A stretch of DNA of 64,000 bases from Defluviicoccus sp. Its GTDB lineage: Bacteria; Pseudomonadota; Alphaproteobacteria; MPNO01. The stretch covers positions 1,309 through 65,308 of the forward strand of contig JAJEHI010000086.1 in the NCBI GenBank assembly GCA_022823775.1, given 5' to 3'. Numbering within the stretch: the first letter of the stretch is position 1; each line of letters begins with the position of its first letter. The position numbers were made by a program, and so were the translations under genes. Shown here in pieces: positions 1 through 64,000 of the stretch. The notes under the pieces were generated by a model that saw only the letters and a list, made by a program, of their open reading frames with translations, searched no databases and was not told where the DNA came from.

Positions 1-237
1 GACCAGCCGTTCGGTCTCGGCGATCCCTTCTTCTTCGACATGGTGGGGGTGAATACCGACCGAGCAGTCGACCGCCCCGTGGTCCCGCGCCAGCGACCGC
101 ACGCGTTCGAACTCGGTCAGCTTCGTGCAGATGGTCACGACGCGGCCGACGCCCGCTTCACGCGCGCGTTGCAGGGCCTCGGCCCGATCCTCTTCGAACG
201 CGTCGAAATCGAGGTGGCAGTGGCTGTCGACCAGCAT
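1..237 (-). CDS. tatD: TatD-family metal-dependent hydrolase; N-terminal part, gene runs off window start
   Basis: Reverse-complement translation of 1..240 gives VMLVDSHCHLDFDAFEEDRAEALQRAREAGV..., the canonical TatD N-terminus (SHCHLD motif). The start overlaps the metG stop, as in the conserved metG-tatD arrangement. Confidence 0.7.
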   Translation of the reverse strand, partial: MLVDSHCHLDFDAFEEDRAEALQRAREAGVGRVVTICTKLTEFERVRSLARDHGAVDCSVGIHPHHVEEEGIAETERLV

Positions 238-1805
238 CACGCGGACGCCTCTCCGGCGGTTTCTTCCTGCATCCGGGGAAAGACCGGGCTGGGCTTGGGC
301 AGCGCCGTCCCCACCGGCACGTTGTCGGCCGATCCGAGGTTGGCGAATGTGCGCCGCCCCGGGTCGACGGCGAGCTGGTCGAGGATGCGCCCGGCCGATT
401 CGGGCATGAAGGGTTGCAGCACGATCGCGACGCGCCGGATCGTCTGGACCAGCGTGGCAAGCACCGCCCCGGTCCGAACCCTGTCTTCCTTGATGGACGC
501 CCAGGGCGCCTGGCGGTCGACATAGGCGTTGGCCTGGCGGACGACCGACCAGACCGCGTCCAGCGCCTCGTGGAAGGCCTGCGCGCGCATGCGGTCGCGG
601 CAGGTTTCGAGCAGCCCGGAAGCCGCGTCCAGCAGCTCATGGTCGGCATCCCGGTGTCCGCCCGCGTGCACCGGCATCGTGCCGTCGAAATAGCGCTGGA
701 TCATCGACGCGACCCGCTGGACGAGATTGCCGAGATCGTTGGCGAGGTCGCCGTTGATGCGGTTCACCATGGCGCGGTGCGAGAAATCGCCGTCGTTTCC
801 GAACGGCACCTCGCGCAGCAGGAAGTAGCGCACCTGATCGAGGCCGTAACGCTCGATCACCTCGAAAGGATCGATGATGTTGCCGATCGATTTCGAGATC
901 TTCTGGCCCTCGTTGGTCCACCAGCCGTGCGCGAAGATCCGCTTGGGCGGGTCGATGCCCGCGCCCATCAGGAAGGCCGGCCAGTAGACCGCGTGGAAGC
1001 GCAGGATATCCTTGCCGACCATGTGAAGATCGCACGGCCAGTACATTGAAAAATCGGGCGAATCCGTGTCCGGATAATCGACCGCCGTGGCGTAGTTGGT
1101 GAGCGCGTCGAGCCACACATACATGATGTGGTCGGCGTCGTCCGGCACCGGCACGCCCCACTTGAAGCTGGTGCGCGAGATCGAGAGATCCTTGAGCCCG
1201 CCTTTGACGAAGCTCACCACCTCGTTGCGGCGCGACGGCGGCGCGATGAAGTCGGGGTTGGCCTCGTAGAACGCCAGCAGCCGGTCCTGCCACTTGGACA
1301 GATCGAAGAAATAGCTCGGCTCTTCCACCCATTCCGCCTCGGCGCCCGACGGCGCGCGCCTGATCCCGTCTTCGCCTTCGGCGATCTCGTTCTCGTCGTA
1401 AAACGCCTCGTCGCGCACCGCGTACCATCCGGAATAGCTGCCGAGATAGATGTGGCCGTTATCCATCAGGGCCTGCCAGATCGCCTGCGAAGCCCGGGCG
1501 TGGCGGGGCTCGGTGGTGCGTATGAACGCGTCGTTGGAGAAATTCATCGCCTTGGCGAGTTCGCGGAAGTTCTCCGATACCCGATCCGTGAAGGCCTGGG
1601 GATCCATGCCCGCAGCCTGCGCCGATTTCTCTACCTTCTGGCCGTGCTCGTCGGTGCCGGTCAGAAAGAACACGTCATAGCCGTCGAGCCTCATGAAGCG
1701 CGCCAGCGCGTCGCAGGCCAGCGTCGTATAGGCGTGCCCGATATGGGGAGCGTCGTTGACGTAGTAGATCGGCGTCGTCAGGTAGAAGCGCTTATCGTCG
1801 GACAT
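237..1805 (-). CDS. metG: Methionyl-tRNA synthetase
   Basis: 522-aa ORF with a class I aaRS HIGH motif (PIYYVNDAPHIGHAYTT) and KISKS-type motif (KISKSIGN). Conserved neighbourhood tmk-holB-metG-tatD. Confidence 0.95.
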   Translation of the reverse strand: MSDDKRFYLTTPIYYVNDAPHIGHAYTTLACDALARFMRLDGYDVFFLTGTDEHGQKVEKSAQAAGMDPQAFTDRVSENFRELAKAMNFSNDAFIRTTEPRHARASQAIWQALMDNGHIYLGSYSGWYAVRDEAFYDENEIAEGEDGIRRAPSGAEAEWVEEPSYFFDLSKWQDRLLAFYEANPDFIAPPSRRNEVVSFVKGGLKDLSISRTSFKWGVPVPDDADHIMYVWLDALTNYATAVDYPDTDSPDFSMYWPCDLHMVGKDILRFHAVYWPAFLMGAGIDPPKRIFAHGWWTNEGQKISKSIGNIIDPFEVIERYGLDQVRYFLLREVPFGNDGDFSHRAMVNRINGDLANDLGNLVQRVASMIQRYFDGTMPVHAGGHRDADHELLDAASGLLETCRDRMRAQAFHEALDAVWSVVRQANAYVDRQAPWASIKEDRVRTGAVLATLVQTIRRVAIVLQPFMPESAGRILDQLAVDPGRRTFANLGSADNVPVGTALPKPSPVFPRMQEETAGEASA

Positions 1806-1830
1806 CTCGCCCTCCGGTGCTCGGGCGCGG

Positions 1831-2880
1831 TCAGACGCGCATCGCGGATTGCAGTTGCCGGAACGCGCCCAGCACGACCTGCTTGCGGTCGAGGTTGACG
1901 CTTTCGGCCCGGTCGATCAGCCGGGCACACTTCTCCCATAGCGTGGCCAGACGATCAAGACCGGCGCGGGCGGCGACGTTCGACGCGGCCTTTCCCTCGC
2001 CCTCGACGACTTCTTCTCCCGGAAGTCCGCCGTCGGCGCCCGCGCGCGCGACGCGAGCGATCCACCACAGGAAGAGCTGCATCGCCGTCCGGTAGGCCGG
2101 CTCCGCGTCCCGCCGGGTGAGACGGTCGGAGAACTCGTGCAGCGCCGGCAGATCGAGATCGGGGAGCGTGGCCGCAAGACCGACGACGGTATCCAGCAGT
2201 TCGAGCCCTCCGGCTTCCAGCAGCGCGAACGCGCGCCCCGGGCTGCCCTCGGCGACCGCGAGCAGCCGGGCGAGATCGCCGGGCTCCACCCCTGCCCCGC
2301 CGCGCGTCAGAATTTCTCGCATCGCCGCATCCGCGACCCGGTCGAGCGCCAGTCGGCAGCAACGTGAGCGAATCGTCGGAAGCAATCGGCCGGGCGAATG
2401 GGAAACCATAAGTATCAGCGTATTGTCCGACGGTTCCTCAAGTATTTTCAGAAGAGCGTTTGCGGCGTTCGGATTGAGCTCGTCGGCGCTGTCGACGACC
2501 ACCGCCCGCCACGTCCCCTCGGCCGCGGTCAGGTGCACGAAGTCCCCCGCGGCGCGCACCGCGGCAACCTCGATCGACGTCTTTGGTCGGTCCCCCGTGA
2601 GGTCACGGGAAAGCGTGAGCAGATCCGAGTGTCCGCCCGACGCGACCCGGCGAAACACCGGACGATCCTCCGCGACCGCGAGGGAACCGTCCTCCCCCGC
2701 GTCTCCTCCCGCGAGGACGAACCGCGCGATCCTGAAGGCGAGGGTCGCCTTGCCGATGCCTTGCGGTCCCGCGATCAGCCAGGCGTGCGGCACCCGCCCG
2801 GAACGCCAGGCGGAGAGGAAAACCGCCTCCGCGGCTTCGTGGCCGAACAGGGCCGGATTTTCGCGCGGTTGCATCGGCAT
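1831..2880 (-). CDS. holB: DNA polymerase III delta-prime subunit
   Basis: AAA+ clamp-loader motifs (HAWLIAGPQGIGKATLA, SRCCRL). Start chosen at the internal Met (MPMQPRENP), which has a GGGGACGAG RBS. The longer ORF to 2949 overlaps tmk. Confidence 0.8.
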   Translation of the reverse strand: MPMQPRENPALFGHEAAEAVFLSAWRSGRVPHAWLIAGPQGIGKATLAFRIARFVLAGGDAGEDGSLAVAEDRPVFRRVASGGHSDLLTLSRDLTGDRPKTSIEVAAVRAAGDFVHLTAAEGTWRAVVVDSADELNPNAANALLKILEEPSDNTLILMVSHSPGRLLPTIRSRCCRLALDRVADAAMREILTRGGAGVEPGDLARLLAVAEGSPGRAFALLEAGGLELLDTVVGLAATLPDLDLPALHEFSDRLTRRDAEPAYRTAMQLFLWWIARVARAGADGGLPGEEVVEGEGKAASNVAARAGLDRLATLWEKCARLIDRAESVNLDRKQVVLGAFRQLQSAMRV

Positions 2881-2893
2881 TGCTCGTCCCCGG

Positions 2894-3532
2894 TCAGCCC
2901 GACGCTTCGTCCAACCGGCGCAGAACCGCGGCGAGGACTTCCTCCGCAACCCGGTCTTCGTCCCGCGCGGCGTCGATTACCGCGCAACGGCTGGGCTCCG
3001 AGGCGGCAATTTCCAGGAAACCGTTTCGCACCCGACGATGAAAGTCGAGCAATTGCCTTTCGTACCTGTCCTGAAACGCGGAACGGGTCCGGGTGCGCTC
3101 GAGCCCCGTCTCCGGGTCCAGGTCGAGTATCAGCGTGAGGTCGGGCTGGAACCCGCCCAGCGCGGCCTCGCCGATCGACCGGATCAATTCGAGCGGAGCG
3201 CCTGCCCCGTAACCCTGGTATGCAAGCGTCGAGTCGGCGAAACGGTCGCAGATCACGGTACGGCCGTCCGCGAGCGCGGGCTTGACCGTCTTTGTGAGGT
3301 TCTCCACCCGTCCGGCGAAATAGAGCAGGACCTCGGTCTCCGGCTCCCACCTGGACGCTCCGGGACCGAGCAGCAGGGCCCGGATCCGTTCCGCCTCGAC
3401 GGTGCCGCCCGGCTCGCGGGTGACCGTGGAGGGGACGCCGCGCCGTTCGAGGCTTCGCGCGAGCCGGCCGGCCTGGGTCGACTTGCCCGCCCCCTCGCCG
3501 CCTTCGATGGTGATGAACCGGCCGCCCTTCAT
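2894..3532 (-). CDS. tmk: Thymidylate kinase
   Basis: MKGGRFITIEGGEGAGKSTQ P-loop at the internal Met. The upstream extension of the ORF is Arg-rich and overlaps rlpA, so the start is set at M31. Confidence 0.85.
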   Translation of the reverse strand: MKGGRFITIEGGEGAGKSTQAGRLARSLERRGVPSTVTREPGGTVEAERIRALLLGPGASRWEPETEVLLYFAGRVENLTKTVKPALADGRTVICDRFADSTLAYQGYGAGAPLELIRSIGEAALGGFQPDLTLILDLDPETGLERTRTRSAFQDRYERQLLDFHRRVRNGFLEIAASEPSRCAVIDAARDEDRVAEEVLAAVLRRLDEASG

Positions 3533-3545
3533 GCGCGCCGGCGGA

Positions 3546-4442
3546 TCAGTTCGACACGATCTTGGCGTTCGAACGGCTTCGCGCCGACACCGCGCCGAGG
3601 AGGCTCCTCGCCCGGGCCACATCGGTATAGGGGCCGAGCAGGACGCGGTAGAGCAGCGGACCCGTGCCGCGCTGTGCGATCACGGCGCGGCCAAGCGGCG
3701 CGAGCCTGGCCTTCAGCTTGTTGGCGTTCTCCCGGTTGAGGAAGGCGCCGGCCTGGATGTAGACGCGTTCGATCGCCGGGACCTTCCCCGAACCCGCGCC
3801 CGGCGGCGGCAGAGAAGCCGACTCGACCGGCCCCGTGTTCGCGGGCAGCGGCTCGAACACCACGCCGTCGGCCGCGCTTTGCATCGTCGCCGGCGGCGCG
3901 GTCTTCCTTGCGAGCGCAGCCACTTGCCGGCTTTCCTCGGGCATGATCCGGACCCGCACGCGGGCCGTCCCCTTGTAGCGGAACCCCAGCAGCTGGGCAC
4001 CCCGGCGCGACATGTCGATGATGCGCCCGCGCACGAACGGCCCGCGGTCGTTGACACGAACCTCGATCTGGCGCCCGTTGTCCAGGTTGGTGACCCGGAC
4101 CATGGAGGGCATGGGCAACGTCTGGTGCGCCGCGGATACGGCGTTCATGTCGAAGAACTCACCGTTCGCGGTGCGTTTGCCGTGGAATTTGGGGCCGTAC
4201 CACGACGCGATCCCGGTCTCGTCGTAGCTCTCGTCGATCATCGGCCGATAGGTGACGCCGTCGATGTCGTAGGGCTTGCCGACCTTGTAGGTCCCCTCCA
4301 CGGGCGGCGGCGCGACATAGGCCGTCTTGCGTTCGCCACTGCCGCACGCGGCGACCAGAAGAACGGCTCCGACGCCGAAGGCGGCCTTCGCCCGTCGCCG
4401 GAGGCTTTCGATCGCTAGAACGCGGGGATGGTGCGGACCCAT
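3546..4442 (-). CDS. rlpA: Septal ring lytic transglycosylase RlpA family lipoprotein with C-terminal SPOR domain
   Basis: DPBB/RlpA core (SWYGPKFHGKRTANGEFFDMNAVSAAH...VRVNDRGPF) followed by a SPOR-like C-terminus. N-terminal signal/lipobox (LLVAACGSG). Confidence 0.85.
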   Translation of the reverse strand: MGPHHPRVLAIESLRRRAKAAFGVGAVLLVAACGSGERKTAYVAPPPVEGTYKVGKPYDIDGVTYRPMIDESYDETGIASWYGPKFHGKRTANGEFFDMNAVSAAHQTLPMPSMVRVTNLDNGRQIEVRVNDRGPFVRGRIIDMSRRGAQLLGFRYKGTARVRVRIMPEESRQVAALARKTAPPATMQSAADGVVFEPLPANTGPVESASLPPPGAGSGKVPAIERVYIQAGAFLNRENANKLKARLAPLGRAVIAQRGTGPLLYRVLLGPYTDVARARSLLGAVSARSRSNAKIVSN

Positions 4443-4454
4443 CGCTCGCCGCCT

Positions 4455-5432
4455 CTATCGGCCGCCGATGCGGTCGGCAAGCGTGCCGACCGCCGTCGCG
4501 AACAGGTTCGACCGGTTCCACCGGAGGATCGCCCGGAAGTTGTCGTAGACGACATAGGCTGATCCGTTCGCGCCGCCCGGCTGCAGGATCGAGGACCGCA
4601 GGTTGCGGGTCGGCAGGTTCCGGCCGTCCGGCCTGCGTACGCCGAGACGCTGCCAGTCGTGCAGCCCCTTGCGCACCTTGAGCCCGATCGCCGTCCGGTC
4701 GAACCCCTTCGGCAGCCGTACCATGCGGCCCCAGGTCTGGTCGCCGCGCCAGCCCACCTTGCTCAGATAGTTGGCGCTGGAAGCGAAGACGTCGCCGAGC
4801 GTGCCCCAGATATCGCGCCGCCCGTCCCCGTCGTAATCGACCGCGTAACGCAGGAACGACGACGGCATGAACTGGTTCTGCCCCATCGCGCCCGCCCACG
4901 AGCCCATCATGTCCTTCGCCGCGATGTGCCCCTGGTCGATGACGGTGAGCGCGTTGAAAAGTTCCTTGCGGAAATAGGCCGACCGGCGCCCGTCATAGGC
5001 AAGGGAAGCCAGCGCCGGGATGACCGGAAAACCGCCGAGATAGCGTCCGAAATCGGTCTCGATGCCCCAGAGCGCCACGACGAAGCGGGGCTGGACCCTG
5101 TATTTCGCCGAAATCTTGCCGAGGAGGTCCCGGTGCTCGGCAAGCCGCGCCCTGCCCTTCTCGATCCGCGCCTTCGACACCACCCGCGACAGGTACCGGT
5201 CGAGCGTCAGCTTGAATTCGGGCTGCCGGCGGTCGAGCTCGACGACGCGCTTTATCGGGTCGATATCCGACAGGGCGGACTCGATCGTCGATTCCTTGAG
5301 CCCCCGGTCGCGGGCCTCCTTGCGAACGCCTTCGAGCCAGGCGTCGAAAGCCGGATCGGCCCAACCGGGCGAGGCCAGCGTAACGAGAACGCCGCCGACG
5401 ATCAGCAGCCGCCAAGCGTTGCGAAATGCCAT
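4455..5432 (-). CDS. Lytic murein transglycosylase (MltB/Slt35-like)
   Basis: Signal peptide, then GIETDFG and MGQNQFMPSS motifs typical of the MltB family. Confidence 0.8.
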   Translation of the reverse strand: MAFRNAWRLLIVGGVLVTLASPGWADPAFDAWLEGVRKEARDRGLKESTIESALSDIDPIKRVVELDRRQPEFKLTLDRYLSRVVSKARIEKGRARLAEHRDLLGKISAKYRVQPRFVVALWGIETDFGRYLGGFPVIPALASLAYDGRRSAYFRKELFNALTVIDQGHIAAKDMMGSWAGAMGQNQFMPSSFLRYAVDYDGDGRRDIWGTLGDVFASSANYLSKVGWRGDQTWGRMVRLPKGFDRTAIGLKVRKGLHDWQRLGVRRPDGRNLPTRNLRSSILQPGGANGSAYVVYDNFRAILRWNRSNLFATAVGTLADRIGGR

Positions 5433-5582
5433 CGGCCCCTTTCCGGATCCCTGAAGAGGCAGCGCACCGGAGCGTTAGTGCCACGGTTCGGACGACTCGG
5501 CAACGAAGAACGGCCGACGCTGGCCAGCGCCGGCGCCCGCCTCTATATGACAGGCAATGCGTGACACTGCCGCAAACCCGCC

Positions 5583-7433
5583 ATGACCGAGGCCGAGCGG
5601 ACCGGATCGGGCCGCAAGCTAGAGGACAGCTTCGAGTGGCACGCTCTGGCTTCGCTGCTGCCCTATCTCTGGCCCAGGGGCGCGTTCGAGATCAGGTTAC
5701 GGGTCGCGGTGGCGCTGGGCTTCCTCGCGCTTGCCAAGATCGCCACCGTCTATATTCCGGTCCTTTACAAGGAGGCGGTGGATATCCTCGGCGCGGACGG
5801 CGAGGTGCTGGCGGTCGTGCCCGTCGGCGTGATCCTCGGCTACGGCATCGTCCGGGTGCTGGCGACCGCCTTCGGGGAACTCCGCGACGCGATCTTCGCC
5901 AAGGTCGGCCAGCGGGCGATCCGCCAGGTCGCGCTCGCGACCTTCCGCCACCTGCACGGGCTCGCGCTCCGCTTCCATCTCGACCGCCAGACCGGCGGGC
6001 TGTCGCGGGCGATCGAACGCGGCACCAAGGCGATCGATTTCCTGCTCCGCTTCGCGCTGTTCCACATCCTGCCGACGCTGCTCGAACTGGCGATGGTCTG
6101 CGTCATCCTGTGGACCCTGTTCAATTTCTGGTTCGCGCTGGTGACGCTCTGCACCATCGTGGGATTCGTGGCCTACACGATGGTCGTCACCGAGTGGCGC
6201 CTGAAATACCGCAGGCGCATGAACGAGACCGACCAGGAAGCGAACACGCGGGCGATCGACAGCCTGCTCAATTACGAGACCGTCAAGTATTTCGGCAACG
6301 AGGCCTATGAGGCGCGCCGCTTCGATTCGGCGCTGCGGCGCTACGAGCGGGCGGCGGTGACCAGCAACGCCTCGCTGTCGCTGCTCAACATCGGACAGGC
6401 GCTTATCGTCGGCTGCGGGCTCGCCGGGATGATGCTGATGGCGGGCTACGGCGTGGCGGAAGGCACGATGACGGTCGGCGATTTCGTCATGGTCAACACC
6501 TATCTCATCCAGCTCTATCTGCCGCTCGGCTATCTCGGCTTCGTCTATCGCGAGATCAAGCAGTCGCTGGCCGACATGGAAGCGATGTTCTACCTCCTCG
6601 GCGTCGAGCCCGAGGTGGAGGACGCCCCGCTTGCCCGGCCGCTCGCCGACGGGCCGGGAGAGATCGTCTTCCGCGACGTCTCGTTCGGTTACGATTCGCG
6701 CCGCCGCATCCTGCACGAAGTGAGCTTCGCCGTCCCGCCCGGGCGCCGCGTCGCCATAGTGGGGCCCACGGGGGCCGGGAAATCGACCCTGTCGCGCCTG
6801 CTCTACCGGTTCTACGACGTGACCGACGGCGAGATCGCCATCGACGGCCAGGACATCCGGAGCGTCACCCAGGCGAGCGTCCGCGCCTCGATCGGGATCG
6901 TCCCGCAGGACACCGTGCTGTTCAACGATACCGTCTATTACAATATCGCCTACGGCCGACCCGACGCGACGCCGGCCGAGGTCGAGGCGGCCGCGCGCAC
7001 CGCCGCGATCCACGACCAGATCGCGGCGATGCCGGACGGCTACCAGACGGTGGTCGGCGAACGCGGGCTCAAGCTCTCGGGCGGCGAGAAGCAGCGCGTG
7101 GCGATCGCCCGGACGATCCTCAAGCGCCCCCGCATCCTGATGTTCGACGAGGCCACCTCGGCGCTCGACACCCGCACCGAACGGGAAATTCAGGTCGCTC
7201 TCAGGGAAATATCGCGGGACCGGACGACGCTGGTGATCGCGCACCGGCTGTCCACGGTGGTCGACGCCGACGAGATTCTCGTCCTGGAAGAGGGTCGCAT
7301 CGTCGAACGCGGCGCCCACGCGGCGCTGCTCGCGCGCGACGGCACCTACGCGCAGATGTGGGCCCGGCAGCGGGAAGCGGGCGAGGACGCCGCCCTGCCG
7401 CAAGGCGGAACGCCTCTCCCCGCCCGACCCTGA
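5583..7433 (+). CDS. ABC transporter, fused permease/ATPase, ATM1/heavy-metal exporter type
   Basis: Six-TM N-terminal domain followed by Walker A (GPTGAGKST), ABC signature (LSGGEKQRVAIAR) and Walker B (ILMFDEATSALD). Confidence 0.85.
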   Translation: MTEAERTGSGRKLEDSFEWHALASLLPYLWPRGAFEIRLRVAVALGFLALAKIATVYIPVLYKEAVDILGADGEVLAVVPVGVILGYGIVRVLATAFGELRDAIFAKVGQRAIRQVALATFRHLHGLALRFHLDRQTGGLSRAIERGTKAIDFLLRFALFHILPTLLELAMVCVILWTLFNFWFALVTLCTIVGFVAYTMVVTEWRLKYRRRMNETDQEANTRAIDSLLNYETVKYFGNEAYEARRFDSALRRYERAAVTSNASLSLLNIGQALIVGCGLAGMMLMAGYGVAEGTMTVGDFVMVNTYLIQLYLPLGYLGFVYREIKQSLADMEAMFYLLGVEPEVEDAPLARPLADGPGEIVFRDVSFGYDSRRRILHEVSFAVPPGRRVAIVGPTGAGKSTLSRLLYRFYDVTDGEIAIDGQDIRSVTQASVRASIGIVPQDTVLFNDTVYYNIAYGRPDATPAEVEAAARTAAIHDQIAAMPDGYQTVVGERGLKLSGGEKQRVAIARTILKRPRILMFDEATSALDTRTEREIQVALREISRDRTTLVIAHRLSTVVDADEILVLEEGRIVERGAHAALLARDGTYAQMWARQREAGEDAALPQGGTPLPARP

Positions 7434-7497
7434 TCCCGCCGTTGCCAGCCAATCCGGCGGGCGGCACTATGGCGCAAGCGAACCAGCGGAGCCTCGT

Positions 7498-8325
7498 GTG
7501 ACCGGATTTTCGGAAGCGACCGTCGAGGAATTGGCCGAGCGCATCGGCGACGGCTGCCTGCTCGCCTTGCCGAAGCCTGACGCGGGTGCGTCGATGGCCG
7601 TCGTTCGGGCGCTGATCCGGCGCCGAGCGAAGAAACTGCGGCTCTGGTGCCTGCCCGCGGCGGGGCTCCAGGCGGATCTCCTGATCGGCGCGGGCTGCGT
7701 GGCCTCTATCGAGTGCAGCGGCGTGTCGCTCGGCGAGTTCGGCGCCGCGCCGCGCTTTCGCCGCGCGGCGGAGAACGGCACCGTGCGCGTCGTCGACAGC
7801 ACCTGCCAGGCCATGTACGCCGCCGTGCAGGCAGGCGAAAAGGGCATGCCCTTCGTCGGGCTGCGCGGCATTCTGGGCTCCGACATTCTGACCCACCGGG
7901 ACGACTGGCGGGTCATGCAGAACCCGTTCGCGGACGGCGAAGATCCCGTCGTCGTCCTGCCCGCGGTGCGGCCCGACATCGCGCTGATCCACGCGCGGCT
8001 CTGCGACTCGCACGGCAACCTCTGGGTCGGGAACGCCCGCGAGGCGGCGGTGCTGGCGCATGCCGCGCATGGCTCGGTCGCCACCTTCGAGGAGCGTTAC
8101 GACGGCAACCTGCTCGACGACGAGCGCATGACGGCGGGCACCGTCGCGCCGATCTATGTCGAGGCCGCCGCGCACGCGCCAAGGGGCGCCTGGCCCCTCG
8201 CCTTCCCCGGCGCCTATCGGGCGGACCGCGAATGCCTCGCCGGGTACGCCGCGGCCGCCGCGACGGAGGCCGGTTTCGCAGCCTGGCTCGACGGGCACGT
8301 GTCCGGAGTCGGCCGGGCCGCGTGA
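7498..8325 (+). CDS. CoA-transferase subunit A (3-oxoacid/glutaconate CoA-transferase family)
   Basis: 275-aa product with family-I CoA-transferase alpha-subunit features. GTG start. Translationally coupled to the following subunit B (GTGA overlap). Confidence 0.75.
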   Translation: MTGFSEATVEELAERIGDGCLLALPKPDAGASMAVVRALIRRRAKKLRLWCLPAAGLQADLLIGAGCVASIECSGVSLGEFGAAPRFRRAAENGTVRVVDSTCQAMYAAVQAGEKGMPFVGLRGILGSDILTHRDDWRVMQNPFADGEDPVVVLPAVRPDIALIHARLCDSHGNLWVGNAREAAVLAHAAHGSVATFEERYDGNLLDDERMTAGTVAPIYVEAAAHAPRGAWPLAFPGAYRADRECLAGYAAAAATEAGFAAWLDGHVSGVGRAA

Positions 8326-9056
8326 CCGCCCCGCCCACCACGGACGAATTCCTCGCCTGCGTCCTCGCGCGCGCGATCGAGGGGCTCGGGAACGTCGCGG
8401 TCGGGACCAGCTCGCCGGTCGCGGCAACCGCGGCATTGCTGATCGAGGAAGAGAGCCAAGGCCGCACCCGTGCGAGCATCCTCGGCAGCCGGCGCTACAA
8501 CCCCTTCAACGACGGCGGCAGCGAGATCCACGACCGCGCCGCGCAAGGGCGGATCGACGCGTTCTTTCTCGGCGGCGGCCAGATCGACGGAGAAGGCAAC
8601 ATCAACCTGGTCGGGACCGGCTCATATCCGGCTGTAAATACCCGTTTTCCAGGAGGTTATGGGTCGGCTTTCCTGTATTTTCTCATTCCTCGCGTGATCC
8701 TGTTCAGGGAAGAGCACAGCCGCCGCGTATTGGTGCCGAAGGTCGATTTCGTGAGTGCACCGGGCACCAGCCCGCCCTCCGTCCATCGCACCGGCGGCCC
8801 CCACGCCCTGGTCACGAAGCTCTGCGTCATGGCCTTCGACCGGGACGCCGGGAGGTTCCGGCTGCAGAGCCTTCATCCCGGCGTGGAGTTGGAAGAGGTG
8901 AAAGAGGCGACCGGGTTCGATTTCGAGATACCGTCGGAAGTTCCCCGAACGCCCCCGCCCGGCCCCGCCAGGCTCGCCCTGATCCGCGGCGTCGTCCGCG
9001 AGCGCGTGGCCGAGACCTACCCCGAATTCGCGGCGACCCGCATCGCCGCCGGTTAG
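8322..9056 (+). CDS. CoA-transferase subunit B
   Basis: The in-frame tail of ORF 7647..9056 beginning VTAPPTTDEFLACVLARAIEGLGNVAVGTSSP... matches beta-subunit family (ENG/glutamate active-site region, NLVGTG). GTG start overlaps the subunit-A stop. Confidence 0.7.
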   Translation: MTAPPTTDEFLACVLARAIEGLGNVAVGTSSPVAATAALLIEEESQGRTRASILGSRRYNPFNDGGSEIHDRAAQGRIDAFFLGGGQIDGEGNINLVGTGSYPAVNTRFPGGYGSAFLYFLIPRVILFREEHSRRVLVPKVDFVSAPGTSPPSVHRTGGPHALVTKLCVMAFDRDAGRFRLQSLHPGVELEEVKEATGFDFEIPSEVPRTPPPGPARLALIRGVVRERVAETYPEFAATRIAAG

Positions 9057-9460
9057 GCGTCGGCCTCACCGATGTCGACCCGACCCGCGACGGCGGCCAA
9101 CGCCCGGTCGAAAGTCTTGATATCGCCGACACCCCGCCGCCGGCAACTCGCCAGATGGCAAAGATCGCGGGCGCCGAGGCCCGGATACAGGTCGCAAAGC
9201 TGACGCGCCAGCGTGACGTCTTCGTTTGTCAGCGGCCATACGTCGATTTCGCACCGTTCGATCAACTCGAGCGCGGCATCGAATGTCGCCACCCTCCCCG
9301 CTCCGAGATAGGCATGCGCGAGCTCCTGTGCGACTTCCGCCGAGGTGACGAGCCGGATGCGCTCGCGGATGCAGGCGGCGAGGAACGTCCGGGCCGGCTC
9401 GCGAAGCGGATGCGCCCGACCGACCGCGTACATGAACACGTTGGTGTCGACGAAGATCAT
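9053..9460 (-). CDS. vapC: PIN-domain toxin VapC
   Basis: MIFVDTNVFMY... PIN signature with conserved acidic residues. ATGA overlap with the upstream antitoxin gene. Confidence 0.8.
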   Translation of the reverse strand: MIFVDTNVFMYAVGRAHPLREPARTFLAACIRERIRLVTSAEVAQELAHAYLGAGRVATFDAALELIERCEIDVWPLTNEDVTLARQLCDLYPGLGARDLCHLASCRRRGVGDIKTFDRALAAVAGRVDIGEADA

Positions 9461-9747
9461 GAGCCGGGTGTGCCGCGCCGGCGCGACTCGTCGATCGCCG
9501 TCAGATGCTCCTCCCACTCCGGCTCCGACGACGGTCCGTCAAGCGTGTCGCATTCCCGGAAAAATTCTTCCAGCGCGGCCGGCGACCGGAACGGGCGGCT
9601 TTGCCGGCGCCTTTGCAGCCGTTCGTGAGCAGCCGCCCGCAACCATGCGCTCAACGACAAGCCCTCTTGCCGCGCCTGATGTGCAAAACGATCCCGATCC
9701 TCGTCGGGGATCAAGAGTTGGACCCTCGCCATACGATGTCTATCCAA
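9457..9747 (-). CDS. vapB: Ribbon-helix-helix (CopG/VapB-type) antitoxin
   Basis: 96-aa product, with an N-terminal RHH-like segment followed by an acidic C-terminus. Directly upstream of and overlapping vapC. Confidence 0.65.
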   Translation of the reverse strand: MDRHRMARVQLLIPDEDRDRFAHQARQEGLSLSAWLRAAAHERLQRRRQSRPFRSPAALEEFFRECDTLDGPSSEPEWEEHLTAIDESRRRGTPGS

Positions 9748-9902
9748 TCAGTATGTGTAGAAATATTGCACATCTGTGGCGGGCCGATCAATCGACGTTC
9801 CCGTGGGCAGCCACGTTTACACGTCGCCGCCGTTCGGCGACAATTCCGCGCCCGCGCCGCAAGCGCCCGGGCAGTTGGCCAATCATCGAGGAGACAGTCA
9901 CG

Positions 9903-10928
9903 ATGGGGATCAGACGCTTCGGGGCTTGCGCGCTCGCTCTCGCACTCCCCGCCTTCGCCCTTCTCGGGGGCGGCGCGCCGGCGGCGGCGCAGGGCAAACA
10001 CACGATGAAGCTCGCGATCGTGGTCGCGAACGACCCGCTGCATGAGTTCATCAGGGAATACAAGCGCCAGATCGAGATGAAGACGGACGGCAAGATTACC
10101 GCCCAGCTCTTCCCGTCCGCCCAGCTCGGCAAGATTCCGCGTCTTGTCGAGGGGCTGCAACTCGGGACGGTGGAGTTTTTCGGGACCCCGGCGGGCTTCC
10201 TCAAGGGCGTCGACCCGCGCTTCCAGGTGCTCGAGGTTCCGGGCGTCTTCAACAGCGACGAGCACGCCCACAAGACGATCACCGACCCGCGGTTCCGCGA
10301 CAAGTTCCTCAACGTGGCGACGACCAAGGGGGTCAAGGGCGTCAGCATCTGGATGTACGGCCCGACCTCCTACGCCTCGCTTACCCCGGTCCGCAAGCTG
10401 GGCGACTTCAAGGGCCTGAAGTTCCGCGTGCTCGCCACCAAGGTCGAGACCGAGGTGATGGCCCGTCTCGGGGCGACCGGCGTGCCGATGCCCTATTCGG
10501 AGACCCTGCCGGCGCTGCAGCGGAAGCTGATCGACGGGATCCGCTCCAACATCACGGTGATGGCGGCGACCAAGCACTTCACCGAAGCCAAGTTCATCAC
10601 GGTGGTGAACGACACCTACATCCCCTGCATCGGCTTCGTGTCGATGGCGTTCTACAACAAGCTACCGCGAGACCTGCAGCAGGCGGTCGAGGATGCCGGG
10701 AAGGCGGTCGAGAGCTTCATGTTCAAGACCGCGCAGGACTACGGATCGCGCGCCGAGCAGAAATGGCGAGACGGCGGGGCCGAGGTGATCCGCCTGTCGG
10801 CGGACGACCAGAAGAAGTTCATGGAGACGGTAGCGCCGATCGGCGACGATGTCCTCGGGCAGCGAAAGGACACCAAGGAGATGTTCGAGCTGATGAAGGC
10901 GGTCGCCAAGTCGCACGCGGGAGCCTGA
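9903..10928 (+). CDS. TRAP transporter solute-binding protein, DctP family (orphan)
   Basis: Signal peptide (MGIRRFGACALALALPAFALLGGGAPAAAQ) and a DctP-like fold sequence. No dctQ/dctM in the window. Confidence 0.8.
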   Translation: MGIRRFGACALALALPAFALLGGGAPAAAQGKHTMKLAIVVANDPLHEFIREYKRQIEMKTDGKITAQLFPSAQLGKIPRLVEGLQLGTVEFFGTPAGFLKGVDPRFQVLEVPGVFNSDEHAHKTITDPRFRDKFLNVATTKGVKGVSIWMYGPTSYASLTPVRKLGDFKGLKFRVLATKVETEVMARLGATGVPMPYSETLPALQRKLIDGIRSNITVMAATKHFTEAKFITVVNDTYIPCIGFVSMAFYNKLPRDLQQAVEDAGKAVESFMFKTAQDYGSRAEQKWRDGGAEVIRLSADDQKKFMETVAPIGDDVLGQRKDTKEMFELMKAVAKSHAGA

Positions 10929-10990
10929 CAACCGGAAGGGTTCGGGCCGCCGTCCTCACCGCCGGCGGCCCCTCCCTCGGGAGAAGCGCC

Positions 10991-12100
10991 ATGGTGGAAA
11001 GGGCCGACGCGGCGGTCCTGACGGGTCCGCGCACGTTCGAGTTCCGGGAATTCGACCTGCCCGACATCGCGCCCGACGAGGGCGTGCTGCGGGTCGAGGC
11101 GGCGGGGCTCTGCGGCACCGACTACGAGCAGTACACCGGGCACCTAGCCGGCACGCCGTGGGACATCACGCCGATCATCCCGGGGCACGAGATCATGGGC
11201 TGGCTGGACCGGGTGGGTCCCGAGGCCGCCAAACGCTGGGGCGCCAGGGAGGGCGACCGGGTGGTGGTGGAGTCGATCATCCCCTGCGGGCACTGTTTCC
11301 AGTGCGCGATCGGCAAGACGACGCTCTGCGAGAGCAATCTGGGCTACGGGCTCTACGCCTCGACCGAGAAGGCGCCGGGCCTCTGGGGCGGCTATGCGAG
11401 CCACATGTTCCTCCATCCCAACACCCTGGTTCACAAGGTTCCCGGCGACATTCCCCGCGACGTGCTGTCGCTGTTCAACCCGCTCTCAAACGGGGTGCGC
11501 TGGGCCTATGAAGCGCCCAACACCCAGATCGGCGAAACGGTGGTGATCGAGGGCCCCGGCCAGCGGGGCCTTCTCTGCGTGGTCGCGGCCCGGGAAGCCG
11601 GCGCCGGCACGGTCATCGTCACCGGCACCGCGAATGACGCCCACCGGCTCGAACTCGCCAGGCAGCTGGGCGCCGACATCGCGATCGACGTCGACAGCGA
11701 GAACCCGGTCGAACGGGTGATGCAGGCGACCGGCGGCCGGGGCGCCGACGTCGTCGTCGAGGTCTCCGCCGGCGCGACCCAGCCCATCGTCGACGCGGTC
11801 GACATGGTGCGGCGCGGCGGGCGGATCGTTCTCGCCGGACTCAAGAGCTTCAAGCCGGTCGGAAACCTGATCACCGACAAGATCGTGATCAACGAGATCC
11901 AGCTGATCGGCCTCCTTTCGGCCGGCTGGGTCTCGATCGAACGCTCTCTCGACATCCTCAAACGGCGCGGCGGCGAGCTCCAGCCCCTTTGCTCGCATAT
12001 GTTTCCGCTGGAGGAGACCGACACGGCGGTGCGCGCGCTGGGCCGCGAGGTCGACGACGGCAAAGAGGTCGTCCATATCGCGCTGGACGTCGCGGGATAG
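10991..12100 (+). CDS. Zinc-dependent alcohol dehydrogenase (MDR family)
   Basis: Catalytic and structural zinc motifs (GHEIMGW, CGHCFQCAIGKTTLC) and a Rossmann GxGxxG (IEGPGQRG). Confidence 0.85.
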   Translation: MVERADAAVLTGPRTFEFREFDLPDIAPDEGVLRVEAAGLCGTDYEQYTGHLAGTPWDITPIIPGHEIMGWLDRVGPEAAKRWGAREGDRVVVESIIPCGHCFQCAIGKTTLCESNLGYGLYASTEKAPGLWGGYASHMFLHPNTLVHKVPGDIPRDVLSLFNPLSNGVRWAYEAPNTQIGETVVIEGPGQRGLLCVVAAREAGAGTVIVTGTANDAHRLELARQLGADIAIDVDSENPVERVMQATGGRGADVVVEVSAGATQPIVDAVDMVRRGGRIVLAGLKSFKPVGNLITDKIVINEIQLIGLLSAGWVSIERSLDILKRRGGELQPLCSHMFPLEETDTAVRALGREVDDGKEVVHIALDVAG

Positions 12101-12141
12101 CTTCTCTTCTTTTTCACACCCACGCGAACGGAGAAAACCGA

Positions 12142-12984
12142 ATGAGCGCCGATCTGAGCGGAACGTCGATCCTCGTCACCGGTGCCGGCCGGGGCCTGGG
12201 ACGCGAAATGGCGACCGCACTGGCCGAGGCGGGAGCGAGCGTCGCGTTGATGGAGCGGGACCGGCCCGAGCTCGACGAGGCGGCATCCGCGATCGGCGCG
12301 GCCACCGACCCGGGACGCGTGCTCGCCGTCCAGGGCGACGTCACCGGCGCGGACGACGCCGCGCGGGCGGTCGACGAGGTGAATGGCGCCTTCGGCAAGC
12401 TCGACATGCTGGTCAACAACGCCGCGCTCGGGCCGCAGGAGCACTCGCCCACCAACACGGCTCCGCGCCGGCCGATCTGGGAAGCCGACCTCGACCTCTG
12501 GCTCGCGACCGTCGCGGTCAATTCGTCCGGACCCTTCATCATGACCCGGGCCGCGCTCCCTGGCATGCTGGAGCGCGGCTGGGGGCGGATCGTCAACGTG
12601 ACCACCAGCCTCGATACGATGCTCAACCCCGGCCTCGGCCCCTACGGCCCCGCCAAGGCGGCGACGGAGGCGCTGACCTCGATCCTCGCCTTCGAGCTGG
12701 AGGAGACGGGCGTGACCGCCAACGTGCTGGTTCCCGGCGGGCGAGCGAATACGCGAATGATTCCGGCCGACGGGAAATATTCCGACCGCAACTACCTGAT
12801 CCAGCCGGAGGTGATGCGCGCGCCCATCGTCTGGCTGGCCTCGCGCGCCACGGACGAGGTGAACGGCAGGCGCTTCCGCGCGGCTCTCTTCGACCCGGAG
12901 CTGGCGCCCGAGGAAGCCGCCGAGAAGGCCGGCGCCCCGGTGGCGTGGCGGGACCTGATGGGCCAGACGATCCATTACATCTGA
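12142..12984 (+). CDS. SDR-family oxidoreductase
   Basis: TGAGRGLGRE cofactor motif, NNAA, and YxxxK catalytic region (YGPAK). GGAGAAAACC RBS upstream. Confidence 0.85.
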   Translation: MSADLSGTSILVTGAGRGLGREMATALAEAGASVALMERDRPELDEAASAIGAATDPGRVLAVQGDVTGADDAARAVDEVNGAFGKLDMLVNNAALGPQEHSPTNTAPRRPIWEADLDLWLATVAVNSSGPFIMTRAALPGMLERGWGRIVNVTTSLDTMLNPGLGPYGPAKAATEALTSILAFELEETGVTANVLVPGGRANTRMIPADGKYSDRNYLIQPEVMRAPIVWLASRATDEVNGRRFRAALFDPELAPEEAAEKAGAPVAWRDLMGQTIHYI

Positions 12985-12988
12985 CGCG

Positions 12989-14134
12989 GTGTGTACGGGC
13001 GTCGTGCGTATCCCGACCACCCATGTCGGCAGCCTGCCCCGGCCGGATGCGCTGGCCGCCCTCCTGTTCGCGAAGGAGCACGGCGAAGAATACGACAGGG
13101 ACGCGCTCGACCGCCTGACCGACGAGGCTGTCCGCGACGCGGTCGCGGACCAGCGCGCCATCGGGCTCGACATCGTCAATGACGGCGAGGTCGGACGTAC
13201 CGGCTACGCGACCTACATCCAGGACCGGCTTTCCGGTTTCTCGGGCGAGAGCCCGTCCCTGCGCTTCGACGACCTCGGCGACTTCCCCGATTACCGCCGC
13301 CAGATGGGCCGGGCGGCGGGCACGCGGCGGCTCCACCGTCCCCGCTGCACCGGCCCGGTCGCGCTCCGCGACCGCGCTCCGCTCGCGCGCGAGATCGAAC
13401 GGCTGACGGCGGCGCTCGACGAGGCCGGCGCCGCCGAGGGTTTCATGAACGCCGCCTCGCCCGGGGTAATCGCGGTCTTCCAGGCGAACGACTTCTACCC
13501 CGACATGGACACCTATCTCGGGGCGCTCGCCGACGCGATGAGGCCGGAATACGAGGCCATCGTCGAGGCCGGGCTGATCCTTCAGATCGATTGTCCGGAC
13601 CTCGCGATGGGGCGGCATGTGATTTACAGCGCGGACGACGACGCGGCGTTCCTGCGGCGCGCGGCAATACAGGTCGAGGTGATGAATGCCGCGCTTGAGA
13701 ACGTACCCGCCGAGCGCTCCCGCCTTCACATCTGTTGGGGCAATTACGAGGGGCCGCATCACCGCGACATTCCTTTGGAAACGATCGCCGAGACGGTGCT
13801 CGCCGCCAGGCCGCAGGGTCTCCTGTTCGAGGCCGCCAACCCGCGCCACGCTCACGAGTGGACCGTGTTCCGCGATCGTGGCGGCTGGAACGACAAAATT
13901 CTGATCCCCGGCGTCGTCGATTCGACGACCAACTATGTCGAGCACCCGGAACTCGTCGCGGAACGGATCGGCCGGTTTGTCGACATCGCCGGACGCGAAC
14001 GCGTCATCGCCGGGACCGATTGCGGCTTTGCGACATTCGCCGGCATCGGAAAAGTCGACCCCGCGATAGCCCGGCTGAAGCTGAGGGCGCTCGTCGAAGG
14101 GGCCGGGATCGCAAGCCGCCGACTCTCCTCCTGA
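12989..14134 (+). CDS. Cobalamin-independent methionine synthase C-terminal-domain-like (MetE/UroD-fold) methyltransferase family protein
   Basis: N-terminus IPTTHVGSLPRP and a CxxH/GxDC region (IAGTDCGFA) typical of MetE C-terminal-like proteins. GTG start. Confidence 0.65.
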   Translation: MCTGVVRIPTTHVGSLPRPDALAALLFAKEHGEEYDRDALDRLTDEAVRDAVADQRAIGLDIVNDGEVGRTGYATYIQDRLSGFSGESPSLRFDDLGDFPDYRRQMGRAAGTRRLHRPRCTGPVALRDRAPLAREIERLTAALDEAGAAEGFMNAASPGVIAVFQANDFYPDMDTYLGALADAMRPEYEAIVEAGLILQIDCPDLAMGRHVIYSADDDAAFLRRAAIQVEVMNAALENVPAERSRLHICWGNYEGPHHRDIPLETIAETVLAARPQGLLFEAANPRHAHEWTVFRDRGGWNDKILIPGVVDSTTNYVEHPELVAERIGRFVDIAGRERVIAGTDCGFATFAGIGKVDPAIARLKLRALVEGAGIASRRLSS

Positions 14135-14353
14135 TTTCGTACCGCCGGCGCGCACGGGATCCGATGCTCCGTGAGCCTCGCCCTCTCGACCGGATTTTCG
14201 GGTGGCGGACTCGCTCCATACTTGACCCGGTTAAGTTGATCGCTAATCTGATATGGCCCTCCGGCGCGCTGCCGAGAGCGGGCCCCATCAGGGGTCTTGC
14301 GGAACGTCGATACCGTGGGACCCTCTTGTTCGACCATACTGGAGAATGACCTC

Positions 14354-14578
14354 ATGGCATCCACCGAAGACCAACTCAGGCAGATCATCACCGAGAATCT
14401 CGACATCGGCCGCGAACCCCGCTTCGACACCAAGCTCGTCGACTCCGGCGTGTCTTCGGTGGACTGCATCGCCTTTTTCAAGATTGTGAACGAGCAGTTC
14501 GGCCTGGGGCTGGTCGCCGAGGAGTGCCGGCAGTTCGAGACGCTGACCGATCTGGTCAAGTTCATCGACAGCAAGTAA
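14354..14578 (+). CDS. Standalone acyl/peptidyl carrier protein
   Basis: 74-aa product with a DSGVSSVD phosphopantetheine-attachment-type motif. GGAG RBS 9 nt upstream of the ATG. Confidence 0.65.
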   Translation: MASTEDQLRQIITENLDIGREPRFDTKLVDSGVSSVDCIAFFKIVNEQFGLGLVAEECRQFETLTDLVKFIDSK

Positions 14579-14698
14579 GCCTGTACGGACGGCCGAAGGG
14601 AATTCGGGCTCCGTCAGCTTTCGACACCGCAACCGTTCCCGCGGTGCCTGCGCGCGCCGGGGTGCTGTCGCGCTGCCTCCGGTCGATACGGACGCGCG

Positions 14699-16378
14699 TC
14701 AGCTCCCGGCGGCGTCGGGATCGACGCCGTAGTCGCGGCGGGCGCCTTCGGGAGTCACGTACCCTTCCTCAAGGTCGCGGACGATTCTGTCGGGCGACCG
14801 CTCGGACGGATCGCCATAGCCGCCTCCGCCCGCGCCTTGGACGCTGAACGCCGTGCCGGCGTCGAGGCTTAGCCGGCAGGAGGACGGCATGACCTCTTCC
14901 CGGTCGGTGCCGGGGTGGAGGACGAAACGGCTCGGCCCGCCCGGTTTGCCGCCGCGCAGTCCCGCCGGCGGCACCGCGGCGCGGTCGGAACGATAGACGA
15001 CCTGCGCCGGCTCCAGCATCTCGTAGACCCGGCGGAAATTGAGACCGCCGCGGAACTCCCCTGCCCCGCCGCTGTCGGGGTTGAGTTCGAAACGCCGGAT
15101 CCGGCAGGGGAACTCGGATTCGACGATCTCCACCGGCGCGGCGTATAGGTTGGCGAGGTGAACGGTCACCCCGGAAGCGCCGTCCGCCCCCTCCCCCGCG
15201 CCGTAGGCCGAGCCGAAGATCTCGTACTGGTTGCCGCGGCCGGGACGGTTGCCGCCGGGACGCGCGACGACGATGCTGCCGCCGCTGCCGCCGGAGTGGG
15301 CGATCGACCGGCCGGGCAGCAGCGGGTCGAGCGCCTCCAGGATCACGTCTACCAGCTTCTGGCAGGTCTTCATGTAGCTCGAACAGGGCGCCGGCGGCTC
15401 GGCGCTCAACACGCTCCGCTCGGCGAACCTGAACGAGACCAGGCGGCGCGCGCCGTCGCCGTAGCGGAGCGTCGGATCGAGCAGCCCGATCAGGCAGTAC
15501 CAGACGCACCCTTCCACCATGGCGATGCGGAGATTGGCCGGCCCCTTCGTCTGGGGATCGCATCCCGCGAAGTCGAATTCGAGCGTCCCCTCCGACACCC
15601 TTACCCGGACGTGGATGCGGACGGGCCTAGTATCGTCCACCCCGTCGTGGTCGAGGAATCCTTCCGCCTCTCCGACGCCGTCCGGGATCGATGCAAGGGC
15701 GGCGCGGAACTCTTCGGTCGATAAGTCGATCATCGCTTCCATCGCCTCGACCACCGTGTCGGTACCGTAGCGCGCGCACATCGCGTGCACGTGCTCGCGT
15801 CCGATTCGCGTGACGCCGATCTGTCCGGAAATATCGCCCAGCACGACGTAGGGCGCCCGCGTGTTGGCGGCGATCAGCCGCATCATGTCCTCGTCCGGCT
15901 CGCCGGCGTCGTGGATGCGGACCGGGGGCAGCAGCATCCCCTCGTGATAGAGCTCGGTGGCCTGGCCGTAGGTCGAGCCCGGGACCGTCCCGCCCACGTC
16001 CGCCTTGTGAGCGATCGTGGCGGCGAAGGCGACCAGCCTGCCGTCATGCACGACAGGCGCCACGAAGCCCATGTCCGAGGCGTGCGGCATGTTCCCCTCA
16101 TAGGGGTGGTTGGTGACGAACACGTCGCCTTCGCGCAGGTTCTCCGCCCCGTAAAGCGCGAGGATGCGCTGCACCAGGTGGAAATAGACCGGTCCGTGGA
16201 AGAACATCCACGGCGCCGCCAGCAGCCGCCCTTCGGCGTCGACGACGATGCAGCTGAAGTCGCGCGACTCCCGGACGATGGTCGAATAGCCCGACCGGAA
16301 GAAGTGGTAGTCCATCTGCTGCATCACGCTCGCGATGCGGTTCCGCAGCAGTGCCACCGTGATCGGATCGACGCTCAT
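14699..16378 (-). CDS. hyuB: Hydantoinase B / oxoprolinase family protein
   Basis: 560-aa product from the internal Met MSVDPITVALLRNR..., typical HyuB N-terminus. ATGA overlap with hyuA. The upstream extension of the ORF is Arg-rich junk. Confidence 0.85.
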   Translation of the reverse strand: MSVDPITVALLRNRIASVMQQMDYHFFRSGYSTIVRESRDFSCIVVDAEGRLLAAPWMFFHGPVYFHLVQRILALYGAENLREGDVFVTNHPYEGNMPHASDMGFVAPVVHDGRLVAFAATIAHKADVGGTVPGSTYGQATELYHEGMLLPPVRIHDAGEPDEDMMRLIAANTRAPYVVLGDISGQIGVTRIGREHVHAMCARYGTDTVVEAMEAMIDLSTEEFRAALASIPDGVGEAEGFLDHDGVDDTRPVRIHVRVRVSEGTLEFDFAGCDPQTKGPANLRIAMVEGCVWYCLIGLLDPTLRYGDGARRLVSFRFAERSVLSAEPPAPCSSYMKTCQKLVDVILEALDPLLPGRSIAHSGGSGGSIVVARPGGNRPGRGNQYEIFGSAYGAGEGADGASGVTVHLANLYAAPVEIVESEFPCRIRRFELNPDSGGAGEFRGGLNFRRVYEMLEPAQVVYRSDRAAVPPAGLRGGKPGGPSRFVLHPGTDREEVMPSSCRLSLDAGTAFSVQGAGGGGYGDPSERSPDRIVRDLEEGYVTPEGARRDYGVDPDAAGS

Positions 16379-18441
16379 CGAGCGTCCAGGACGATGTTGC
16401 CGAACCCGTCGCCATGCGCCGACCAGCCGGGCGGCACCACGGTCGTGGCATCGACCTGTTCGACGATCAGCGGGCCCATCGTCGGGTCCTCGCCGATATC
16501 CGCGCGGCAATGGACCGGCGCCTCCAACCGGGTCCGTCCGTCGAAGGTCACGCTCCGGGCGGTTCCGGGTCCCGCCTCGGACGCGGCGGCCACGCCGTTC
16601 TCGACGAGCTCCGGCCTCGGCATCGGCATCCGGACGCGGAGCCGGAAGCTTACCGCCTCGACGGTCGAGTCCGGTGCCGAATGGCCGTGCAGGCGAAGGT
16701 GGAGCGCGTGGAACCGCTCCTCCACCTGGGCGAGTCCCTTTTCGGCGACCGGGCGCCAATCGAGACCGTGGAGCGGGGTGCGGATCTCGTAACCCTGCCC
16801 GGCATAGCGGAGGTCCAGCTCGCGGACGAATTGCCGCTCGCTCCCGCCCAGACCCTCCTCGGACAGTTCCCGTTCCGCCCGCTCCTCCAGCGCGCGGAAC
16901 AGGCTTTCGGCGCGTTCCGGACTCAACGCCCCGAGCTCGACGATTTCGGATCGGATATAGTCATGGACGACATCCGAGCACAGCAGGCCGAGCGCGGAGA
17001 ACGCACCCGGTCGCGGCGGCACCAGCACGCGCCGGATGCCGAGCTCTTCCGCCACCATCGCCGCGTGGACCGGTCCCGCGCCGCCGAACGCAACCAGGCT
17101 CGCGGCGGCGAGGTCGACGACTTTCCTCGCCGCCTGGACCCGGATTTCGTCGGCCATCCGCGCGTTGATCAGCCGCACGATTCCGGACGCGGCCTCGCGC
17201 GTCGACAGCCCCATCGGCCGCGCGATGCGGGTCTCGATGGCCCTCCCGGCCGCTTCCGCGTCGAGCGCGGTCGCCCCGCCGAGCAGGAATTCCGGGTTGA
17301 GGAAACCCGATACCAGGTCGGCATCGGTCACCGTCGGGCGGTCGCCGCCCAGCCCGTAGCAGACCGGCCCGGGCTCGGCGCCGGCGCTGTCCGGCCCGAC
17401 CGTGAGAAGATTGGCGGCGTTGACCCGGGCGACAGTGCCGCCGCCCGCCGAGATGGTGGCGATGTCGAGGGCGGGCACGTCGAGCTTGCGCTCGCCGACG
17501 GTCCCTTCGGTGACCTCCAGCGGAACGCCGTCCTCGATGAAGGCGATGTCGCAGCTCGTGCCGCCCATGTCCATGGCGATCAGCCGCGGCCGTCCTTGAC
17601 GTTCGCCCAGCACGTGGCCGCAAGCCCGAACCCCAGCGGCGGGTCCGGAGAGCAGCGTGTGCACCGTCCGGCCCCGACCGTGCGCGGCCGAAAGCGGCAT
17701 TACGCCGCCGTTCGACTGCATCAGGAAGCGTCTCGGCGTGCCGATGCCGCGCGCATCGAGGCCGACGTCCAAATCCCCTACATAGCGCGCCAGCACCGGC
17801 CCCAGATAAGCGTCGATCAGGCAGGCCGACAGCCTGGGCCACTCGCGGATCCGCGGCAGGACCTCCGAGGACAGCGACACGTGGGAATCCGGTACGGCGC
17901 GGCGCACGATCTCCCCCGCGCGGCGCTCGTGCGCGGGGTTCATGAACGAGAACAGGAAGCAGACGGCGAACGCCTCCACGCCCTTCCGGGACAGCTCCCG
18001 CGCGGCGCGCTCGACCGCATCCTCGTCGAGCGGCTCGATCTCGCGGCCGCGATAGTCGATGCGCCCGCCGATTTCCTCTGTCCGGCTTTGCGGAACCAGC
18101 GGTGCGGCGCGGCGGAACTTGAGGTCGAACTGGTTGGTCTCGCGCGCGCCCGTCTGCACTTCCTGGATCGCGCGGAAGCCTTCGTTGATCAGCAAACCGG
18201 CGCGCGCACCCTTCATTTCTAGCAGCGCGTTGGTCGTCACCGTGGTGCCATGGCCGAAGAAACCGATGTCTCCAGGCGCGATTCCGGAGTCGACGAGCCG
18301 GCCGATTCCCTCAAGGACGGCGATGGACGGGTTGCCGGGCGTGCTCGGCACCTTTTCCACGCGCACTCCGCCCGACCCGTCGACGAGGACGAGGTCGGTA
18401 TGAGTGCCGCCCACGTCCACACCCAGGCGGTACTCGTTCAA
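16375..18441 (-). CDS. hyuA: Hydantoinase A / oxoprolinase family protein
   Basis: MNEYRLGVDVGGTHTDLVLV... ASKHA-fold N-terminus. 688 aa. Confidence 0.85.
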   Translation of the reverse strand: MNEYRLGVDVGGTHTDLVLVDGSGGVRVEKVPSTPGNPSIAVLEGIGRLVDSGIAPGDIGFFGHGTTVTTNALLEMKGARAGLLINEGFRAIQEVQTGARETNQFDLKFRRAAPLVPQSRTEEIGGRIDYRGREIEPLDEDAVERAARELSRKGVEAFAVCFLFSFMNPAHERRAGEIVRRAVPDSHVSLSSEVLPRIREWPRLSACLIDAYLGPVLARYVGDLDVGLDARGIGTPRRFLMQSNGGVMPLSAAHGRGRTVHTLLSGPAAGVRACGHVLGERQGRPRLIAMDMGGTSCDIAFIEDGVPLEVTEGTVGERKLDVPALDIATISAGGGTVARVNAANLLTVGPDSAGAEPGPVCYGLGGDRPTVTDADLVSGFLNPEFLLGGATALDAEAAGRAIETRIARPMGLSTREAASGIVRLINARMADEIRVQAARKVVDLAAASLVAFGGAGPVHAAMVAEELGIRRVLVPPRPGAFSALGLLCSDVVHDYIRSEIVELGALSPERAESLFRALEERAERELSEEGLGGSERQFVRELDLRYAGQGYEIRTPLHGLDWRPVAEKGLAQVEERFHALHLRLHGHSAPDSTVEAVSFRLRVRMPMPRPELVENGVAAASEAGPGTARSVTFDGRTRLEAPVHCRADIGEDPTMGPLIVEQVDATTVVPPGWSAHGDGFGNIVLDAR

Positions 18442-18563
18442 CCGCGGGGGACCCCCGCCCCGGCCGCTGCGCGGAAGCGGCGTGGACGCCGTCCGGCGGG
18501 TCTGATAGCGTGCGCTCGACCGTGCGGGAACCGCATGGGCAACAGGCCGCCGGAGTTCACATT

Positions 18564-18899
18564 ATGGATGCGGGCCCGATCATGATGGCCGGCGTGTTCG
18601 TCGCGCTGGCCGCGCTGATCGTAACCATGATCGGATCGCTGCGCCGGGACATCGACAAACGGTTCGACGGCGTGGACAAACTTTTCGACGGCGTGGACAA
18701 ACGGTTCGACGGCGTGGACAAGCGGTTCGACGGTATCGACAAACGTCTCGACGGTATCGACTCTCGCCTCGACGGCATCGACTCTCGCCTCCGCTCCGTC
18801 GAACAGGGTCTGGCCGAGGCAAAGGGAAAGCTGACCTTCGTGGAGAGCTATATCCTCGGCCGCAACGAACCGGAACCCGGAGAGGCGCCGGCCGAGTAG
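18564..18899 (+). CDS. Small N-terminally membrane-anchored protein composed of seven heptad (DKRFDGV-type) repeats
   Basis: ATG with a following hydrophobic helix (PIMMAGVFVALAALIVTMIG), then seven perfect in-frame 7-aa repeats encoded by 21-bp tandem DNA repeats. High-GC codon usage is consistent with coding. Confidence 0.5.
   Translation: MDAGPIMMAGVFVALAALIVTMIGSLRRDIDKRFDGVDKLFDGVDKRFDGVDKRFDGIDKRLDGIDSRLDGIDSRLRSVEQGLAEAKGKLTFVESYILGRNEPEPGEAPAE
18654..18800 (+). repeat. 7 x 21-bp tandem direct repeat (consensus gacaaacggttcgacggcgtg) inside the small ORF
   Basis: Read directly from the sequence: units at 18654, 18675, 18696, 18717, 18738, 18759 and 18780, with the last two diverged (gactctcgcctcgacggcatc). 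Confidence 0.9.
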
Positions 18900-19087
18900 C
18901 AGCGGACGGATCCATCGCCGCCGGGTCGAAGGACCGCCTCCGGTCCGTCCCAACCCGACATTTCGACCGAGCGGCCGAGCCCAAAAATGCCCCGGTCGGG
19001 GCACCGCGGAACCGTGCGCCACGGATATCTCCCCTTCGGCAAGCTCGGCGGAGGCTGCCCGAGGACTCGCGCGCGTGGGGCGCCGCG

Positions 19088-21373
19088 CTACTCGGCGGCC
19101 GCCTTGGTCTCGCCGCCGTCCATCAGCTCCAGCAGCTTGGGCGGCGACATGGGCAGCGACTGCGGTCGGATCCCGATCGCGTCGCCGATGGCGTTGCCGA
19201 TCGCGGCCAGCGTCGGGACAACCGGCACCTCGCCCACGCCCCGGAGGCCGTAGGGGTGGTTCGGGTTGGGAACTTCGACGATCACCGTGTCGATCATCGG
19301 CACGTCGGAGGCCACCGGCATCCGGTAGTCGAGGAAGCTCGGGTTATCGAGCGTCCCGTCCTCGCGGTAGATGTACTCCTCGTTGAGCGCCCAGCCGACG
19401 CCCTGCACCGCGCCGCCCTGGTACTGGCCCTCGACCTGGAGCGGGTGGATCGCCTTGCCGGCGTCCTCGATCACGGTGTAGCGCGTCACGTCCACCCGGC
19501 CGGTGCCGCGATCCACCTTGAGGTCGACGATATGCACCCCGAAGCCGGGCCCCTCGCCGGTCACGTTCATCTCCGAATGGCCGGCGATGGCGCCGTGGCT
19601 GACGCTGGTCCGCGACGCGATGTCCTTGATCGAGAGCGGTTCGAAATCGCCCACGTTGGCGCTCGCCGGGCGGCAGTGGCCGTCCTCGAACGTGACCTCC
19701 TCCGGCGAGACGCCCCAGATCTCGGCGGCGCGCGCGACCATCTTGTCGATCGCCTGGCGCGCGCCGTCGACGATCACCATGCCGGACGAGAACGTCGTGC
19801 GGCTGCCGGCGGTCACGCGGTTGTTGCCGATCGCGCTGGTGTCGGCGAAGTTCGCCCGCACCTTCTCGAGCGGAACGCCGAGCTCCTCCGCCGCCATCAT
19901 GCTGATGGAGACGCGCGATCCCGCGACGTCGGAGGTCCCGAGCATGATGTTGACCGATCCGTCGGGGGTGATGGTGAGCGAACCCGTCGTGTCGCCGCCC
20001 CGGTTGAACCAGAAACCCGCGGCGAGGCCCCTCCCCTCGCCCGGCTTGACCGGCGCGTTGTAGTGGTCGGTCTTCTTGGCGGCTTCGAGCGTTTCGACGA
20101 AGCCGATCGGCCCGAAGGTGGCGCCGTAGAGCGTCGTATAGCCCTCGGTCGCGGCGTTCTTGAGTCGGAAGTCGATCTCGTCCATGCCGATCTTGTTGGC
20201 GAGCTCGGTAACGATGCCCTCGACCCCGAAGACGATCTGCGGCACGCAGGGCGCCCTGAACGCGTTCACCTTGGGCCGGTTGGAGACCACCTCCCAGGCG
20301 GTCGTCTTGATGTTGTCCAGCGCGTAACGGGTGAACATCGCGTGCGGCGCGTTGAAGAACATCGAGCCCGTGAACGCGCCCGTCTGGAAGATCAGCTCGG
20401 CCTCCGCCGCGACGATCTTGCCGTCGTTGGTGCAGCCCATCTTGATCCGGGAGCGAGTGCCCGAGACCGGGCCGGTGCAGCGGAAGACCTCGTTCCGGGT
20501 CAGCACGATCTTGACCGGGCGGCGCGCCTTCTTGGAAAGCACCACCGCGAGGGGCTCGCCGTAGAACCCGGTCTTGCCGCCGAAGCCGCCGCCCATCTCG
20601 GACTGCATCACCTTGATGCGCGAGGAATCGAGCCGGAGGATGTCGGCCAGCCGGTCGCGGAAGACATGCGTGCCCTGGGTGCAGCACCAGAGCTCGATCT
20701 GGTCGTCCTCGTTGCAGTTGGCGACGCATCCCTGCGGCTCGATATAGCCCTGGTGCATCGGCTTCGAATCGTATTCGCGCTCAACGATCACGTCGGCTTC
20801 GGCGAAGCCCGCCTCCACGTCGCCCATCGCGAGGTCGAGCCGCTCGACGACGTTGGTCGGCGAATCCTCCGCCCCCTCGACGCCCTTGGTCCTGAGATGG
20901 TCGTGCAGGATCGGCGCGCCCGGCTGCATCGCCTCGACCGGGTCGATCACGTGCGGGAGCGTCTCGTATTCGACCTCGATCAGCTTGAGCGCCCGTTTGG
21001 CGACGGGTTCGCTGGTCGCAGCGACCGCGGCCACCGGATGGCCGTCATAGAACACCTTCTCGCGCGCCATGATGTTGCGCGACAGGTCCCCGCCCGGCGA
21101 GCCGAGCGGCAGTTCCGGGAAATCGTCCCGCGTGACCACCGCCTTCACGCCCGGCAGGGCCTCCGCCTTCGACGTGTCGATCGACTTCAGGATCGCGTGC
21201 GGGTGCGGGCTCCTGAGAATCTTGCCGAACAGCATTCCGGGAAGGATCAGGTCGGCGCCGAACTTGGCGCGGCCCGTGACCTTGTCCGGCCCGTCCTGCT
21301 TGACCGGGTTGGTGCCGACGACCTTGAGTTCCTTGTCGGGGTTGAAGCCGCTGTTTTCCAGAATGCTCGCCAT
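19088..21373 (-). CDS. Xanthine-dehydrogenase-family molybdopterin-binding large subunit (CoxL/aldehyde oxidoreductase-like)
   Basis: 762-aa product from MASILENSGF... with a GAGGGAG RBS. MoCo-domain motif SEMGGGFGGKTGF. The upstream ORF extension is antisense-like junk. Confidence 0.85.
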   Translation of the reverse strand: MASILENSGFNPDKELKVVGTNPVKQDGPDKVTGRAKFGADLILPGMLFGKILRSPHPHAILKSIDTSKAEALPGVKAVVTRDDFPELPLGSPGGDLSRNIMAREKVFYDGHPVAAVAATSEPVAKRALKLIEVEYETLPHVIDPVEAMQPGAPILHDHLRTKGVEGAEDSPTNVVERLDLAMGDVEAGFAEADVIVEREYDSKPMHQGYIEPQGCVANCNEDDQIELWCCTQGTHVFRDRLADILRLDSSRIKVMQSEMGGGFGGKTGFYGEPLAVVLSKKARRPVKIVLTRNEVFRCTGPVSGTRSRIKMGCTNDGKIVAAEAELIFQTGAFTGSMFFNAPHAMFTRYALDNIKTTAWEVVSNRPKVNAFRAPCVPQIVFGVEGIVTELANKIGMDEIDFRLKNAATEGYTTLYGATFGPIGFVETLEAAKKTDHYNAPVKPGEGRGLAAGFWFNRGGDTTGSLTITPDGSVNIMLGTSDVAGSRVSISMMAAEELGVPLEKVRANFADTSAIGNNRVTAGSRTTFSSGMVIVDGARQAIDKMVARAAEIWGVSPEEVTFEDGHCRPASANVGDFEPLSIKDIASRTSVSHGAIAGHSEMNVTGEGPGFGVHIVDLKVDRGTGRVDVTRYTVIEDAGKAIHPLQVEGQYQGGAVQGVGWALNEEYIYREDGTLDNPSFLDYRMPVASDVPMIDTVIVEVPNPNHPYGLRGVGEVPVVPTLAAIGNAIGDAIGIRPQSLPMSPPKLLELMDGGETKAAAE

Positions 21374-21375
21374 CT

Positions 21376-21855
21376 TCAGCTCTCCCTCATCTCTTCCGCG
21401 GCCGCCTGGACGGAGCGGATGACCTTGTCGTAGCCGGTGCACCGGCAGAGATTGCCGGCCAGCCAGAAGCGGATTTCGGTTTCGGTGGGGTCGGGGTTGC
21501 GCTCCAGCAGCGCCCGCGCCGCGATCAGGATGCCCGGCGTGCAGATGCCGCATTGCAGCCCGTTGAGCTCGAGGAAATTGCGCTGCAGCGGGTGCAGCTC
21601 GTCCTCGCCCTCGGCCATCCCCTCGATGGTGTCGACGTTCTTGCCGTCGGCCTCGACGGCGAGCACCAGGCAGGAGCAGACCAGCTCGCCGTCCAGCATG
21701 ACCGAGCACGCGCCGCAGTCGCCGGTGGAGCACCCCTCCTTGGTCCCGGTCAGGCCGAGCCCGTTGCGGATGACGTCGACGAGCGTCTGGCCCGGCTCGC
21801 AGAGGAACTCGTACTCGTCGCCGTTGATTGTCGTGGATACGTGAGCCTTGGGCAT
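21376..21855 (-). CDS. [2Fe-2S] small subunit of Mo-hydroxylase (CoxS-like)
   Basis: Two cluster motifs (CSTGDCGACSV and CGICTPG...CRCTGY). GAGGAGA RBS. Confidence 0.9.
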   Translation of the reverse strand: MPKAHVSTTINGDEYEFLCEPGQTLVDVIRNGLGLTGTKEGCSTGDCGACSVMLDGELVCSCLVLAVEADGKNVDTIEGMAEGEDELHPLQRNFLELNGLQCGICTPGILIAARALLERNPDPTETEIRFWLAGNLCRCTGYDKVIRSVQAAAEEMRES

Positions 21856-22724
21856 CAGTTTCTCCTCGCACGCTCGAGCGCGGTCTCGGCCGCGCGCCGC
21901 GCCATCACGCCGGCGGTCTTGATCCGGTACGCGATCGTCCCGCGCTTGTCGTCGATCGGATCGCAGGCGGCGCTTGCCGCCTCGGACAACGCCACCAGGG
22001 CCGCGTCGTCCGCCGGGGTGCCGATCAGCGCGGCCGCGGCGTCCTCCACCAGCAGCGGCGTCGGCGCCACCGCGCCGAGCGAGACCCGGGCGGCGGTGCA
22101 GGTGCCGCCATCGTCGAGCGTGACGTTTACCGCCGCGCCGACCACGGCGATGTCCATCTCGGTCCGGGGCGTCAGCCTGAGATAGCAGTCCCCAGAGTGC
22201 GGCGGGCGTTTGGGGAAGGTGAACGAGACCACCATCTCCCCCGCCTCCAGCGCGGTCTGGCCGGGGCCGGTTACGACGTCCTCCACGGGCAGGTCGCGCC
22301 GCCCGCCGGGTCCCGCGATGTTGGCCACCGCGCCAGCGGCGATCAGCGGCGGAACGCTGTCGGCCGCGGGCGATGCGTTGCAAAGATTGCCGCCGACGCT
22401 CGCCCTGCCCTTGACCTGGATCGACCCGATCAGGGCCACGCCCTCGATCACGCCGGGCCATGCGGCAGCGAAGCCCTCGTGACCCATCAGCTTCATGCCC
22501 GAGGTGGCCGCGCCGATTTTCCAGGCACCGTCTTCAACCGATATATCAGTTAGTTCGGGTATGTTCTTGATATCGACGATAAGTTCGGGCTCGATCAGGT
22601 CCCCGTGCAGCAGGACCAGCACGTCGGTGCCACCGGCCAGGATCCTAGCCCCGGCCCCGGCGTCGGCCAGCATCCCGACCGCCGCGTCGAGACTGTCCGG
22701 CGCGGCGTAATTCAACTCCGTCAT
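21855..22724 (-). CDS. FAD-binding medium subunit of Mo-hydroxylase (CoxM-like)
   Basis: FAD-binding PCMH-type domain (ILAGGTDVLV, ASVGGNLC). Overlaps the small-subunit start. Confidence 0.85.
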   Translation of the reverse strand: MTELNYAAPDSLDAAVGMLADAGAGARILAGGTDVLVLLHGDLIEPELIVDIKNIPELTDISVEDGAWKIGAATSGMKLMGHEGFAAAWPGVIEGVALIGSIQVKGRASVGGNLCNASPAADSVPPLIAAGAVANIAGPGGRRDLPVEDVVTGPGQTALEAGEMVVSFTFPKRPPHSGDCYLRLTPRTEMDIAVVGAAVNVTLDDGGTCTAARVSLGAVAPTPLLVEDAAAALIGTPADDAALVALSEAASAACDPIDDKRGTIAYRIKTAGVMARRAAETALERARRN

Positions 22725-23099
22725 TCAATGCCTCCCGGGCGCAATCCGTTCCCTCCGCCGATGGTGCCTATTCGGCCCCGATTCGGCAAGCCGTCCCCGA
22801 CGCCGCGCCGGGCAACGAGAAGGGCGCCGGCATCTCCGGCGCCCTCACTTTTCGACTTTGATAAATTTACCCCAAAACACGTCCCGAGTCAAGAAAAATA
22901 TTCTTCAAAGGAAAATTTTGTCGTTTTGTCTTTGGAATTTCGGAGCTTTTTGGTGGTCATGGTTCAGCGTCCAAGAACGCTTGCCGAGAACCAGAATTGC
23001 CTCGTCCCCTATTCCGGTTGCAAAGGAGCAGCTTTCTTGCGCACCGCCACGGTCGGCCCGACCCGTGGCGATGAGCGGGGCCGATTCGTCTCGCCGGCC

Positions 23100-23220
23100 C
23101 GCTCAGGCGATCCGCCCGCCGCGGCCGCGGATCATGGGAGCGATACGGCGGCAAAACCCTCGCGGTCCATCGGCTTCATGCCCGTGGTCGCGGCGCCGAT
23201 CGGCCAAGCGCTATCATTGA
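23100..23220 (-). pseudogene. Relic fragment of a second CoxM-like FAD-subunit gene
   Basis: The reverse complement encodes ...AWPIGAATTGMKPMDRGEGFAAVSLP*, matching AWKIGAATSGMKLMGHEGFAAAWPG in the intact gene at 22480-22530. It is interrupted by a stop. Nucleotide similarity is visible by eye (gcttcatgcccg.ggtcgcggcgccgat). Confidence 0.45.
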
Positions 23221-23265
23221 AGGACCGCGGCGAACCGCGGGATCGTCCGTGACGGCGCGTATTTC

Positions 23266-23484
23266 TTATTCCGCCGCCCCCGCCGGGCGGCGTTCTCTAT
23301 CGACCAGAAATTTGGTGAGAAGGTCGACCGCCCCCTCCAGGCGAGCGAGGCGCTCCCGCAAATCGCCTTCCAGCCTGGCCATGCGATCCCGCAGGCCCAC
23401 GATATCGCGGTGCAGGTTCCAGAGAAAAGCCAGGACAGCGATAACGCCGGCCAAATTGGCGTATTGCAGGATATCGGCGTTCAT
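23266..23484 (-). CDS. Hypothetical small membrane-anchored coiled-coil protein
   Basis: 72-aa ORF with an N-terminal hydrophobic helix (LAGVIAVLAFLW) followed by LRDRMARLEGDLRERLARLEG heptads. Architecture resembles the 18564 protein. No clear RBS. Confidence 0.3.
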   Translation of the reverse strand: MNADILQYANLAGVIAVLAFLWNLHRDIVGLRDRMARLEGDLRERLARLEGAVDLLTKFLVDRERRPAGAAE

Positions 23485-23604
23485 TCGGTCGGAACCCTGT
23501 CTGGCTTCTTCCGGACTCGATCACTTTAACCCGTTCGGGGTGAATATCATGAAAAACAATTCAATCTCAAGGGGCATCGCCGAAGCAAAGCTTGCATCGC
23601 CGGT

Positions 23605-24816
23605 TCAGACAGTCCGCCGGCCGCGACCGCGGCCGCGGACCATGGTAAGCGCCACGACGAAGGCGACCGCCAGGATCGCGGCGCCGGCGATATAGGGCAT
23701 GTCGCGTCCCCAGGCGGCGAACAGCGCGCCGGCGGTTATCGGCCCCAGGATGCGCATCAGGCTCTGGACCGATTGCGTCACGCCGAGGATCGCGCCCTGC
23801 GACTCATCCGGCGAGGCGCGCGAGATCAGCGCGTTGAAGGCGGGTTGTCCGAGGCCGTAACCCAGCGTGATCGCGGCGCCCGACAGCGCGATCGCGGTCA
23901 CCGTGTCGGACAAGGGCAGCGTGCCGATGCCGACCGCCATCGCCAGGATCCCGTAGGCCGCCGTCCGCCTCTCGCCGCGCAACCTCACCACGACCCCGAC
24001 CAGCCCGCCCTGGACGATCACCAGCAGCACGCCGATATAGGCGAAGAAGAAGCCGGTCTCGCGCGGCCCCCAGCCCACCGCGCGCTCTGCCCAGATGGCG
24101 AAGGTGGATTCCAGCCCGCCCATGGCGAAGCCCATCATGGCGAAGCAGAGGATGGGGATGCCGACGGCCGGCATGGCGAGAACCTTGGCGAACCCGGCGA
24201 GCTGGGCGGGGACGCTGTAGCGCGGGCCGGACCGTCGACGGCGTTCCGGCTCCGGCAGAAACAGGAGCCCGAAAAGGACGCCCACGAACGACATCGCGGC
24301 GGCGGCGAGGAACGGCGTGCGGAAATCCGGGTTGGCCGGGTCCGGCCCGGCGAGAATGCCGCCGATCGCCGGGCCGAGCACGAAGCCGAGCCCGAAGGCG
24401 GCGCCGAACAGGCCGAGCCCCTTGGCCCGGTCCTCTTCCGGCGTCACATCGGCGATATAGGCTTGGCCGACCGCGATATTGGCGCCGAAGATGCCGCCCA
24501 TCGCGCGCGCCGCGAACAGCATCCAGAGCGCCTCGGCGAAGCCGAGCCAGAGGAAGGAGAGCACCGAGCCCATGAGGCTCAGGAGCAGGATGGGCTTCCG
24601 CCCCCACTTGTCGCTCGCCCAGCCCCACAAGAACGAGAATACGAACCCGAAGGCGGAGTAGGTCGCGAAGAGGAGCGTTACCGTCGCCGGCCCGGCGCCG
24701 AACCGCTCGGCCCAGAACGGGGTCAGCGGGATGATGATCCCGAACCCCACCATGTCCATGAATACGGTGATCAGGAGCGCCGTCAGCGCGCCCCCGCGGC
24801 GAAACCTGCCCCTCAT
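23605..24816 (-). CDS. MFS transporter (tetracycline-resistance-like/TCR family)
   Basis: 12 predicted TM segments, MFS motif A-like GRKPIL, and a D(K/R)xGR region. Confidence 0.8.
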   Translation of the reverse strand: MRGRFRRGGALTALLITVFMDMVGFGIIIPLTPFWAERFGAGPATVTLLFATYSAFGFVFSFLWGWASDKWGRKPILLLSLMGSVLSFLWLGFAEALWMLFAARAMGGIFGANIAVGQAYIADVTPEEDRAKGLGLFGAAFGLGFVLGPAIGGILAGPDPANPDFRTPFLAAAAMSFVGVLFGLLFLPEPERRRRSGPRYSVPAQLAGFAKVLAMPAVGIPILCFAMMGFAMGGLESTFAIWAERAVGWGPRETGFFFAYIGVLLVIVQGGLVGVVVRLRGERRTAAYGILAMAVGIGTLPLSDTVTAIALSGAAITLGYGLGQPAFNALISRASPDESQGAILGVTQSVQSLMRILGPITAGALFAAWGRDMPYIAGAAILAVAFVVALTMVRGRGRGRRTV

Positions 24817-24989
24817 CCGCGCATCGCGCGCTCAGCCATGGCGCCGTTCCGACAAACCGCGTTAGACGGTCGGGAGCATACACAGGACAGCCGCCGCCGC
24901 GTTGCGGGGCGGCCGTTATTGCCTATGATCCGACGAGCGGCGGACTATAGACATCGTTGTCGGACCGCGCGAGGGCCGGAGGAGCGGGA

Positions 24990-25205
24990 ATGGCGATACG
25001 GATCGAATACTGCGTGAGATGAAACTACGAGCCGCGCACCCTCCGTGCGAGGGACAGGCTCAAGGCACGCGGCGCCGGGGACGTCGAGATCGCTCCCGGG
25101 GCGACCGGCGCCTTCGAGATCGTCATCGACGGGCGGACCGCCTGGTCCAAGCTCGGGACCGGGCGCTTTCCCACCGACGAAGAGGTCGACGCGTTGCTCG
25201 GCTGA
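24990..25205 (+). CDS. SelW/Rdx-family selenoprotein (CxxU) with in-frame UGA selenocysteine codon
   Basis: ATG at 24990 preceded by GGAGGAGCGGG. Translation is MAIRIEYCVR-U-NYEPRTLRARDRLKARGAGDVEIAPGATGAFEIVIDGRTAWSKLGTGRFPTDEEVDALLG, with TGA at 25020-25022 exactly at the CxxU redox-motif position. It carries the downstream family hallmarks (PGxxGxFEI..DG, SKL, FP). A hairpin follows immediately 3' of the UGA. It was missed by the ORF track because of the internal TGA. Confidence 0.7.
25029..25061 (+). promoter_or_regulatory. Candidate bacterial SECIS hairpin downstream of the UGA
   Basis: gagcc-gcgca-ccctc-CGUGC-gaggg-aca-ggcuc: outer stem, inner stem, internal loop and a 5-nt apical loop containing GU. 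It begins 7 nt after the UGA. Confidence 0.4.
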
Positions 25206-25220
25206 CCGCCGGGAAACGCC

Positions 25221-26648
25221 TCAGTTGGTACGGGTCGGGGTCTCGAGGCTGGCCTCGGCGCGCGGCGCATCGAAGCTCCGGCGCGCCGGGCTCACGGGCT
25301 TCACCCCGTCTTCTCCGACCTCGACGATCGCGTAGCTGCGCTCCGACAGCCCGTCGGCGTGGAAGCGAAACAGCCCGGAGGCACCCTCGAAGCCGCGCGC
25401 GTCGCGCAGCGCCGGGACGCCGAAATCCGCCCCGGGACGCCGCCCGAGCAGCGCCGCGACCGCCGCCGCGTCATAGGCGAGCGCCGCGAGCGGGCCGGGC
25501 GGCTTGCCGAAGAATTCGGAGAAGCGCCGCTCGAACAGGCTGCCCAGCTCGGTGGCAGGGCTCGCGTACCACGCGCCCCTGAGCGCCGGCTCGTATCTCA
25601 GCTCGAGCCGGTCCCAGGTCGAAATGCCGAGCACGCGCACCCGATCGCTCGGAATGTCGTAATACGGCAAACGCGCCGCGATGGCGTAGACGGGGCTGCT
25701 GCCGGACGGCACCAGAATCGCGTCGAACCCGACATTTCCCAATGTGTCGCGATTCTTCAGCCGCTCCAGAATGGCGAGCGATTCGGGGTCCCCGCGCCGT
25801 TTCAGGGCGGTGCGGCGTTCGCTCAGCGCGGCCTTGCGGCCGTCGTAGCGGGCAAGCCGGCGAACCGCGCGGTCGATCGACGGCACGTCGTCGGTGTAAA
25901 CGGCGATCTCGTGCACCCTGATGCCGGCCTCCCGCGCCGCGGCGTCGGCGGCGACGGCGGCCTGGGCGCCGAACCTGCCGGTCGGGACCAGAACCGCCAG
26001 GCTGCGGATCCCGCGCCCGCCGGCATAGGCCAGGACCGCGCGGATCTGCGGCTCCAGATGATGACCGAGGATGAAGACGCCCCGCCCCGCCGCAGCCCGG
26101 TCGTTGGTGAACGCGACCACGTTGACGCCCGCGCGCTCGGCGACGGGCGCGACCGCCGCGACGGAGTCCGAGAACAGCGGGCCGAGCAGCAGCCTCGCGC
26201 CGTCCTTCAGCGCCGCCGCCGCCGCTTCCGCCGCGCCCGCCGGCGTTCCCGCCGTGTCGTAGGGCTTGAGCGCGAGGCCGGGAGCGGCGTGGTCGAACAC
26301 GGCCATCATGGCGCCGCTCAGCATCGCGCGACCGAGCTCGCGCTCGTCTCCCGACAGCGGCAGCAGGATTCCGACGACGACCGGTGCTTCGTCCGTGTCG
26401 GCGGAATCCCGGGTTTCGCCGGGCGCGGACGCCGGGCTTTCGGGCACCGGATCGGCCTTCGGGGCGGGCGGAAGCGCGGGAGCCTTCGCCACGGGCGGCG
26501 GGGCGGCCTCGACCCTCGGAGGCGGCGCTCCTGCCTCGGGCACGCATCCGCCGAGCGCGAGAAGGGCCGCCGCGATCGCGACGGCGCGCGCGAGCCGGCT
26601 TCCCAGCCGAGGAAAAATTGCGGAAAAATGTCGACCGCGGGAGTTCAT
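25221..26648 (-). CDS. LpoA/LppC-type periplasmic-binding-fold lipoprotein (penicillin-binding protein activator-like)
   Basis: Signal peptide plus lipobox (LALGGCV), a Pro/Ala-rich linker, then a type-1 periplasmic binding protein fold. 475 aa. Confidence 0.55.
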   Translation of the reverse strand: MNSRGRHFSAIFPRLGSRLARAVAIAAALLALGGCVPEAGAPPPRVEAAPPPVAKAPALPPAPKADPVPESPASAPGETRDSADTDEAPVVVGILLPLSGDERELGRAMLSGAMMAVFDHAAPGLALKPYDTAGTPAGAAEAAAAALKDGARLLLGPLFSDSVAAVAPVAERAGVNVVAFTNDRAAAGRGVFILGHHLEPQIRAVLAYAGGRGIRSLAVLVPTGRFGAQAAVAADAAAREAGIRVHEIAVYTDDVPSIDRAVRRLARYDGRKAALSERRTALKRRGDPESLAILERLKNRDTLGNVGFDAILVPSGSSPVYAIAARLPYYDIPSDRVRVLGISTWDRLELRYEPALRGAWYASPATELGSLFERRFSEFFGKPPGPLAALAYDAAAVAALLGRRPGADFGVPALRDARGFEGASGLFRFHADGLSERSYAIVEVGEDGVKPVSPARRSFDAPRAEASLETPTRTN

Positions 26649-26770
26649 CCCATTCCTTCGAACATCGAACTAATCGATTGATTCGACGAACCGGTTCACG
26701 CGCCCCGACGGGCGTTGCCGCCCCATGCGCATCAGGGGTCCGGCGGTACGCGCCAAACCCCTGATACCTT

Positions 26771-26847
<77 letters not shown>

Positions 26848-26941
26848 TCGGCTTCGGCGCCCGTTCGGGCGGTCCGATTACGCAGCCGACCATATAGCAC
26901 CTTCGGAGTGGATTACAACGGCGGAGCCGGGAAGCGCCGGC

Positions 26942-27415
26942 CTAATCGAGCGCGTTGCGGAGGCGGGCTCCGATCCGTTCGAGCTCTTCCACGAGCTCCG
27001 CCAGCGCGGCTCTCAGCGCCTCGACTTCGGACGCATCGGCGGCCGGGGCGGCGGGGACCGGTTCGGGCCGGGCCCGCGGCTCCGGAACTTCCGGCCGGGC
27101 CCGGCTGTTCTGGCGCTCGGCGAGCGCCTTCACGCCGCCCTCGCGCAGCAGCTTCTGAACGCCCTTGATGGTATAGCCGTCGGTATAGAGCAGCTCGCGG
27201 ATCGATCTCAGAAGGTCGATGTCCTCCGGGCGGTAGTAGCGCCGCCCGCCGCCGCGCTTCATCGGCTTTACCTGGATGAACTTGCTCTCCCAGAAACGCA
27301 GCACGTGCTGCGGCACGTCGAGTTCGTTCGCCACCTCGCTGATGGTGCGGAAAGCGGACGCCGACTTCGCCGACCCGCGGCGCCTCGCTTCGACCGGCCG
27401 TAGCGCCTCCGCCAT
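26942..27415 (-). CDS. MerR-family transcriptional regulator
   Basis: HTH region ([22 protein letters not shown]) with a coiled-coil C-terminus. Conserved position downstream of ihfA in alphaproteobacteria. Confidence 0.8.
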
Positions 27416-27418
27416 GAC

Positions 27419-27754
27419 TCAGTCGCCGGGCTCGTCCGGGCCGCCCGGCCGCGCGGCCGCCATCGATTGGTTGATTCTCGACTTGAGCACGTTGGAAGCG
27501 CGGAAGACCAGCACCTTGCGGGGCAGGATCGGGACCTCTTCGCCGGTCTTGGGATTGCGCCCCACCCTGGCGCCCTTCTGGCGGACCGAGAAGCTGCCGA
27601 ACGAGGAAATCTTGACCGATTCGCCGCGGGCCAGCGAATCCGAGACCTCGCGGAGCACGGTTTCCACCAGATCGGCCGATTCGTTGCGCGACAGCCCGAT
27701 TTCCCGATACACCGCCTCGGCCAGATGCGCGCGCGTCACCGTCGCTGACGCCAT
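27419..27754 (-). CDS. ihfA: Integration host factor subunit alpha
   Basis: [11 protein letters not shown]...[26 protein letters not shown], a bacterial DNA-binding HU/IHF fold. Confidence 0.9.
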
Positions 27755-27890
27755 TTCCCCAAGCCTCCGCCTGTTCCTTGCTCAGGGTAAGCCGAACAAA
27801 GAATTCAGTCAATTATCAATAGGATAGACGGAGTGCCTAATGTAATACCGCGTCAAGCGCAGCCGGGCGAATCCGCGCGGCCCGTCCCGC

Positions 27891-28865
27891 CTACCAGCGG
27901 ACCAGGCTGGCGCCCCAGGCGAAACCGCCGCCCATCGCCTCGAGAAGGCAAAGATCGCCGGGCTTGATCCTGCCGTCCCCCGCCGCTTCGGCGAGCGCGA
28001 GAGGAATCGACGCCGCCGAAGTATTGGCATGCCGGTCGACGGTCACGATCACCTTTTCCTCCGGCATCCCCAGCTTGCCCGACGTGCCCTTGATGATCCG
28101 AAGATTCGCCTGGTGCGGCACCACCCAGTCGACGTCGTCCGCGCCGACGCCGTTGGCGGCCAGCGCCTCCTGCATCACCGTCGCGAGATTGACCACCGCG
28201 TGGCGGAACACGTCGCGGCCCGCCATCCTGAGATGTCCGACGGTGCGGGTGCTCGACGGTCCGCCGTCGACGAAGAGGAGATCGTGGTGGCGTCCGTCGG
28301 AATGGAGATGGTTCGAGAGCACGCCGCGGTCCTCCGCGGTCCCGGCCCCCTCCTCCGCGCGCAGCACCACCGCGCCCGCCCCGTCGCCGAACAGCACGCA
28401 GGTCGCCCGGTCGGTCCAGTCGAGGATGCGGGAAAAGGTCTCCGCGCCGATGACGAGCGCGCTGACGGCCTGACCGAGGCGGATGAAATTGTCCGCCACG
28501 TTGAGCGCGTAAATGAACCCCGAGCAGACCGCCTGGACGTCGAAGGCGGCGCCCCGCGTCATTCCGAGCTCGTTCTGGACCCGCGTCGCGGTCGCGGGAA
28601 AGGTCTCGTCCGGCGTCGCGGTCGCGACCACGATCAGGTCGAGATCGGACGGCTCCATCCCGGCCCGGCCGAGCGCCGTGCGCGCCGCGGCCGTCGCGAG
28701 ATGCGAGGTGAATTCCCCTTCGGCCGCGATGCGGCGCTCGAGAATACCGGTGCGCTGGACGATCCAGTCGTCCGAGGTGTCGACCATCCGCGCGAGGTCT
28801 TCGTTGGTCAGCACCTTTTCGGGCAGATACCCGCCGCAGCCGGCGACGACGGCCCGCGTCACCAT
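27891..28865 (-). CDS. fabH: 3-oxoacyl-ACP synthase III
   Basis: Internal Met [15 protein letters not shown]... The Cys-His-Asn triad context is present ([17 protein letters not shown]). 324 aa. The long upstream ORF extension is artefactual. Confidence 0.9.
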
Positions 28866-29914
28866 CAGGATACGGCCGCGCGCGTCCGGACGGGCATCGA
28901 CAGCGAGCCTCGGTCGAGCTGCGCGGTGATCTTTTCGTTGAACCGATGCGCGGCCATGTCCACCGCCACGCCGATCGCGTTGGCGAATCCGAAGGCGTCG
29001 GTGGAGCCGTGGCTCTTGACCACGTTGCCGTTGAGCCCGAGGAACATCGCGCCGTTGTAGCGCCTCGGATCGACGCGGGCGCGCAGCTTGTTGAGGCTGC
29101 GCCGGGCGAGCAGGTAGCCCAGCCGCGAGCTCACGGAGCTCTTGAACGCCTTCCGCATGAACTCCGAATAGAGCTTCACCGAACCCTCGATCGTCTTGAG
29201 CGCGATATTGCCGGAAAACCCGTCGGAGACGATGACGTCGACGGTCCCCATGGCGATATCGTCGCCTTCGACGAAGCCGTGATAACGGATGCCGGCGCCG
29301 TCCGCGCGCAGTATCGCCGCCGCCTGGCGAACCGCCTCGTGCCCCTTGACCTCTTCGGTGCCGACATTGAGGAGGCCTACCGAGGGGTTTTCGAGGCCCA
29401 GGACGGTGCGTCCGAACTCGGATCCCATGACGGCGAACTGGATCAGGTTGTCGGCATCGCACTCGACATTCGCGCCGAGGTCGAGCATCACGCTCTCGCT
29501 GCGGTAATTGGGAAACACCGCCGCGATCGCGGGGCGGTCGATCCCGGGCAGGGTCTTGAGCGTGAACTTCGCCAACGCCATCAGCGCGCCGGTATTGCCC
29601 GCCGAGACAACGCCTTCCGCCTCGCCGGCGCGCACCGCGTCGATGGCGAGCCGCATGCTCGACCGCTTTCCCTGGCGCAGCGCGTGGGAAGGCTTGTCGT
29701 CGTCGGAGATCATCTCCTCGGTGTGATCGATGGCGATCGCCCGGCGCAGCTTGGGCAGCCGCTTGAGGAGCGGCGCGATCTTGCGCTCGTCTCCGAACAG
29801 CCGGAAGCGGACGTCGGGATAACGTCTCCGCGCGATGTTCGCGCCCCGGACCACGATGCGCGGCGCGTTATCGCCTCCCATCGCGTCGAGCGCAATTGTG
29901 ATCAGCGCCTTCAA
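28865..29914 (-). CDS. plsX: Phosphate acyltransferase PlsX
   Basis: [17 protein letters not shown]... family N-terminus. A TTG start is proposed because the ATG at 30007 would add a 31-aa Arg-rich extension. Overlaps the fabH start. Confidence 0.8.
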
Positions 29915-29945
29915 CCGAAACCGGCCTCCGGTGGAGTGCGTCGGG

Positions 29946-30128
29946 CTACGCCGTACTCGCCTCCGTGACTTCCCGACCGTCGTAATACCCGCAGGACGGA
30001 CAGACATGGTGCGGAAGCTTGTATTCGCCGCAGTTCGGGCACTCGCCGTAAGCCGCCGCGCTCAGCGCATGATGCGAACGCCGCTTGTCGCGGCGGGACT
30101 TGGACACTTTCTTCTTCGGTACAGCCAT
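29946..30128 (-). CDS. rpmF: 50S ribosomal protein L32
   Basis: [49 protein letters not shown], 60 aa. Confidence 0.9.
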
Positions 30129-30213
30129 CGCCAGCGTCTCTGGTTGAGATTGTCGAAGGGGATTTCGCGGATACCTAGCCGACCGGAACCCGACCGGCAA
30201 GCGAAAGCGCAGT

Positions 30214-30741
30214 CTACCCGTTTTCGGTTCGTGCCGCCAGCGCACGAAAAGGCGAATCGCCGGCGTCGGGCAGCGGTTCGCCGCCTTCGCGGTCTGCGGC
30301 CGCCGCGTCGGCTTCCGGCGACCGGGGAAAGGGATCGAGGCAAAGGGCCAGCTCGACGGCCACGACTTCGCCGATATCGAGCGACTCCCCGGCGAAGGGC
30401 TCGAAATCCTCGTGGGCCGAAATGACGACCGTCTTTTCGTCGAGCGCCTCCTGCGCGACGGGCCGGAAGAGAAGCGCGACCTCCTCTTCGATCTCGCTGG
30501 CGACGGGATCGAGCGTGACCACGCATTCCTGCACGACGCGGGCGGAGAAACGCCCCGAAACGGCGACGTCGCCCCCGCCCGCGCGTCTGAGCGCAACCCG
30601 GGCGGAGAGCGATTCGATCGAGACGATGGCGAAGCGGCTGGCAAGGGCGCGGCGTTCGTCCTCCGCCGCGGCGATTTCGCGGACGATCCCCGAAGCGGGA
30701 ATCCGGTCGACGCGGACGGGGCGCGAGAATTCGGGCGTCAT
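30214..30741 (-). CDS. yceD: YceD/DUF177 family protein (large-subunit rRNA maturation factor)
   Basis: Conserved position upstream of rpmF-plsX. 175 aa with an acidic C-terminal region. Confidence 0.65.
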
Positions 30742-30753
30742 GCCGGTCCCCGC

Positions 30754-31305
30754 TCAGCCTGTCCCGGCGGGAAGCGCGACATCGACATCGAAGCGCACGC
30801 TGCCCGCGACGAGATCGTCCAGCGGTTGGGCCTCCAGCGACGCGAGCTGGTCCCGCGTATAGCGCGCCATCGCCCGTGCGTCGTCGGCGGGCGCCGGGAC
30901 CGTGCCGTAAAGATTGCGGACGAGCGCGGACCGGAGCGCCTCGTCCCCGCTCTCGAGTCCCGCTTCATAGGCCTTGACCCGCCCGAGGAAAGAACTCGCC
31001 ATGAACTTGACCCGGCGTCCGACGCCGAGATCGCCCGCCCCCATCTCCCTGAGGCTGCGGTCCATATCGTCGAACATCGTATCGAACAGGGCCTGGGCCA
31101 GAACCCCGGTTCGCTCCGGATCCTCCTGCAGCCGGCGCAACACCATGAACGCGTGCAGCGCGACGAGCTCGAACCGGCCGTCCAGCGTGTCCGGCACGCC
31201 CGCCTCGCCATAGAACGACGGCGAGCGGGCCCGCGCCACCACCGCGCGGTAGAGCGCCCCGGCGGTTTCGCGCGCCGCCTTCCTGTCGCGCAAGCGTTTC
31301 AGCAT
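30754..31305 (-). CDS. Ubiquinol-cytochrome c chaperone (Cbp3-like) domain protein
   Basis: 183 aa. The FELVALHAFMVLRRL...QALFDTMFDDMD region is typical of COG5452. Confidence 0.55.
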   Translation of the reverse strand: MLKRLRDRKAARETAGALYRAVVARARSPSFYGEAGVPDTLDGRFELVALHAFMVLRRLQEDPERTGVLAQALFDTMFDDMDRSLREMGAGDLGVGRRVKFMASSFLGRVKAYEAGLESGDEALRSALVRNLYGTVPAPADDARAMARYTRDQLASLEAQPLDDLVAGSVRFDVDVALPAGTG

Positions 31306-31415
31306 GTCGCGGCGACCCCGGCCTCCGCATTGACAGGTGGGAAACTTGATGCAAACTCTGGCGCAGGTCCAGCGGGCAGTCCCGGCGGGCCGGCGAAGGG
31401 CGGACCCCGATACCG

Positions 31416-31880
31416 ATGCGCGCTCGACTCCCAGTTCGTTGCCCGGTCCCCGGCGTCGCTGCGGCCGCCGCAGCGGCGCTTCTTCTCGCCTGCTCGCCGA
31501 TCCAGGACAATAACGGCAACATCCCGCTCGCCGAGTCGATGGAAAAAATCGCGCCCGGAAAGCAGACCCGGGAACAGGTGAGGGAGACCCTCGGAACCCC
31601 GTCGGCCGTCGGTGCGTTCGAGGAAAGCGACGTCTGGTACTATATCGGAAAGCGCACCAGAACCGTCGCCTTTCTCAAACCGGAAGTGCTTGAGCATCGG
31701 GTTGTCGAAATCCGTTTCGGCGTCGACGGGCGGGTCAGCGAGGTCAACGCGATCGACGCCACGCAGGTCGCCAAACCCGACCCCGTGGATCGCGTGACGC
31801 CCACCGAGGGCAACGAGTTCACGATCCTCGAACAGCTGATCGGCAATATCGGCCGGTTCACGCCCAACACCGAGCGGTAG
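31416..31880 (+). CDS. bamE: Outer-membrane protein assembly factor BamE (SmpA/OmlA) lipoprotein
   Basis: Signal peptide plus lipobox (LLLACS). Family region IAPGKQTREQVRETLGTPSAV...WYY. Confidence 0.75.
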   Translation: MRARLPVRCPVPGVAAAAAAALLLACSPIQDNNGNIPLAESMEKIAPGKQTREQVRETLGTPSAVGAFEESDVWYYIGKRTRTVAFLKPEVLEHRVVEIRFGVDGRVSEVNAIDATQVAKPDPVDRVTPTEGNEFTILEQLIGNIGRFTPNTER

Positions 31881-31907
31881 AAGCCCGGAGCGCGGGGCGC
31901 CGGCGCG

Positions 31908-34013
31908 TCAGGCGGCAAGTACCGCGAGCAACAGCAGCGCCACGATATTGATGATCTTGATCATCGGGTTGACCGCGGGCCCGGCGGTATCCTTGTAGGG
32001 ATCGCCGACGGTATCGCCGGTCACCGCGGCCATGTGGGCATCCGATCCCTTGCCGCCGTGGTTGCCGTCCTCGATGTATTTCTTGGCATTGTCCCAGGCG
32101 CCGCCGCCCGAGGTCATCGAGATCGCGACGAAGATGCCGGTGACGATGGTGCCGAGGAGCATCGCGCCCAGCGTCGTGAACCCGGCCGCGGGCCCGCCGA
32201 TCCACGACATCACGAAATAGGTCACGATCGGCGCGAGTACCGGCAGCATGGACGGAACGATCATCTCGCGGATCGCGGCTCGGGTGAGGAGATCGACCGC
32301 GCGGCCGTATTCGGGCCGGCTGGTGCCGTCCATGATCCCCGGGATCTCGCGGAATTGCCGCCTGACCTCGACGACCACCTGCGCCCCGGCGCGGCCCACG
32401 GCCATCATGCCGAGAGCGCCGAACAGGTATGGCAGAAGCCCACCCACGAACAGACCGATCACCACGTAGGGATCGGCGAGCTGGAAGGAGATGCTCTTGG
32501 CGAGCTCGGGGAAGTAGTACTGGAGGTCCTGGGTGTAGGCGGCGAACAGGACGAGCGCCGCGAGACCGGCGGAGCCGATGGCGTAGCCCTTGGTGACCGC
32601 CTTGGTGGTGTTGCCGACCGCGTCGAGGAGGTCGGTATGCTTGCGGACGTCGTCGGGCAGGTCCGCCATCTCCGCGATGCCGCCCGCGTTGTCGGTCACC
32701 GGCCCGTACGCGTCGAGCGCGACCACCATGCCGGCGAGCGCGAGCATGGTCGTCGCGGCGATCGCGATTCCGTAGAGCCCCGCCGCGAAGTAGGAGACGA
32801 CGATGCCGGCGCAGATCACCATCACCGGCAGCGCGGTCGCTTCGAGCGACACCGCGAGCCCCTGGATCACATTGGTCGCGTGCCCGGTCTCGGACGCCTT
32901 GGCGACGCTCCGGACGGGCCGGTAGGCGGTCGAGGTGTAATACTCCGTGATCCACACCAGAAGCCCGGTGACCGCCAGCCCCACGAGCCCGCAATAGAGG
33001 AGGTGGCGCGGCGCGATCTTGTCGCCGGCGAGCGCAATCTCGGCGGAGAAGCTCCCGAAGATGAGGTAGATCGCCAGCGCGATCAGAACGGCGGAGATCA
33101 GCGCCGCGGCGACGAACCCCTTGTAGAGCGCGGCCATCACGTTGTTGCTCGCGCCGAGCCGCACGAAGAAGGTGCCGATCACCGAGCCGATGATACAGAC
33201 CGCCCCGATGACGAGCGGCAGGGCCATCATCGTTTCCTGCAAGGCGCCGGTGAAGAAGATCGCGCCGAGCAGCATCGTCGCCACCACGGTGACCGCGTAG
33301 GTCTCGAACAGATCGGCCGCCATGCCGGCGCAGTCGCCGACATTGTCGCCCACGTTGTCGGCGATGACGCCGGCGTTGCGCGGGTCGTCCTCGGGAATGC
33401 CGGCCTCGATCTTGCCGACGAGGTCGGCGCCGACATCGGCGCCCTTGGTGAAGATGCCGCCGCCGAGGCGGGCGAAGATCGAGATCAGGGAAGCGCCGAA
33501 ACCGAGCGCCACCAGCGCCTCGAGAATGTGGCGGAGCCCGGCCGGATCGGAGGGATCGTGGACGCCGCGCAGGATGATGTAGTAGACGACGACGCCGAGC
33601 AGGCCGAGACCGACGACCAGCATCCCGGTCACCGCGCCCGACTTGAAGGCGACATCGAGAGCCGGCTTGATGCCGCCGGTCCGCGCCGCGTTCGCGGTCC
33701 TGACATTGGCGCGGACCGACACGTTCATGCCGATATAGCCGGCGACCCCGGACAGTATCGCGCCCACGAAGAAACCGAGACCCACGAAGACGTCGAGAAG
33801 CAGGCCGAGAATGACGCCCACGGCGATGCCGACGATGCCGATAGTCAAATACTGGCGGTTGAGATAGGCGCGCGCGCCTTCCTGGATCGCGCCCGCGATC
33901 TCCACCATGCGTTCCGTGCCGGGACTCGCGGCCAGGATCGATCGAACCGCATAGAGTCCGTAAAGGATCGCCAGCGCGCCGCAGGCGATGACGATCCAAT
34001 AGGTTGCCATCAT
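31908..34013 (-). CDS. hppA: Membrane-bound proton-translocating pyrophosphatase
   Basis: 701-aa multi-TM protein from [17 protein letters not shown]..., with an AAGGA RBS. Conserved H+-PPase motifs ([36 protein letters not shown]). Confidence 0.9.
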
Positions 34014-34169
34014 GGTCCAGAATCCTTCAGCTTTTCGAGACGGGCAGCGCGGAACGCGCGGTCTTGAGCGCAGAGCCGATTGCCATTGGCGGGTAGGGCT
34101 CGGACGAGCGCGCGGAACATGCCAGAACTCGGTTTCCAAGGCAACATCGGGCGCGCCGCGTCCGCGCTC

Positions 34170-35363
34170 TCAGGCCGCCGCCCGGTGCCGCGCGAGATCG
34201 AACCGGAGCCACATCGTGGCGATCAGCGCCATCGCGATCAGGGGGAGCGTCACCGCGTTGACGATCGCCCATCCCAAGTGATGGATCGATGCACCGGACA
34301 GCACCGCGCCGACGGCGACGAAGCCCCAGATGCAGAAATCGTTGAACCCCTGGGTCTTCGCCATCTCCGAGGGGCGGTAGCACTCCGTCAACAGGCTGGT
34401 GCCACCGATGAACAGGAAGTTCCAACCCACGCCCAGCAGGATCAGCGCGCTCACGAAGTTGAGATACTCGATGCCGGCGAAGTTGATCGCGACGCACAGC
34501 GCCTGGAGCAGCGCGCCGACGATCATGATGTTGGTCGCGCCGAATCGGACGACCAGGTGGCCGGTGAAGAACGAGGGCAGGAACATGCCCACGATGTGCC
34601 ACTGGATCACCGATGCCGAGTCGCCGAACGCGAAACCGCAATCGGCCATCGCCAGCGGCGTCACGGTCATCACGAAGGTCATGACCGCGTAGCCGGATAC
34701 CGCGCCGAGGATCGCGACGATGCATTTGGGCTGGGAGAGGATTTCCAGCAGCGGACGTTGCGGTCCCCTCTTTTCCGCCGCGCTCATCGGCGGGATGGTG
34801 AGCAACGACGCCACAAGGCCCATCGCCAGGTAGATCAGCACGATCGCCGCGAAGGTGCCGGCGAAGACCAGCGGATCGAACAGATCCTTGGTGAACCGCG
34901 CCAGGTTGGGGCCGGTGAAAGCCGCCACCACGCCGCCCAGCAGAACCAGCGAAATCGCCCGGCTGCGCATGTCGGGCCCCGCCGTGTCGGCGGCGGCGAA
35001 GCGGAAGAACTGGCCGAATGCGAGCATCGAGCCGATCAGCGCCGTGCCGAGCGCGAACAGCCAGAAGGAGGAGACCGCGATCGCCGCGGTCGCGATCGCC
35101 GCGCCGGCGGCCCCGACGGTCGCCCCGGTGACGAACCCCCACCGCCGCCCGACCCGGCGCATGTAGAGCGACGCCGGTATCGAGGTCAGCATGGTCGCCA
35201 CGAACTGGAAAGCGACCGGAAGGGTCGCGAGCGCCTTGTCCTCGGCGAGCGCGTGGCCGATCAGCGCGGCCGAGGCGATGATCGCCGAGGTGGTGGTCAT
35301 CATCAGCGCTTGGGAAAGCGCCAGCAGGGCCACGTTGCGGTTGATGCCGGAAAGGAACTGCAC
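34170..35363 (-). CDS. MFS transporter
   Basis: 397 aa, 12 TM segments, MFS signature-like motifs. Confidence 0.8.
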   Translation of the reverse strand: MQFLSGINRNVALLALSQALMMTTTSAIIASAALIGHALAEDKALATLPVAFQFVATMLTSIPASLYMRRVGRRWGFVTGATVGAAGAAIATAAIAVSSFWLFALGTALIGSMLAFGQFFRFAAADTAGPDMRSRAISLVLLGGVVAAFTGPNLARFTKDLFDPLVFAGTFAAIVLIYLAMGLVASLLTIPPMSAAEKRGPQRPLLEILSQPKCIVAILGAVSGYAVMTFVMTVTPLAMADCGFAFGDSASVIQWHIVGMFLPSFFTGHLVVRFGATNIMIVGALLQALCVAINFAGIEYLNFVSALILLGVGWNFLFIGGTSLLTECYRPSEMAKTQGFNDFCIWGFVAVGAVLSGASIHHLGWAIVNAVTLPLIAMALIATMWLRFDLARHRAAA

Positions 35364-35563
35364 GGAGGGAAACTAAACCGTATCGGTCGCGGAGTCGAAA
35401 CCGCACCGGACAGGCGTCCCTCGATACGGCGCTGGCGTGCCTACGCGGGATGAGGAGGATCTATTGCCGCCCGCAACCTGTCCCTCACCCTGGGTAGCGG
35501 CGGAGCCGCGCATCGAAGGGCCTGCCCGACCGCGTCGGCGATTCCAAGCGAAACGAACCCGCC

Positions 35564-36547
35564 TTAGAAGTGCCGGTAGCCGGCGCGGTCGATCGCGATC
35601 CGGGCGTTCGCGGGATCGAACACGGACACCCCCTCGCCCTCCGTCATCGTACCGATGCGGGCGACCGGAACGCGGGCCCGCGCCGCGGCTTCGCGAATGG
35701 CGTCGCTGCGGTCCGCCGGCGCGGTGAAGACAAGCTCGTAATCGTCGCCGCCGGTCAGGAGGTCGACGATCTCCACCGCGCCGGATCCGAGCGCCGACCG
35801 GGCGGCGCCGGATAGCGGAACCCGTCCGGCTTCGATCCGGGCGCCCAGACCGGACGCCGCGCAGATATGCCCGATATCCGCGATCAGCCCGTCGGACACG
35901 TCGACGGCGGCGGACGCGGGAAGCGCCATGCCGAGATCGAGGCGCGGCTCCGGCAGGCGGTAGCGGGCGATCGCCGCCTCGCGTTCGCCTGCCGGGAGTC
36001 CCAGCTCCTCGCCCCGCAGCGCGCGCAGACCCAGGGCGGCGTCGCCGACGGTTCCCGAGACGTAGACATGCTCCCCGGCGGCGGCATTGGAGCGCAGCGG
36101 AGACCTGCCCGGCTCGATCTCGCCGATCGCGGTCAGGGAGAGGCAAATCGGGCCGGTCGTCGCGGTGGTATCCCCCCCGGCCAGCGAAATGCCGAACCGG
36201 AGCTGGTCCGACGCGAGGCCGCGCGAGAAATGCCGCAGCCAGTCGAAATCGACCGCGTCCGGAATGGCGAGTCCCAGCAGATACGCGCGCGGCCGCGCGC
36301 CCATCGCGGCGAGGTCGGAGAGGTTCACGCGCAGCAGCTTCCGCGCGATGTCGAAAGGCGGATCCGCGGGTAGGAAATGGACCCCCTCGACGATCGTGTC
36401 GATCGCGGTGACGAGTTCGCGGCCCGGCCGTGGCGCGATCAGCGCGGCATCGTCGAGGAGGCCGAGCGCTCCGGGCTCATCCGCCGCGAGCGGGGCGAAG
36501 AGCTCCCGGATGAGCTCGAACTCACCCGGCCGCGGCCGCCCGGGCAC
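35564..36547 (-). CDS. thiL: Thiamine-monophosphate kinase
   Basis: GEFELIRELF... N-terminus and PurM-like ATP-binding fold. GTG start chosen just inside the nusB 3' end. Confidence 0.75.
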   Translation of the reverse strand: MPGRPRPGEFELIRELFAPLAADEPGALGLLDDAALIAPRPGRELVTAIDTIVEGVHFLPADPPFDIARKLLRVNLSDLAAMGARPRAYLLGLAIPDAVDFDWLRHFSRGLASDQLRFGISLAGGDTTATTGPICLSLTAIGEIEPGRSPLRSNAAAGEHVYVSGTVGDAALGLRALRGEELGLPAGEREAAIARYRLPEPRLDLGMALPASAAVDVSDGLIADIGHICAASGLGARIEAGRVPLSGAARSALGSGAVEIVDLLTGGDDYELVFTAPADRSDAIREAAARARVPVARIGTMTEGEGVSVFDPANARIAIDRAGYRHF

Positions 36548-37058
36548 CGGCGGGACCTCCGGACTCCGCGAATTCGTCGCCGCGCAGCCGCCGGGCGATC
36601 CTGTCGAGCACGGCGTTCGCCATGCCCTTCTCGGCGTCGGCGAAGAACGCGTCGGCGAGATCGACATATTCGGAGACCGCCACGCGGGCGGGGGTCGCCG
36701 GGCGGCCGAGGAGCTCGAACGCGCCGGCGCGGAGAATGCAGGCGAGCAGGACCTCGATCCGTTCGAGCGGCCATGACGGGCTCAGCGCGGCGCGGAGGAT
36801 GTCCTCGATTTCCTCCCGCCTGACGGTCGTTCCGCGAAGTATCTCGGTAAAGAGTGCGCTCTTGGGCGGGACCGGGGTCTCGTCCCGGTCGAGAACGCCG
36901 TCCCGGCGGTAGCGGAGGAATTCCGCCAGCACGTCCTCGATGGCCGCGCCGCTCATCTCCATCTGGTAAAGCGCCTGAACCGCGGCGAGGCGTGCCGCGC
37001 TCAGCCGCGCCGCTTTTCCCGGTCGCGGCCTTTCCGAGCCGGAGCGCCGCGCGGGCAT
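36522..37058 (-). CDS. nusB: Transcription antitermination factor NusB
   Basis: ARLAAVQALYQMEMSG... NusB fold, 178 aa. Between ribH and thiL as in the conserved operon. Confidence 0.85.
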   Translation of the reverse strand: MPARRSGSERPRPGKAARLSAARLAAVQALYQMEMSGAAIEDVLAEFLRYRRDGVLDRDETPVPPKSALFTEILRGTTVRREEIEDILRAALSPSWPLERIEVLLACILRAGAFELLGRPATPARVAVSEYVDLADAFFADAEKGMANAVLDRIARRLRGDEFAESGGPAGARAAAAG

Positions 37059-37513
37059 TACCCCTCCAGCCCGAGTCGCGCCTTGAGCTCGATCATGGCA
37101 AGGCAGGCCCGCGCCGCCGCGCCGCCGCGATCGGCCTCGTCGCGTCTCGCCCGGTGCATCGCCTGCTCGCCGTTTTCGCAGGTGAGGATGCCGTAGCCGA
37201 TGGCGAGGCCGCGCTGCAGGGCGAGGTCCTGGAGACCGCGCGCGCTCTCGGTGCAGACATAGTCGTAATGCGTCGTCTGGCCGCGGATGACGCAGCCGAG
37301 CGCAACGAACCCGTCGAACCGGCGGGCCGGATCCGGCCCTTCCATCGCGCGCGCCGCATAGCCGATCGAGGCCGGGATCTCGAACGCCCCGGGCACGGAG
37401 AACCGCTCGTAGGTCGCGCCCGCGGCGTCGAGCGCCGCCGTCGCCCCCTCGAAGAGCGCATCCGCGATTTCATCGTAAAACCGCGCCTCGACGATCATCA
37501 CATGCGGCGCCAT
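37058..37513 (-). CDS. ribH: 6,7-dimethyl-8-ribityllumazine synthase
   Basis: 151 aa with the IVEARFYDEIADAL...VPGAFEIP motif. Confidence 0.9.
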   Translation of the reverse strand: MAPHVMIVEARFYDEIADALFEGATAALDAAGATYERFSVPGAFEIPASIGYAARAMEGPDPARRFDGFVALGCVIRGQTTHYDYVCTESARGLQDLALQRGLAIGYGILTCENGEQAMHRARRDEADRGGAAARACLAMIELKARLGLEG

Positions 37514-37525
37514 GCCCGCTCCCCG

Positions 37526-38746
37526 CTAAACGACCGGCTCGATCGGCCGGTGTCCGACGATCCTGATCCCGTACCCCTCGAGCCCGACCACCGTCCGGTT
37601 GTGGTTGGTCAACAGGATCATTTCGGTCACGCCCAGATCGCGGAGGATCTGCGCGCCCACGCCGTAATCGCGGAGCGCGGGCGGCGCGAACGCGGTCTCG
37701 GCGTCCGTGGTCACGCTGACCTCCATGGAGGCGGCGCCTGGATCGCCCGGAATGTCGTGGCGCTGACGCACCTGGTTCACGAAACTCTGGGCGAACGAAT
37801 CTCGGATCAGCACGACGACGCCCCTTCCCGCCTCGCCGATCGTTCGGATGCAGGATTCGATCACTCCGGCGCGACCCGCGGTCTCGTCCTGGATCACATC
37901 GTCCAGCACGTTGATCGCGTGCATCCTCACCGGCACCGGTTCCGACCCGGAAATGTCGCCCTTGATCAGCGCCAGATGCTCGGCTCCGGTGATCTTGTTG
38001 ACATAGACGATCAGACGGAATTCGCCGCCGTGCTTGCGCGTGAGCCGCGTCGCGAGGACGCGCTCGACAAGGCTGTCGTTGCGCAGACGGTACGCGATCA
38101 GGTCGGCGATCGTGGCGACCTTGAGCCCGTGGAACTGCGCGAACGGGATGAGATCGGGAAGACGGGCCATGGTGCCGTCGTCCTTCATGATCTCGCAGAT
38201 CACACCCGAGGGGTTGAGACCCGCCAGACGGGCGATATCGACCGAGGCCTCGGTGTGGCCGGCGCGCTCCAGCACTCCGCCGTCGCAAGCGACAAGCGGA
38301 AAGACATGGCCGGGGGTCACGATGTCTTCCTCGCCGGACGTGGGATCTATCGCGACCGCGATCGTCCGCGCCCGGTCGGGCGCCGAAATTCCCGTGGTCA
38401 CGCCCTCGCGCGCCTCGATGGACACGGTAAAGGCGGTCTGATGCCGCGTCCGGTTGTTCTGCGACATCAGCGGCAGACCGAGCCTCTCGATCCGTTCGCG
38501 CATCATCGCGAGGCAAATCAGGCCGCGCCCGTGGGTCGCCATGAAGTTGACCGCTTCCGGGGTCGCCATCTGGGCGGCAACCACCAGGTCGCCTTCGTTC
38601 TCGCGGTCCTCGTCGTCGACCAGAATCACGATGCGCCCGTTCCGGATATCCTCGATCACGTCCTCGATGGGCGAGAGGAAACCGGCCGTGTCGTCCAGCG
38701 CCTCCGCGACTTTCGACGGGGCCGCGCGTTTGAGGCTGTCGCTCAA
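37526..38746 (-). CDS. ribBA: 3,4-dihydroxy-2-butanone-4-phosphate synthase fused to a GTP-cyclohydrolase-II-like domain that lacks the zinc-binding cysteines (RibBX-type)
   Basis: The N-terminal DHBP synthase motifs are intact ([20 protein letters not shown]). The C-terminal RibA-like domain lacks the SEC...CDCG cysteine triad; the corresponding region is [11 protein letters not shown]...ESCIRT. Confidence 0.8.
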
Positions 38747-38759
38747 GGAATCCCCCTCT

Positions 38760-39347
38760 TCAGCTCCGCGCCGTCAGCCGGTCGACATATCGGGCGATGG
38801 TGTCGACCTCGAAATTCACCCGGTCGCCCTCCGCCAGACGGCCGAATGTCGTATGGCGGCGCGTATGCGGGATGATGTTGACCCCGAATCCCGTTTCGTC
38901 AACCTCGTTCACGGTAAGCGACACGCCGTCGAGCGCGATCGACCCCTTGGGCGCGACATAGCGAGCGAAGCCTTCGGGAGCCGCGAAAACGAAGCGCGTG
39001 CTGTCGCCTTCGGCGCGCGTTTCCAGGACGATGGCGACCCCGTCGACATGACCCGACACGATATGCCCGCCGAGCTCGTCGCCGATCCGGAGAGAGCGCT
39101 CGAAATTGACCGGCGTCCCGACGGTCCAGCTCCCCAGCGTGGTCCGCGCCAGGGTCTCGGCGGACGCCTGGACGGTGAACCGGCCGGGTCCCTTGTCGAC
39201 CACCGTGAGGCACGGGCCGGAACACGCGATGGACGCGCCGATCGCGATCTCCCCCGTGTCGTAGCCGGTATCGAAGTCGAACCGCGTGTCGCCGTCCTTC
39301 GAGATCGCGCGCACGCGGCCCAGATCGGTCACGATTCCGGTAAACAT
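38760..39347 (-). CDS. ribE: Riboflavin synthase alpha chain
   Basis: [12 protein letters not shown]... with two lumazine-binding repeats. 195 aa. Confidence 0.9.
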
Positions 39348-39358
39348 CGCCTGTCCGC

Positions 39359-40450
39359 CTATCCGTCGGGCTTCGGCGCCGGCCGGTAGATTTCCTCGAC
39401 ATCGTTGCCGACCGGCCGGCTCGCTATCTTCTCGAAGCGCGGCGCGGCGTCAAGCGCGTCGACCTCCAGACTCCCGACGGCGGGCAGGCCGTCGCCGCCG
39501 ATCGCGACCCCGGACCGGTACCAGACCAGGCGATCGACGAGGCCGGCGCGAAGCAACGCCGCGGCGATGCGCCCCCCGCCCTCCACCAGCACCGACGTGA
39601 TGCCCTTGCGGGCGATGGCGCGGAGGGCCGCGGCAAGGTCGACCTTGCCCGAGCCGTCGGGTTCGACCGCCTCGACGTCGACCCCGCTGCCCCGATAGGC
39701 CTCTGCGCGCCCGGCCGCGAGCGGTTCCGCGACCGTCGCCCAGGTCGGGATACGGGCCGCATCGGCGATCAGGGAATGGGTCGCCGGGAGGGCCTCGCCC
39801 CCCTCGACGACGACGCGCACGGGGCTCCGGTCGGCCAACCCGGGAAGCCGGCAGGTCAGGCTCGGATCGTCCTGCCGCGCGGTGCCGGCCCCGACCAGAA
39901 TGGCGTCGTGGCGGGCGCGCAGCATGTGCGCCGCCCGGCGCGCCTCCTCCCCGGTTATCCAGCGGCTTTCGCCGGACCGCGTCGCGATCCGGCCGTCGAG
40001 CGTGGTGGCGAGCTTGAGCGTGACCGCCGGGCGACCCTGGCCTACCCGGGTAAAAAAGCCGATCAGACCTTCGGCCGCCTCGTCGGCGCACAGGCCCGCC
40101 TCGACCGCGACGCCCGCCGCGGCCAGCTTCTCCATCCCGCGGCCGTCCACGCGCGGGTCGGGATCCCGGCAGGCGACGACGGCGCGGGCGATGCCGGCCT
40201 TGATCAGCGCGTCCGCGCAAGGCGGGGTCCGGCCGACATGGGCGCAGGGTTCCAGCGTGACATAGGCCGTGGCCCCCCGCGCGGCGGCTCCGGCGCGGGC
40301 GAGCGCCTCCGTCTCCGCGTGCGGGCGTCCGCCCGGCGCCGTCCATCCGCGCCCCACCGCGACGCCGTCGCGTACGATCACGCAGCCCACTGGTGGATTC
40401 GGCCAGGCATTGCCGAGCGCGCGGCGGGCGATCGAAACCGCGCCGCGCAT
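39359..40450 (-). CDS. ribD: Bifunctional diaminohydroxyphosphoribosylaminopyrimidine deaminase / 5-amino-6-(5-phosphoribosylamino)uracil reductase
   Basis: CMP/dCMP deaminase zinc motif (HAETEALA...[11 protein letters not shown]) plus a C-terminal reductase domain. Start set at the internal Met so as not to overlap nrdR. Confidence 0.85.
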
Positions 40451-40460
40451 GAAGCGCCGG

Positions 40461-40925
40461 TCACTCTCCGCCTTCGACGACACCGAGATTGCCGATGAAG
40501 TCTCCGAAGTCGCGGGCCTCGCGGAAGTTGCGATAGACCGATGCGAAACGGACATAGGCGACCTGGTCCAGGGTGGAGAGCGCGTCCATCACCATTTCCC
40601 CGATCGTATCGGAGTTCACTTCCGTCTCGCCCGAACTCTCCAGCCGGCGAATTATGCTGTTGATCACCAACTCGACGCGTTCGGCCTCGACGGGCCGCTT
40701 GCGCAGGGCGATCCGCATCGAGCGCTCCAGCTTTTCACGGTCGAGCGGCTCGCGCGCGCCGTCCTTCTTGACCACGGTCAATTCGCGGAGCTGTACCCTT
40801 TCGAAGGTCGTGAACCGTTGCCCGCAGGACTGGCAGGATCGGCGCCGCCGGATCGCGGAATTGTCTTCCGTCGGGCGCGAGTCCCGAACCTGGGTGTCGC
40901 TGTGACCGCAAAAGGGACAACGCAT
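40461..40925 (-). CDS. nrdR: Transcriptional repressor NrdR
   Basis: [42 protein letters not shown] zinc ribbon plus ATP-cone. Confidence 0.9.
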
Positions 40926-40944
40926 CAGCGCATCCTAACCCCGG

Positions 40945-42255
40945 TCATTGGTGGGGGTATATCGGAAATCGGTCGCACAGATCGCGCACCCGCCTACGCA
41001 CCGAAAGCTCGACGGCGCCGTTGTCGTTGCTGCCTGAGGCGAGCCCGTCGAGCACCTCGAGGATCAGAGCGCCCACCCGGGCGAACTCCGCGGGTCCGAA
41101 CCCGCGGGTGGTCGCGGCGGGCGATCCCAGCCTTATCCCGGATGTGACGGTCGGCTTCTCCGGGTCGAACGGAACGGCGTTCTTGTTGCAGGTGATGCCG
41201 GCGCGCTCGAGGCTCTGCTCGGCGATCTTGCCCGTCAGCCCCTTGGGCCTGAGGTCGACCAGCATCAGATGGGTATCGGTGCCGCCGGACACGATGTCGA
41301 GACCGCCTTCGAGCAGCGTTTGCGCCAGGATCCGGGCGTTCTCCACCACGGCGGCGGCGTATGCCGGGAAAGTGGGCCGCAGCGCTTCGCCCAGCGCGAC
41401 CGCCTTGGCGGCGACGATATGCATCAGCGGCCCGCCCTGGGTCCCCGGGAAAATCGAGGAATTGATCTTGCGCGCGATGGCCTCGTCATCGGTCAACACC
41501 ATGCCGCCTCGGGGCCCCCGCAGGGTCTTGTGGGTGGTCGTCGAAACGACGTGGGCGTGCGGCAGGGGGCTCGGGTGGACTCCGCCGGCGACGAGTCCCG
41601 CGAAGTGGGCCATGTCCACGAACAGGTAGGCATCGACTTCGTCGGCTATTTCGCGGAACGCGGCGAAATCGATGATTCTCGGGTAGGCGGATCCGCCGGC
41701 GACGACGATCCTCGGGCGACGTTCGCGGGCGAGCCGGCGAACCTCCTCCATGTCGATCCGGCCGTCCTCCTCGCGCACGCCGTACTGCACCGCGTCGAAC
41801 CACTTGCCGGACAGGTTGGGCGCCGCGCCGTGGGTCAGATGTCCGCCGGCGGCGAGCGACAGCCCGAGTATCGTGTCCCCCGGCTTGCAAAGTGCGAAAT
41901 AGACCGCCGCATTGGCCTGGGCGCCCGAATGCGGCTGGACGTTGGCGAAGCCGCAACCGAAGAGCGCCTTTGCCCGATCGATCGCGAGGGCTTCGGCGAC
42001 GTCGACGAATTCGCACCCGCCGTAATAGCGGCGGCCGGGATATCCCTCGGCGTATTTGTTGGTCAGCACGGAGCCCGCCGCCTCCAGCACCGCCCGCGAA
42101 ACGATGTTTTCCGAGGCGATCAGCTCGATCTGATCCTGCTGGCGAACCAGCTCCGAGCGAAGGGCGGCGTCCACCTCCGGATCGGATTCGCGTATCGCCT
42201 GCTCGAAAAAACCGTCATCGAGTTCCGTCCGCGCGCCAAGCTGTTCTACCGACAT
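40945..42255 (-). CDS. glyA: Serine hydroxymethyltransferase
   Basis: 436 aa with the PLP-lysine region ([16 protein letters not shown]). Confidence 0.95.
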
Positions 42256-42265
42256 GTCATCTCCG

Positions 42266-42712
42266 CTATGCGACTCCCCCGGCGATCTTGCCCAGGCGGC
42301 GCCGATGGCGCCCTCCCTCGAAGGCCGCCGTCAGGAACGCCTCCATGCAGCGTTCCGCCTCGCTCTCCGAGATGCGGCGTCCCGGCAGGACCAGGACGTT
42401 CGCGTCGTTGTGCAGACGCGCCAGCCGCGCCGATTCCGCATCGCCCGCCAGGGCGGCGCGTATGCCGCAATGCCGGTTGGCGGCAATCGACATGCCGATG
42501 CCGCTGCCGCAAATCAGCACTCCGCACTCCGCCGCGCCGGTCCGCAGGGCATCGACAAGCGCCTCGGCGAAGTCGGGGTAGTCCACCGCATCCGCGCTGT
42601 CGGTGCCGAGATCCCTCGCCACGACGCCCCGGCCGATGAGCCAGTCGACGAGGTGCGACTTTAGCGCGAAGCCGGCATGGTCCGCGGCCAGGGCAACCGT
42701 CTTTTCGGGCAT
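42266..42712 (-). CDS. rpiB: Ribose-5-phosphate isomerase B
   Basis: Internal Met [18 protein letters not shown]... and the LacAB/RpiB active-site Cys region ([15 protein letters not shown]). Confidence 0.85.
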
Positions 42713-42841
42713 CGCGGTGGGACTCAAGGGCTCGGGTCCGCGCCTGATACCACACCGTCGGGGAGGTTGCCAAGAATCGCGGAATCGGCCCGAGGTCCGG
42801 CCGGGCCGTTCAAAGACGTGACGCGACGTCTCATTTGGCAT

Positions 42842-43075
42842 AGAATAAAACTCGTCATTTCATTTACACCTCGTCGCAAGCCAAGGCACGATTACTGGCT
42901 CGGATATTCTTGCCTTGAATTGGTAGTCTTCGAAGGGAATACATCGATAGCTGGGCCGACAGGCGTATTCATAAGATTATTTTCTGTATAGATTTGTTAC
43001 GATTTCATTTGACAATCTAATAGGTTTGTGTCATCTGCCACTTGTTCAACTTTCAATTGAGGATAGCCACGCAAA
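42842..43075 (+). promoter_or_regulatory. AT-rich divergent promoter/operator region upstream of mucR/ros (and of the rpiB operon)
   Basis: A locally AT-rich stretch (for example tattttctgtatagatttgttacgatttcatttgacaatctaataggtttgtg) in an otherwise high-GC genome. Ros/MucR regulators autoregulate through AT-rich operators. Confidence 0.4.
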
Positions 43076-43528
43076 ATGGTGGACAATTCGAAGGACGCTG
43101 CGGACCGTTCCGAAATCCTCCGCATGTCGGTCCAGATCGTCGCTGCCTATGTCGGCAGTAACTCCGTTGCCGCCAAAGACATTCCGGAAGTAATCGACAC
43201 GGTGTACAGGTCGCTCAGCGTCCTGGACCACGACGGACCGCGGGTCGGCATGGAGCCCCCGAAACCGGCCATCAACGTCCGTCATTCGGTCACGCCGGAC
43301 TACATCGTTTGTCTCGAAGATGGCAAGAAGCTCAAGATGCTCAAGCGGCATCTCCGCGCGGTCTACGACATGACGCCGGAAGAGTACCGCGTGAAGTGGG
43401 GGCTTCCGGCCGATTACCCGATGGTCGCCCCCAACTACGCGGCCAAGCGCTCGGAGTTCGCGAAGCGAATCGGGCTGGGACGAAAGAAGGGCCAGCGGCC
43501 GCAACAGGAGCAGCGCGGAGCGGCCTGA
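43076..43528 (+). CDS. mucR: Ros/MucR-family zinc-finger transcriptional regulator
   Basis: C2H2-type prokaryotic zinc-finger region (PDYIVCLEDGKKLKMLKRHLRAVYDMTPEEYRVKWGLPADYPMVAPNY). Confidence 0.85.
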   Translation: MVDNSKDAADRSEILRMSVQIVAAYVGSNSVAAKDIPEVIDTVYRSLSVLDHDGPRVGMEPPKPAINVRHSVTPDYIVCLEDGKKLKMLKRHLRAVYDMTPEEYRVKWGLPADYPMVAPNYAAKRSEFAKRIGLGRKKGQRPQQEQRGAA

Positions 43529-43604
43529 CGGGCGCGGTCCGCCCGTTTCCTCACGGGGAGCGAGCGGCGCCAGCGCGAACCGGCGCCACCGCTTCCGTTC
43601 CGGG

Positions 43605-44708
<1,104 letters not shown>

Positions 44709-44736
44709 TTCGAATTCTCCGGTTGGCAACACGGAC

Positions 44737-45384
44737 TCATCCTATCGGCTTACCGAGAGCGGAATAAAGCGCCGAATCCCGGACCTGTCCGCAATCGCGG
44801 ATCGCGTCCTTGAGCGATTCGTAGTCCTCGACCGCGGGGAAGTCCGGGAATTCGTCCCGTACCGCAGCCGGGGCGCGAAACAGGATGCCGGCATGCGCCG
44901 CCCGCAGCATGGCGATGTCGTTATAGGAATCGCCGGCCGCGGTAACGTGGAAGTTGAGCGTTCGGAAGGCTTCGACGCTCGCGCGCTTGTGGTCTGGGTG
45001 CCGCAAGCGGTAATCGCCGATGCGCCCGTCTTCCTCGACGACGAGCGAATGGCAGAGCAGCGTCGGCAGATCGAGTTGCGCCATCAGCGGGCCGGCAAAC
45101 TCGCGATAGGTGTCCGACAGGATGATCACCGGCCCCTGCTCGCGGAGCCAGCGGAGGAATTCGCGCGCCCCGGGTAGCGGTGCCATCGTCGCGACCACCG
45201 CCTCGACATCCCTCAGCCCGAGCCGATGCTCTTCGAGCAGCCCCAGGCGCTGACGCATCAGCGCGTTGTAGTCGGGAACGTCGCGCGTGGTCGCCCTGAG
45301 CGCTTCGATGCCCGTGCGTTCGGCGAGCCCGATCCAGATTTCGGGGATCAGCACGCCTTCGAGATCGAGACAGAAAATCCGCAC
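44737..45384 (-). CDS. HAD-family phosphoserine phosphatase/homoserine phosphotransferase ThrH-like
   Basis: MRIFCLDLEGVLIPEIWIGLAERTGIEALRATTRDVPDYNALM... closely parallels ThrH (the DLEGVL nucleophile motif and GDSYND motif). Confidence 0.7.
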   Translation of the reverse strand: MRIFCLDLEGVLIPEIWIGLAERTGIEALRATTRDVPDYNALMRQRLGLLEEHRLGLRDVEAVVATMAPLPGAREFLRWLREQGPVIILSDTYREFAGPLMAQLDLPTLLCHSLVVEEDGRIGDYRLRHPDHKRASVEAFRTLNFHVTAAGDSYNDIAMLRAAHAGILFRAPAAVRDEFPDFPAVEDYESLKDAIRDCGQVRDSALYSALGKPIG

Positions 45385-45449
45385 GCAAGGGTCTCTTCAC
45401 ATTACGCGAGGCGGTTCGCGAACCCGACCCGCCCGAACGCGGGTTAGGC

Positions 45450-47081
45450 TCACACCTCGGCGGGCGCCAGCGGCTCGCGGCCGCGGATCAGGTCGGAGGC
45501 GCGTTCGGCGATCATGATCACCGGCGCGTTGATGTTGCCGCCGACGAGGTCCGGCATCACCGAGGCGTCCACTACGCGCAGCCCGTCGACACCTCTCAGG
45601 CGCAATTCCGGATCGACCACCGCCATGTCGTCGCTCCCCATGCGGCAGGTGCCGGCGGGATGATGCGCGGTCGCCGCGTTCCGACGCACGAAGGCGTCGA
45701 TCTCGTCGTCGCTCGTCACGTCCGGACCGGGATCGACCTCGATCGCGCCGAAGTTCTTCAACGGCTCCTGGCGGCCGACCTCCCGGACCAGCTTCACCCC
45801 GTCGCGGATGGTCCTGACATCCGCCTCTTCGGAAAGAAAGTTCTGGTGGATGCGGATCTTGTCCCGGGGATCGGCCGACGCGAGCCTGAGTTCGCCCCGG
45901 CTCTGCGGGCGAAGCAGTACCGGCCGGCAGCCGAACCCGTCGGACCAGGCGGGCTTCACGACAGGAAACCAGGGATAGGCTTCGTCCGGCAGGGCGCGGA
46001 ACAGGAACTGGATGTCCGGCAGCTCGACCTCCGGCCGGGACTTGAGAAAAGCCATGATCCCGCCGGGAAGGTCCGTGGCAGGCCCGGAGCCGGCGACATA
46101 GGCCCGCGGCACGTCCACCGCGAGCCGGTCCATCCGCATCTGCCGGTGGAACGTCCCGCGGTCGTCGCGGCTGTAGGAAACCAATGCCGACAGATGGTCC
46201 TGCAGGTTCTTACCGACGCCTTTCAGATCGTGCACGGCGTCGATCCCGTGCTCGCCGAGTTCGTCGGCCGGCCCGATTCCCGACAGCATCAGCACCTGCG
46301 GCGAGTTGATCACGCCGCCGGCGAGCAGGACTTCGCGGTCCGCGCCCACCTCCGCAGCCTGTCCGTTCCGGGCGAATTCGAGCCCCGCCGCCCTGCCGTT
46401 CTCAATCAGGAGACGGGTGACGAGCGCGCCGGTCTCGAGGGTTACGTTGGAGCGCTTCAGGGCGGGCTTGAGATAGGCCACGGCGGCGCTGCAGCGGCGC
46501 CCGTTCCGGATCGTCTGCTGGAGCCAGGTAAAGCCCTCCTGCCGGGCGCCGTTATAGTCCTCGGTGAACTCGTGGCCCGCCTCGCGCCCGGCCTCTATGA
46601 AGGCGTGCAGCAGGGGATCGTCGAAGATTCCCGCGCGCACGGTAAGCGGACCGCCGTTGCCGCGATATTCGTCGCCTCCCCTTTCCCAGGCCTCGGACCG
46701 CTTGAAATAGGGCAGCACGTCGGCGTAGGACCAGCCCGGACAACCCTTCTGGCGCCAGCGGTCGTAATCGCCCCGGTGGCCGCGCACATAGGCCATCGCG
46801 TTGATGGAGGACGAGCCGCCGACCACCCGTCCGCGCGCGCACTCGATGGAGCGGTTGTCGAGATTGGGCTCGGGCTCGGTGAAGTACATCCAGTCGTGGC
46901 GCCGCTCCTCGAGGATTTTCCCCCAGCCGAGCGGAATGTGGATCATCGGGTCCCGGTCCCAGCCGCCCGCCTCGACCACGAGAACGCTGACGTCCGGGTC
47001 TTCGCTCAGCCGGTTGGCGAGCACGCAGCCGGCCGACCCGGCACCGACGATCACGTAATCGTATGTCACTCGCTGCACCAA
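45450..47081 (-). CDS. GMC-family FAD-dependent oxidoreductase (choline dehydrogenase-like)
   Basis: YDYVIVGAGSAGCVLANRLSED... N-terminal FAD motif and GMC signature regions. 543 aa. Confidence 0.85.
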   Translation of the reverse strand: MVQRVTYDYVIVGAGSAGCVLANRLSEDPDVSVLVVEAGGWDRDPMIHIPLGWGKILEERRHDWMYFTEPEPNLDNRSIECARGRVVGGSSSINAMAYVRGHRGDYDRWRQKGCPGWSYADVLPYFKRSEAWERGGDEYRGNGGPLTVRAGIFDDPLLHAFIEAGREAGHEFTEDYNGARQEGFTWLQQTIRNGRRCSAAVAYLKPALKRSNVTLETGALVTRLLIENGRAAGLEFARNGQAAEVGADREVLLAGGVINSPQVLMLSGIGPADELGEHGIDAVHDLKGVGKNLQDHLSALVSYSRDDRGTFHRQMRMDRLAVDVPRAYVAGSGPATDLPGGIMAFLKSRPEVELPDIQFLFRALPDEAYPWFPVVKPAWSDGFGCRPVLLRPQSRGELRLASADPRDKIRIHQNFLSEEADVRTIRDGVKLVREVGRQEPLKNFGAIEVDPGPDVTSDDEIDAFVRRNAATAHHPAGTCRMGSDDMAVVDPELRLRGVDGLRVVDASVMPDLVGGNINAPVIMIAERASDLIRGREPLAPAEV

Positions 47082-47153
47082 GATCGTCTCCCGGGTTGTC
47101 CGGCTCCGCGGTCAGGTCTGGCGGAGCCGGCGCATGGGCAGGGCCGCCGGACC

Positions 47154-48089
47154 CTATTCCGCAGCCCGATGGGCTGCCGACTGCATATCGAAATCGACCA
47201 GCGATGCCGCGTCTGCGGTCTCGCGCAGCATGCCCCAGCTCCGGATCCACGCGGCGGTCCGTTCGAGCTCATGGTCCGGGATCGGCGCCGGCTCGACGAC
47301 GACGATCCGGCTCGGGCGCAGGTCGTCGATGCCGAGCGCCGCGATTTCCGGGTCGTTTCGGGCGTGACGGTCGATGAAATAGCGCAGGTATTTCGTCTTG
47401 TCGGCGTCGATCCGGCGAACGGCCTCGCAGACGGCGCGGTTAAACCGTGCATAGGTCCCGGCGTCGACCCGGTCCGAAGCGACCTCGGTGCCGTGATAGA
47501 ACGCGGCCGTGAGGATCCGGCAACCCTTCTTTTCCGCGAGCGAGATATAGGGCTCGGTCAGGGTGGTCGCCTCGATCTCGCCCGACATCATCGAATCGAG
47601 GCGGAAGCGAGAGCCCATCGGGGCGCTGCACACCCGGATGCGGTCGCGCGGCAGGAAACCCTCCAGCATGTGGAGGGCGAGATAGTGGGTGCCGAAATAG
47701 AACGGCACGCCGACCAGCCGGTCGGCGAGCTGTTGCGCGGTGAACACGTCGGAATCGGGGCGCACCGCGATCGCCGCGTAGGTGACGATCGAACGACGGC
47801 CGACCTGGCGTCCGCCCTCGATGCCAGAATCCTGCACCCGGCAGTAATTCCCCCACTCGCAGGCGTTGTACATGTCCGCCCTGCCCTCTTCGAAGAGCTT
47901 GCCGTGGCTGGAGTGGGGATCGAGCCCTTCCGGACCGAGAATGTCGACGCGGGTCCGCCGGTCGACACCGGCTTCGCGGTCGACCCATTCGATTTCGAGG
48001 CCCTCTTTCTCGAACAGCCCCTCATCGTCGGCGACCAGTTCGCAGAGCCCTTGGAACGGGGCCGTATTCTCGAGCACCAGCGTCTGCAT
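47154..48089 (-). CDS. NMT1/THI5-like (NitT/TauT-type) ABC substrate-binding domain protein
   Basis: About 310 aa with a periplasmic-binding-protein type-2 fold. Start chosen at the third Met (MQTLV...), which follows GGGAGAG. There is no obvious signal peptide, so the function is uncertain. Confidence 0.5.
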   Translation of the reverse strand: MQTLVLENTAPFQGLCELVADDEGLFEKEGLEIEWVDREAGVDRRTRVDILGPEGLDPHSSHGKLFEEGRADMYNACEWGNYCRVQDSGIEGGRQVGRRSIVTYAAIAVRPDSDVFTAQQLADRLVGVPFYFGTHYLALHMLEGFLPRDRIRVCSAPMGSRFRLDSMMSGEIEATTLTEPYISLAEKKGCRILTAAFYHGTEVASDRVDAGTYARFNRAVCEAVRRIDADKTKYLRYFIDRHARNDPEIAALGIDDLRPSRIVVVEPAPIPDHELERTAAWIRSWGMLRETADAASLVDFDMQSAAHRAAE

Positions 48090-48219
48090 CGGCATCTCTC
48101 CCAAGCACCCTATCCTAGAGCAATCGGCCCGCGCGAGCGACAGCCCGCGGCGGGTTGCAATCGGTCCCCGAGGGGTTCAGTTTTCCACGGCGCGACGGGC
48201 CGCGGCGGTTTCGCGAAAC

Positions 48220-48309
48220 GGATGGGTGGCCGAGCGGTCGAAGGCACCGGTCTTGAAAACCGGCAGGCGTGCAAGCGTCTCGTGGGTTCGAATCCCACCC
48301 CATCCGCCA
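48220..48309 (+). tRNA. tRNA-Ser (anticodon UGA)
   Basis: GGATGGGTGGCCGAGCGGTCGAAGGCACCGGTCTTGAAAACCGGCAGGCGTGCAAGCGTCTCGTGGGTTCGAATCCCACCCCATCCGCCA has a 7-bp acceptor stem, an anticodon stem CCGGT/ACCGG with loop CTTGAAA, a long variable arm and an encoded CCA. Confidence 0.9.
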
Positions 48310-48680
48310 TATCCGGGACTCTACGGGAAAGGGGCGGAGCCAAGGCCGAGCCAACGACTTCGGCTCCGCAAGTCGCAGGGGGGAAACACAGGGAGGCATC
48401 TGGCAGGACAACCCGATCCCCCCACCAAGGACCCGCGGAAGGGAGAAACCGCAAGTCCAGCAAAAAATATTTCACATGCGGCAGGCGATTGTTACCGGAA
48501 TATGACCCGGCGCCGCGCCCGCCGGATAGCTGACTTCAAGCCAGTTTTGGACCGAAATAGTACTTATTAATCAATATATTATAGTCATTTTCTGAGATTT
48601 TGAATCGCCCCGTGCTTCGGAACAAATGCGAATCGCCCTGGGCGAATCGGCAACCCGTCGGCAGCGCCGCGGCGGCACGC

Positions 48681-50027
48681 TTAGCGACGCCGGTCGATGA
48701 AACGCGGGGCTTTCACGCTGGCCTCGAACTCGCGGGCCAGCAGGCCGGGTTCGAGGATGACGATGTCGGGCGAGAGCTCGAAGGTCTCCTTGGTGCGCCT
48801 CTCCAGGTCCTCGCGCAGCGTGTCGGGGTCGGCGCCGCGGCGCGGCTCGACGGAAACCCGGAGGCGTTCGAGACCCGACGCGTCGCCGATCAGTTCGAGC
48901 TTGAAGTCGTTCACCGAGCGGTGCCCGAACATCATGTCCTCGAATTCCTGGTGGTTGACGTTGACACCGCGCAGCTTGAAGAAGCCCGCCGTGCGGTGGG
49001 CGTGGCGCATCGTGGGGAAGACCGAGAACGCCCCGTCGTCGCCCCCGGCGGGGTTCATGATCACGATGTCGCCCGAATCCCAGCGCAGGAACGGCGCCCC
49101 GTTGTTGCCGAACAGGGAGGTGCAAACCAGATGGCCGGGCTCGCCGTCCGGCACCGGCTTGCCGGTATCGGGGTCGAGCACCTCGAATATGGCGAGGTCG
49201 GCCCAGATCCTGAACCCCTGGCGGGACGGTCCCTCCGCGGCCAGCATGCTGATCTCGGTCATCCCGAAACAGTCGAAGACCCGGGCTCCCCAGTCGCGTT
49301 CGAGCTTTTCCCGCTTGGCCGCCGAAAGCGCCTCGGCGGAGCACAGCATGGTGGAGACCGAGCCTTCAGCAAGGTCCACGCCCTCCGAGTTGGCCAGGTT
49401 GGCGAGGTGCAGGCCGTAGCTCGACATGCCCAGCCAGACGGTGGGCTTGAGCGAGGAAATCAGGGCGAGCTGCTGGACCGACGGCAGCGACGCGCCGGAG
49501 CCCGCCCATACCGCGCCCATCCCCACGATCTGCGCCGCGCGCGCCCACATGTGGCCGACCGGATGGACCCCGAGCGGCGTCGAGATATGCGCCCTGTGGT
49601 TCGCCCCGTCTTCGATCCCCGCGGCCGCGAAGGTGCGGGTGAAACCGACCATGTTGAAGAGGATGTCCTCGAAAGTCTTCGGGTAGAACAACGGCTTTCC
49701 GGTGCTCCCGCCCGAGCGCCAGTACTCGCAGATCTCCTGACCGTCGAGCGTGCAGAAATCCTCGTAAAACCGCTCGTCCGACATCGCCCGAAGCTCGTCC
49801 TTGGTCAGGATCGGGATCTTCGACCACTCCTCGGGGTCGTCGAGCTTGCCGACGTCGATCCCCTCGAGGCGCGGGCGCCAGAACGGCGATCTGCGGGCGC
49901 GCTCGACGGCGATGCGCTTGCGTCTGCTCTGGATGCCTTCGATCTCTTCCGGGTTCTCCGGAATGCAGAGCGGCAAACCCGCGTAGATGTCCGGACGGCC
50001 CCGGGCCAGGCTCTCCAGCGCGCTCAT
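48681..50027 (-). CDS. Phenylacetate-CoA ligase family (PaaK/coenzyme F390 synthetase-like) adenylate-forming enzyme
   Basis: 448 aa. The AMP-binding core is present (YWRSGGSTGKPLFYP, GMTE) and the PaaK-like C-terminal domain. Confidence 0.8.
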   Translation of the reverse strand: MSALESLARGRPDIYAGLPLCIPENPEEIEGIQSRRKRIAVERARRSPFWRPRLEGIDVGKLDDPEEWSKIPILTKDELRAMSDERFYEDFCTLDGQEICEYWRSGGSTGKPLFYPKTFEDILFNMVGFTRTFAAAGIEDGANHRAHISTPLGVHPVGHMWARAAQIVGMGAVWAGSGASLPSVQQLALISSLKPTVWLGMSSYGLHLANLANSEGVDLAEGSVSTMLCSAEALSAAKREKLERDWGARVFDCFGMTEISMLAAEGPSRQGFRIWADLAIFEVLDPDTGKPVPDGEPGHLVCTSLFGNNGAPFLRWDSGDIVIMNPAGGDDGAFSVFPTMRHAHRTAGFFKLRGVNVNHQEFEDMMFGHRSVNDFKLELIGDASGLERLRVSVEPRRGADPDTLREDLERRTKETFELSPDIVILEPGLLAREFEASVKAPRFIDRRR

Positions 50028-51034
50028 TCCCCTGAATCGCTCCCGAGATAGCCGAGCGCGCCGATCCAGCGCTCCTGGGCGGCATAAGAGTCGGGGAGCG
50101 CCTCCTTCGCCTCCGCGTCGGCCATTGCGGCGAGGCGCCCGGCCTTTTCCGGGGTCGCCTCCGGTATCTCATCGAGGCTGTCCCCGATCATCCGCGCGTA
50201 GTCGTTGCCCACCGGACACACGTCCTGGCAGCGGCGGCAACCGCTGATCACCCCGGCACCGCGCAAAATGCTCTGCCACAGGTTGAAGCTGGTCTCGGAA
50301 CGGATCATGTCGAGCCTGGCGGCATCGTCCGGCGCTTCCAGGATGTCGCCAAGGTGATCCGCGAGCTGCGAGAAACCGTGCGGCGACCGGTAGCTGTCGC
50401 AGGCGGGCCAGTCGCGGTCCCAGTGTCCCACCACGTCTCCCGGGCAGGCGGTCAAGCAGCGGCCGCATTCCGGGCCGAGGCAAAGCGCCTCCTCCCGCCG
50501 GCCATCGGTTTCGCAATCGACCGAACACATCACCGCGGTGATCAGGACCCGGGGGCCGAACTCGGGGGTGATAAGCTGCAGATTCAGGCCCAGCGTGCCG
50601 AGCCCGGCCTCGACCGCCGCATGGGTGAGCGACAGCACCGTGGTCATGTGCTGGTTGCGGTCGCCGCGATAGAGCCACGGATCGGCATGGGTCGGCGGGA
50701 CGATGATCGTGGGATAGCCGTTGTCCTCCAGCCAGAAGACGAGCTCGAGCGAGGTTTCCTCCAGCATCGTGAGGACGAGCTCGTCGTTGTAATATTTGTG
50801 CCGCTCGTCCCAGCGCGCGATCCGGGTGGTGCCGGCGGAGTAGCGTTTGGCGAGGACGATCACGCGGCCGCCGTCATGCTCGGTGATGTCCTTCGGGCGG
50901 CGCGGGTCGCGCGGATCGGGCGGGTGCGCGTCCATCACCGCGCCGTCGGCGATACCGACGAGGTCGGCGCCGAGCGCCCTCGCCTTCGCCTTTATCGTGT
51001 CCGCGTCGAGCGGAGTCTGGAAGACGCCGACCAT
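50024..51034 (-). CDS. QueG/RdhA-superfamily 4Fe-4S protein (epoxyqueuosine-reductase-like paralogue 1)
   Basis: N-terminal KARALGADLVGIAD, GLGTLGLN...PEFGPRV, and two Cys clusters (CLGPECGRCLTACPGD and CRRCQDVCPVGND). These parallel the QueG A(E/G)LGxxG...CxxCxxCxxxCP and CxxCQxVCP motifs. Confidence 0.6.
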   Translation of the reverse strand: MVGVFQTPLDADTIKAKARALGADLVGIADGAVMDAHPPDPRDPRRPKDITEHDGGRVIVLAKRYSAGTTRIARWDERHKYYNDELVLTMLEETSLELVFWLEDNGYPTIIVPPTHADPWLYRGDRNQHMTTVLSLTHAAVEAGLGTLGLNLQLITPEFGPRVLITAVMCSVDCETDGRREEALCLGPECGRCLTACPGDVVGHWDRDWPACDSYRSPHGFSQLADHLGDILEAPDDAARLDMIRSETSFNLWQSILRGAGVISGCRRCQDVCPVGNDYARMIGDSLDEIPEATPEKAGRLAAMADAEAKEALPDSYAAQERWIGALGYLGSDSGE

Positions 51035-52051
51035 CTAGCGCTCGGACGCGTTCGTCTCGCGCTCGCGCTGCAGCGCCTTGAAGGCCTGGAGCTGGCGCGC
51101 GACAATGCCCTTGTAACCCTCCGGCCCCACCCAGCGCACGTTCCAGTCGTTCAGCCCGTCGACCTCGGCGCCTGACTTTCGGGCCTCCTTGAACGCGGCG
51201 GCCTTGTCCACCTTTTCCGGCGTCTTTTCGGGGATGACCTTCTGAAGCGGCGCGAGGAAAGCGTGGTAATCGTTGCCCACCGGGCAGACCGCGAGGCAAC
51301 GGGGGCAGTCCCCGAACGACCCCACGACCCTGAGCAATCCCTGCCAGAACCCGTAGATTTCCCGGTCGGCGATCAGGCGCCGCCTGGTTTCCCCGTCGGA
51401 AACCAGGAAATGCTCCCAGAATTTCAGAATGGTGGTGAACCCGAACTCCTGCGCTTCGGTGGCACAGGCGCGCTTGTCGATGCCGAAATGGCGGACCGCG
51501 TCGGAGGGGCAGGAATAGAGACAGCGGCTGCAGCTCTCGCCGATGCAGACCTGCTCGGTCATCGGCTTGTCGGCCTCGAGCTCGCATTCGGTGAGCACGC
51601 CGGTCAGGTAGACCCTCGGTCCGAACTCGGGCGTCAGGATGTTGACCTCCAGCCCGAACGTGCCGAGCCCCGCCTCGATCCCGAGATGGCGCGTCGACAG
51701 CCGCCCGTAACTCGCCCGCTTGTAGCTCCAGTCGGTCTCCTGCGCCGCGGTGACGAAGCTCGGATGGCCCTCCCGTTCGAGGGCATCGACGAGACGGTAG
51801 GCGATCCTGTCCATCCGCCTCAGCACCAGCATGTCGATGTACTGGACCGGCACGTTCGTTTTGCACCGGAATGCGCCGACCGGAATGCGCTGGGCGATCG
51901 CCACGACGCTCTTCACATGCGGCGAAATCCGCTCGGGCGTCTGCGGGAACAGCGGGTCGGGCGGAAACGCGTTGAGGACGGAGGCGTCCGCGATCCCCAC
52001 CAGGTCCGCGCCGAGATCCTTCGCCAGGGCCTTTACTTCGGTTGCGTCCAT
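51035..52051 (-). CDS. QueG/RdhA-superfamily 4Fe-4S protein (paralogue 2)
   Basis: Internal Met MDATEVKALAKDLGADLVGIADAS..., with a GGGGAG RBS. Same motif set (GLGTFGLEVNILTPEFGPRV, CIGESCSRCLYSCPSD, CPRCLAVCPVGNDY). Clear paralogue of the preceding gene. Confidence 0.6.
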   Translation of the reverse strand: MDATEVKALAKDLGADLVGIADASVLNAFPPDPLFPQTPERISPHVKSVVAIAQRIPVGAFRCKTNVPVQYIDMLVLRRMDRIAYRLVDALEREGHPSFVTAAQETDWSYKRASYGRLSTRHLGIEAGLGTFGLEVNILTPEFGPRVYLTGVLTECELEADKPMTEQVCIGESCSRCLYSCPSDAVRHFGIDKRACATEAQEFGFTTILKFWEHFLVSDGETRRRLIADREIYGFWQGLLRVVGSFGDCPRCLAVCPVGNDYHAFLAPLQKVIPEKTPEKVDKAAAFKEARKSGAEVDGLNDWNVRWVGPEGYKGIVARQLQAFKALQRERETNASER

Positions 52052-52161
52052 CGACTCCCCGCAGGACCGTGAACGGGCGCCAAACTGGCATAGGGGAGAG
52101 TTGCGGGCAAGGCGGGGCGGCGCGCGTTGCCCGGACGCCGGGCGGCGCGTATTTAGGTGCC

Positions 52162-53298
52162 ATGAGTTCCCCGCCAACCCGACCCGTGCCAGGATTCGAG
52201 ACAGGCGATATAGCCGCGGTGGACCGCGCGGCCGGCGATCTTCGCCGCGGTCTGCCGGTGATTCTTGCCGAACCCGGGGACACCGACGGCATCGTCGCGT
52301 TCGCGGCCGAATTCATCTCGGCATCGCGGCTCGACGCGCTGCGCCGGCTGGCGGGGCGGGAACCGGACCTGACGATTACCCATAACCGGGCCGCCACCCT
52401 GAAAATCCGTCTCTACACGCCGGACGTGATCAGGATTCCGGTGCCGGAGTGGCTCTCGATCGAGGGGTTGGCAAGCCTCGCGGATCCGGCGACCGACCTC
52501 GCCCAGCCCCTGCGCGGCCCGTTCGAGGCGCGGCGCGATCCGGTGCCGGCCGGCGTCGTCGCGGCGGTGCGGCTCGCCAAGATCGCGCGACTCCTGCCGG
52601 CGACGGTGACCGCGGAGGTAAGCGACCTCGCCGCCGCGCTCGGAACCGAAAAGGCGGACCTGCTCGGGGTCGGACCGTCCGCGGTCATGTCATACGATGT
52701 CGCCGCCTCGCACCGGCTGGAGCAGGTCACCGCGGCGAAAGTGCCGCTCGAGGGCGCCGAGGGAGCGCGCATTTTCGCCTTCCGCCCGCGGGACGGCGGG
52801 ACCGAGCACTTCGCCATCGCGATCAACGACCCTCCCCCGCCCGGCCCGGTGCTGGCCCGGCTCCATTCGGAGTGCTTCACCGGCGATCTGCTCGGGTCGC
52901 TCAAATGCGATTGCGGGCAACAGCTGCGCGGCGCCATCGAACAAATCTCGTCCGAAGGCGCCGGCATTCTCCTCTACCTCGCCCAGGAAGGCCGCGGCAT
53001 CGGGCTGATCAACAAGCTCCGGGCCTACGCCCTGCAGGACCTCGGCTTCGATACGGTGGAGGCGAACGAACGGCTGGGATTCGACGCGGACGAGCGGGTG
53101 TTCCTGCCCGCCGCCGAGATGCTGCGCCGGCTGGGCTATTCGTCGGTACGGCTGATGACCAACAACCCCGACAAGGTCGAGGCGCTCGCCCGCTTCGGAA
53201 TCGAGGTCGCCGAACGGGTGCCGCACAGCTTCCCTTCCAACGACCACAACGCCTTCTACCTGTCGACGAAGGCGGAGAAGAGCGGGCATCTGTTGTAG
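52162..53298 (+). CDS. ribA: GTP cyclohydrolase II with N-terminal extension
   Basis: C-terminal RibA domain with an intact zinc/catalytic region (ARLHSECFTGDLLGSLKCDCGQQL, RAYALQDLGFDTVEANERLG). Confidence 0.85.
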   Translation: MSSPPTRPVPGFETGDIAAVDRAAGDLRRGLPVILAEPGDTDGIVAFAAEFISASRLDALRRLAGREPDLTITHNRAATLKIRLYTPDVIRIPVPEWLSIEGLASLADPATDLAQPLRGPFEARRDPVPAGVVAAVRLAKIARLLPATVTAEVSDLAAALGTEKADLLGVGPSAVMSYDVAASHRLEQVTAAKVPLEGAEGARIFAFRPRDGGTEHFAIAINDPPPPGPVLARLHSECFTGDLLGSLKCDCGQQLRGAIEQISSEGAGILLYLAQEGRGIGLINKLRAYALQDLGFDTVEANERLGFDADERVFLPAAEMLRRLGYSSVRLMTNNPDKVEALARFGIEVAERVPHSFPSNDHNAFYLSTKAEKSGHLL

Positions 53299-53462
53299 CC
53301 GAGCGATCCTATCGACGAGATCGTCATCGCACGCTGAAAGAAACGCAACGAAATGGCACGGCCACGATTTGTCGCTCTGGACGGCCCGTGCCGGACGCGG
53401 TGCCGCCCCTGTGAGACGTCCATCCGCTTTGACATGCGACATAGGTCGTATTACGGTCGTCG

Positions 53463-53741
53463 ATGATACGAAAGTTCCGGAGTCGGGCACTGCGTCGGTT
53501 CATGGAGCGAGGCGACGAGCGGCGCGTCCACCCGGAGCACCGCGACACCGTGCGCGACATCCTGGTGCGTCTCAACGCGTGTGCGAACCCGGACGATATG
53601 GACTTGCCCGGCTTTCGGCTGCACCGCCTCAGGGGCGAGTATGCCGGATTTTGGGCGGTGACGGTCGGCGCCAACTGGCGGGTGATCTTCCGATTCGAGG
53701 ACGGCCACGCCACCGATGTCGACTATGTGGGCTACCACTAG
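53463..53741 (+). CDS. higB: HigB-type (RelE/ParE superfamily) toxin
   Basis: 92-aa product. [39 protein letters not shown]... matches the 'plasmid maintenance system killer' family. Immediately followed by higA. Confidence 0.75.
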
Positions 53742-53754
53742 GAAGGCAACGTTC

Positions 53755-54042
53755 ATGCTTATGCACGATCCGCCCCACCCCGGCGCCTTCATTCGGCGTC
53801 AATGCCTCCAACCCCTCGGGCTGACGGTCACCGACGCCGCGAAGGGGCTGGCGGTTTCGCGCAACACGCTCTCTCTGTTACTCAACGGCCACATTGGCAT
53901 ATCGCCCGAAATGGCGATCCGGCTCTCCGAAGCATTCGGCGGCAGCCCGGAAAGCTGGCTGACCCAGCAGATGCAGTACGATCTCTGGCACACGCGGCAC
54001 AACCGCGAGGCAGTCGAAATCCGCAAGTTCGCCGCTGCCTGA
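53755..54042 (+). CDS. higA: HigA-type HTH (XRE-family) antitoxin
   Basis: [78 protein letters not shown], the canonical HigA sequence. AGGAAGG RBS 8 nt upstream. Confidence 0.8.
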
Positions 54043-54079
54043 CAGGCGAACTTGCGGGAGTCTGCGGCGGTGACGTTCT

Positions 54080-54868
54080 TCAACGCCCCTTGAACGCGGG
54101 CGGGCGTTTTTCCATGAACGCGGTGCGCCCCTCTGTGTAGTCCTCGCTGGCAAAACAGGCGTCGACGAGTTCCTGGCACGCCGCCAGGTCTCGTTCGCCG
54201 TCCGGCTTCAGCACCTCGTTGACGATCAGCTTCATCCCCTTGACCGTCAACGGAGCGTTGGCGGCGACGGTTCGTGCGTACTCGGTCACGGTTTCGGCGA
54301 GCGTTCCGTCGGGCACGACGCGCTGGACGAGGCCGATCGCATAGGCCTCGTCGGCGGGGATCATGCGGGCGGAAAAGACGATGTCGCGCGCCGCCCCGGG
54401 GCCCACCGCATCGACCAGCCGCTTGAGCCCGCCGAACCCGTAGCCGAGGCCGAGCCTGGCCGCCGGCAGCGCGAAGCGGGACTTCTCCGAACAGAAGCGC
54501 AGATCGCAGCAAAGCGCGAGACCGAGCCCGCCGCCCACGCAGTAACCGTCGATCTCGGCGATGGTGGGTTTGGGAATCGTCGCCACCATCGCGTTGGCGG
54601 AAGCGACCTTCGCGTTGTAGTTCCGGATCCCCTCCTCCGACGACCGCTCGGACTCGAATTTCGAGATATCGGCGCCCGATACGAACGCCCGTCCGCCGGC
54701 GCCGCTCAGCACCACGACACGGACTTCAGGATTATCGGCGAACCCGCGCAGGATTTCTTCCGCGGCCTCCCACATTTCGAGCGAGACCGCGTTCCGGCGC
54801 TCCGGATTGTTGAAGATCATCCGGCCGATACCATCGTCGATCTGGGACAGCATCTTGTCGGTGGCCAT
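54080..54868 (-). CDS. Enoyl-CoA hydratase/isomerase (crotonase) family protein
   Basis: Oxyanion-hole motifs (FVSGADISKF and GYCVGGGLGLAL...D). 262 aa. Confidence 0.85.
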   Translation of the reverse strand: MATDKMLSQIDDGIGRMIFNNPERRNAVSLEMWEAAEEILRGFADNPEVRVVVLSGAGGRAFVSGADISKFESERSSEEGIRNYNAKVASANAMVATIPKPTIAEIDGYCVGGGLGLALCCDLRFCSEKSRFALPAARLGLGYGFGGLKRLVDAVGPGAARDIVFSARMIPADEAYAIGLVQRVVPDGTLAETVTEYARTVAANAPLTVKGMKLIVNEVLKPDGERDLAACQELVDACFASEDYTEGRTAFMEKRPPAFKGR

Positions 54869-54900
54869 GCGTGTCGTCCTTCGTTTGGGTGTGTTTGCGC

Positions 54901-56094
54901 TCAGATCACGCCGCGTTCGCGAAGCCGGGCGATCTCATCCTGGTCGACCCCGATCGAGGCCAGAATTTCCTCCGCGTGCTCGCCCGGCTCCGGCGCCGGC
55001 GACGCGATCCGGCTGGGCGTGCGGCTGAGCTGCATGGGCTGGCGCACCATCCGGGTGCGGCCGAACGGGCGCGTCTCGACCGGCTGGGCGATCTCCAGAT
55101 GCGCGAACTGGGGCTCGTCGAACATCTCGCGGATATCGTTGATCCGCCCCGCCGGCACCCCGGCCTCGTTGAACAGCGCGATCCAGCGGTCGCTCGTGTT
55201 CTTCCGCGTGATGTCCCCGATCAGCGCGTTGAGCGCCCGCCGGTTCTCCGACCGTTTTCGCCCGGTCTCGAAGCGCGGGTCCGCGAGCCACGCTTCGCGG
55301 TCGATCGCGGCGCAGAATCTCCGCCAGATCCGCTGCCCGGAAACGCCGATATTGATGTGGCCGTCGGCGGTCGGGTAGACGCTCGTCGGCATCGAGGTCG
55401 GGTGATCGTTGCCCGCCTGCCCCGGCACCTCGCCGCCGATCAGGTAGCGCGCGGCCTGGAAGTCGAGCATGAACGCCTGCGCCTCGATCAGCGAGGTCGC
55501 GACCCACTGCCCCTCGCCGGACCGCTCCCGCTCGTAGAGCGCAACGAAGATCCCGAGCGCGCAGAACAGGCCCGCGGTGAGGTCCGCGATGGGAATCCCG
55601 GCCCGCATCGGACCCCTTCCCGGCTCTCCGGTGATCGACATGAGCCCGGCCATGCCCTGGGCGATCTGGTCGAACCCGGGCCGGTCGGCGTCGGGCCCGT
55701 CCTGACCGAAGCCGGAGATGCTGCCGAGGACGATGCGGGGATTCACGGCCCGCAGTGCCTCGTAGCCGATACCGAGCCGGTCCTTGACGGCGGGACGGAA
55801 ATTCTCGACCACGACGTCCGCCTGCTCGACCAGCTTTAGGAACAGAGCGCGCCCCTCGTCCGCATTGAGATTGAGCGTTAGCGAGCGCTTGTTGCGGTTG
55901 AGGTTCTGGTAGTCCGCCGTCGCGCGCGCCGCGCCCACCGCCCCGTCGTCCGCGAAGGCGGCGGGCGTTTCGATCCTGATGACGTCAGCCCCCCAATCGG
56001 CCAGCTGCCGGACGCAGGTGGGGCCCGAGCGGACCCGCGTAAGGTCGAGCACGGTGATGTGCTTCAGCGCATCCGAAGCGGGGCGGTGCGGCAT
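54901..56094 (-). CDS. Family III CoA-transferase (CaiB/BaiF)
   Basis: VLDLTRVRSGPTCVRQLADWGADVIRIE... N-terminus and a conserved catalytic Asp region. 397 aa. Confidence 0.85.
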   Translation of the reverse strand: MPHRPASDALKHITVLDLTRVRSGPTCVRQLADWGADVIRIETPAAFADDGAVGAARATADYQNLNRNKRSLTLNLNADEGRALFLKLVEQADVVVENFRPAVKDRLGIGYEALRAVNPRIVLGSISGFGQDGPDADRPGFDQIAQGMAGLMSITGEPGRGPMRAGIPIADLTAGLFCALGIFVALYERERSGEGQWVATSLIEAQAFMLDFQAARYLIGGEVPGQAGNDHPTSMPTSVYPTADGHINIGVSGQRIWRRFCAAIDREAWLADPRFETGRKRSENRRALNALIGDITRKNTSDRWIALFNEAGVPAGRINDIREMFDEPQFAHLEIAQPVETRPFGRTRMVRQPMQLSRTPSRIASPAPEPGEHAEEILASIGVDQDEIARLRERGVI

Positions 56095-56143
56095 GGGCGG
56101 AGACCTCGCGAAAATCCTTCCGGCAGTCTATGGCGCGGGCGCG

Positions 56144-57043
56144 CTAGCCGCCATCGGCGCGTCCGCGATAGACCGAGAGGTAGATGCCCGCCCCGATCAG
56201 CGCCACGCCGACGGCGTGGAACCATGCGAAGACCTCGCCCAGAAACACGATCGCCATGACCACGGTGAAGGCCACGATCAGGTGGATGAAAATTCCCGCC
56301 AGCGACGGCCCGAGATGCCGGATCGAGTAATTCCAGAGATAGATCGCCGCGACCGAGGAAAATACGGCGAGACCTACGATCGCGGCGATCGACGGCAAAC
56401 CGAAAGTCATCGGCCGGTCGACGGCCCACTCGATCAGGTAGAACGGGATCAACAAAAGGGCGCCAAGAAAAAGCACCAGAAACAGCATCACGCGCTGGTC
56501 CAGCGAACGCGGAGCGAGCCTGAGATAGACCGCATAAAGCGCCCAGCTGATATAGGCGAACAGGACCATGATATCGCCGACGTTGAAATCGAGATTGAGG
56601 ATTGCCCGGGGATCGCCGCGCCCGATCAGCGCGAAAACGCCGAGCAGGGAAACGAGTACGCCGGCCAGCTGGTTGGCCGTCACCCGGTCGCGAAAGATCG
56701 CCCAGGCGGCGACGATGATGATCAGCGGCTCGAAGGAGTTCAGAACGCCGACGTTGATGGCGATGGTGTATTGGAGCGACAGGAACAGAACCGCGTTGCC
56801 GCCGACGATGAGAAGAAACGACAGCAGCAGGATGATCCAGAAATGGCGTCTGATGAGATGGATCTGCTGAATCATCGGGCGCCAGGCGAAGGGCAGGACG
56901 ATCAGCGCTCCGAGCATGGTACGCCAGAACGAAAGCCCGAGCGGCGGCACCTCCTCGCGCAAGCCCCGGACAACGACGGTGCTGCCGGCCCAACACAGCA
57001 TCGCCACCGTCACCGCCAGATAGGGCGAGGTCAGGAAGCGCAT
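56144..57043 (-). CDS. DMT-superfamily (EamA) transporter
   Basis: Ten predicted TM helices with two EamA repeats. Start set at the internal Met MRFLTSPYLAV. Confidence 0.7.
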   Translation of the reverse strand: MRFLTSPYLAVTVAMLCWAGSTVVVRGLREEVPPLGLSFWRTMLGALIVLPFAWRPMIQQIHLIRRHFWIILLLSFLLIVGGNAVLFLSLQYTIAINVGVLNSFEPLIIIVAAWAIFRDRVTANQLAGVLVSLLGVFALIGRGDPRAILNLDFNVGDIMVLFAYISWALYAVYLRLAPRSLDQRVMLFLVLFLGALLLIPFYLIEWAVDRPMTFGLPSIAAIVGLAVFSSVAAIYLWNYSIRHLGPSLAGIFIHLIVAFTVVMAIVFLGEVFAWFHAVGVALIGAGIYLSVYRGRADGG

Positions 57044-57239
57044 CGCCAGGCCGCGCTCGTCGGAACCGGCTCGAAGCGGATTGCCTGCCATCGAATTACC
57101 TTGTGTCGCGGAGTTCGGCGCGCGCGCCGCCGGGGCAACCTATGTTGCGAACCCACCGGCGACAAGCGCTCGCCGGGCTTGCCCCGTGGCCGCGCGGGGC
57201 GGAAACTGCCCGCCGGCAAACCGGGTCGGGAGATACGAA

Positions 57240-57644
57240 ATGGCGATCGAACGCGTTCAGTCCGAGAAGGTGTCGGAACCCCCGCCGGAGACATGGTCCA
57301 ACTGTCTCGTCGCGGACGATCGCGTCTTCATCGCCGGGATGACCGCTCGCGGCGCCGATTTCAAGCCGCTCTCCGACATGGACGAGTACGAGCAGGCCAG
57401 GGTTTGCCTGACCAAGATACGGCATCTGATCGAGGCGGCGGGCGGGTCGATGGCCGATATCGTCAGGGTCAATATTTTCGTCACCGACATACGGAACCGC
57501 GAAGAGGTGTGGCGCGCCCGGCGCGAGTTCTTCTCCGGCGATTTTCCGGTGTCCACGCTGGTCGAGGTGAGCGCGCTCGCGGCGCCGGAGATGAACGTGG
57601 AGATCGAGGCGGAAGGCGTGCTGGGCGCTTCGGCGCGCGGTTGA
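57240..57644 (+). CDS. RidA/YjgF-family reactive-intermediate deaminase-like protein
   Basis: 134 aa. Conserved C-terminal region (RVNIFVTDI...EVSALAAPEMNVEIEAEGVL). GGGAG RBS. Confidence 0.8.
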   Translation: MAIERVQSEKVSEPPPETWSNCLVADDRVFIAGMTARGADFKPLSDMDEYEQARVCLTKIRHLIEAAGGSMADIVRVNIFVTDIRNREEVWRARREFFSGDFPVSTLVEVSALAAPEMNVEIEAEGVLGASARG

Positions 57645-57674
57645 CCGCCCCGGACGACGCGGCGGCGCGCAACC

Positions 57675-59009
57675 TCAGCGCATCGGAGCCGCCGCCTCCT
57701 TGAGCGCCGCCAGCTCCTCTTCGGCCCGCCCGGTGTCGTCGAGCCCGGCCTTGCGGTCGATCGGAACGGCCTCCTTGTCATCCGCCGTCGGCAGCTTCCC
57801 GACCGGGTAGACCGCGACCCGTTCGTTGGCGCCCGAGACGTCGCGCCCGAGCGACAGGTCACGCTCGTTGGCGGCGGACGCCGCGACGATCCTGCCGTCC
57901 TCCTTCACGAGGTCGAGCCACCAGCGCTTGACCGGGTTGCGCTTGCCGTAGCCGAGCGCATCGTCGAGCCAGATCAGGAAACGGCGCGAGAACGGCAGCT
58001 TGATCGCCGCCCACATCGCGAGCCGGTGCGCCAGCAGCCCCTCCTTGTTCCACGGGCACATCTTCATGCAGCGCCCGCACGCCGAGCCCTTGAGGTTGGT
58101 CACCCGGTACTTGGTGCACTTCTCGACGTCGGGCTTCCAGATCTCGTAGCCGTTGTAGAGCAGCTTGTCGCCGAACGGGATGGCCTGGGCCGGGCACTCG
58201 CGCGCGCATTTGCGGCATTTGTCGCAGAAATCCTGGAGCCCGAAATCGATCGGCTTGTCGGGAACCAGCGGCAGGTCGGTGGTCACGACGGCGGTCTTGT
58301 GGCGCGGCCCGATGAAGGGGTTGAGGACGAGCTCGCCGATCCGGCTCATCTCGCCCAGCCCGGCAAGCAGCATCAGCGGAATCTGCATCACGTCGCCGTG
58401 GGCGTTGGAGTGCGCCTGGGCCGGGTAGCCGAGGCGGCGGATGTAATCGGCGACGATAGTGGCCGTGGTGGAGCCGTTGAGATATGCGCGATAGCTCTGC
58501 GCGCCGGACACCCAATCGTCGCCGGACGAGGCTTCGAACGTGTCCCAGCCCTGGTCGATCACGATGACGACCGCGAATTTGTGCCGGGTATCGATCGGCG
58601 TACCGTCGCTCTCGTGGGAGAACCATGCGTACTCGGGCACCTCGCACACCCCCACCATGTCGGCGTCGAGGAAATAGCAGAGCGATTTGACGTGTCTGGT
58701 CAGCTCTTCGGGGTCGTCAGGCAGCGGCGCCTTCTCGTCCGCCGGATCGCCCTTGTGGACGGGCACGTGCTTCCAGTGCAGGTGCCCGATCGCCGCGTTG
58801 AGCGGGTTCTTGGTGATGAAGCGCCGGATTTCCCTGGCGGGCTTGGGACCGAGATCGCCGTAGAAGGCACGGACGAAGAAGCCGGCGCGCTTGGGCACCT
58901 GCTTCACGTCGTCGGTGATCAGCGTCGTCGGACGATCGACGCGCCTGATCTTCTCCATCGGATAGCGGCCGAGATGCATCGGCCGCTTCTTGCGTGAAAG
59001 TATCCGCAC
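57675..59009 (-). CDS. Cytoplasmic reductive-dehalogenase-like (RdhA/QueG superfamily) cobalamin/4Fe-4S protein
   Basis: About 440 aa. No Tat signal. Two ferredoxin-type clusters (FCDKCRKCARECPAQAI and CGRCMKMCPWNKEG) preceded by AGLGEMSRIGELVLNPFIGPRHK, the RdhA/QueG core pattern. No rdhB anchor gene nearby. Confidence 0.55.
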   Translation of the reverse strand: MRILSRKKRPMHLGRYPMEKIRRVDRPTTLITDDVKQVPKRAGFFVRAFYGDLGPKPAREIRRFITKNPLNAAIGHLHWKHVPVHKGDPADEKAPLPDDPEELTRHVKSLCYFLDADMVGVCEVPEYAWFSHESDGTPIDTRHKFAVVIVIDQGWDTFEASSGDDWVSGAQSYRAYLNGSTTATIVADYIRRLGYPAQAHSNAHGDVMQIPLMLLAGLGEMSRIGELVLNPFIGPRHKTAVVTTDLPLVPDKPIDFGLQDFCDKCRKCARECPAQAIPFGDKLLYNGYEIWKPDVEKCTKYRVTNLKGSACGRCMKMCPWNKEGLLAHRLAMWAAIKLPFSRRFLIWLDDALGYGKRNPVKRWWLDLVKEDGRIVAASAANERDLSLGRDVSGANERVAVYPVGKLPTADDKEAVPIDRKAGLDDTGRAEEELAALKEAAAPMR

Positions 59010-59093
59010 GCCCGTATCCCCGCGCTGGACGATCCCGCCGACGCCCGGCCGGCGCGAGGACCGGCCGGCCGGGCGCGAACGAAGCGGACCCGG

Positions 59094-60158
59094 CTACTGG
59101 ATGCCGTAGAGCGCCTTGGTGTTGTGATAGAGGATCTTTTCCTTGACCTCCATCGAGTATTCGTTGTCGGCGAGGAAGTCCGGCACGTCCGCCGTCAAAT
59201 CCTCTTCCGTCGGTTCGTGCGGGAAGTCGGACGCGTAGATGATCCGGTCCGACCCCATCGCGTCGATGACGTATTTGAGGCTCTTCTCGCCCATCTCGCA
59301 GGACAGCCAGATGCTCTCCGTGTCGCGGATGATCTCCGAGGGCTTCTTCTTCAACTTCGGGCGGACGGGCGCGCCGAACACCGAATCGTATTCGTAGTCG
59401 AGCCGGTCCATCATGAAGGTGATCCAGGCGCAGCCGCCTTCCAGGAACGCGAACTTGAGATTGGGGAAGGTCTCGAAGACGCCGTTGAACATCATGTCGG
59501 TCATCTGGATCATCAGCGGGACCGGGTGTTCGAGGGTATGGACCTTGAGGAACGGCTTCAGGTTGTCGAGCCCGAAACCCCGGCTTACCGCGCCGTGGAA
59601 GGCGATGGTCATGCCCTGGCGCTCGGCCTCCTCGTAGATCGGCCAATAGCACTCGTCCCCGAAATACTTGCCGTTGACGGTCACCGTCGGGAGCAGCATC
59701 GCACCGAAATTGGTCCGCTCGGTGGCGCAGCGGGCCACTTCCTTCTTCGCGGCCTCGACGTCGTTGTAGGGGATCAGCCCGACGCCCCAGAGCCGGCCGT
59801 CCTTCTTGGTGTAGTGCTCTTCCAGCCAGTTGTTGTAGGCGATCGCGGTGGCGGTCTGGAACTCCTCGCTCTGCATCAGCCCGTAGGCCAGCCCGGACGT
59901 CGGGTAGAGAACGCTGCCCTCGAGCCCGATCTTGTCGAGGATCTCGGCCCAGATATCGGCGTCGGTCGACCAGTACCGCGCGCCTTCGTCGCCCTCCGCG
60001 ACGATCGAGCTCCGCGACCAGCCGTCGAGGCTCGGAAAGATGGTCATGCCTTCGAGGCGGCGGTTGCCCGTCCACTTGCCTTCATAGTGCTGCGCGAGCT
60101 CGCGGTCCGGCTCGAGGACGTGGCCGTCGCCATCGAAGACGGGAATGTCATGTTGCAT
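59094..60158 (-). CDS. Amidohydrolase-2 (ACMSD/LigW-type) metal-dependent decarboxylase family protein
   Basis: N-terminal FDGDGHVLEP (HxH-type metal ligands in the D/HxH context), an internal AFHG, and a C-terminal DFPHE motif typical of PF04909. Confidence 0.75.
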   Translation of the reverse strand: MQHDIPVFDGDGHVLEPDRELAQHYEGKWTGNRRLEGMTIFPSLDGWSRSSIVAEGDEGARYWSTDADIWAEILDKIGLEGSVLYPTSGLAYGLMQSEEFQTATAIAYNNWLEEHYTKKDGRLWGVGLIPYNDVEAAKKEVARCATERTNFGAMLLPTVTVNGKYFGDECYWPIYEEAERQGMTIAFHGAVSRGFGLDNLKPFLKVHTLEHPVPLMIQMTDMMFNGVFETFPNLKFAFLEGGCAWITFMMDRLDYEYDSVFGAPVRPKLKKKPSEIIRDTESIWLSCEMGEKSLKYVIDAMGSDRIIYASDFPHEPTEEDLTADVPDFLADNEYSMEVKEKILYHNTKALYGIQ

Positions 60159-60351
60159 GGCCTGACGCTCCGTTCGGGTTTGGGTGCGTCAAGAGTGAAG
60201 CGGAACGCACGGCGGCTCAAGCCCCGATCGTCCGGGCGAGCAAGAGCGCGCCCCGGATGCCGGGTCGTTGGGGTCTGGACGGTCGACACCTCATGTCCTA
60301 TCTGTTGGGCGGCCCGTTCGGCCGACCTCCTCGCACTTCAAGGGGCCGGAA

Positions 60352-61506
60352 ATGAGCTCAGCCACCCCGACGATCCGATCGATCGCCTCCGGCGCCATCC
60401 TGGCCGCGGCGATGTGCCTCGCCGCGACGGCTTCGGGCGCGATGGAAACGCCGGCGAAGCAGGCCTACATCGTCGACCTGGAGACCGGGACGGTGCTGCT
60501 GGAGAAGGACAGCACCACCCCCACCCCGCCCGCGTCGTTGAGCAAGCTGATGACGCTCTACATGGTTTTCGAGCAGCTCAAGCAGGGAAAACTCTCCCTC
60601 GACGACAAGTTCGTCGTCAGCCGCAAGGCCTGGAAGATGGGCGGCTCCAAGATGTTCGTCGAAGTCGACAAGCGGGTGCGCGTCGAAGACCTGGTGCGGG
60701 GGATCGTCGTCCAGTCGGGCAACGACGCCTGCATCGTGGTCGCCGAAGCGATGTCGGGCTCGGAAAGCGCGTTCGCCGACGCGATGAACCGCAGGGCGGC
60801 GGAAATCGGTCTTACCGACACCCACCTCGTCAATTCCACCGGTTGGCCGGCCGACAGCCACCTCATGAGCCCGCGCGACCTCGCCGTTCTCGCGCAGCGC
60901 ATCATCGAGGAATTTCCGGAATATTATCCCTATTTTGCGGAGAAATCCTTCCGCTACAACAAGATCAAACAGGGGAACCGCAACCCCCTGCTCTACCGCG
61001 ACACCGGGGCGGACGGCCTGAAGACCGGCCATACGCGGGCGTCGGGCTACGGGCTCGTGGCGTCGGCCGTGCGCAACGGCCGGCGCGTGATGATGGTGCT
61101 CACCGGACTGCCGAGCGCCAGGACCCGGTCGTTCGAGGCGCGCCGCCTGCTGGACTGGGCCTATCAGTCATTCAAGAACTACGACCTCTTCCAGAGCGGC
61201 GCCGTCGTGGAGAATGCGGACGTCTGGCTCGGCGACGACGAGACGGTGCCGCTGGTTGCGGAGCGCGACGTCAAGATCTCCCTGCCCCGCGCCTCGCGCC
61301 GGGGGCTCAAGGCGAAAGTCGTCTACGAGGGTCCGGTTCCGGCGCCGATCGCCAAGGGAACGAAAATCGCGAGCCTCGTGATCACGGCCCCCGATTTCGA
61401 TACGATCGAAGTGCCTCTCGTCGCCGGCGCCGATGTCGCACGGGTCGGCATCTTCGGCCGGCTGGGCGCGGCGATTTCCTACATGGTCTGGGGCGCCGAT
61501 CGCTAA
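60352..61506 (+). CDS. D-alanyl-D-alanine carboxypeptidase (PBP5/6-type, serine peptidase S11)
   Basis: Signal peptide. SxxK (ASLSKLMT), SGN (QSGND) and KTG (KTGHT) motifs. ATG with an AAGGGG RBS. An upstream TTG alternative exists at 60268. Confidence 0.85.
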
Positions 61507-61513
61507 CAGGCAT

Positions 61514-61596
61514 GTCGGCGTTAGTCGACTGAAACCGCTCGCTTTTCCAAGGCTCGCGGACCGGTTGTGCCGCGGCAATCCGACTAACGCGACTGT
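61514..61596 (+). promoter_or_regulatory. Inverted repeat / candidate operator region upstream of bufA
   Basis: cggcgttagtcgact ... atccgactaacgcgac form a 10-12-bp inverted repeat separated by about 55 nt. A GTGAT-N7-ATCAC palindrome follows (61607-61623). They lie between the dacC stop and the AAGGAG RBS of bufA. Confidence 0.3.
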
Positions 61597-61708
61597 GAAT
61601 TGTTGTGATGGTGGGTATCACTTAGGGTCATGTCGTGGCTATGCCCGAAGTTACGGGGCGCCATGTCGTTTTTCCATACACCTGTCCCATCGACAAGGAG
61701 ACGAACCG

Positions 61709-62008
61709 ATGACCAAGAGCCCAGTGTTTCTCGCGGCCGCGCTTCTGGCCGCCGCCAATTTCGCCGCCTCCGACGCGGCTCAAGCGGCCGACAAGCAGGA
61801 GAAGTGCTACGGCGTCTCGCTCGCCGGCAAGAACGACTGCAAGGCGGGTCCGGGAACGAGTTGCCAGGGCAGCTCGACCGTGGACTACCAGGGGAATGCC
61901 TGGAAGCTGGTCCCCGCCGGATCGTGCGAGGGTATGTCCTTCAAGACCAAGGACGGCCGGACGGTGTCAGGCAGCCTGAAGGAGCTGAAGCGCGACATTC
62001 CGAGCTGA
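61709..62008 (+). CDS. bufA: DUF2282-family secreted Cys-containing peptide (bufferin-type RiPP precursor, BufA-like)
   Basis: 99-aa product with a Sec signal peptide ([26 protein letters not shown]). The core has four Cys in the conserved spacing ([46 protein letters not shown]). AAGGAG RBS. Confidence 0.75.
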
Positions 62009-62063
62009 TCGGATAACGTCCGGGACGCCGTCCGGGCCTTCGACCCGGCGGCGACCGGACGAT

Positions 62064-62957
62064 TTGTCGACGAATCCGGCAATGCCGGCACTTTATCCTT
62101 TCACGCCGTTTACCTCGCGGATGCCCGCGCGGGCCGGCGTCGGGTTCAAGGGCGAGCATGCGGAGACGGTCTGCGGGGACCGACCGGACGTCGGCTGGTT
62201 CGAGGTCCATCCGGAAAACTACATGGTTGCCGGCGGGCCGAGGCTCGCGGTGCTCGAGGAGCTGCGCGGCAATTACCCGCTGTCGCTGCACGGCGTAGGC
62301 CTGTCGCTCGGCGGTGCCGAACGACTCGACTCCGACCATTTGAGAGCCTTCCGCGAGCTGGCGGACCGCTTCGAGCCGGGGCTGATTTCCGAACACATCG
62401 CCTGGTCCGCGCATGGCGGGATGTGGTTCGCGGACCTGCTCCCTCCGAGCCTTAGCCGGGCCGGCCTCGACCGCATTTGCGACAATATCGACGAGACGCA
62501 GGAAGCGCTCGGCCGTGCGATCCTGATCGAGAACCCGGCCAACTACCTCGTCTTGCCGGACCGCGACATGGACGAGGTCGCTTTCATCGTCGAAACGGCG
62601 AGGCGGACCGGTTGCGGCCTGCTGGTCGACGTCAACAACATCTACGTCAGTGCCGAAAATGTCGGCATCGACGCGGACGCCTATATCGATGCCGTCCCTG
62701 CCGACCTCATCGGGGAAATCCATCTTGCCGGCTTCACGGTCGACGAGCACGCCGGCGAGCGTCTGCTGATCGACAGCCACGGCGCGGCGGTCGACGCCGC
62801 GGTCTGGCGGCTCTACGACAGGCTGATCGCGCGAGTCGGGCCGCGCCCGACACTGGTCGAGTGGGACAAGGACATTCCCGACTGGGACGTGCTGCATGCC
62901 GAAGCGGTCGAGGCGGAGAGCCGCCTGGCCCGCCTTGCCGAGCCGGTGCCGGCATGA
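62064..62957 (+). CDS. bufB: DUF692-family multinuclear non-heme iron oxidase (MNIO, BufB-like) RiPP maturase
   Basis: 297-aa TIM-barrel-type DUF692 product (VGFKGEH...HPENYM...HGVGLSLGG...ISEHIAWS...LIEN). Immediately downstream of the DUF2282 precursor. Confidence 0.8.
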   Translation: MSTNPAMPALYPFTPFTSRMPARAGVGFKGEHAETVCGDRPDVGWFEVHPENYMVAGGPRLAVLEELRGNYPLSLHGVGLSLGGAERLDSDHLRAFRELADRFEPGLISEHIAWSAHGGMWFADLLPPSLSRAGLDRICDNIDETQEALGRAILIENPANYLVLPDRDMDEVAFIVETARRTGCGLLVDVNNIYVSAENVGIDADAYIDAVPADLIGEIHLAGFTVDEHAGERLLIDSHGAAVDAAVWRLYDRLIARVGPRPTLVEWDKDIPDWDVLHAEAVEAESRLARLAEPVPA

Positions 62958-62970
62958 GGAGGCGCCTGGG

Positions 62971-63750
62971 ATGAGCGCGCCTCTGGCTGCCCGGCAGGCG
63001 GATTTCGCCGCGGCCCTGAGAGACCCCTCGCCGGATGCGGTGCCGGACGGTTTCTCCGAAGCCGCCGCCCGGCGTTTCCGCGTATACCGCAACAATGTGC
63101 GCGTCGCGCTGATAGAGGCGCTTGCAGCCGCCTACCCGGCGGTGTCGAGGCTGGTCGGAGAGCCCTTCTTCCACCGCATGGCCGGCGTCTACGCGGCGGA
63201 GGAACCCTCGCGCGAGCGCACGCTCAATCTCTACGGCGAAAACTTCGCGGATTTCGTCGCCGGCTTCGCTCCGGCTGGCGAGTTGCCCTATCTCGCCGAC
63301 ATCGCCCGGCTCGAACGCGCGGTGCTCGAAGCGCGCCATGCGGCCGATGCCCCGGTGCTGGACCCGGCCGCGGCGGCCGCTCTCGGTTCCAGGCTCGCTT
63401 CCGCGTGGCTGATACCGCACCCGGCGACCCGGCTGGTGCGCTCCGAATATCCGGTTGCCGAGATCTGGCACGCCAACACGGCCGAGGCGCCGACGCCGGA
63501 CGACCTGGTCCTGACCGCGGGAGCTGCCGGCGCGCTGGTGTCGCGGCCCGCGCTGTCCGTTTCGGTGCAAGCTCTGGCGCCGGGCCGATGCGCATTCGCG
63601 GAAACCCTGCTGGACGGCGGCGATCCGGCCGCCGCGCATGCGGCCGCGGCCTCGCGTGAAGAAGATTTCGACGTTATACCGGCATTCAGGGACCTGCTTG
63701 CCGCGGGCGCCTTCGCGGGCGTCGCGAACGAACCGGGCGAAGGAGGGTAG
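62971..63750 (+). CDS. bufC: DUF2063-family MNIO partner protein (BufC-like)
   Basis: Start at MSAPLAARQADFAAALRD, which has a GAGGAGG RBS. DUF2063 N-terminal domain pattern (FRVYRNNVRVALIEALAAAYP). Overlaps the bufB stop region. Confidence 0.7.
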   Translation: MSAPLAARQADFAAALRDPSPDAVPDGFSEAAARRFRVYRNNVRVALIEALAAAYPAVSRLVGEPFFHRMAGVYAAEEPSRERTLNLYGENFADFVAGFAPAGELPYLADIARLERAVLEARHAADAPVLDPAAAAALGSRLASAWLIPHPATRLVRSEYPVAEIWHANTAEAPTPDDLVLTAGAAGALVSRPALSVSVQALAPGRCAFAETLLDGGDPAAAHAAAASREEDFDVIPAFRDLLAAGAFAGVANEPGEGG

Positions 63751-63752
63751 CG

Positions 63753-64000
63753 ATGGGTGGCCTGTCGAACATGGTGCGGCAACTGGTCGATCTCGGCCAC
63801 CGTATCGCGGAGCCCGTGACGGGCGGGCTGGGGCCGGTCGCGCTGCTCGCGCTACGGCTGCCCGTCGCCATCGTCTTCTGGCGCTCCGGCCGCGCCAAGG
63901 TGGAGGGGTGGAACATCTTTTCCGTCGGCGACTCGCAGTATTTCCTGTTCCGCGAGGAGTTCGGCATGCCGATGCCGGAACTGACCGCGCATGTGACCGC
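63753..64000 (+). CDS. bufD: DoxX-family membrane protein (BufD-like), 3' end beyond the window
   Basis: ATG with an AGGAGGG RBS. The N-terminus MGGLSNMVRQLVDLGHRIAEPVTGGLGPVALLALRLPVAIVFWRSGRAKV is typical of DoxX. Truncated by the window end. Confidence 0.6.
   Translation, partial: MGGLSNMVRQLVDLGHRIAEPVTGGLGPVALLALRLPVAIVFWRSGRAKVEGWNIFSVGDSQYFLFREEFGMPMPELTAHVT

Follow-up and report, generated by a model that had tools for sequence, protein, structure and literature searches.

An ordinary four-gene bufferin operon in an uncultured Defluviicoccus-like alphaproteobacterium

Introduction

The end of a 64-kb window (the whole stretch of DNA that we analyzed, 64,000 nucleotides) carries four adjacent genes whose arrangement raises the question of whether their host makes a bufferin and, if so, what that peptide would do. 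Bufferins, a family described in 2024, are small secreted peptides in which two cysteines are converted into copper-binding rings, and published surveys count more than 20,000 such precursors. Buf1 is the commonest type of gene cluster built around a multinuclear nonheme iron oxidase (MNIO) and is already named in both Pfam and NCBIfam. The host belongs to the Rhodospirillales and is Defluviicoccus-like, and a chromosomal buf operon in such an alphaproteobacterium is the best explanation of the locus. A preliminary description had proposed four genes, bufA to bufD, encoding a copper-chelating peptide and its modification machinery. Alternatively, the same machinery could serve a role other than copper buffering, the enzyme could carry out another chemistry, or the locus could be silent or decaying.

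Results

Positions 61709 to 64000 of the window comprise three entire genes, bufA, bufB and bufC, together with 82 codons from the start of bufD, all on the plus strand at the coordinates originally proposed, with four intact reading frames separated by gaps of 55, 13 and 2 nt. The E-values of the family matches rule out a chance origin, and all four products pass the profile searches (DUF2282, DUF692, DUF2063 and DoxX) that had been suggested as a check. The gene order had been read as a bufferin signature, and this is borne out by the loci we fetched through BufB alone: bufA adjoins bufB in 80 of 80, the A-B-C(-D) order occurs in 79, and it is kept across orders of Alphaproteobacteria. A tblastn search found no second bufA, bufB, bufC or bufD in the window, in which an Rfam search returned two tRNAs only. 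Strong ribosome-binding sites, which had been ascribed to all four genes, precede bufA (AAGGAG), bufC (GGAGG) and bufD (AGGAGG) but not bufB.

The precursor gene bufA (61709-62008, plus strand) begins with an ATG 8 nt downstream of its AAGGAG and encodes 99 amino acids, a length inside the 80- to 120-residue range given for Buf1 precursors (PMC11626156). Its product is a DUF2282 protein, as proposed, matching Pfam PF10048 (DUF2282, now named BufA1) with an E-value of 7e-24 and 84 bits against a cut-off of 22.4. The expected Sec signal peptide is also there on a rule-based reading: residues 1 to 26 (codons 61709-61786) hold a lysine at position 3, a hydrophobic core from V6 to A20 and a Sec-type cleavage site at A24-Q25-A26|A27 (AQA|AD), and they contain neither an RR motif nor a lipobox. 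Both A24 and A26 are at least 90% conserved among homologues. A longer open reading frame (61433-62008, 191 amino acids) that could be taken for an extended bufA was rejected on the position of the ribosome-binding site, the conserved start and the signal peptide.

The remaining codons (61787-62008, including the stop) encode a 73-residue core, of the DUF2282/BufA1 family, containing the four cysteines already noticed in the preliminary description: CysI (C33, codon 61805-61807), CysII (C44, 61838-61840), CysIII (C52, 61862-61864) and CysIV (C73, 61925-61927). All four are kept in 120 of 120 homologues, none of which has any further cysteine, and their 11/8/21 spacing is found in 76 of 78 locus-encoded BufA sequences. 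We compared them with Caulobacter BufA1 using residue numbers from the text of PMC11626156 together with Caulobacterales orthologues from the fetched loci. Caulobacter BufA1 has the same 11/8/21 spacing, with cysteines at core positions 12, 23, 31 and 52 (PMC11626156), and shares the D-C-K context at CysII and S-C-x at CysIII. The two peptides differ in that the Caulobacter core has 68 residues, with CysI at position 12 rather than 7 as here, and a tail of 16 residues after CysIV, whereas the tail here has 26 residues and carries a conserved DGR..GSL..L.RD.P motif. A PDB sequence search with BufA gave no match, and an AlphaFold2 model built with 54 homologues was of low confidence (pLDDT 44), so that the small-protein fold reported for Caulobacter BufA1 is not reproduced here. 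The low value probably reflects too shallow an alignment, in which every sequence is at least 60% identical.

The second gene, bufB (62064-62957, plus strand), read from a TTG start, encodes a 297-residue MNIO of the BufB subfamily, in agreement with the original assignment to DUF692. It scores 355.9 against the NCBIfam MNIO_BufB equivalog (cut-off 310) and 318 bits against Pfam MbnB_TglH_ChrH, while falling below the cut-offs of all other MNIO equivalogs: HvfB (198, cut-off 360), ApyH, MbnB and ChrH. Its relatives in the PDB are 3BWW, TglH and MbnB. Ten residues (H76, H111, E156, D189, N192, H220, D237, H239, E266 and D268) do not vary among 81 BufB sequences, and the last nine of these align with His91, Glu135, Asp165, Asn168, His194, Asp209, His211, Glu238 and Asp240 of VcMbnB. 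BufB therefore keeps every MbnB-type iron-ligand position as well as the general-base aspartate (VcMbnB Asp240); H76 lies within an LHG.xLSLGG motif common to 3BWW. The start of bufB is ambiguous. Public gene calls on near-identical contigs begin at ATGs equivalent to 62082 or 62121, and an exact-sequence look-up of the 297-residue protein returned no record, the public calls beginning at a downstream ATG. Since relatives lack the third ATG, a start at 62064 or 62082 is likely.

The third gene, bufC (62971-63750, plus strand), encodes a 259-residue DUF2063 (HvfC_N) partner protein of the MNIO, as had been recognized. It matches Pfam DUF2063 with 87.5 bits over residues 8 to 96 and scores 49 against the HvfC equivalog (cut-off 142). 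A PDB sequence search with BufC gave no match, and a 24-sequence BufC profile also missed 3DEE. The AlphaFold2 model of BufC (pLDDT 92.8) found as its top PDB fold matches TglI (8HCI_A and 8HI7_A), which came first, and NGO1945 (3DEE), all at a probability of 1.00. Its match to the stand-alone RiPP recognition element (RRE) TbiB1 was not significant (E = 5), and the RRE relationship expected of the C-terminal domain of BufC thus rests on the partner-protein fold.

The fourth gene, bufD (63753-64000, plus strand), is cut by the window end after 82 of 152 codons. The partial product matches Pfam DoxX with 25.6 bits (cut-off 23.6), which upholds its description as a truncated DoxX membrane protein; full-length orthologues in three related loci (L001, L003 and L007) reach 68 to 71 bits, and the HvfX equivalog gave 62 against a cut-off of 80. 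Through the BufC sequence we reached a contig of the same species, L081, which is 98.9% identical and reveals the DNA beyond the window end. Its bufD encodes 152 amino acids, the first 82 of which are identical to ours. In Buf1 clusters a terminal doxX gene is frequent without being obligatory.

We used L081 to follow the neighborhood downstream. A second precursor, or a sigma/anti-sigma pair, had been considered as possible further genes, but L081 has no second precursor after bufD and no sigma/anti-sigma pair within 3.9 kb downstream of it. What follows bufD is a gene for a thiamine-pyrophosphate (TPP) enzyme and then a divergent copper cluster (a CueR equivalog with cytochrome c, CopC and CopD-like genes) lying 1.9 kb downstream of bufD. 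Although the TPP enzyme gene begins only 17 nt after bufD, we rejected it as a member of the cluster, since in relatives that position is taken by a TAXI-TRAP transporter pair or by an opposite-strand gene, and since the gap exceeds the 10-bp criterion of a published survey.

Several sequence elements flank bufA. A block at 61585-61630 (plus strand), aligned in the closest relatives, is kept even in two loci (L001 and L002) that show no relationship farther upstream, and it contains a candidate promoter, TTGTTG-N17-TAGGGT; a strict scan of 61300-64000 found no sigma-70 promoter and no intrinsic terminator. Within the spacer of this putative promoter lies a dyad, TGTGAT-N7-ATCAC (61604-61621, plus strand), that could serve as an operator. 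This is the sole exact match in the window, and it recurs at the corresponding position ahead of bufA in L001 to L007. The dyad is unlike the CueR box in L081, and we identified no copper-responsive element at the bufA promoter. Downstream of it, a possible terminator-like leader structure (61632-61673, plus strand) consists of a hairpin (61632-61667) and a run of five T residues (61669-61673). The consensus fold of eight close relatives has 11 pairs, 2 of them changed on both sides, with the T-rich tail kept; the folding z-score of the whole leader is only -0.9, and the leader has no Rfam match.

A GC-rich hairpin between bufA and bufB (62017-62061, plus strand) is a candidate attenuator or mRNA stabilizer. 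The 91-nt stretch around it (61995-62085) folds at -46 kcal/mol with a z-score of -3.5, and across 15 relatives its 13 pairs, 3 of which show compensatory changes, are formed in 95% of cells, versus 24 to 52% when the partners are slid. The hairpin occupies the 55-nt gap between the two genes and is absent from Caulobacterales-type loci.

The Caulobacter SigF/NrsF-type features (adjacent sigF and nrsF genes and a sigmaF promoter motif) were not found near the operon, and the 3.9 kb downstream of bufD in L081 hold no such genes. The sigmaF motif GTAACC-N16-CGAA has no match in 61507-61708, even with up to two mismatches, and we found no ECF sigma or NrsF anti-sigma gene upstream of the operon among the subset of window open reading frames that we scanned. 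Given that neither the motif nor sigF/nrsF was found, copper induction is at most a possibility here.

Discussion

Gene content and order, family membership, catalytic residues, cysteine pattern and signal-peptide features are established here, and we consider it very probable that bufABCD directs the biosynthesis of a Buf1-type bufferin (captophorin), a copper-buffering product that carries 5-thiooxazoles. The outcomes that the preliminary description would have taken as refutation (a miss to the MNIO/DUF692 models, an absent cysteine pattern or the lack of a signal peptide) were checked, the last by rule, and none occurred. Among the closest known systems is buf1ABCD of Caulobacter vibrioides (CCNA_03363-03366; PMC11626156), which matches our operon in its four Pfam families and their order and in having a Sec signal on its DUF2282 precursor; the BufB described here is approximately 55 to 60% identical to the fetched Caulobacterales orthologues. 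The same DUF2282/DUF692/DUF2063/DoxX architecture is found in the gig (gold-induced genes) operon of Cupriavidus metallidurans and its homologues in Legionella and other bacteria (PMC11626156). The gig name, however, reflects metal induction measured in C. metallidurans, and no neighboring ECF sigma factor was found here.

Homology to these systems suggests how chemistry, export, copper binding and physiological role would fit together. BufA would be synthesized as a 99-residue prepeptide and recruited in the cytoplasm by BufC, the partner of the iron enzyme BufB. With BufC and O2, BufB would carry out a four-electron oxidation of both CysII (C44) and CysIII (C52), turning each into a 5-thiooxazole ring. 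The peptide would then be exported by Sec and cut by signal peptidase I after A26, and in the periplasm a C33-C73 disulfide would form. The folded 73-residue product would bind copper via its thiooxazoles and so buffer excess metal. BufD, the DoxX protein, would be an accessory membrane protein not needed for modification, as the literature describes BufB and BufC as necessary and sufficient and DoxX as dispensable. The preliminary account of the chemistry and history of the family (5-thiooxazoles, a shift of -4 Da, copper chelation and former gig operons) matches PMC11626156. Its conversion of precursor cysteines to thiooxazoles likewise stands by homology, although not for all four residues: Caulobacter BufA1 carries -4.03 Da on CysII and on CysIII and a CysI-CysIV disulfide (PMC11626156), and by the same pattern two of the four cysteines should be modified here. 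The predicted core would accordingly shift from 7625.67 Da (monoisotopic) to approximately 7615.6 Da, the -10 Da corresponding to two thiooxazoles and one disulfide.

Other MNIO systems share some of these features. Bufferin 2 (BufA2, Buf_6/12Cys) likewise combines an MNIO and a DUF2063 partner with a Sec-exported, cysteine-rich precursor and thiooxazoles (PMC11626156), yet BufA scores only 24.7 against the BufA2 equivalog (cut-off 60) and has 4 cysteines rather than the 6 or 12 of Buf2. Sigma and anti-sigma (NrsF) genes are missing from Buf2 clusters, as is doxX from the Caulobacter buf2 cluster (PMC11626156 and published survey). The EGKCG captophorins, namely, oxazolin from HvfABC(X) of Haemophilus influenzae, fontiphorin and gonophorin, share the MNIO, the DUF2063 protein, often DoxX, and 5-thiooxazole copper-binding products. 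The structure nearest to BufB by sequence, 3BWW, and one of the nearest to BufC by fold, 3DEE, both belong to this group; nevertheless, BufA lacks the EGKCG repeats, and the HvfB, HvfC and HvfX equivalogs all stay below their cut-offs.

A product of the same type made by the same machinery could instead handle another metal (cadmium, chromium, gold or mercury) or protect against oxidative or chlorine stress, and we give this reading an outside chance. Chromate and cadmium, acting through sigmaF, were the first inducers reported for the Caulobacter operon (CC3254-3257), so copper may not be the metal for which the system is specific, and operons of this kind were first named for gold induction (PMC11626156). 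In addition, MerC fusions and doxX genes led the family's authors to suggest roles with other metals or in stress, and we found no copper-responsive operator at the bufA promoter. However, all characterized products of the class bind copper, the same species has a CueR/CopC/CopD-like cluster at a distance of 1.9 kb, and the cysteines have the same neighboring residues as in the copper-binding Caulobacter Buf1, all of which favors copper buffering.

It is improbable that BufB makes methanobactin-like oxazolone/thioamide pairs in place of 5-thiooxazoles. The two products are isomers of equal mass, the former is made by MbnB-type MNIOs, and both oxazolin and MovA were originally assigned oxazolone/thioamide groups, an instance in which mass alone cannot discriminate. 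Against this, NMR of Buf1 favors the 5-thiooxazole (PMC11626156); alkylation-assisted HMBC, absorbance at 305 nm and the reassignment of oxazolin point the same way for DUF2063-dependent MNIOs, across which this structure is now supported in the literature, with two later preprints in agreement. The score of the enzyme itself places it with BufB (355.9), whereas for MbnB it reaches 49 bits where 325 are required. Methanobactin MbnABC and TglHI (pearlin) do use the same MNIO TIM barrel and iron ligands on cysteines of a ribosomal peptide, with a BufC-like partner fold. Their chemistry differs, being oxazolone/thioamide formation or excision of the cysteine beta-carbon, as do their precursors, which are short, leader-dependent and without a Sec signal, in contrast to the 99-residue DUF2282 protein here, whose partner is DUF2063 and not MbnC.

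That the locus is silent or decaying, or that BufA is an unmodified periplasmic cysteine-rich protein, is hardly credible: the bufB start is ambiguous and without a strong ribosome-binding site, DUF2282 genes sometimes occur without an MNIO gene and one relative (L009) has an apparently frameshifted bufA, but the four frames here are intact, with only 0 to 6 amino acid changes per protein relative to the 98.9%-identical strain, the catalytic residues are all invariant, and the gene order is kept across orders of Alphaproteobacteria.

The locus is therefore best regarded as a real but ordinary four-gene bufferin operon that extends the list of canonical Buf1 clusters by one, from an uncultured Defluviicoccus-like bacterium; it adds little beyond annotation and opens no long-standing question. 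What is new is limited to small extras, namely, the upstream dyad, the terminator-like leader hairpin and the hairpin after bufA. These three elements hint at regulation unlike the Caulobacter SigF/NrsF scheme, and control may differ in bufferin operons outside Caulobacterales, where a conserved hairpin may also follow the precursor gene. We regard it as a long shot that the lineage exchanged SigF/NrsF control for its own cis-elements (61604-61621, 61632-61673 and 62017-62061), perhaps as a new metal-responsive attenuation or processing circuit; if it did, that circuit would control the operon's induction as well as its precursor-to-enzyme ratio.

The Defluviicoccus-like group includes glycogen-accumulating organisms of wastewater, to which a bufferin system could be useful given the copper load of that habitat. 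The practical value of the locus lies in a precise prediction of product mass and in the location of the cluster near a CueR/CopC copper island.

A Buf1-type bufferin operon closes the window

Four co-directional ORFs on the + strand occupy the final 2.3 kb of the window: bufA (61709-62008, 99 aa), bufB (62064-62957, 297 aa counted from a TTG start), bufC (62971-63750, 259 aa) and bufD (from 63753, cut off by the window end after 82 aa), with intergenic gaps of 55, 13 and 2 nt. A preliminary description, made without database searches, had placed these genes at the same coordinates and named their products as a DUF2282 precursor, a DUF692 oxidase (MNIO), a DUF2063 partner and DoxX, and in Pfam all four found their families. 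BufA matched DUF2282, now named BufA1, at 84 bits (cut-off 22.4), BufB matched MbnB_TglH_ChrH at 318 bits, BufC matched DUF2063, now named HvfC_N, at 87.5 bits, and the truncated BufD matched DoxX at 25.6 bits (cut-off 23.6; the full-length orthologue has 152 aa, and the orthologues at the related loci L001, L003 and L007 score 68-71 bits). The DUF692/MNIO identity of the bufB product was borne out by the NCBIfam BufB equivalog (355.9 bits, cut-off 310), while the NCBIfam models HvfB, ApyH, MbnB and ChrH all scored under cut-off on BufB. The NCBIfam scores rule out a Buf2, EGKCG-type oxazolin or methanobactin system as the operon's identity, and together with the Pfam scores they leave the bufferin proposal uncontradicted.

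Within the RiPPs, which are ribosomally made, post-translationally modified peptides, the operon is an ordinary representative of the largest group associated with MNIOs. The names BufA1 and BufB are already in Pfam and NCBIfam; the bufferin family was described in 2024 (PMC11626156) and surveyed in 2025, and the precursors of this class mapped in a 2026 study number 21,424. The A-B-C(-D) order recurs in 79 of the 80 loci fetched through BufB. Strong ribosome-binding sites had been proposed for all four genes; clear AGGAG-type sites precede bufA, bufC and bufD, but bufB has no clear site, and where it starts is ambiguous. On near-identical contigs, public annotations begin bufB at an ATG equivalent to 62082 or 62121, and the third bufB ATG is missing in more distant relatives.

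The precursor shares the Cys spacing of Caulobacter BufA1

BufA has at least 7,996 relatives in a large protein collection, some bearing the source name 'BufA1 family periplasmic bufferin-type metallophore'. Each of the best 120 of these matches contains exactly four Cys, and C33, C44, C52 and C73 of BufA (CysI to CysIV) are invariant among them, in keeping with the conserved Cys first described; their 11/8/21 spacing is found in 76 of 78 BufA genes adjoining BufB relatives. The characterised BufA1 of Caulobacter vibrioides, with Cys at core positions 12, 23, 31 and 52 (PMC11626156), has the same spacing and shares D-C-K at CysII and S-C-x at CysIII. Caulobacterales precursors differ in having a longer N-terminal part of the core and a shorter tail after CysIV, whereas the tail of the window BufA carries a conserved DGR..GSL..L.RD.P motif.

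A rule-based reading of the BufA N-terminus agrees with the Sec signal peptide originally proposed: K3, a hydrophobic stretch (V6-A20) and A24-Q25-A26 with predicted cleavage before A27, A24 and A26 being at least 90% conserved; neither a twin-arginine motif nor a lipobox was found by this reading. The predicted core has 73 residues and a monoisotopic mass of 7625.67 Da, which two thiooxazoles and one disulfide would bring to about 7615.6 Da. AlphaFold2 modelled BufA with low confidence (pLDDT 44).

Enzyme, partner and proposed modification

BufB has 3BWW (E=5e-31), TglH and MbnB as PDB relatives. In pairwise alignments to MbnB chains, BufB H111, E156 and D189 correspond to VcMbnB His91, Glu135 and Asp165; N192, H220 and D237 to Asn168, His194 and Asp209; and H239, E266 and D268 to His211, Glu238 and Asp240, the last being the general base of VcMbnB. 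All 81 BufB sequences compared keep these nine residues and also H76, which lies within an LHG.xLSLGG motif that 3BWW shares. For BufC, sequence searches, profiles included, detected no solved relative, and the best PDB matches of its high-confidence predicted model (pLDDT 92.8) were TglI of the TglHI holoenzyme and NGO1945/3DEE (probability 1.00 each), 3DEE being the DUF2063 partner-protein structure that PMC13097082 cites.

By analogy with Caulobacter Buf1 (PMC11626156), BufB and BufC would oxidise CysII and CysIII to 5-thiooxazoles (-4.03 Da each), the Sec system would export the peptide and signal peptidase would remove its signal sequence, a CysI-CysIV disulfide would form, and the folded product would bind copper in the periplasm; DoxX may be dispensable for both modification and phenotype. 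We infer all of these steps by homology with that system, the window itself contributing sequence features. An oxazolone/thioamide product instead of 5-thiooxazole has been argued against in the literature for the whole DUF2063-dependent group, named captophorins.

Conserved elements around bufA

Upstream of the operon the window carries catabolic genes together with one for a PBP5-type DD-carboxypeptidase. The ORFs scanned there include neither an ECF sigma nor an NrsF gene, and the region upstream of bufA has no match to the Caulobacter sigmaF motif, GTAACC-N16-CGAA (PMC3511200). A block at 61585-61630 is conserved in close relatives and is kept in L001 and L002, although their further-upstream DNA is unrelated. 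Within it lie a possible promoter, TTGTTG-N17-TAGGGT, and a dyad, TGTGAT-N7-ATCAC (61604-61621), which is conserved in L001-L007 and unlike both the CueR box and the sigmaF motif. The bufA leader tentatively contains a terminator-like hairpin plus T5 run (61632-61673), which close relatives keep; the hairpin shows little covariation and matches no Rfam family.

A GC-rich hairpin (62017-62061; z-score -3.5) lies directly 3' of the bufA stop, before bufB. Across 15 relatives, 95% of cells were paired versus 24-52% with slid partners, and three pairs had compensatory changes. A stable structure follows bufA in 36 of 80 related loci and is absent from Caulobacterales-type loci, where the bufA-bufB gap is short. 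A plausible candidate role for the hairpin is to hold precursor levels above those of the enzymes.

Genomic neighborhood

Among one-genome-per-species contigs, the closest BufB relatives are from Rhodospirillales and Defluviicoccus MAGs (87-92% identity), and L003, L005 and L007 retain upstream synteny over 10 kb at 84-89% nucleotide identity. In L001 and L002, both Rhodospirillales MAGs, the operon and upstream block have about 91% nucleotide identity to window 61569-64000, and the DNA on both sides is unrelated to the window's flanks; this combination suggests that the operon was relocated or transferred as a unit. The bufA of another relative, L009 (9631-9928), appears frameshifted, with two tblastn pieces in different frames and no Cys pattern, which points to a pseudogene or else to an error in long-read assembly.

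The downstream extension proposed in the preliminary description was made through L081 (GCA_022820985.1, JAJEEL010000122.1), a contig reached through a 98%-identical BufC and used as a same-species extension. Its ungapped alignment with window 52971-64000 shows 98.9% identity, and its BufA, BufB, BufC and BufD differ from the window's at 1, 3, 6 and 0 residues. On L081, bufD is complete at 152 codons, a TPP-dependent enzyme gene lies 17 nt 3' of it, and no second precursor gene or sigma/anti-sigma pair follows. The TPP gene does not recur as a neighbor in relatives: a TAXI-TRAP transporter pair follows doxX in L003, L005 and L007, and an opposite-strand FAD oxidase in L001.

A copper island adjoins the operon on L081 (13126-14689, equivalent to about 2.1-3.7 kb past the window end). 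Next after the TPP gene, on the opposite strand, is a CueR equivalog (160.2 bits, cut-off 147.4), and divergent from it are genes for a cytochrome c and CopC, together with the beginning of one for a CopD-like membrane protein. The region between the CueR and cytochrome c genes contains a classic promoter of the MerR type (TTGACT-N19-TAGATT) that carries the dyad TTTCCAGT-T-ACTGGAAA.

Other features of the window

At gathering score, Rfam matches across the window are limited to two tRNA genes, 26774-26847 (-) and 48220-48306 (+); there is none near apparent riboflavin-biosynthesis genes, identified from translations only, at about 35.5-40.6 kb. Two proteins with 4Fe-4S dicluster motifs and no other Pfam assignment (57675-59009 and 50024-51034, both -) sit among CoA-transferase, enoyl-CoA hydratase, amidohydrolase_2 and AMP-binding genes, with which they may form a catabolic cluster. 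An apparent type II toxin-antitoxin pair occupies 53463-54042, where a gene for a HigB-like toxin (Pfam, 60 bits) precedes one for an HTH_3 antitoxin.
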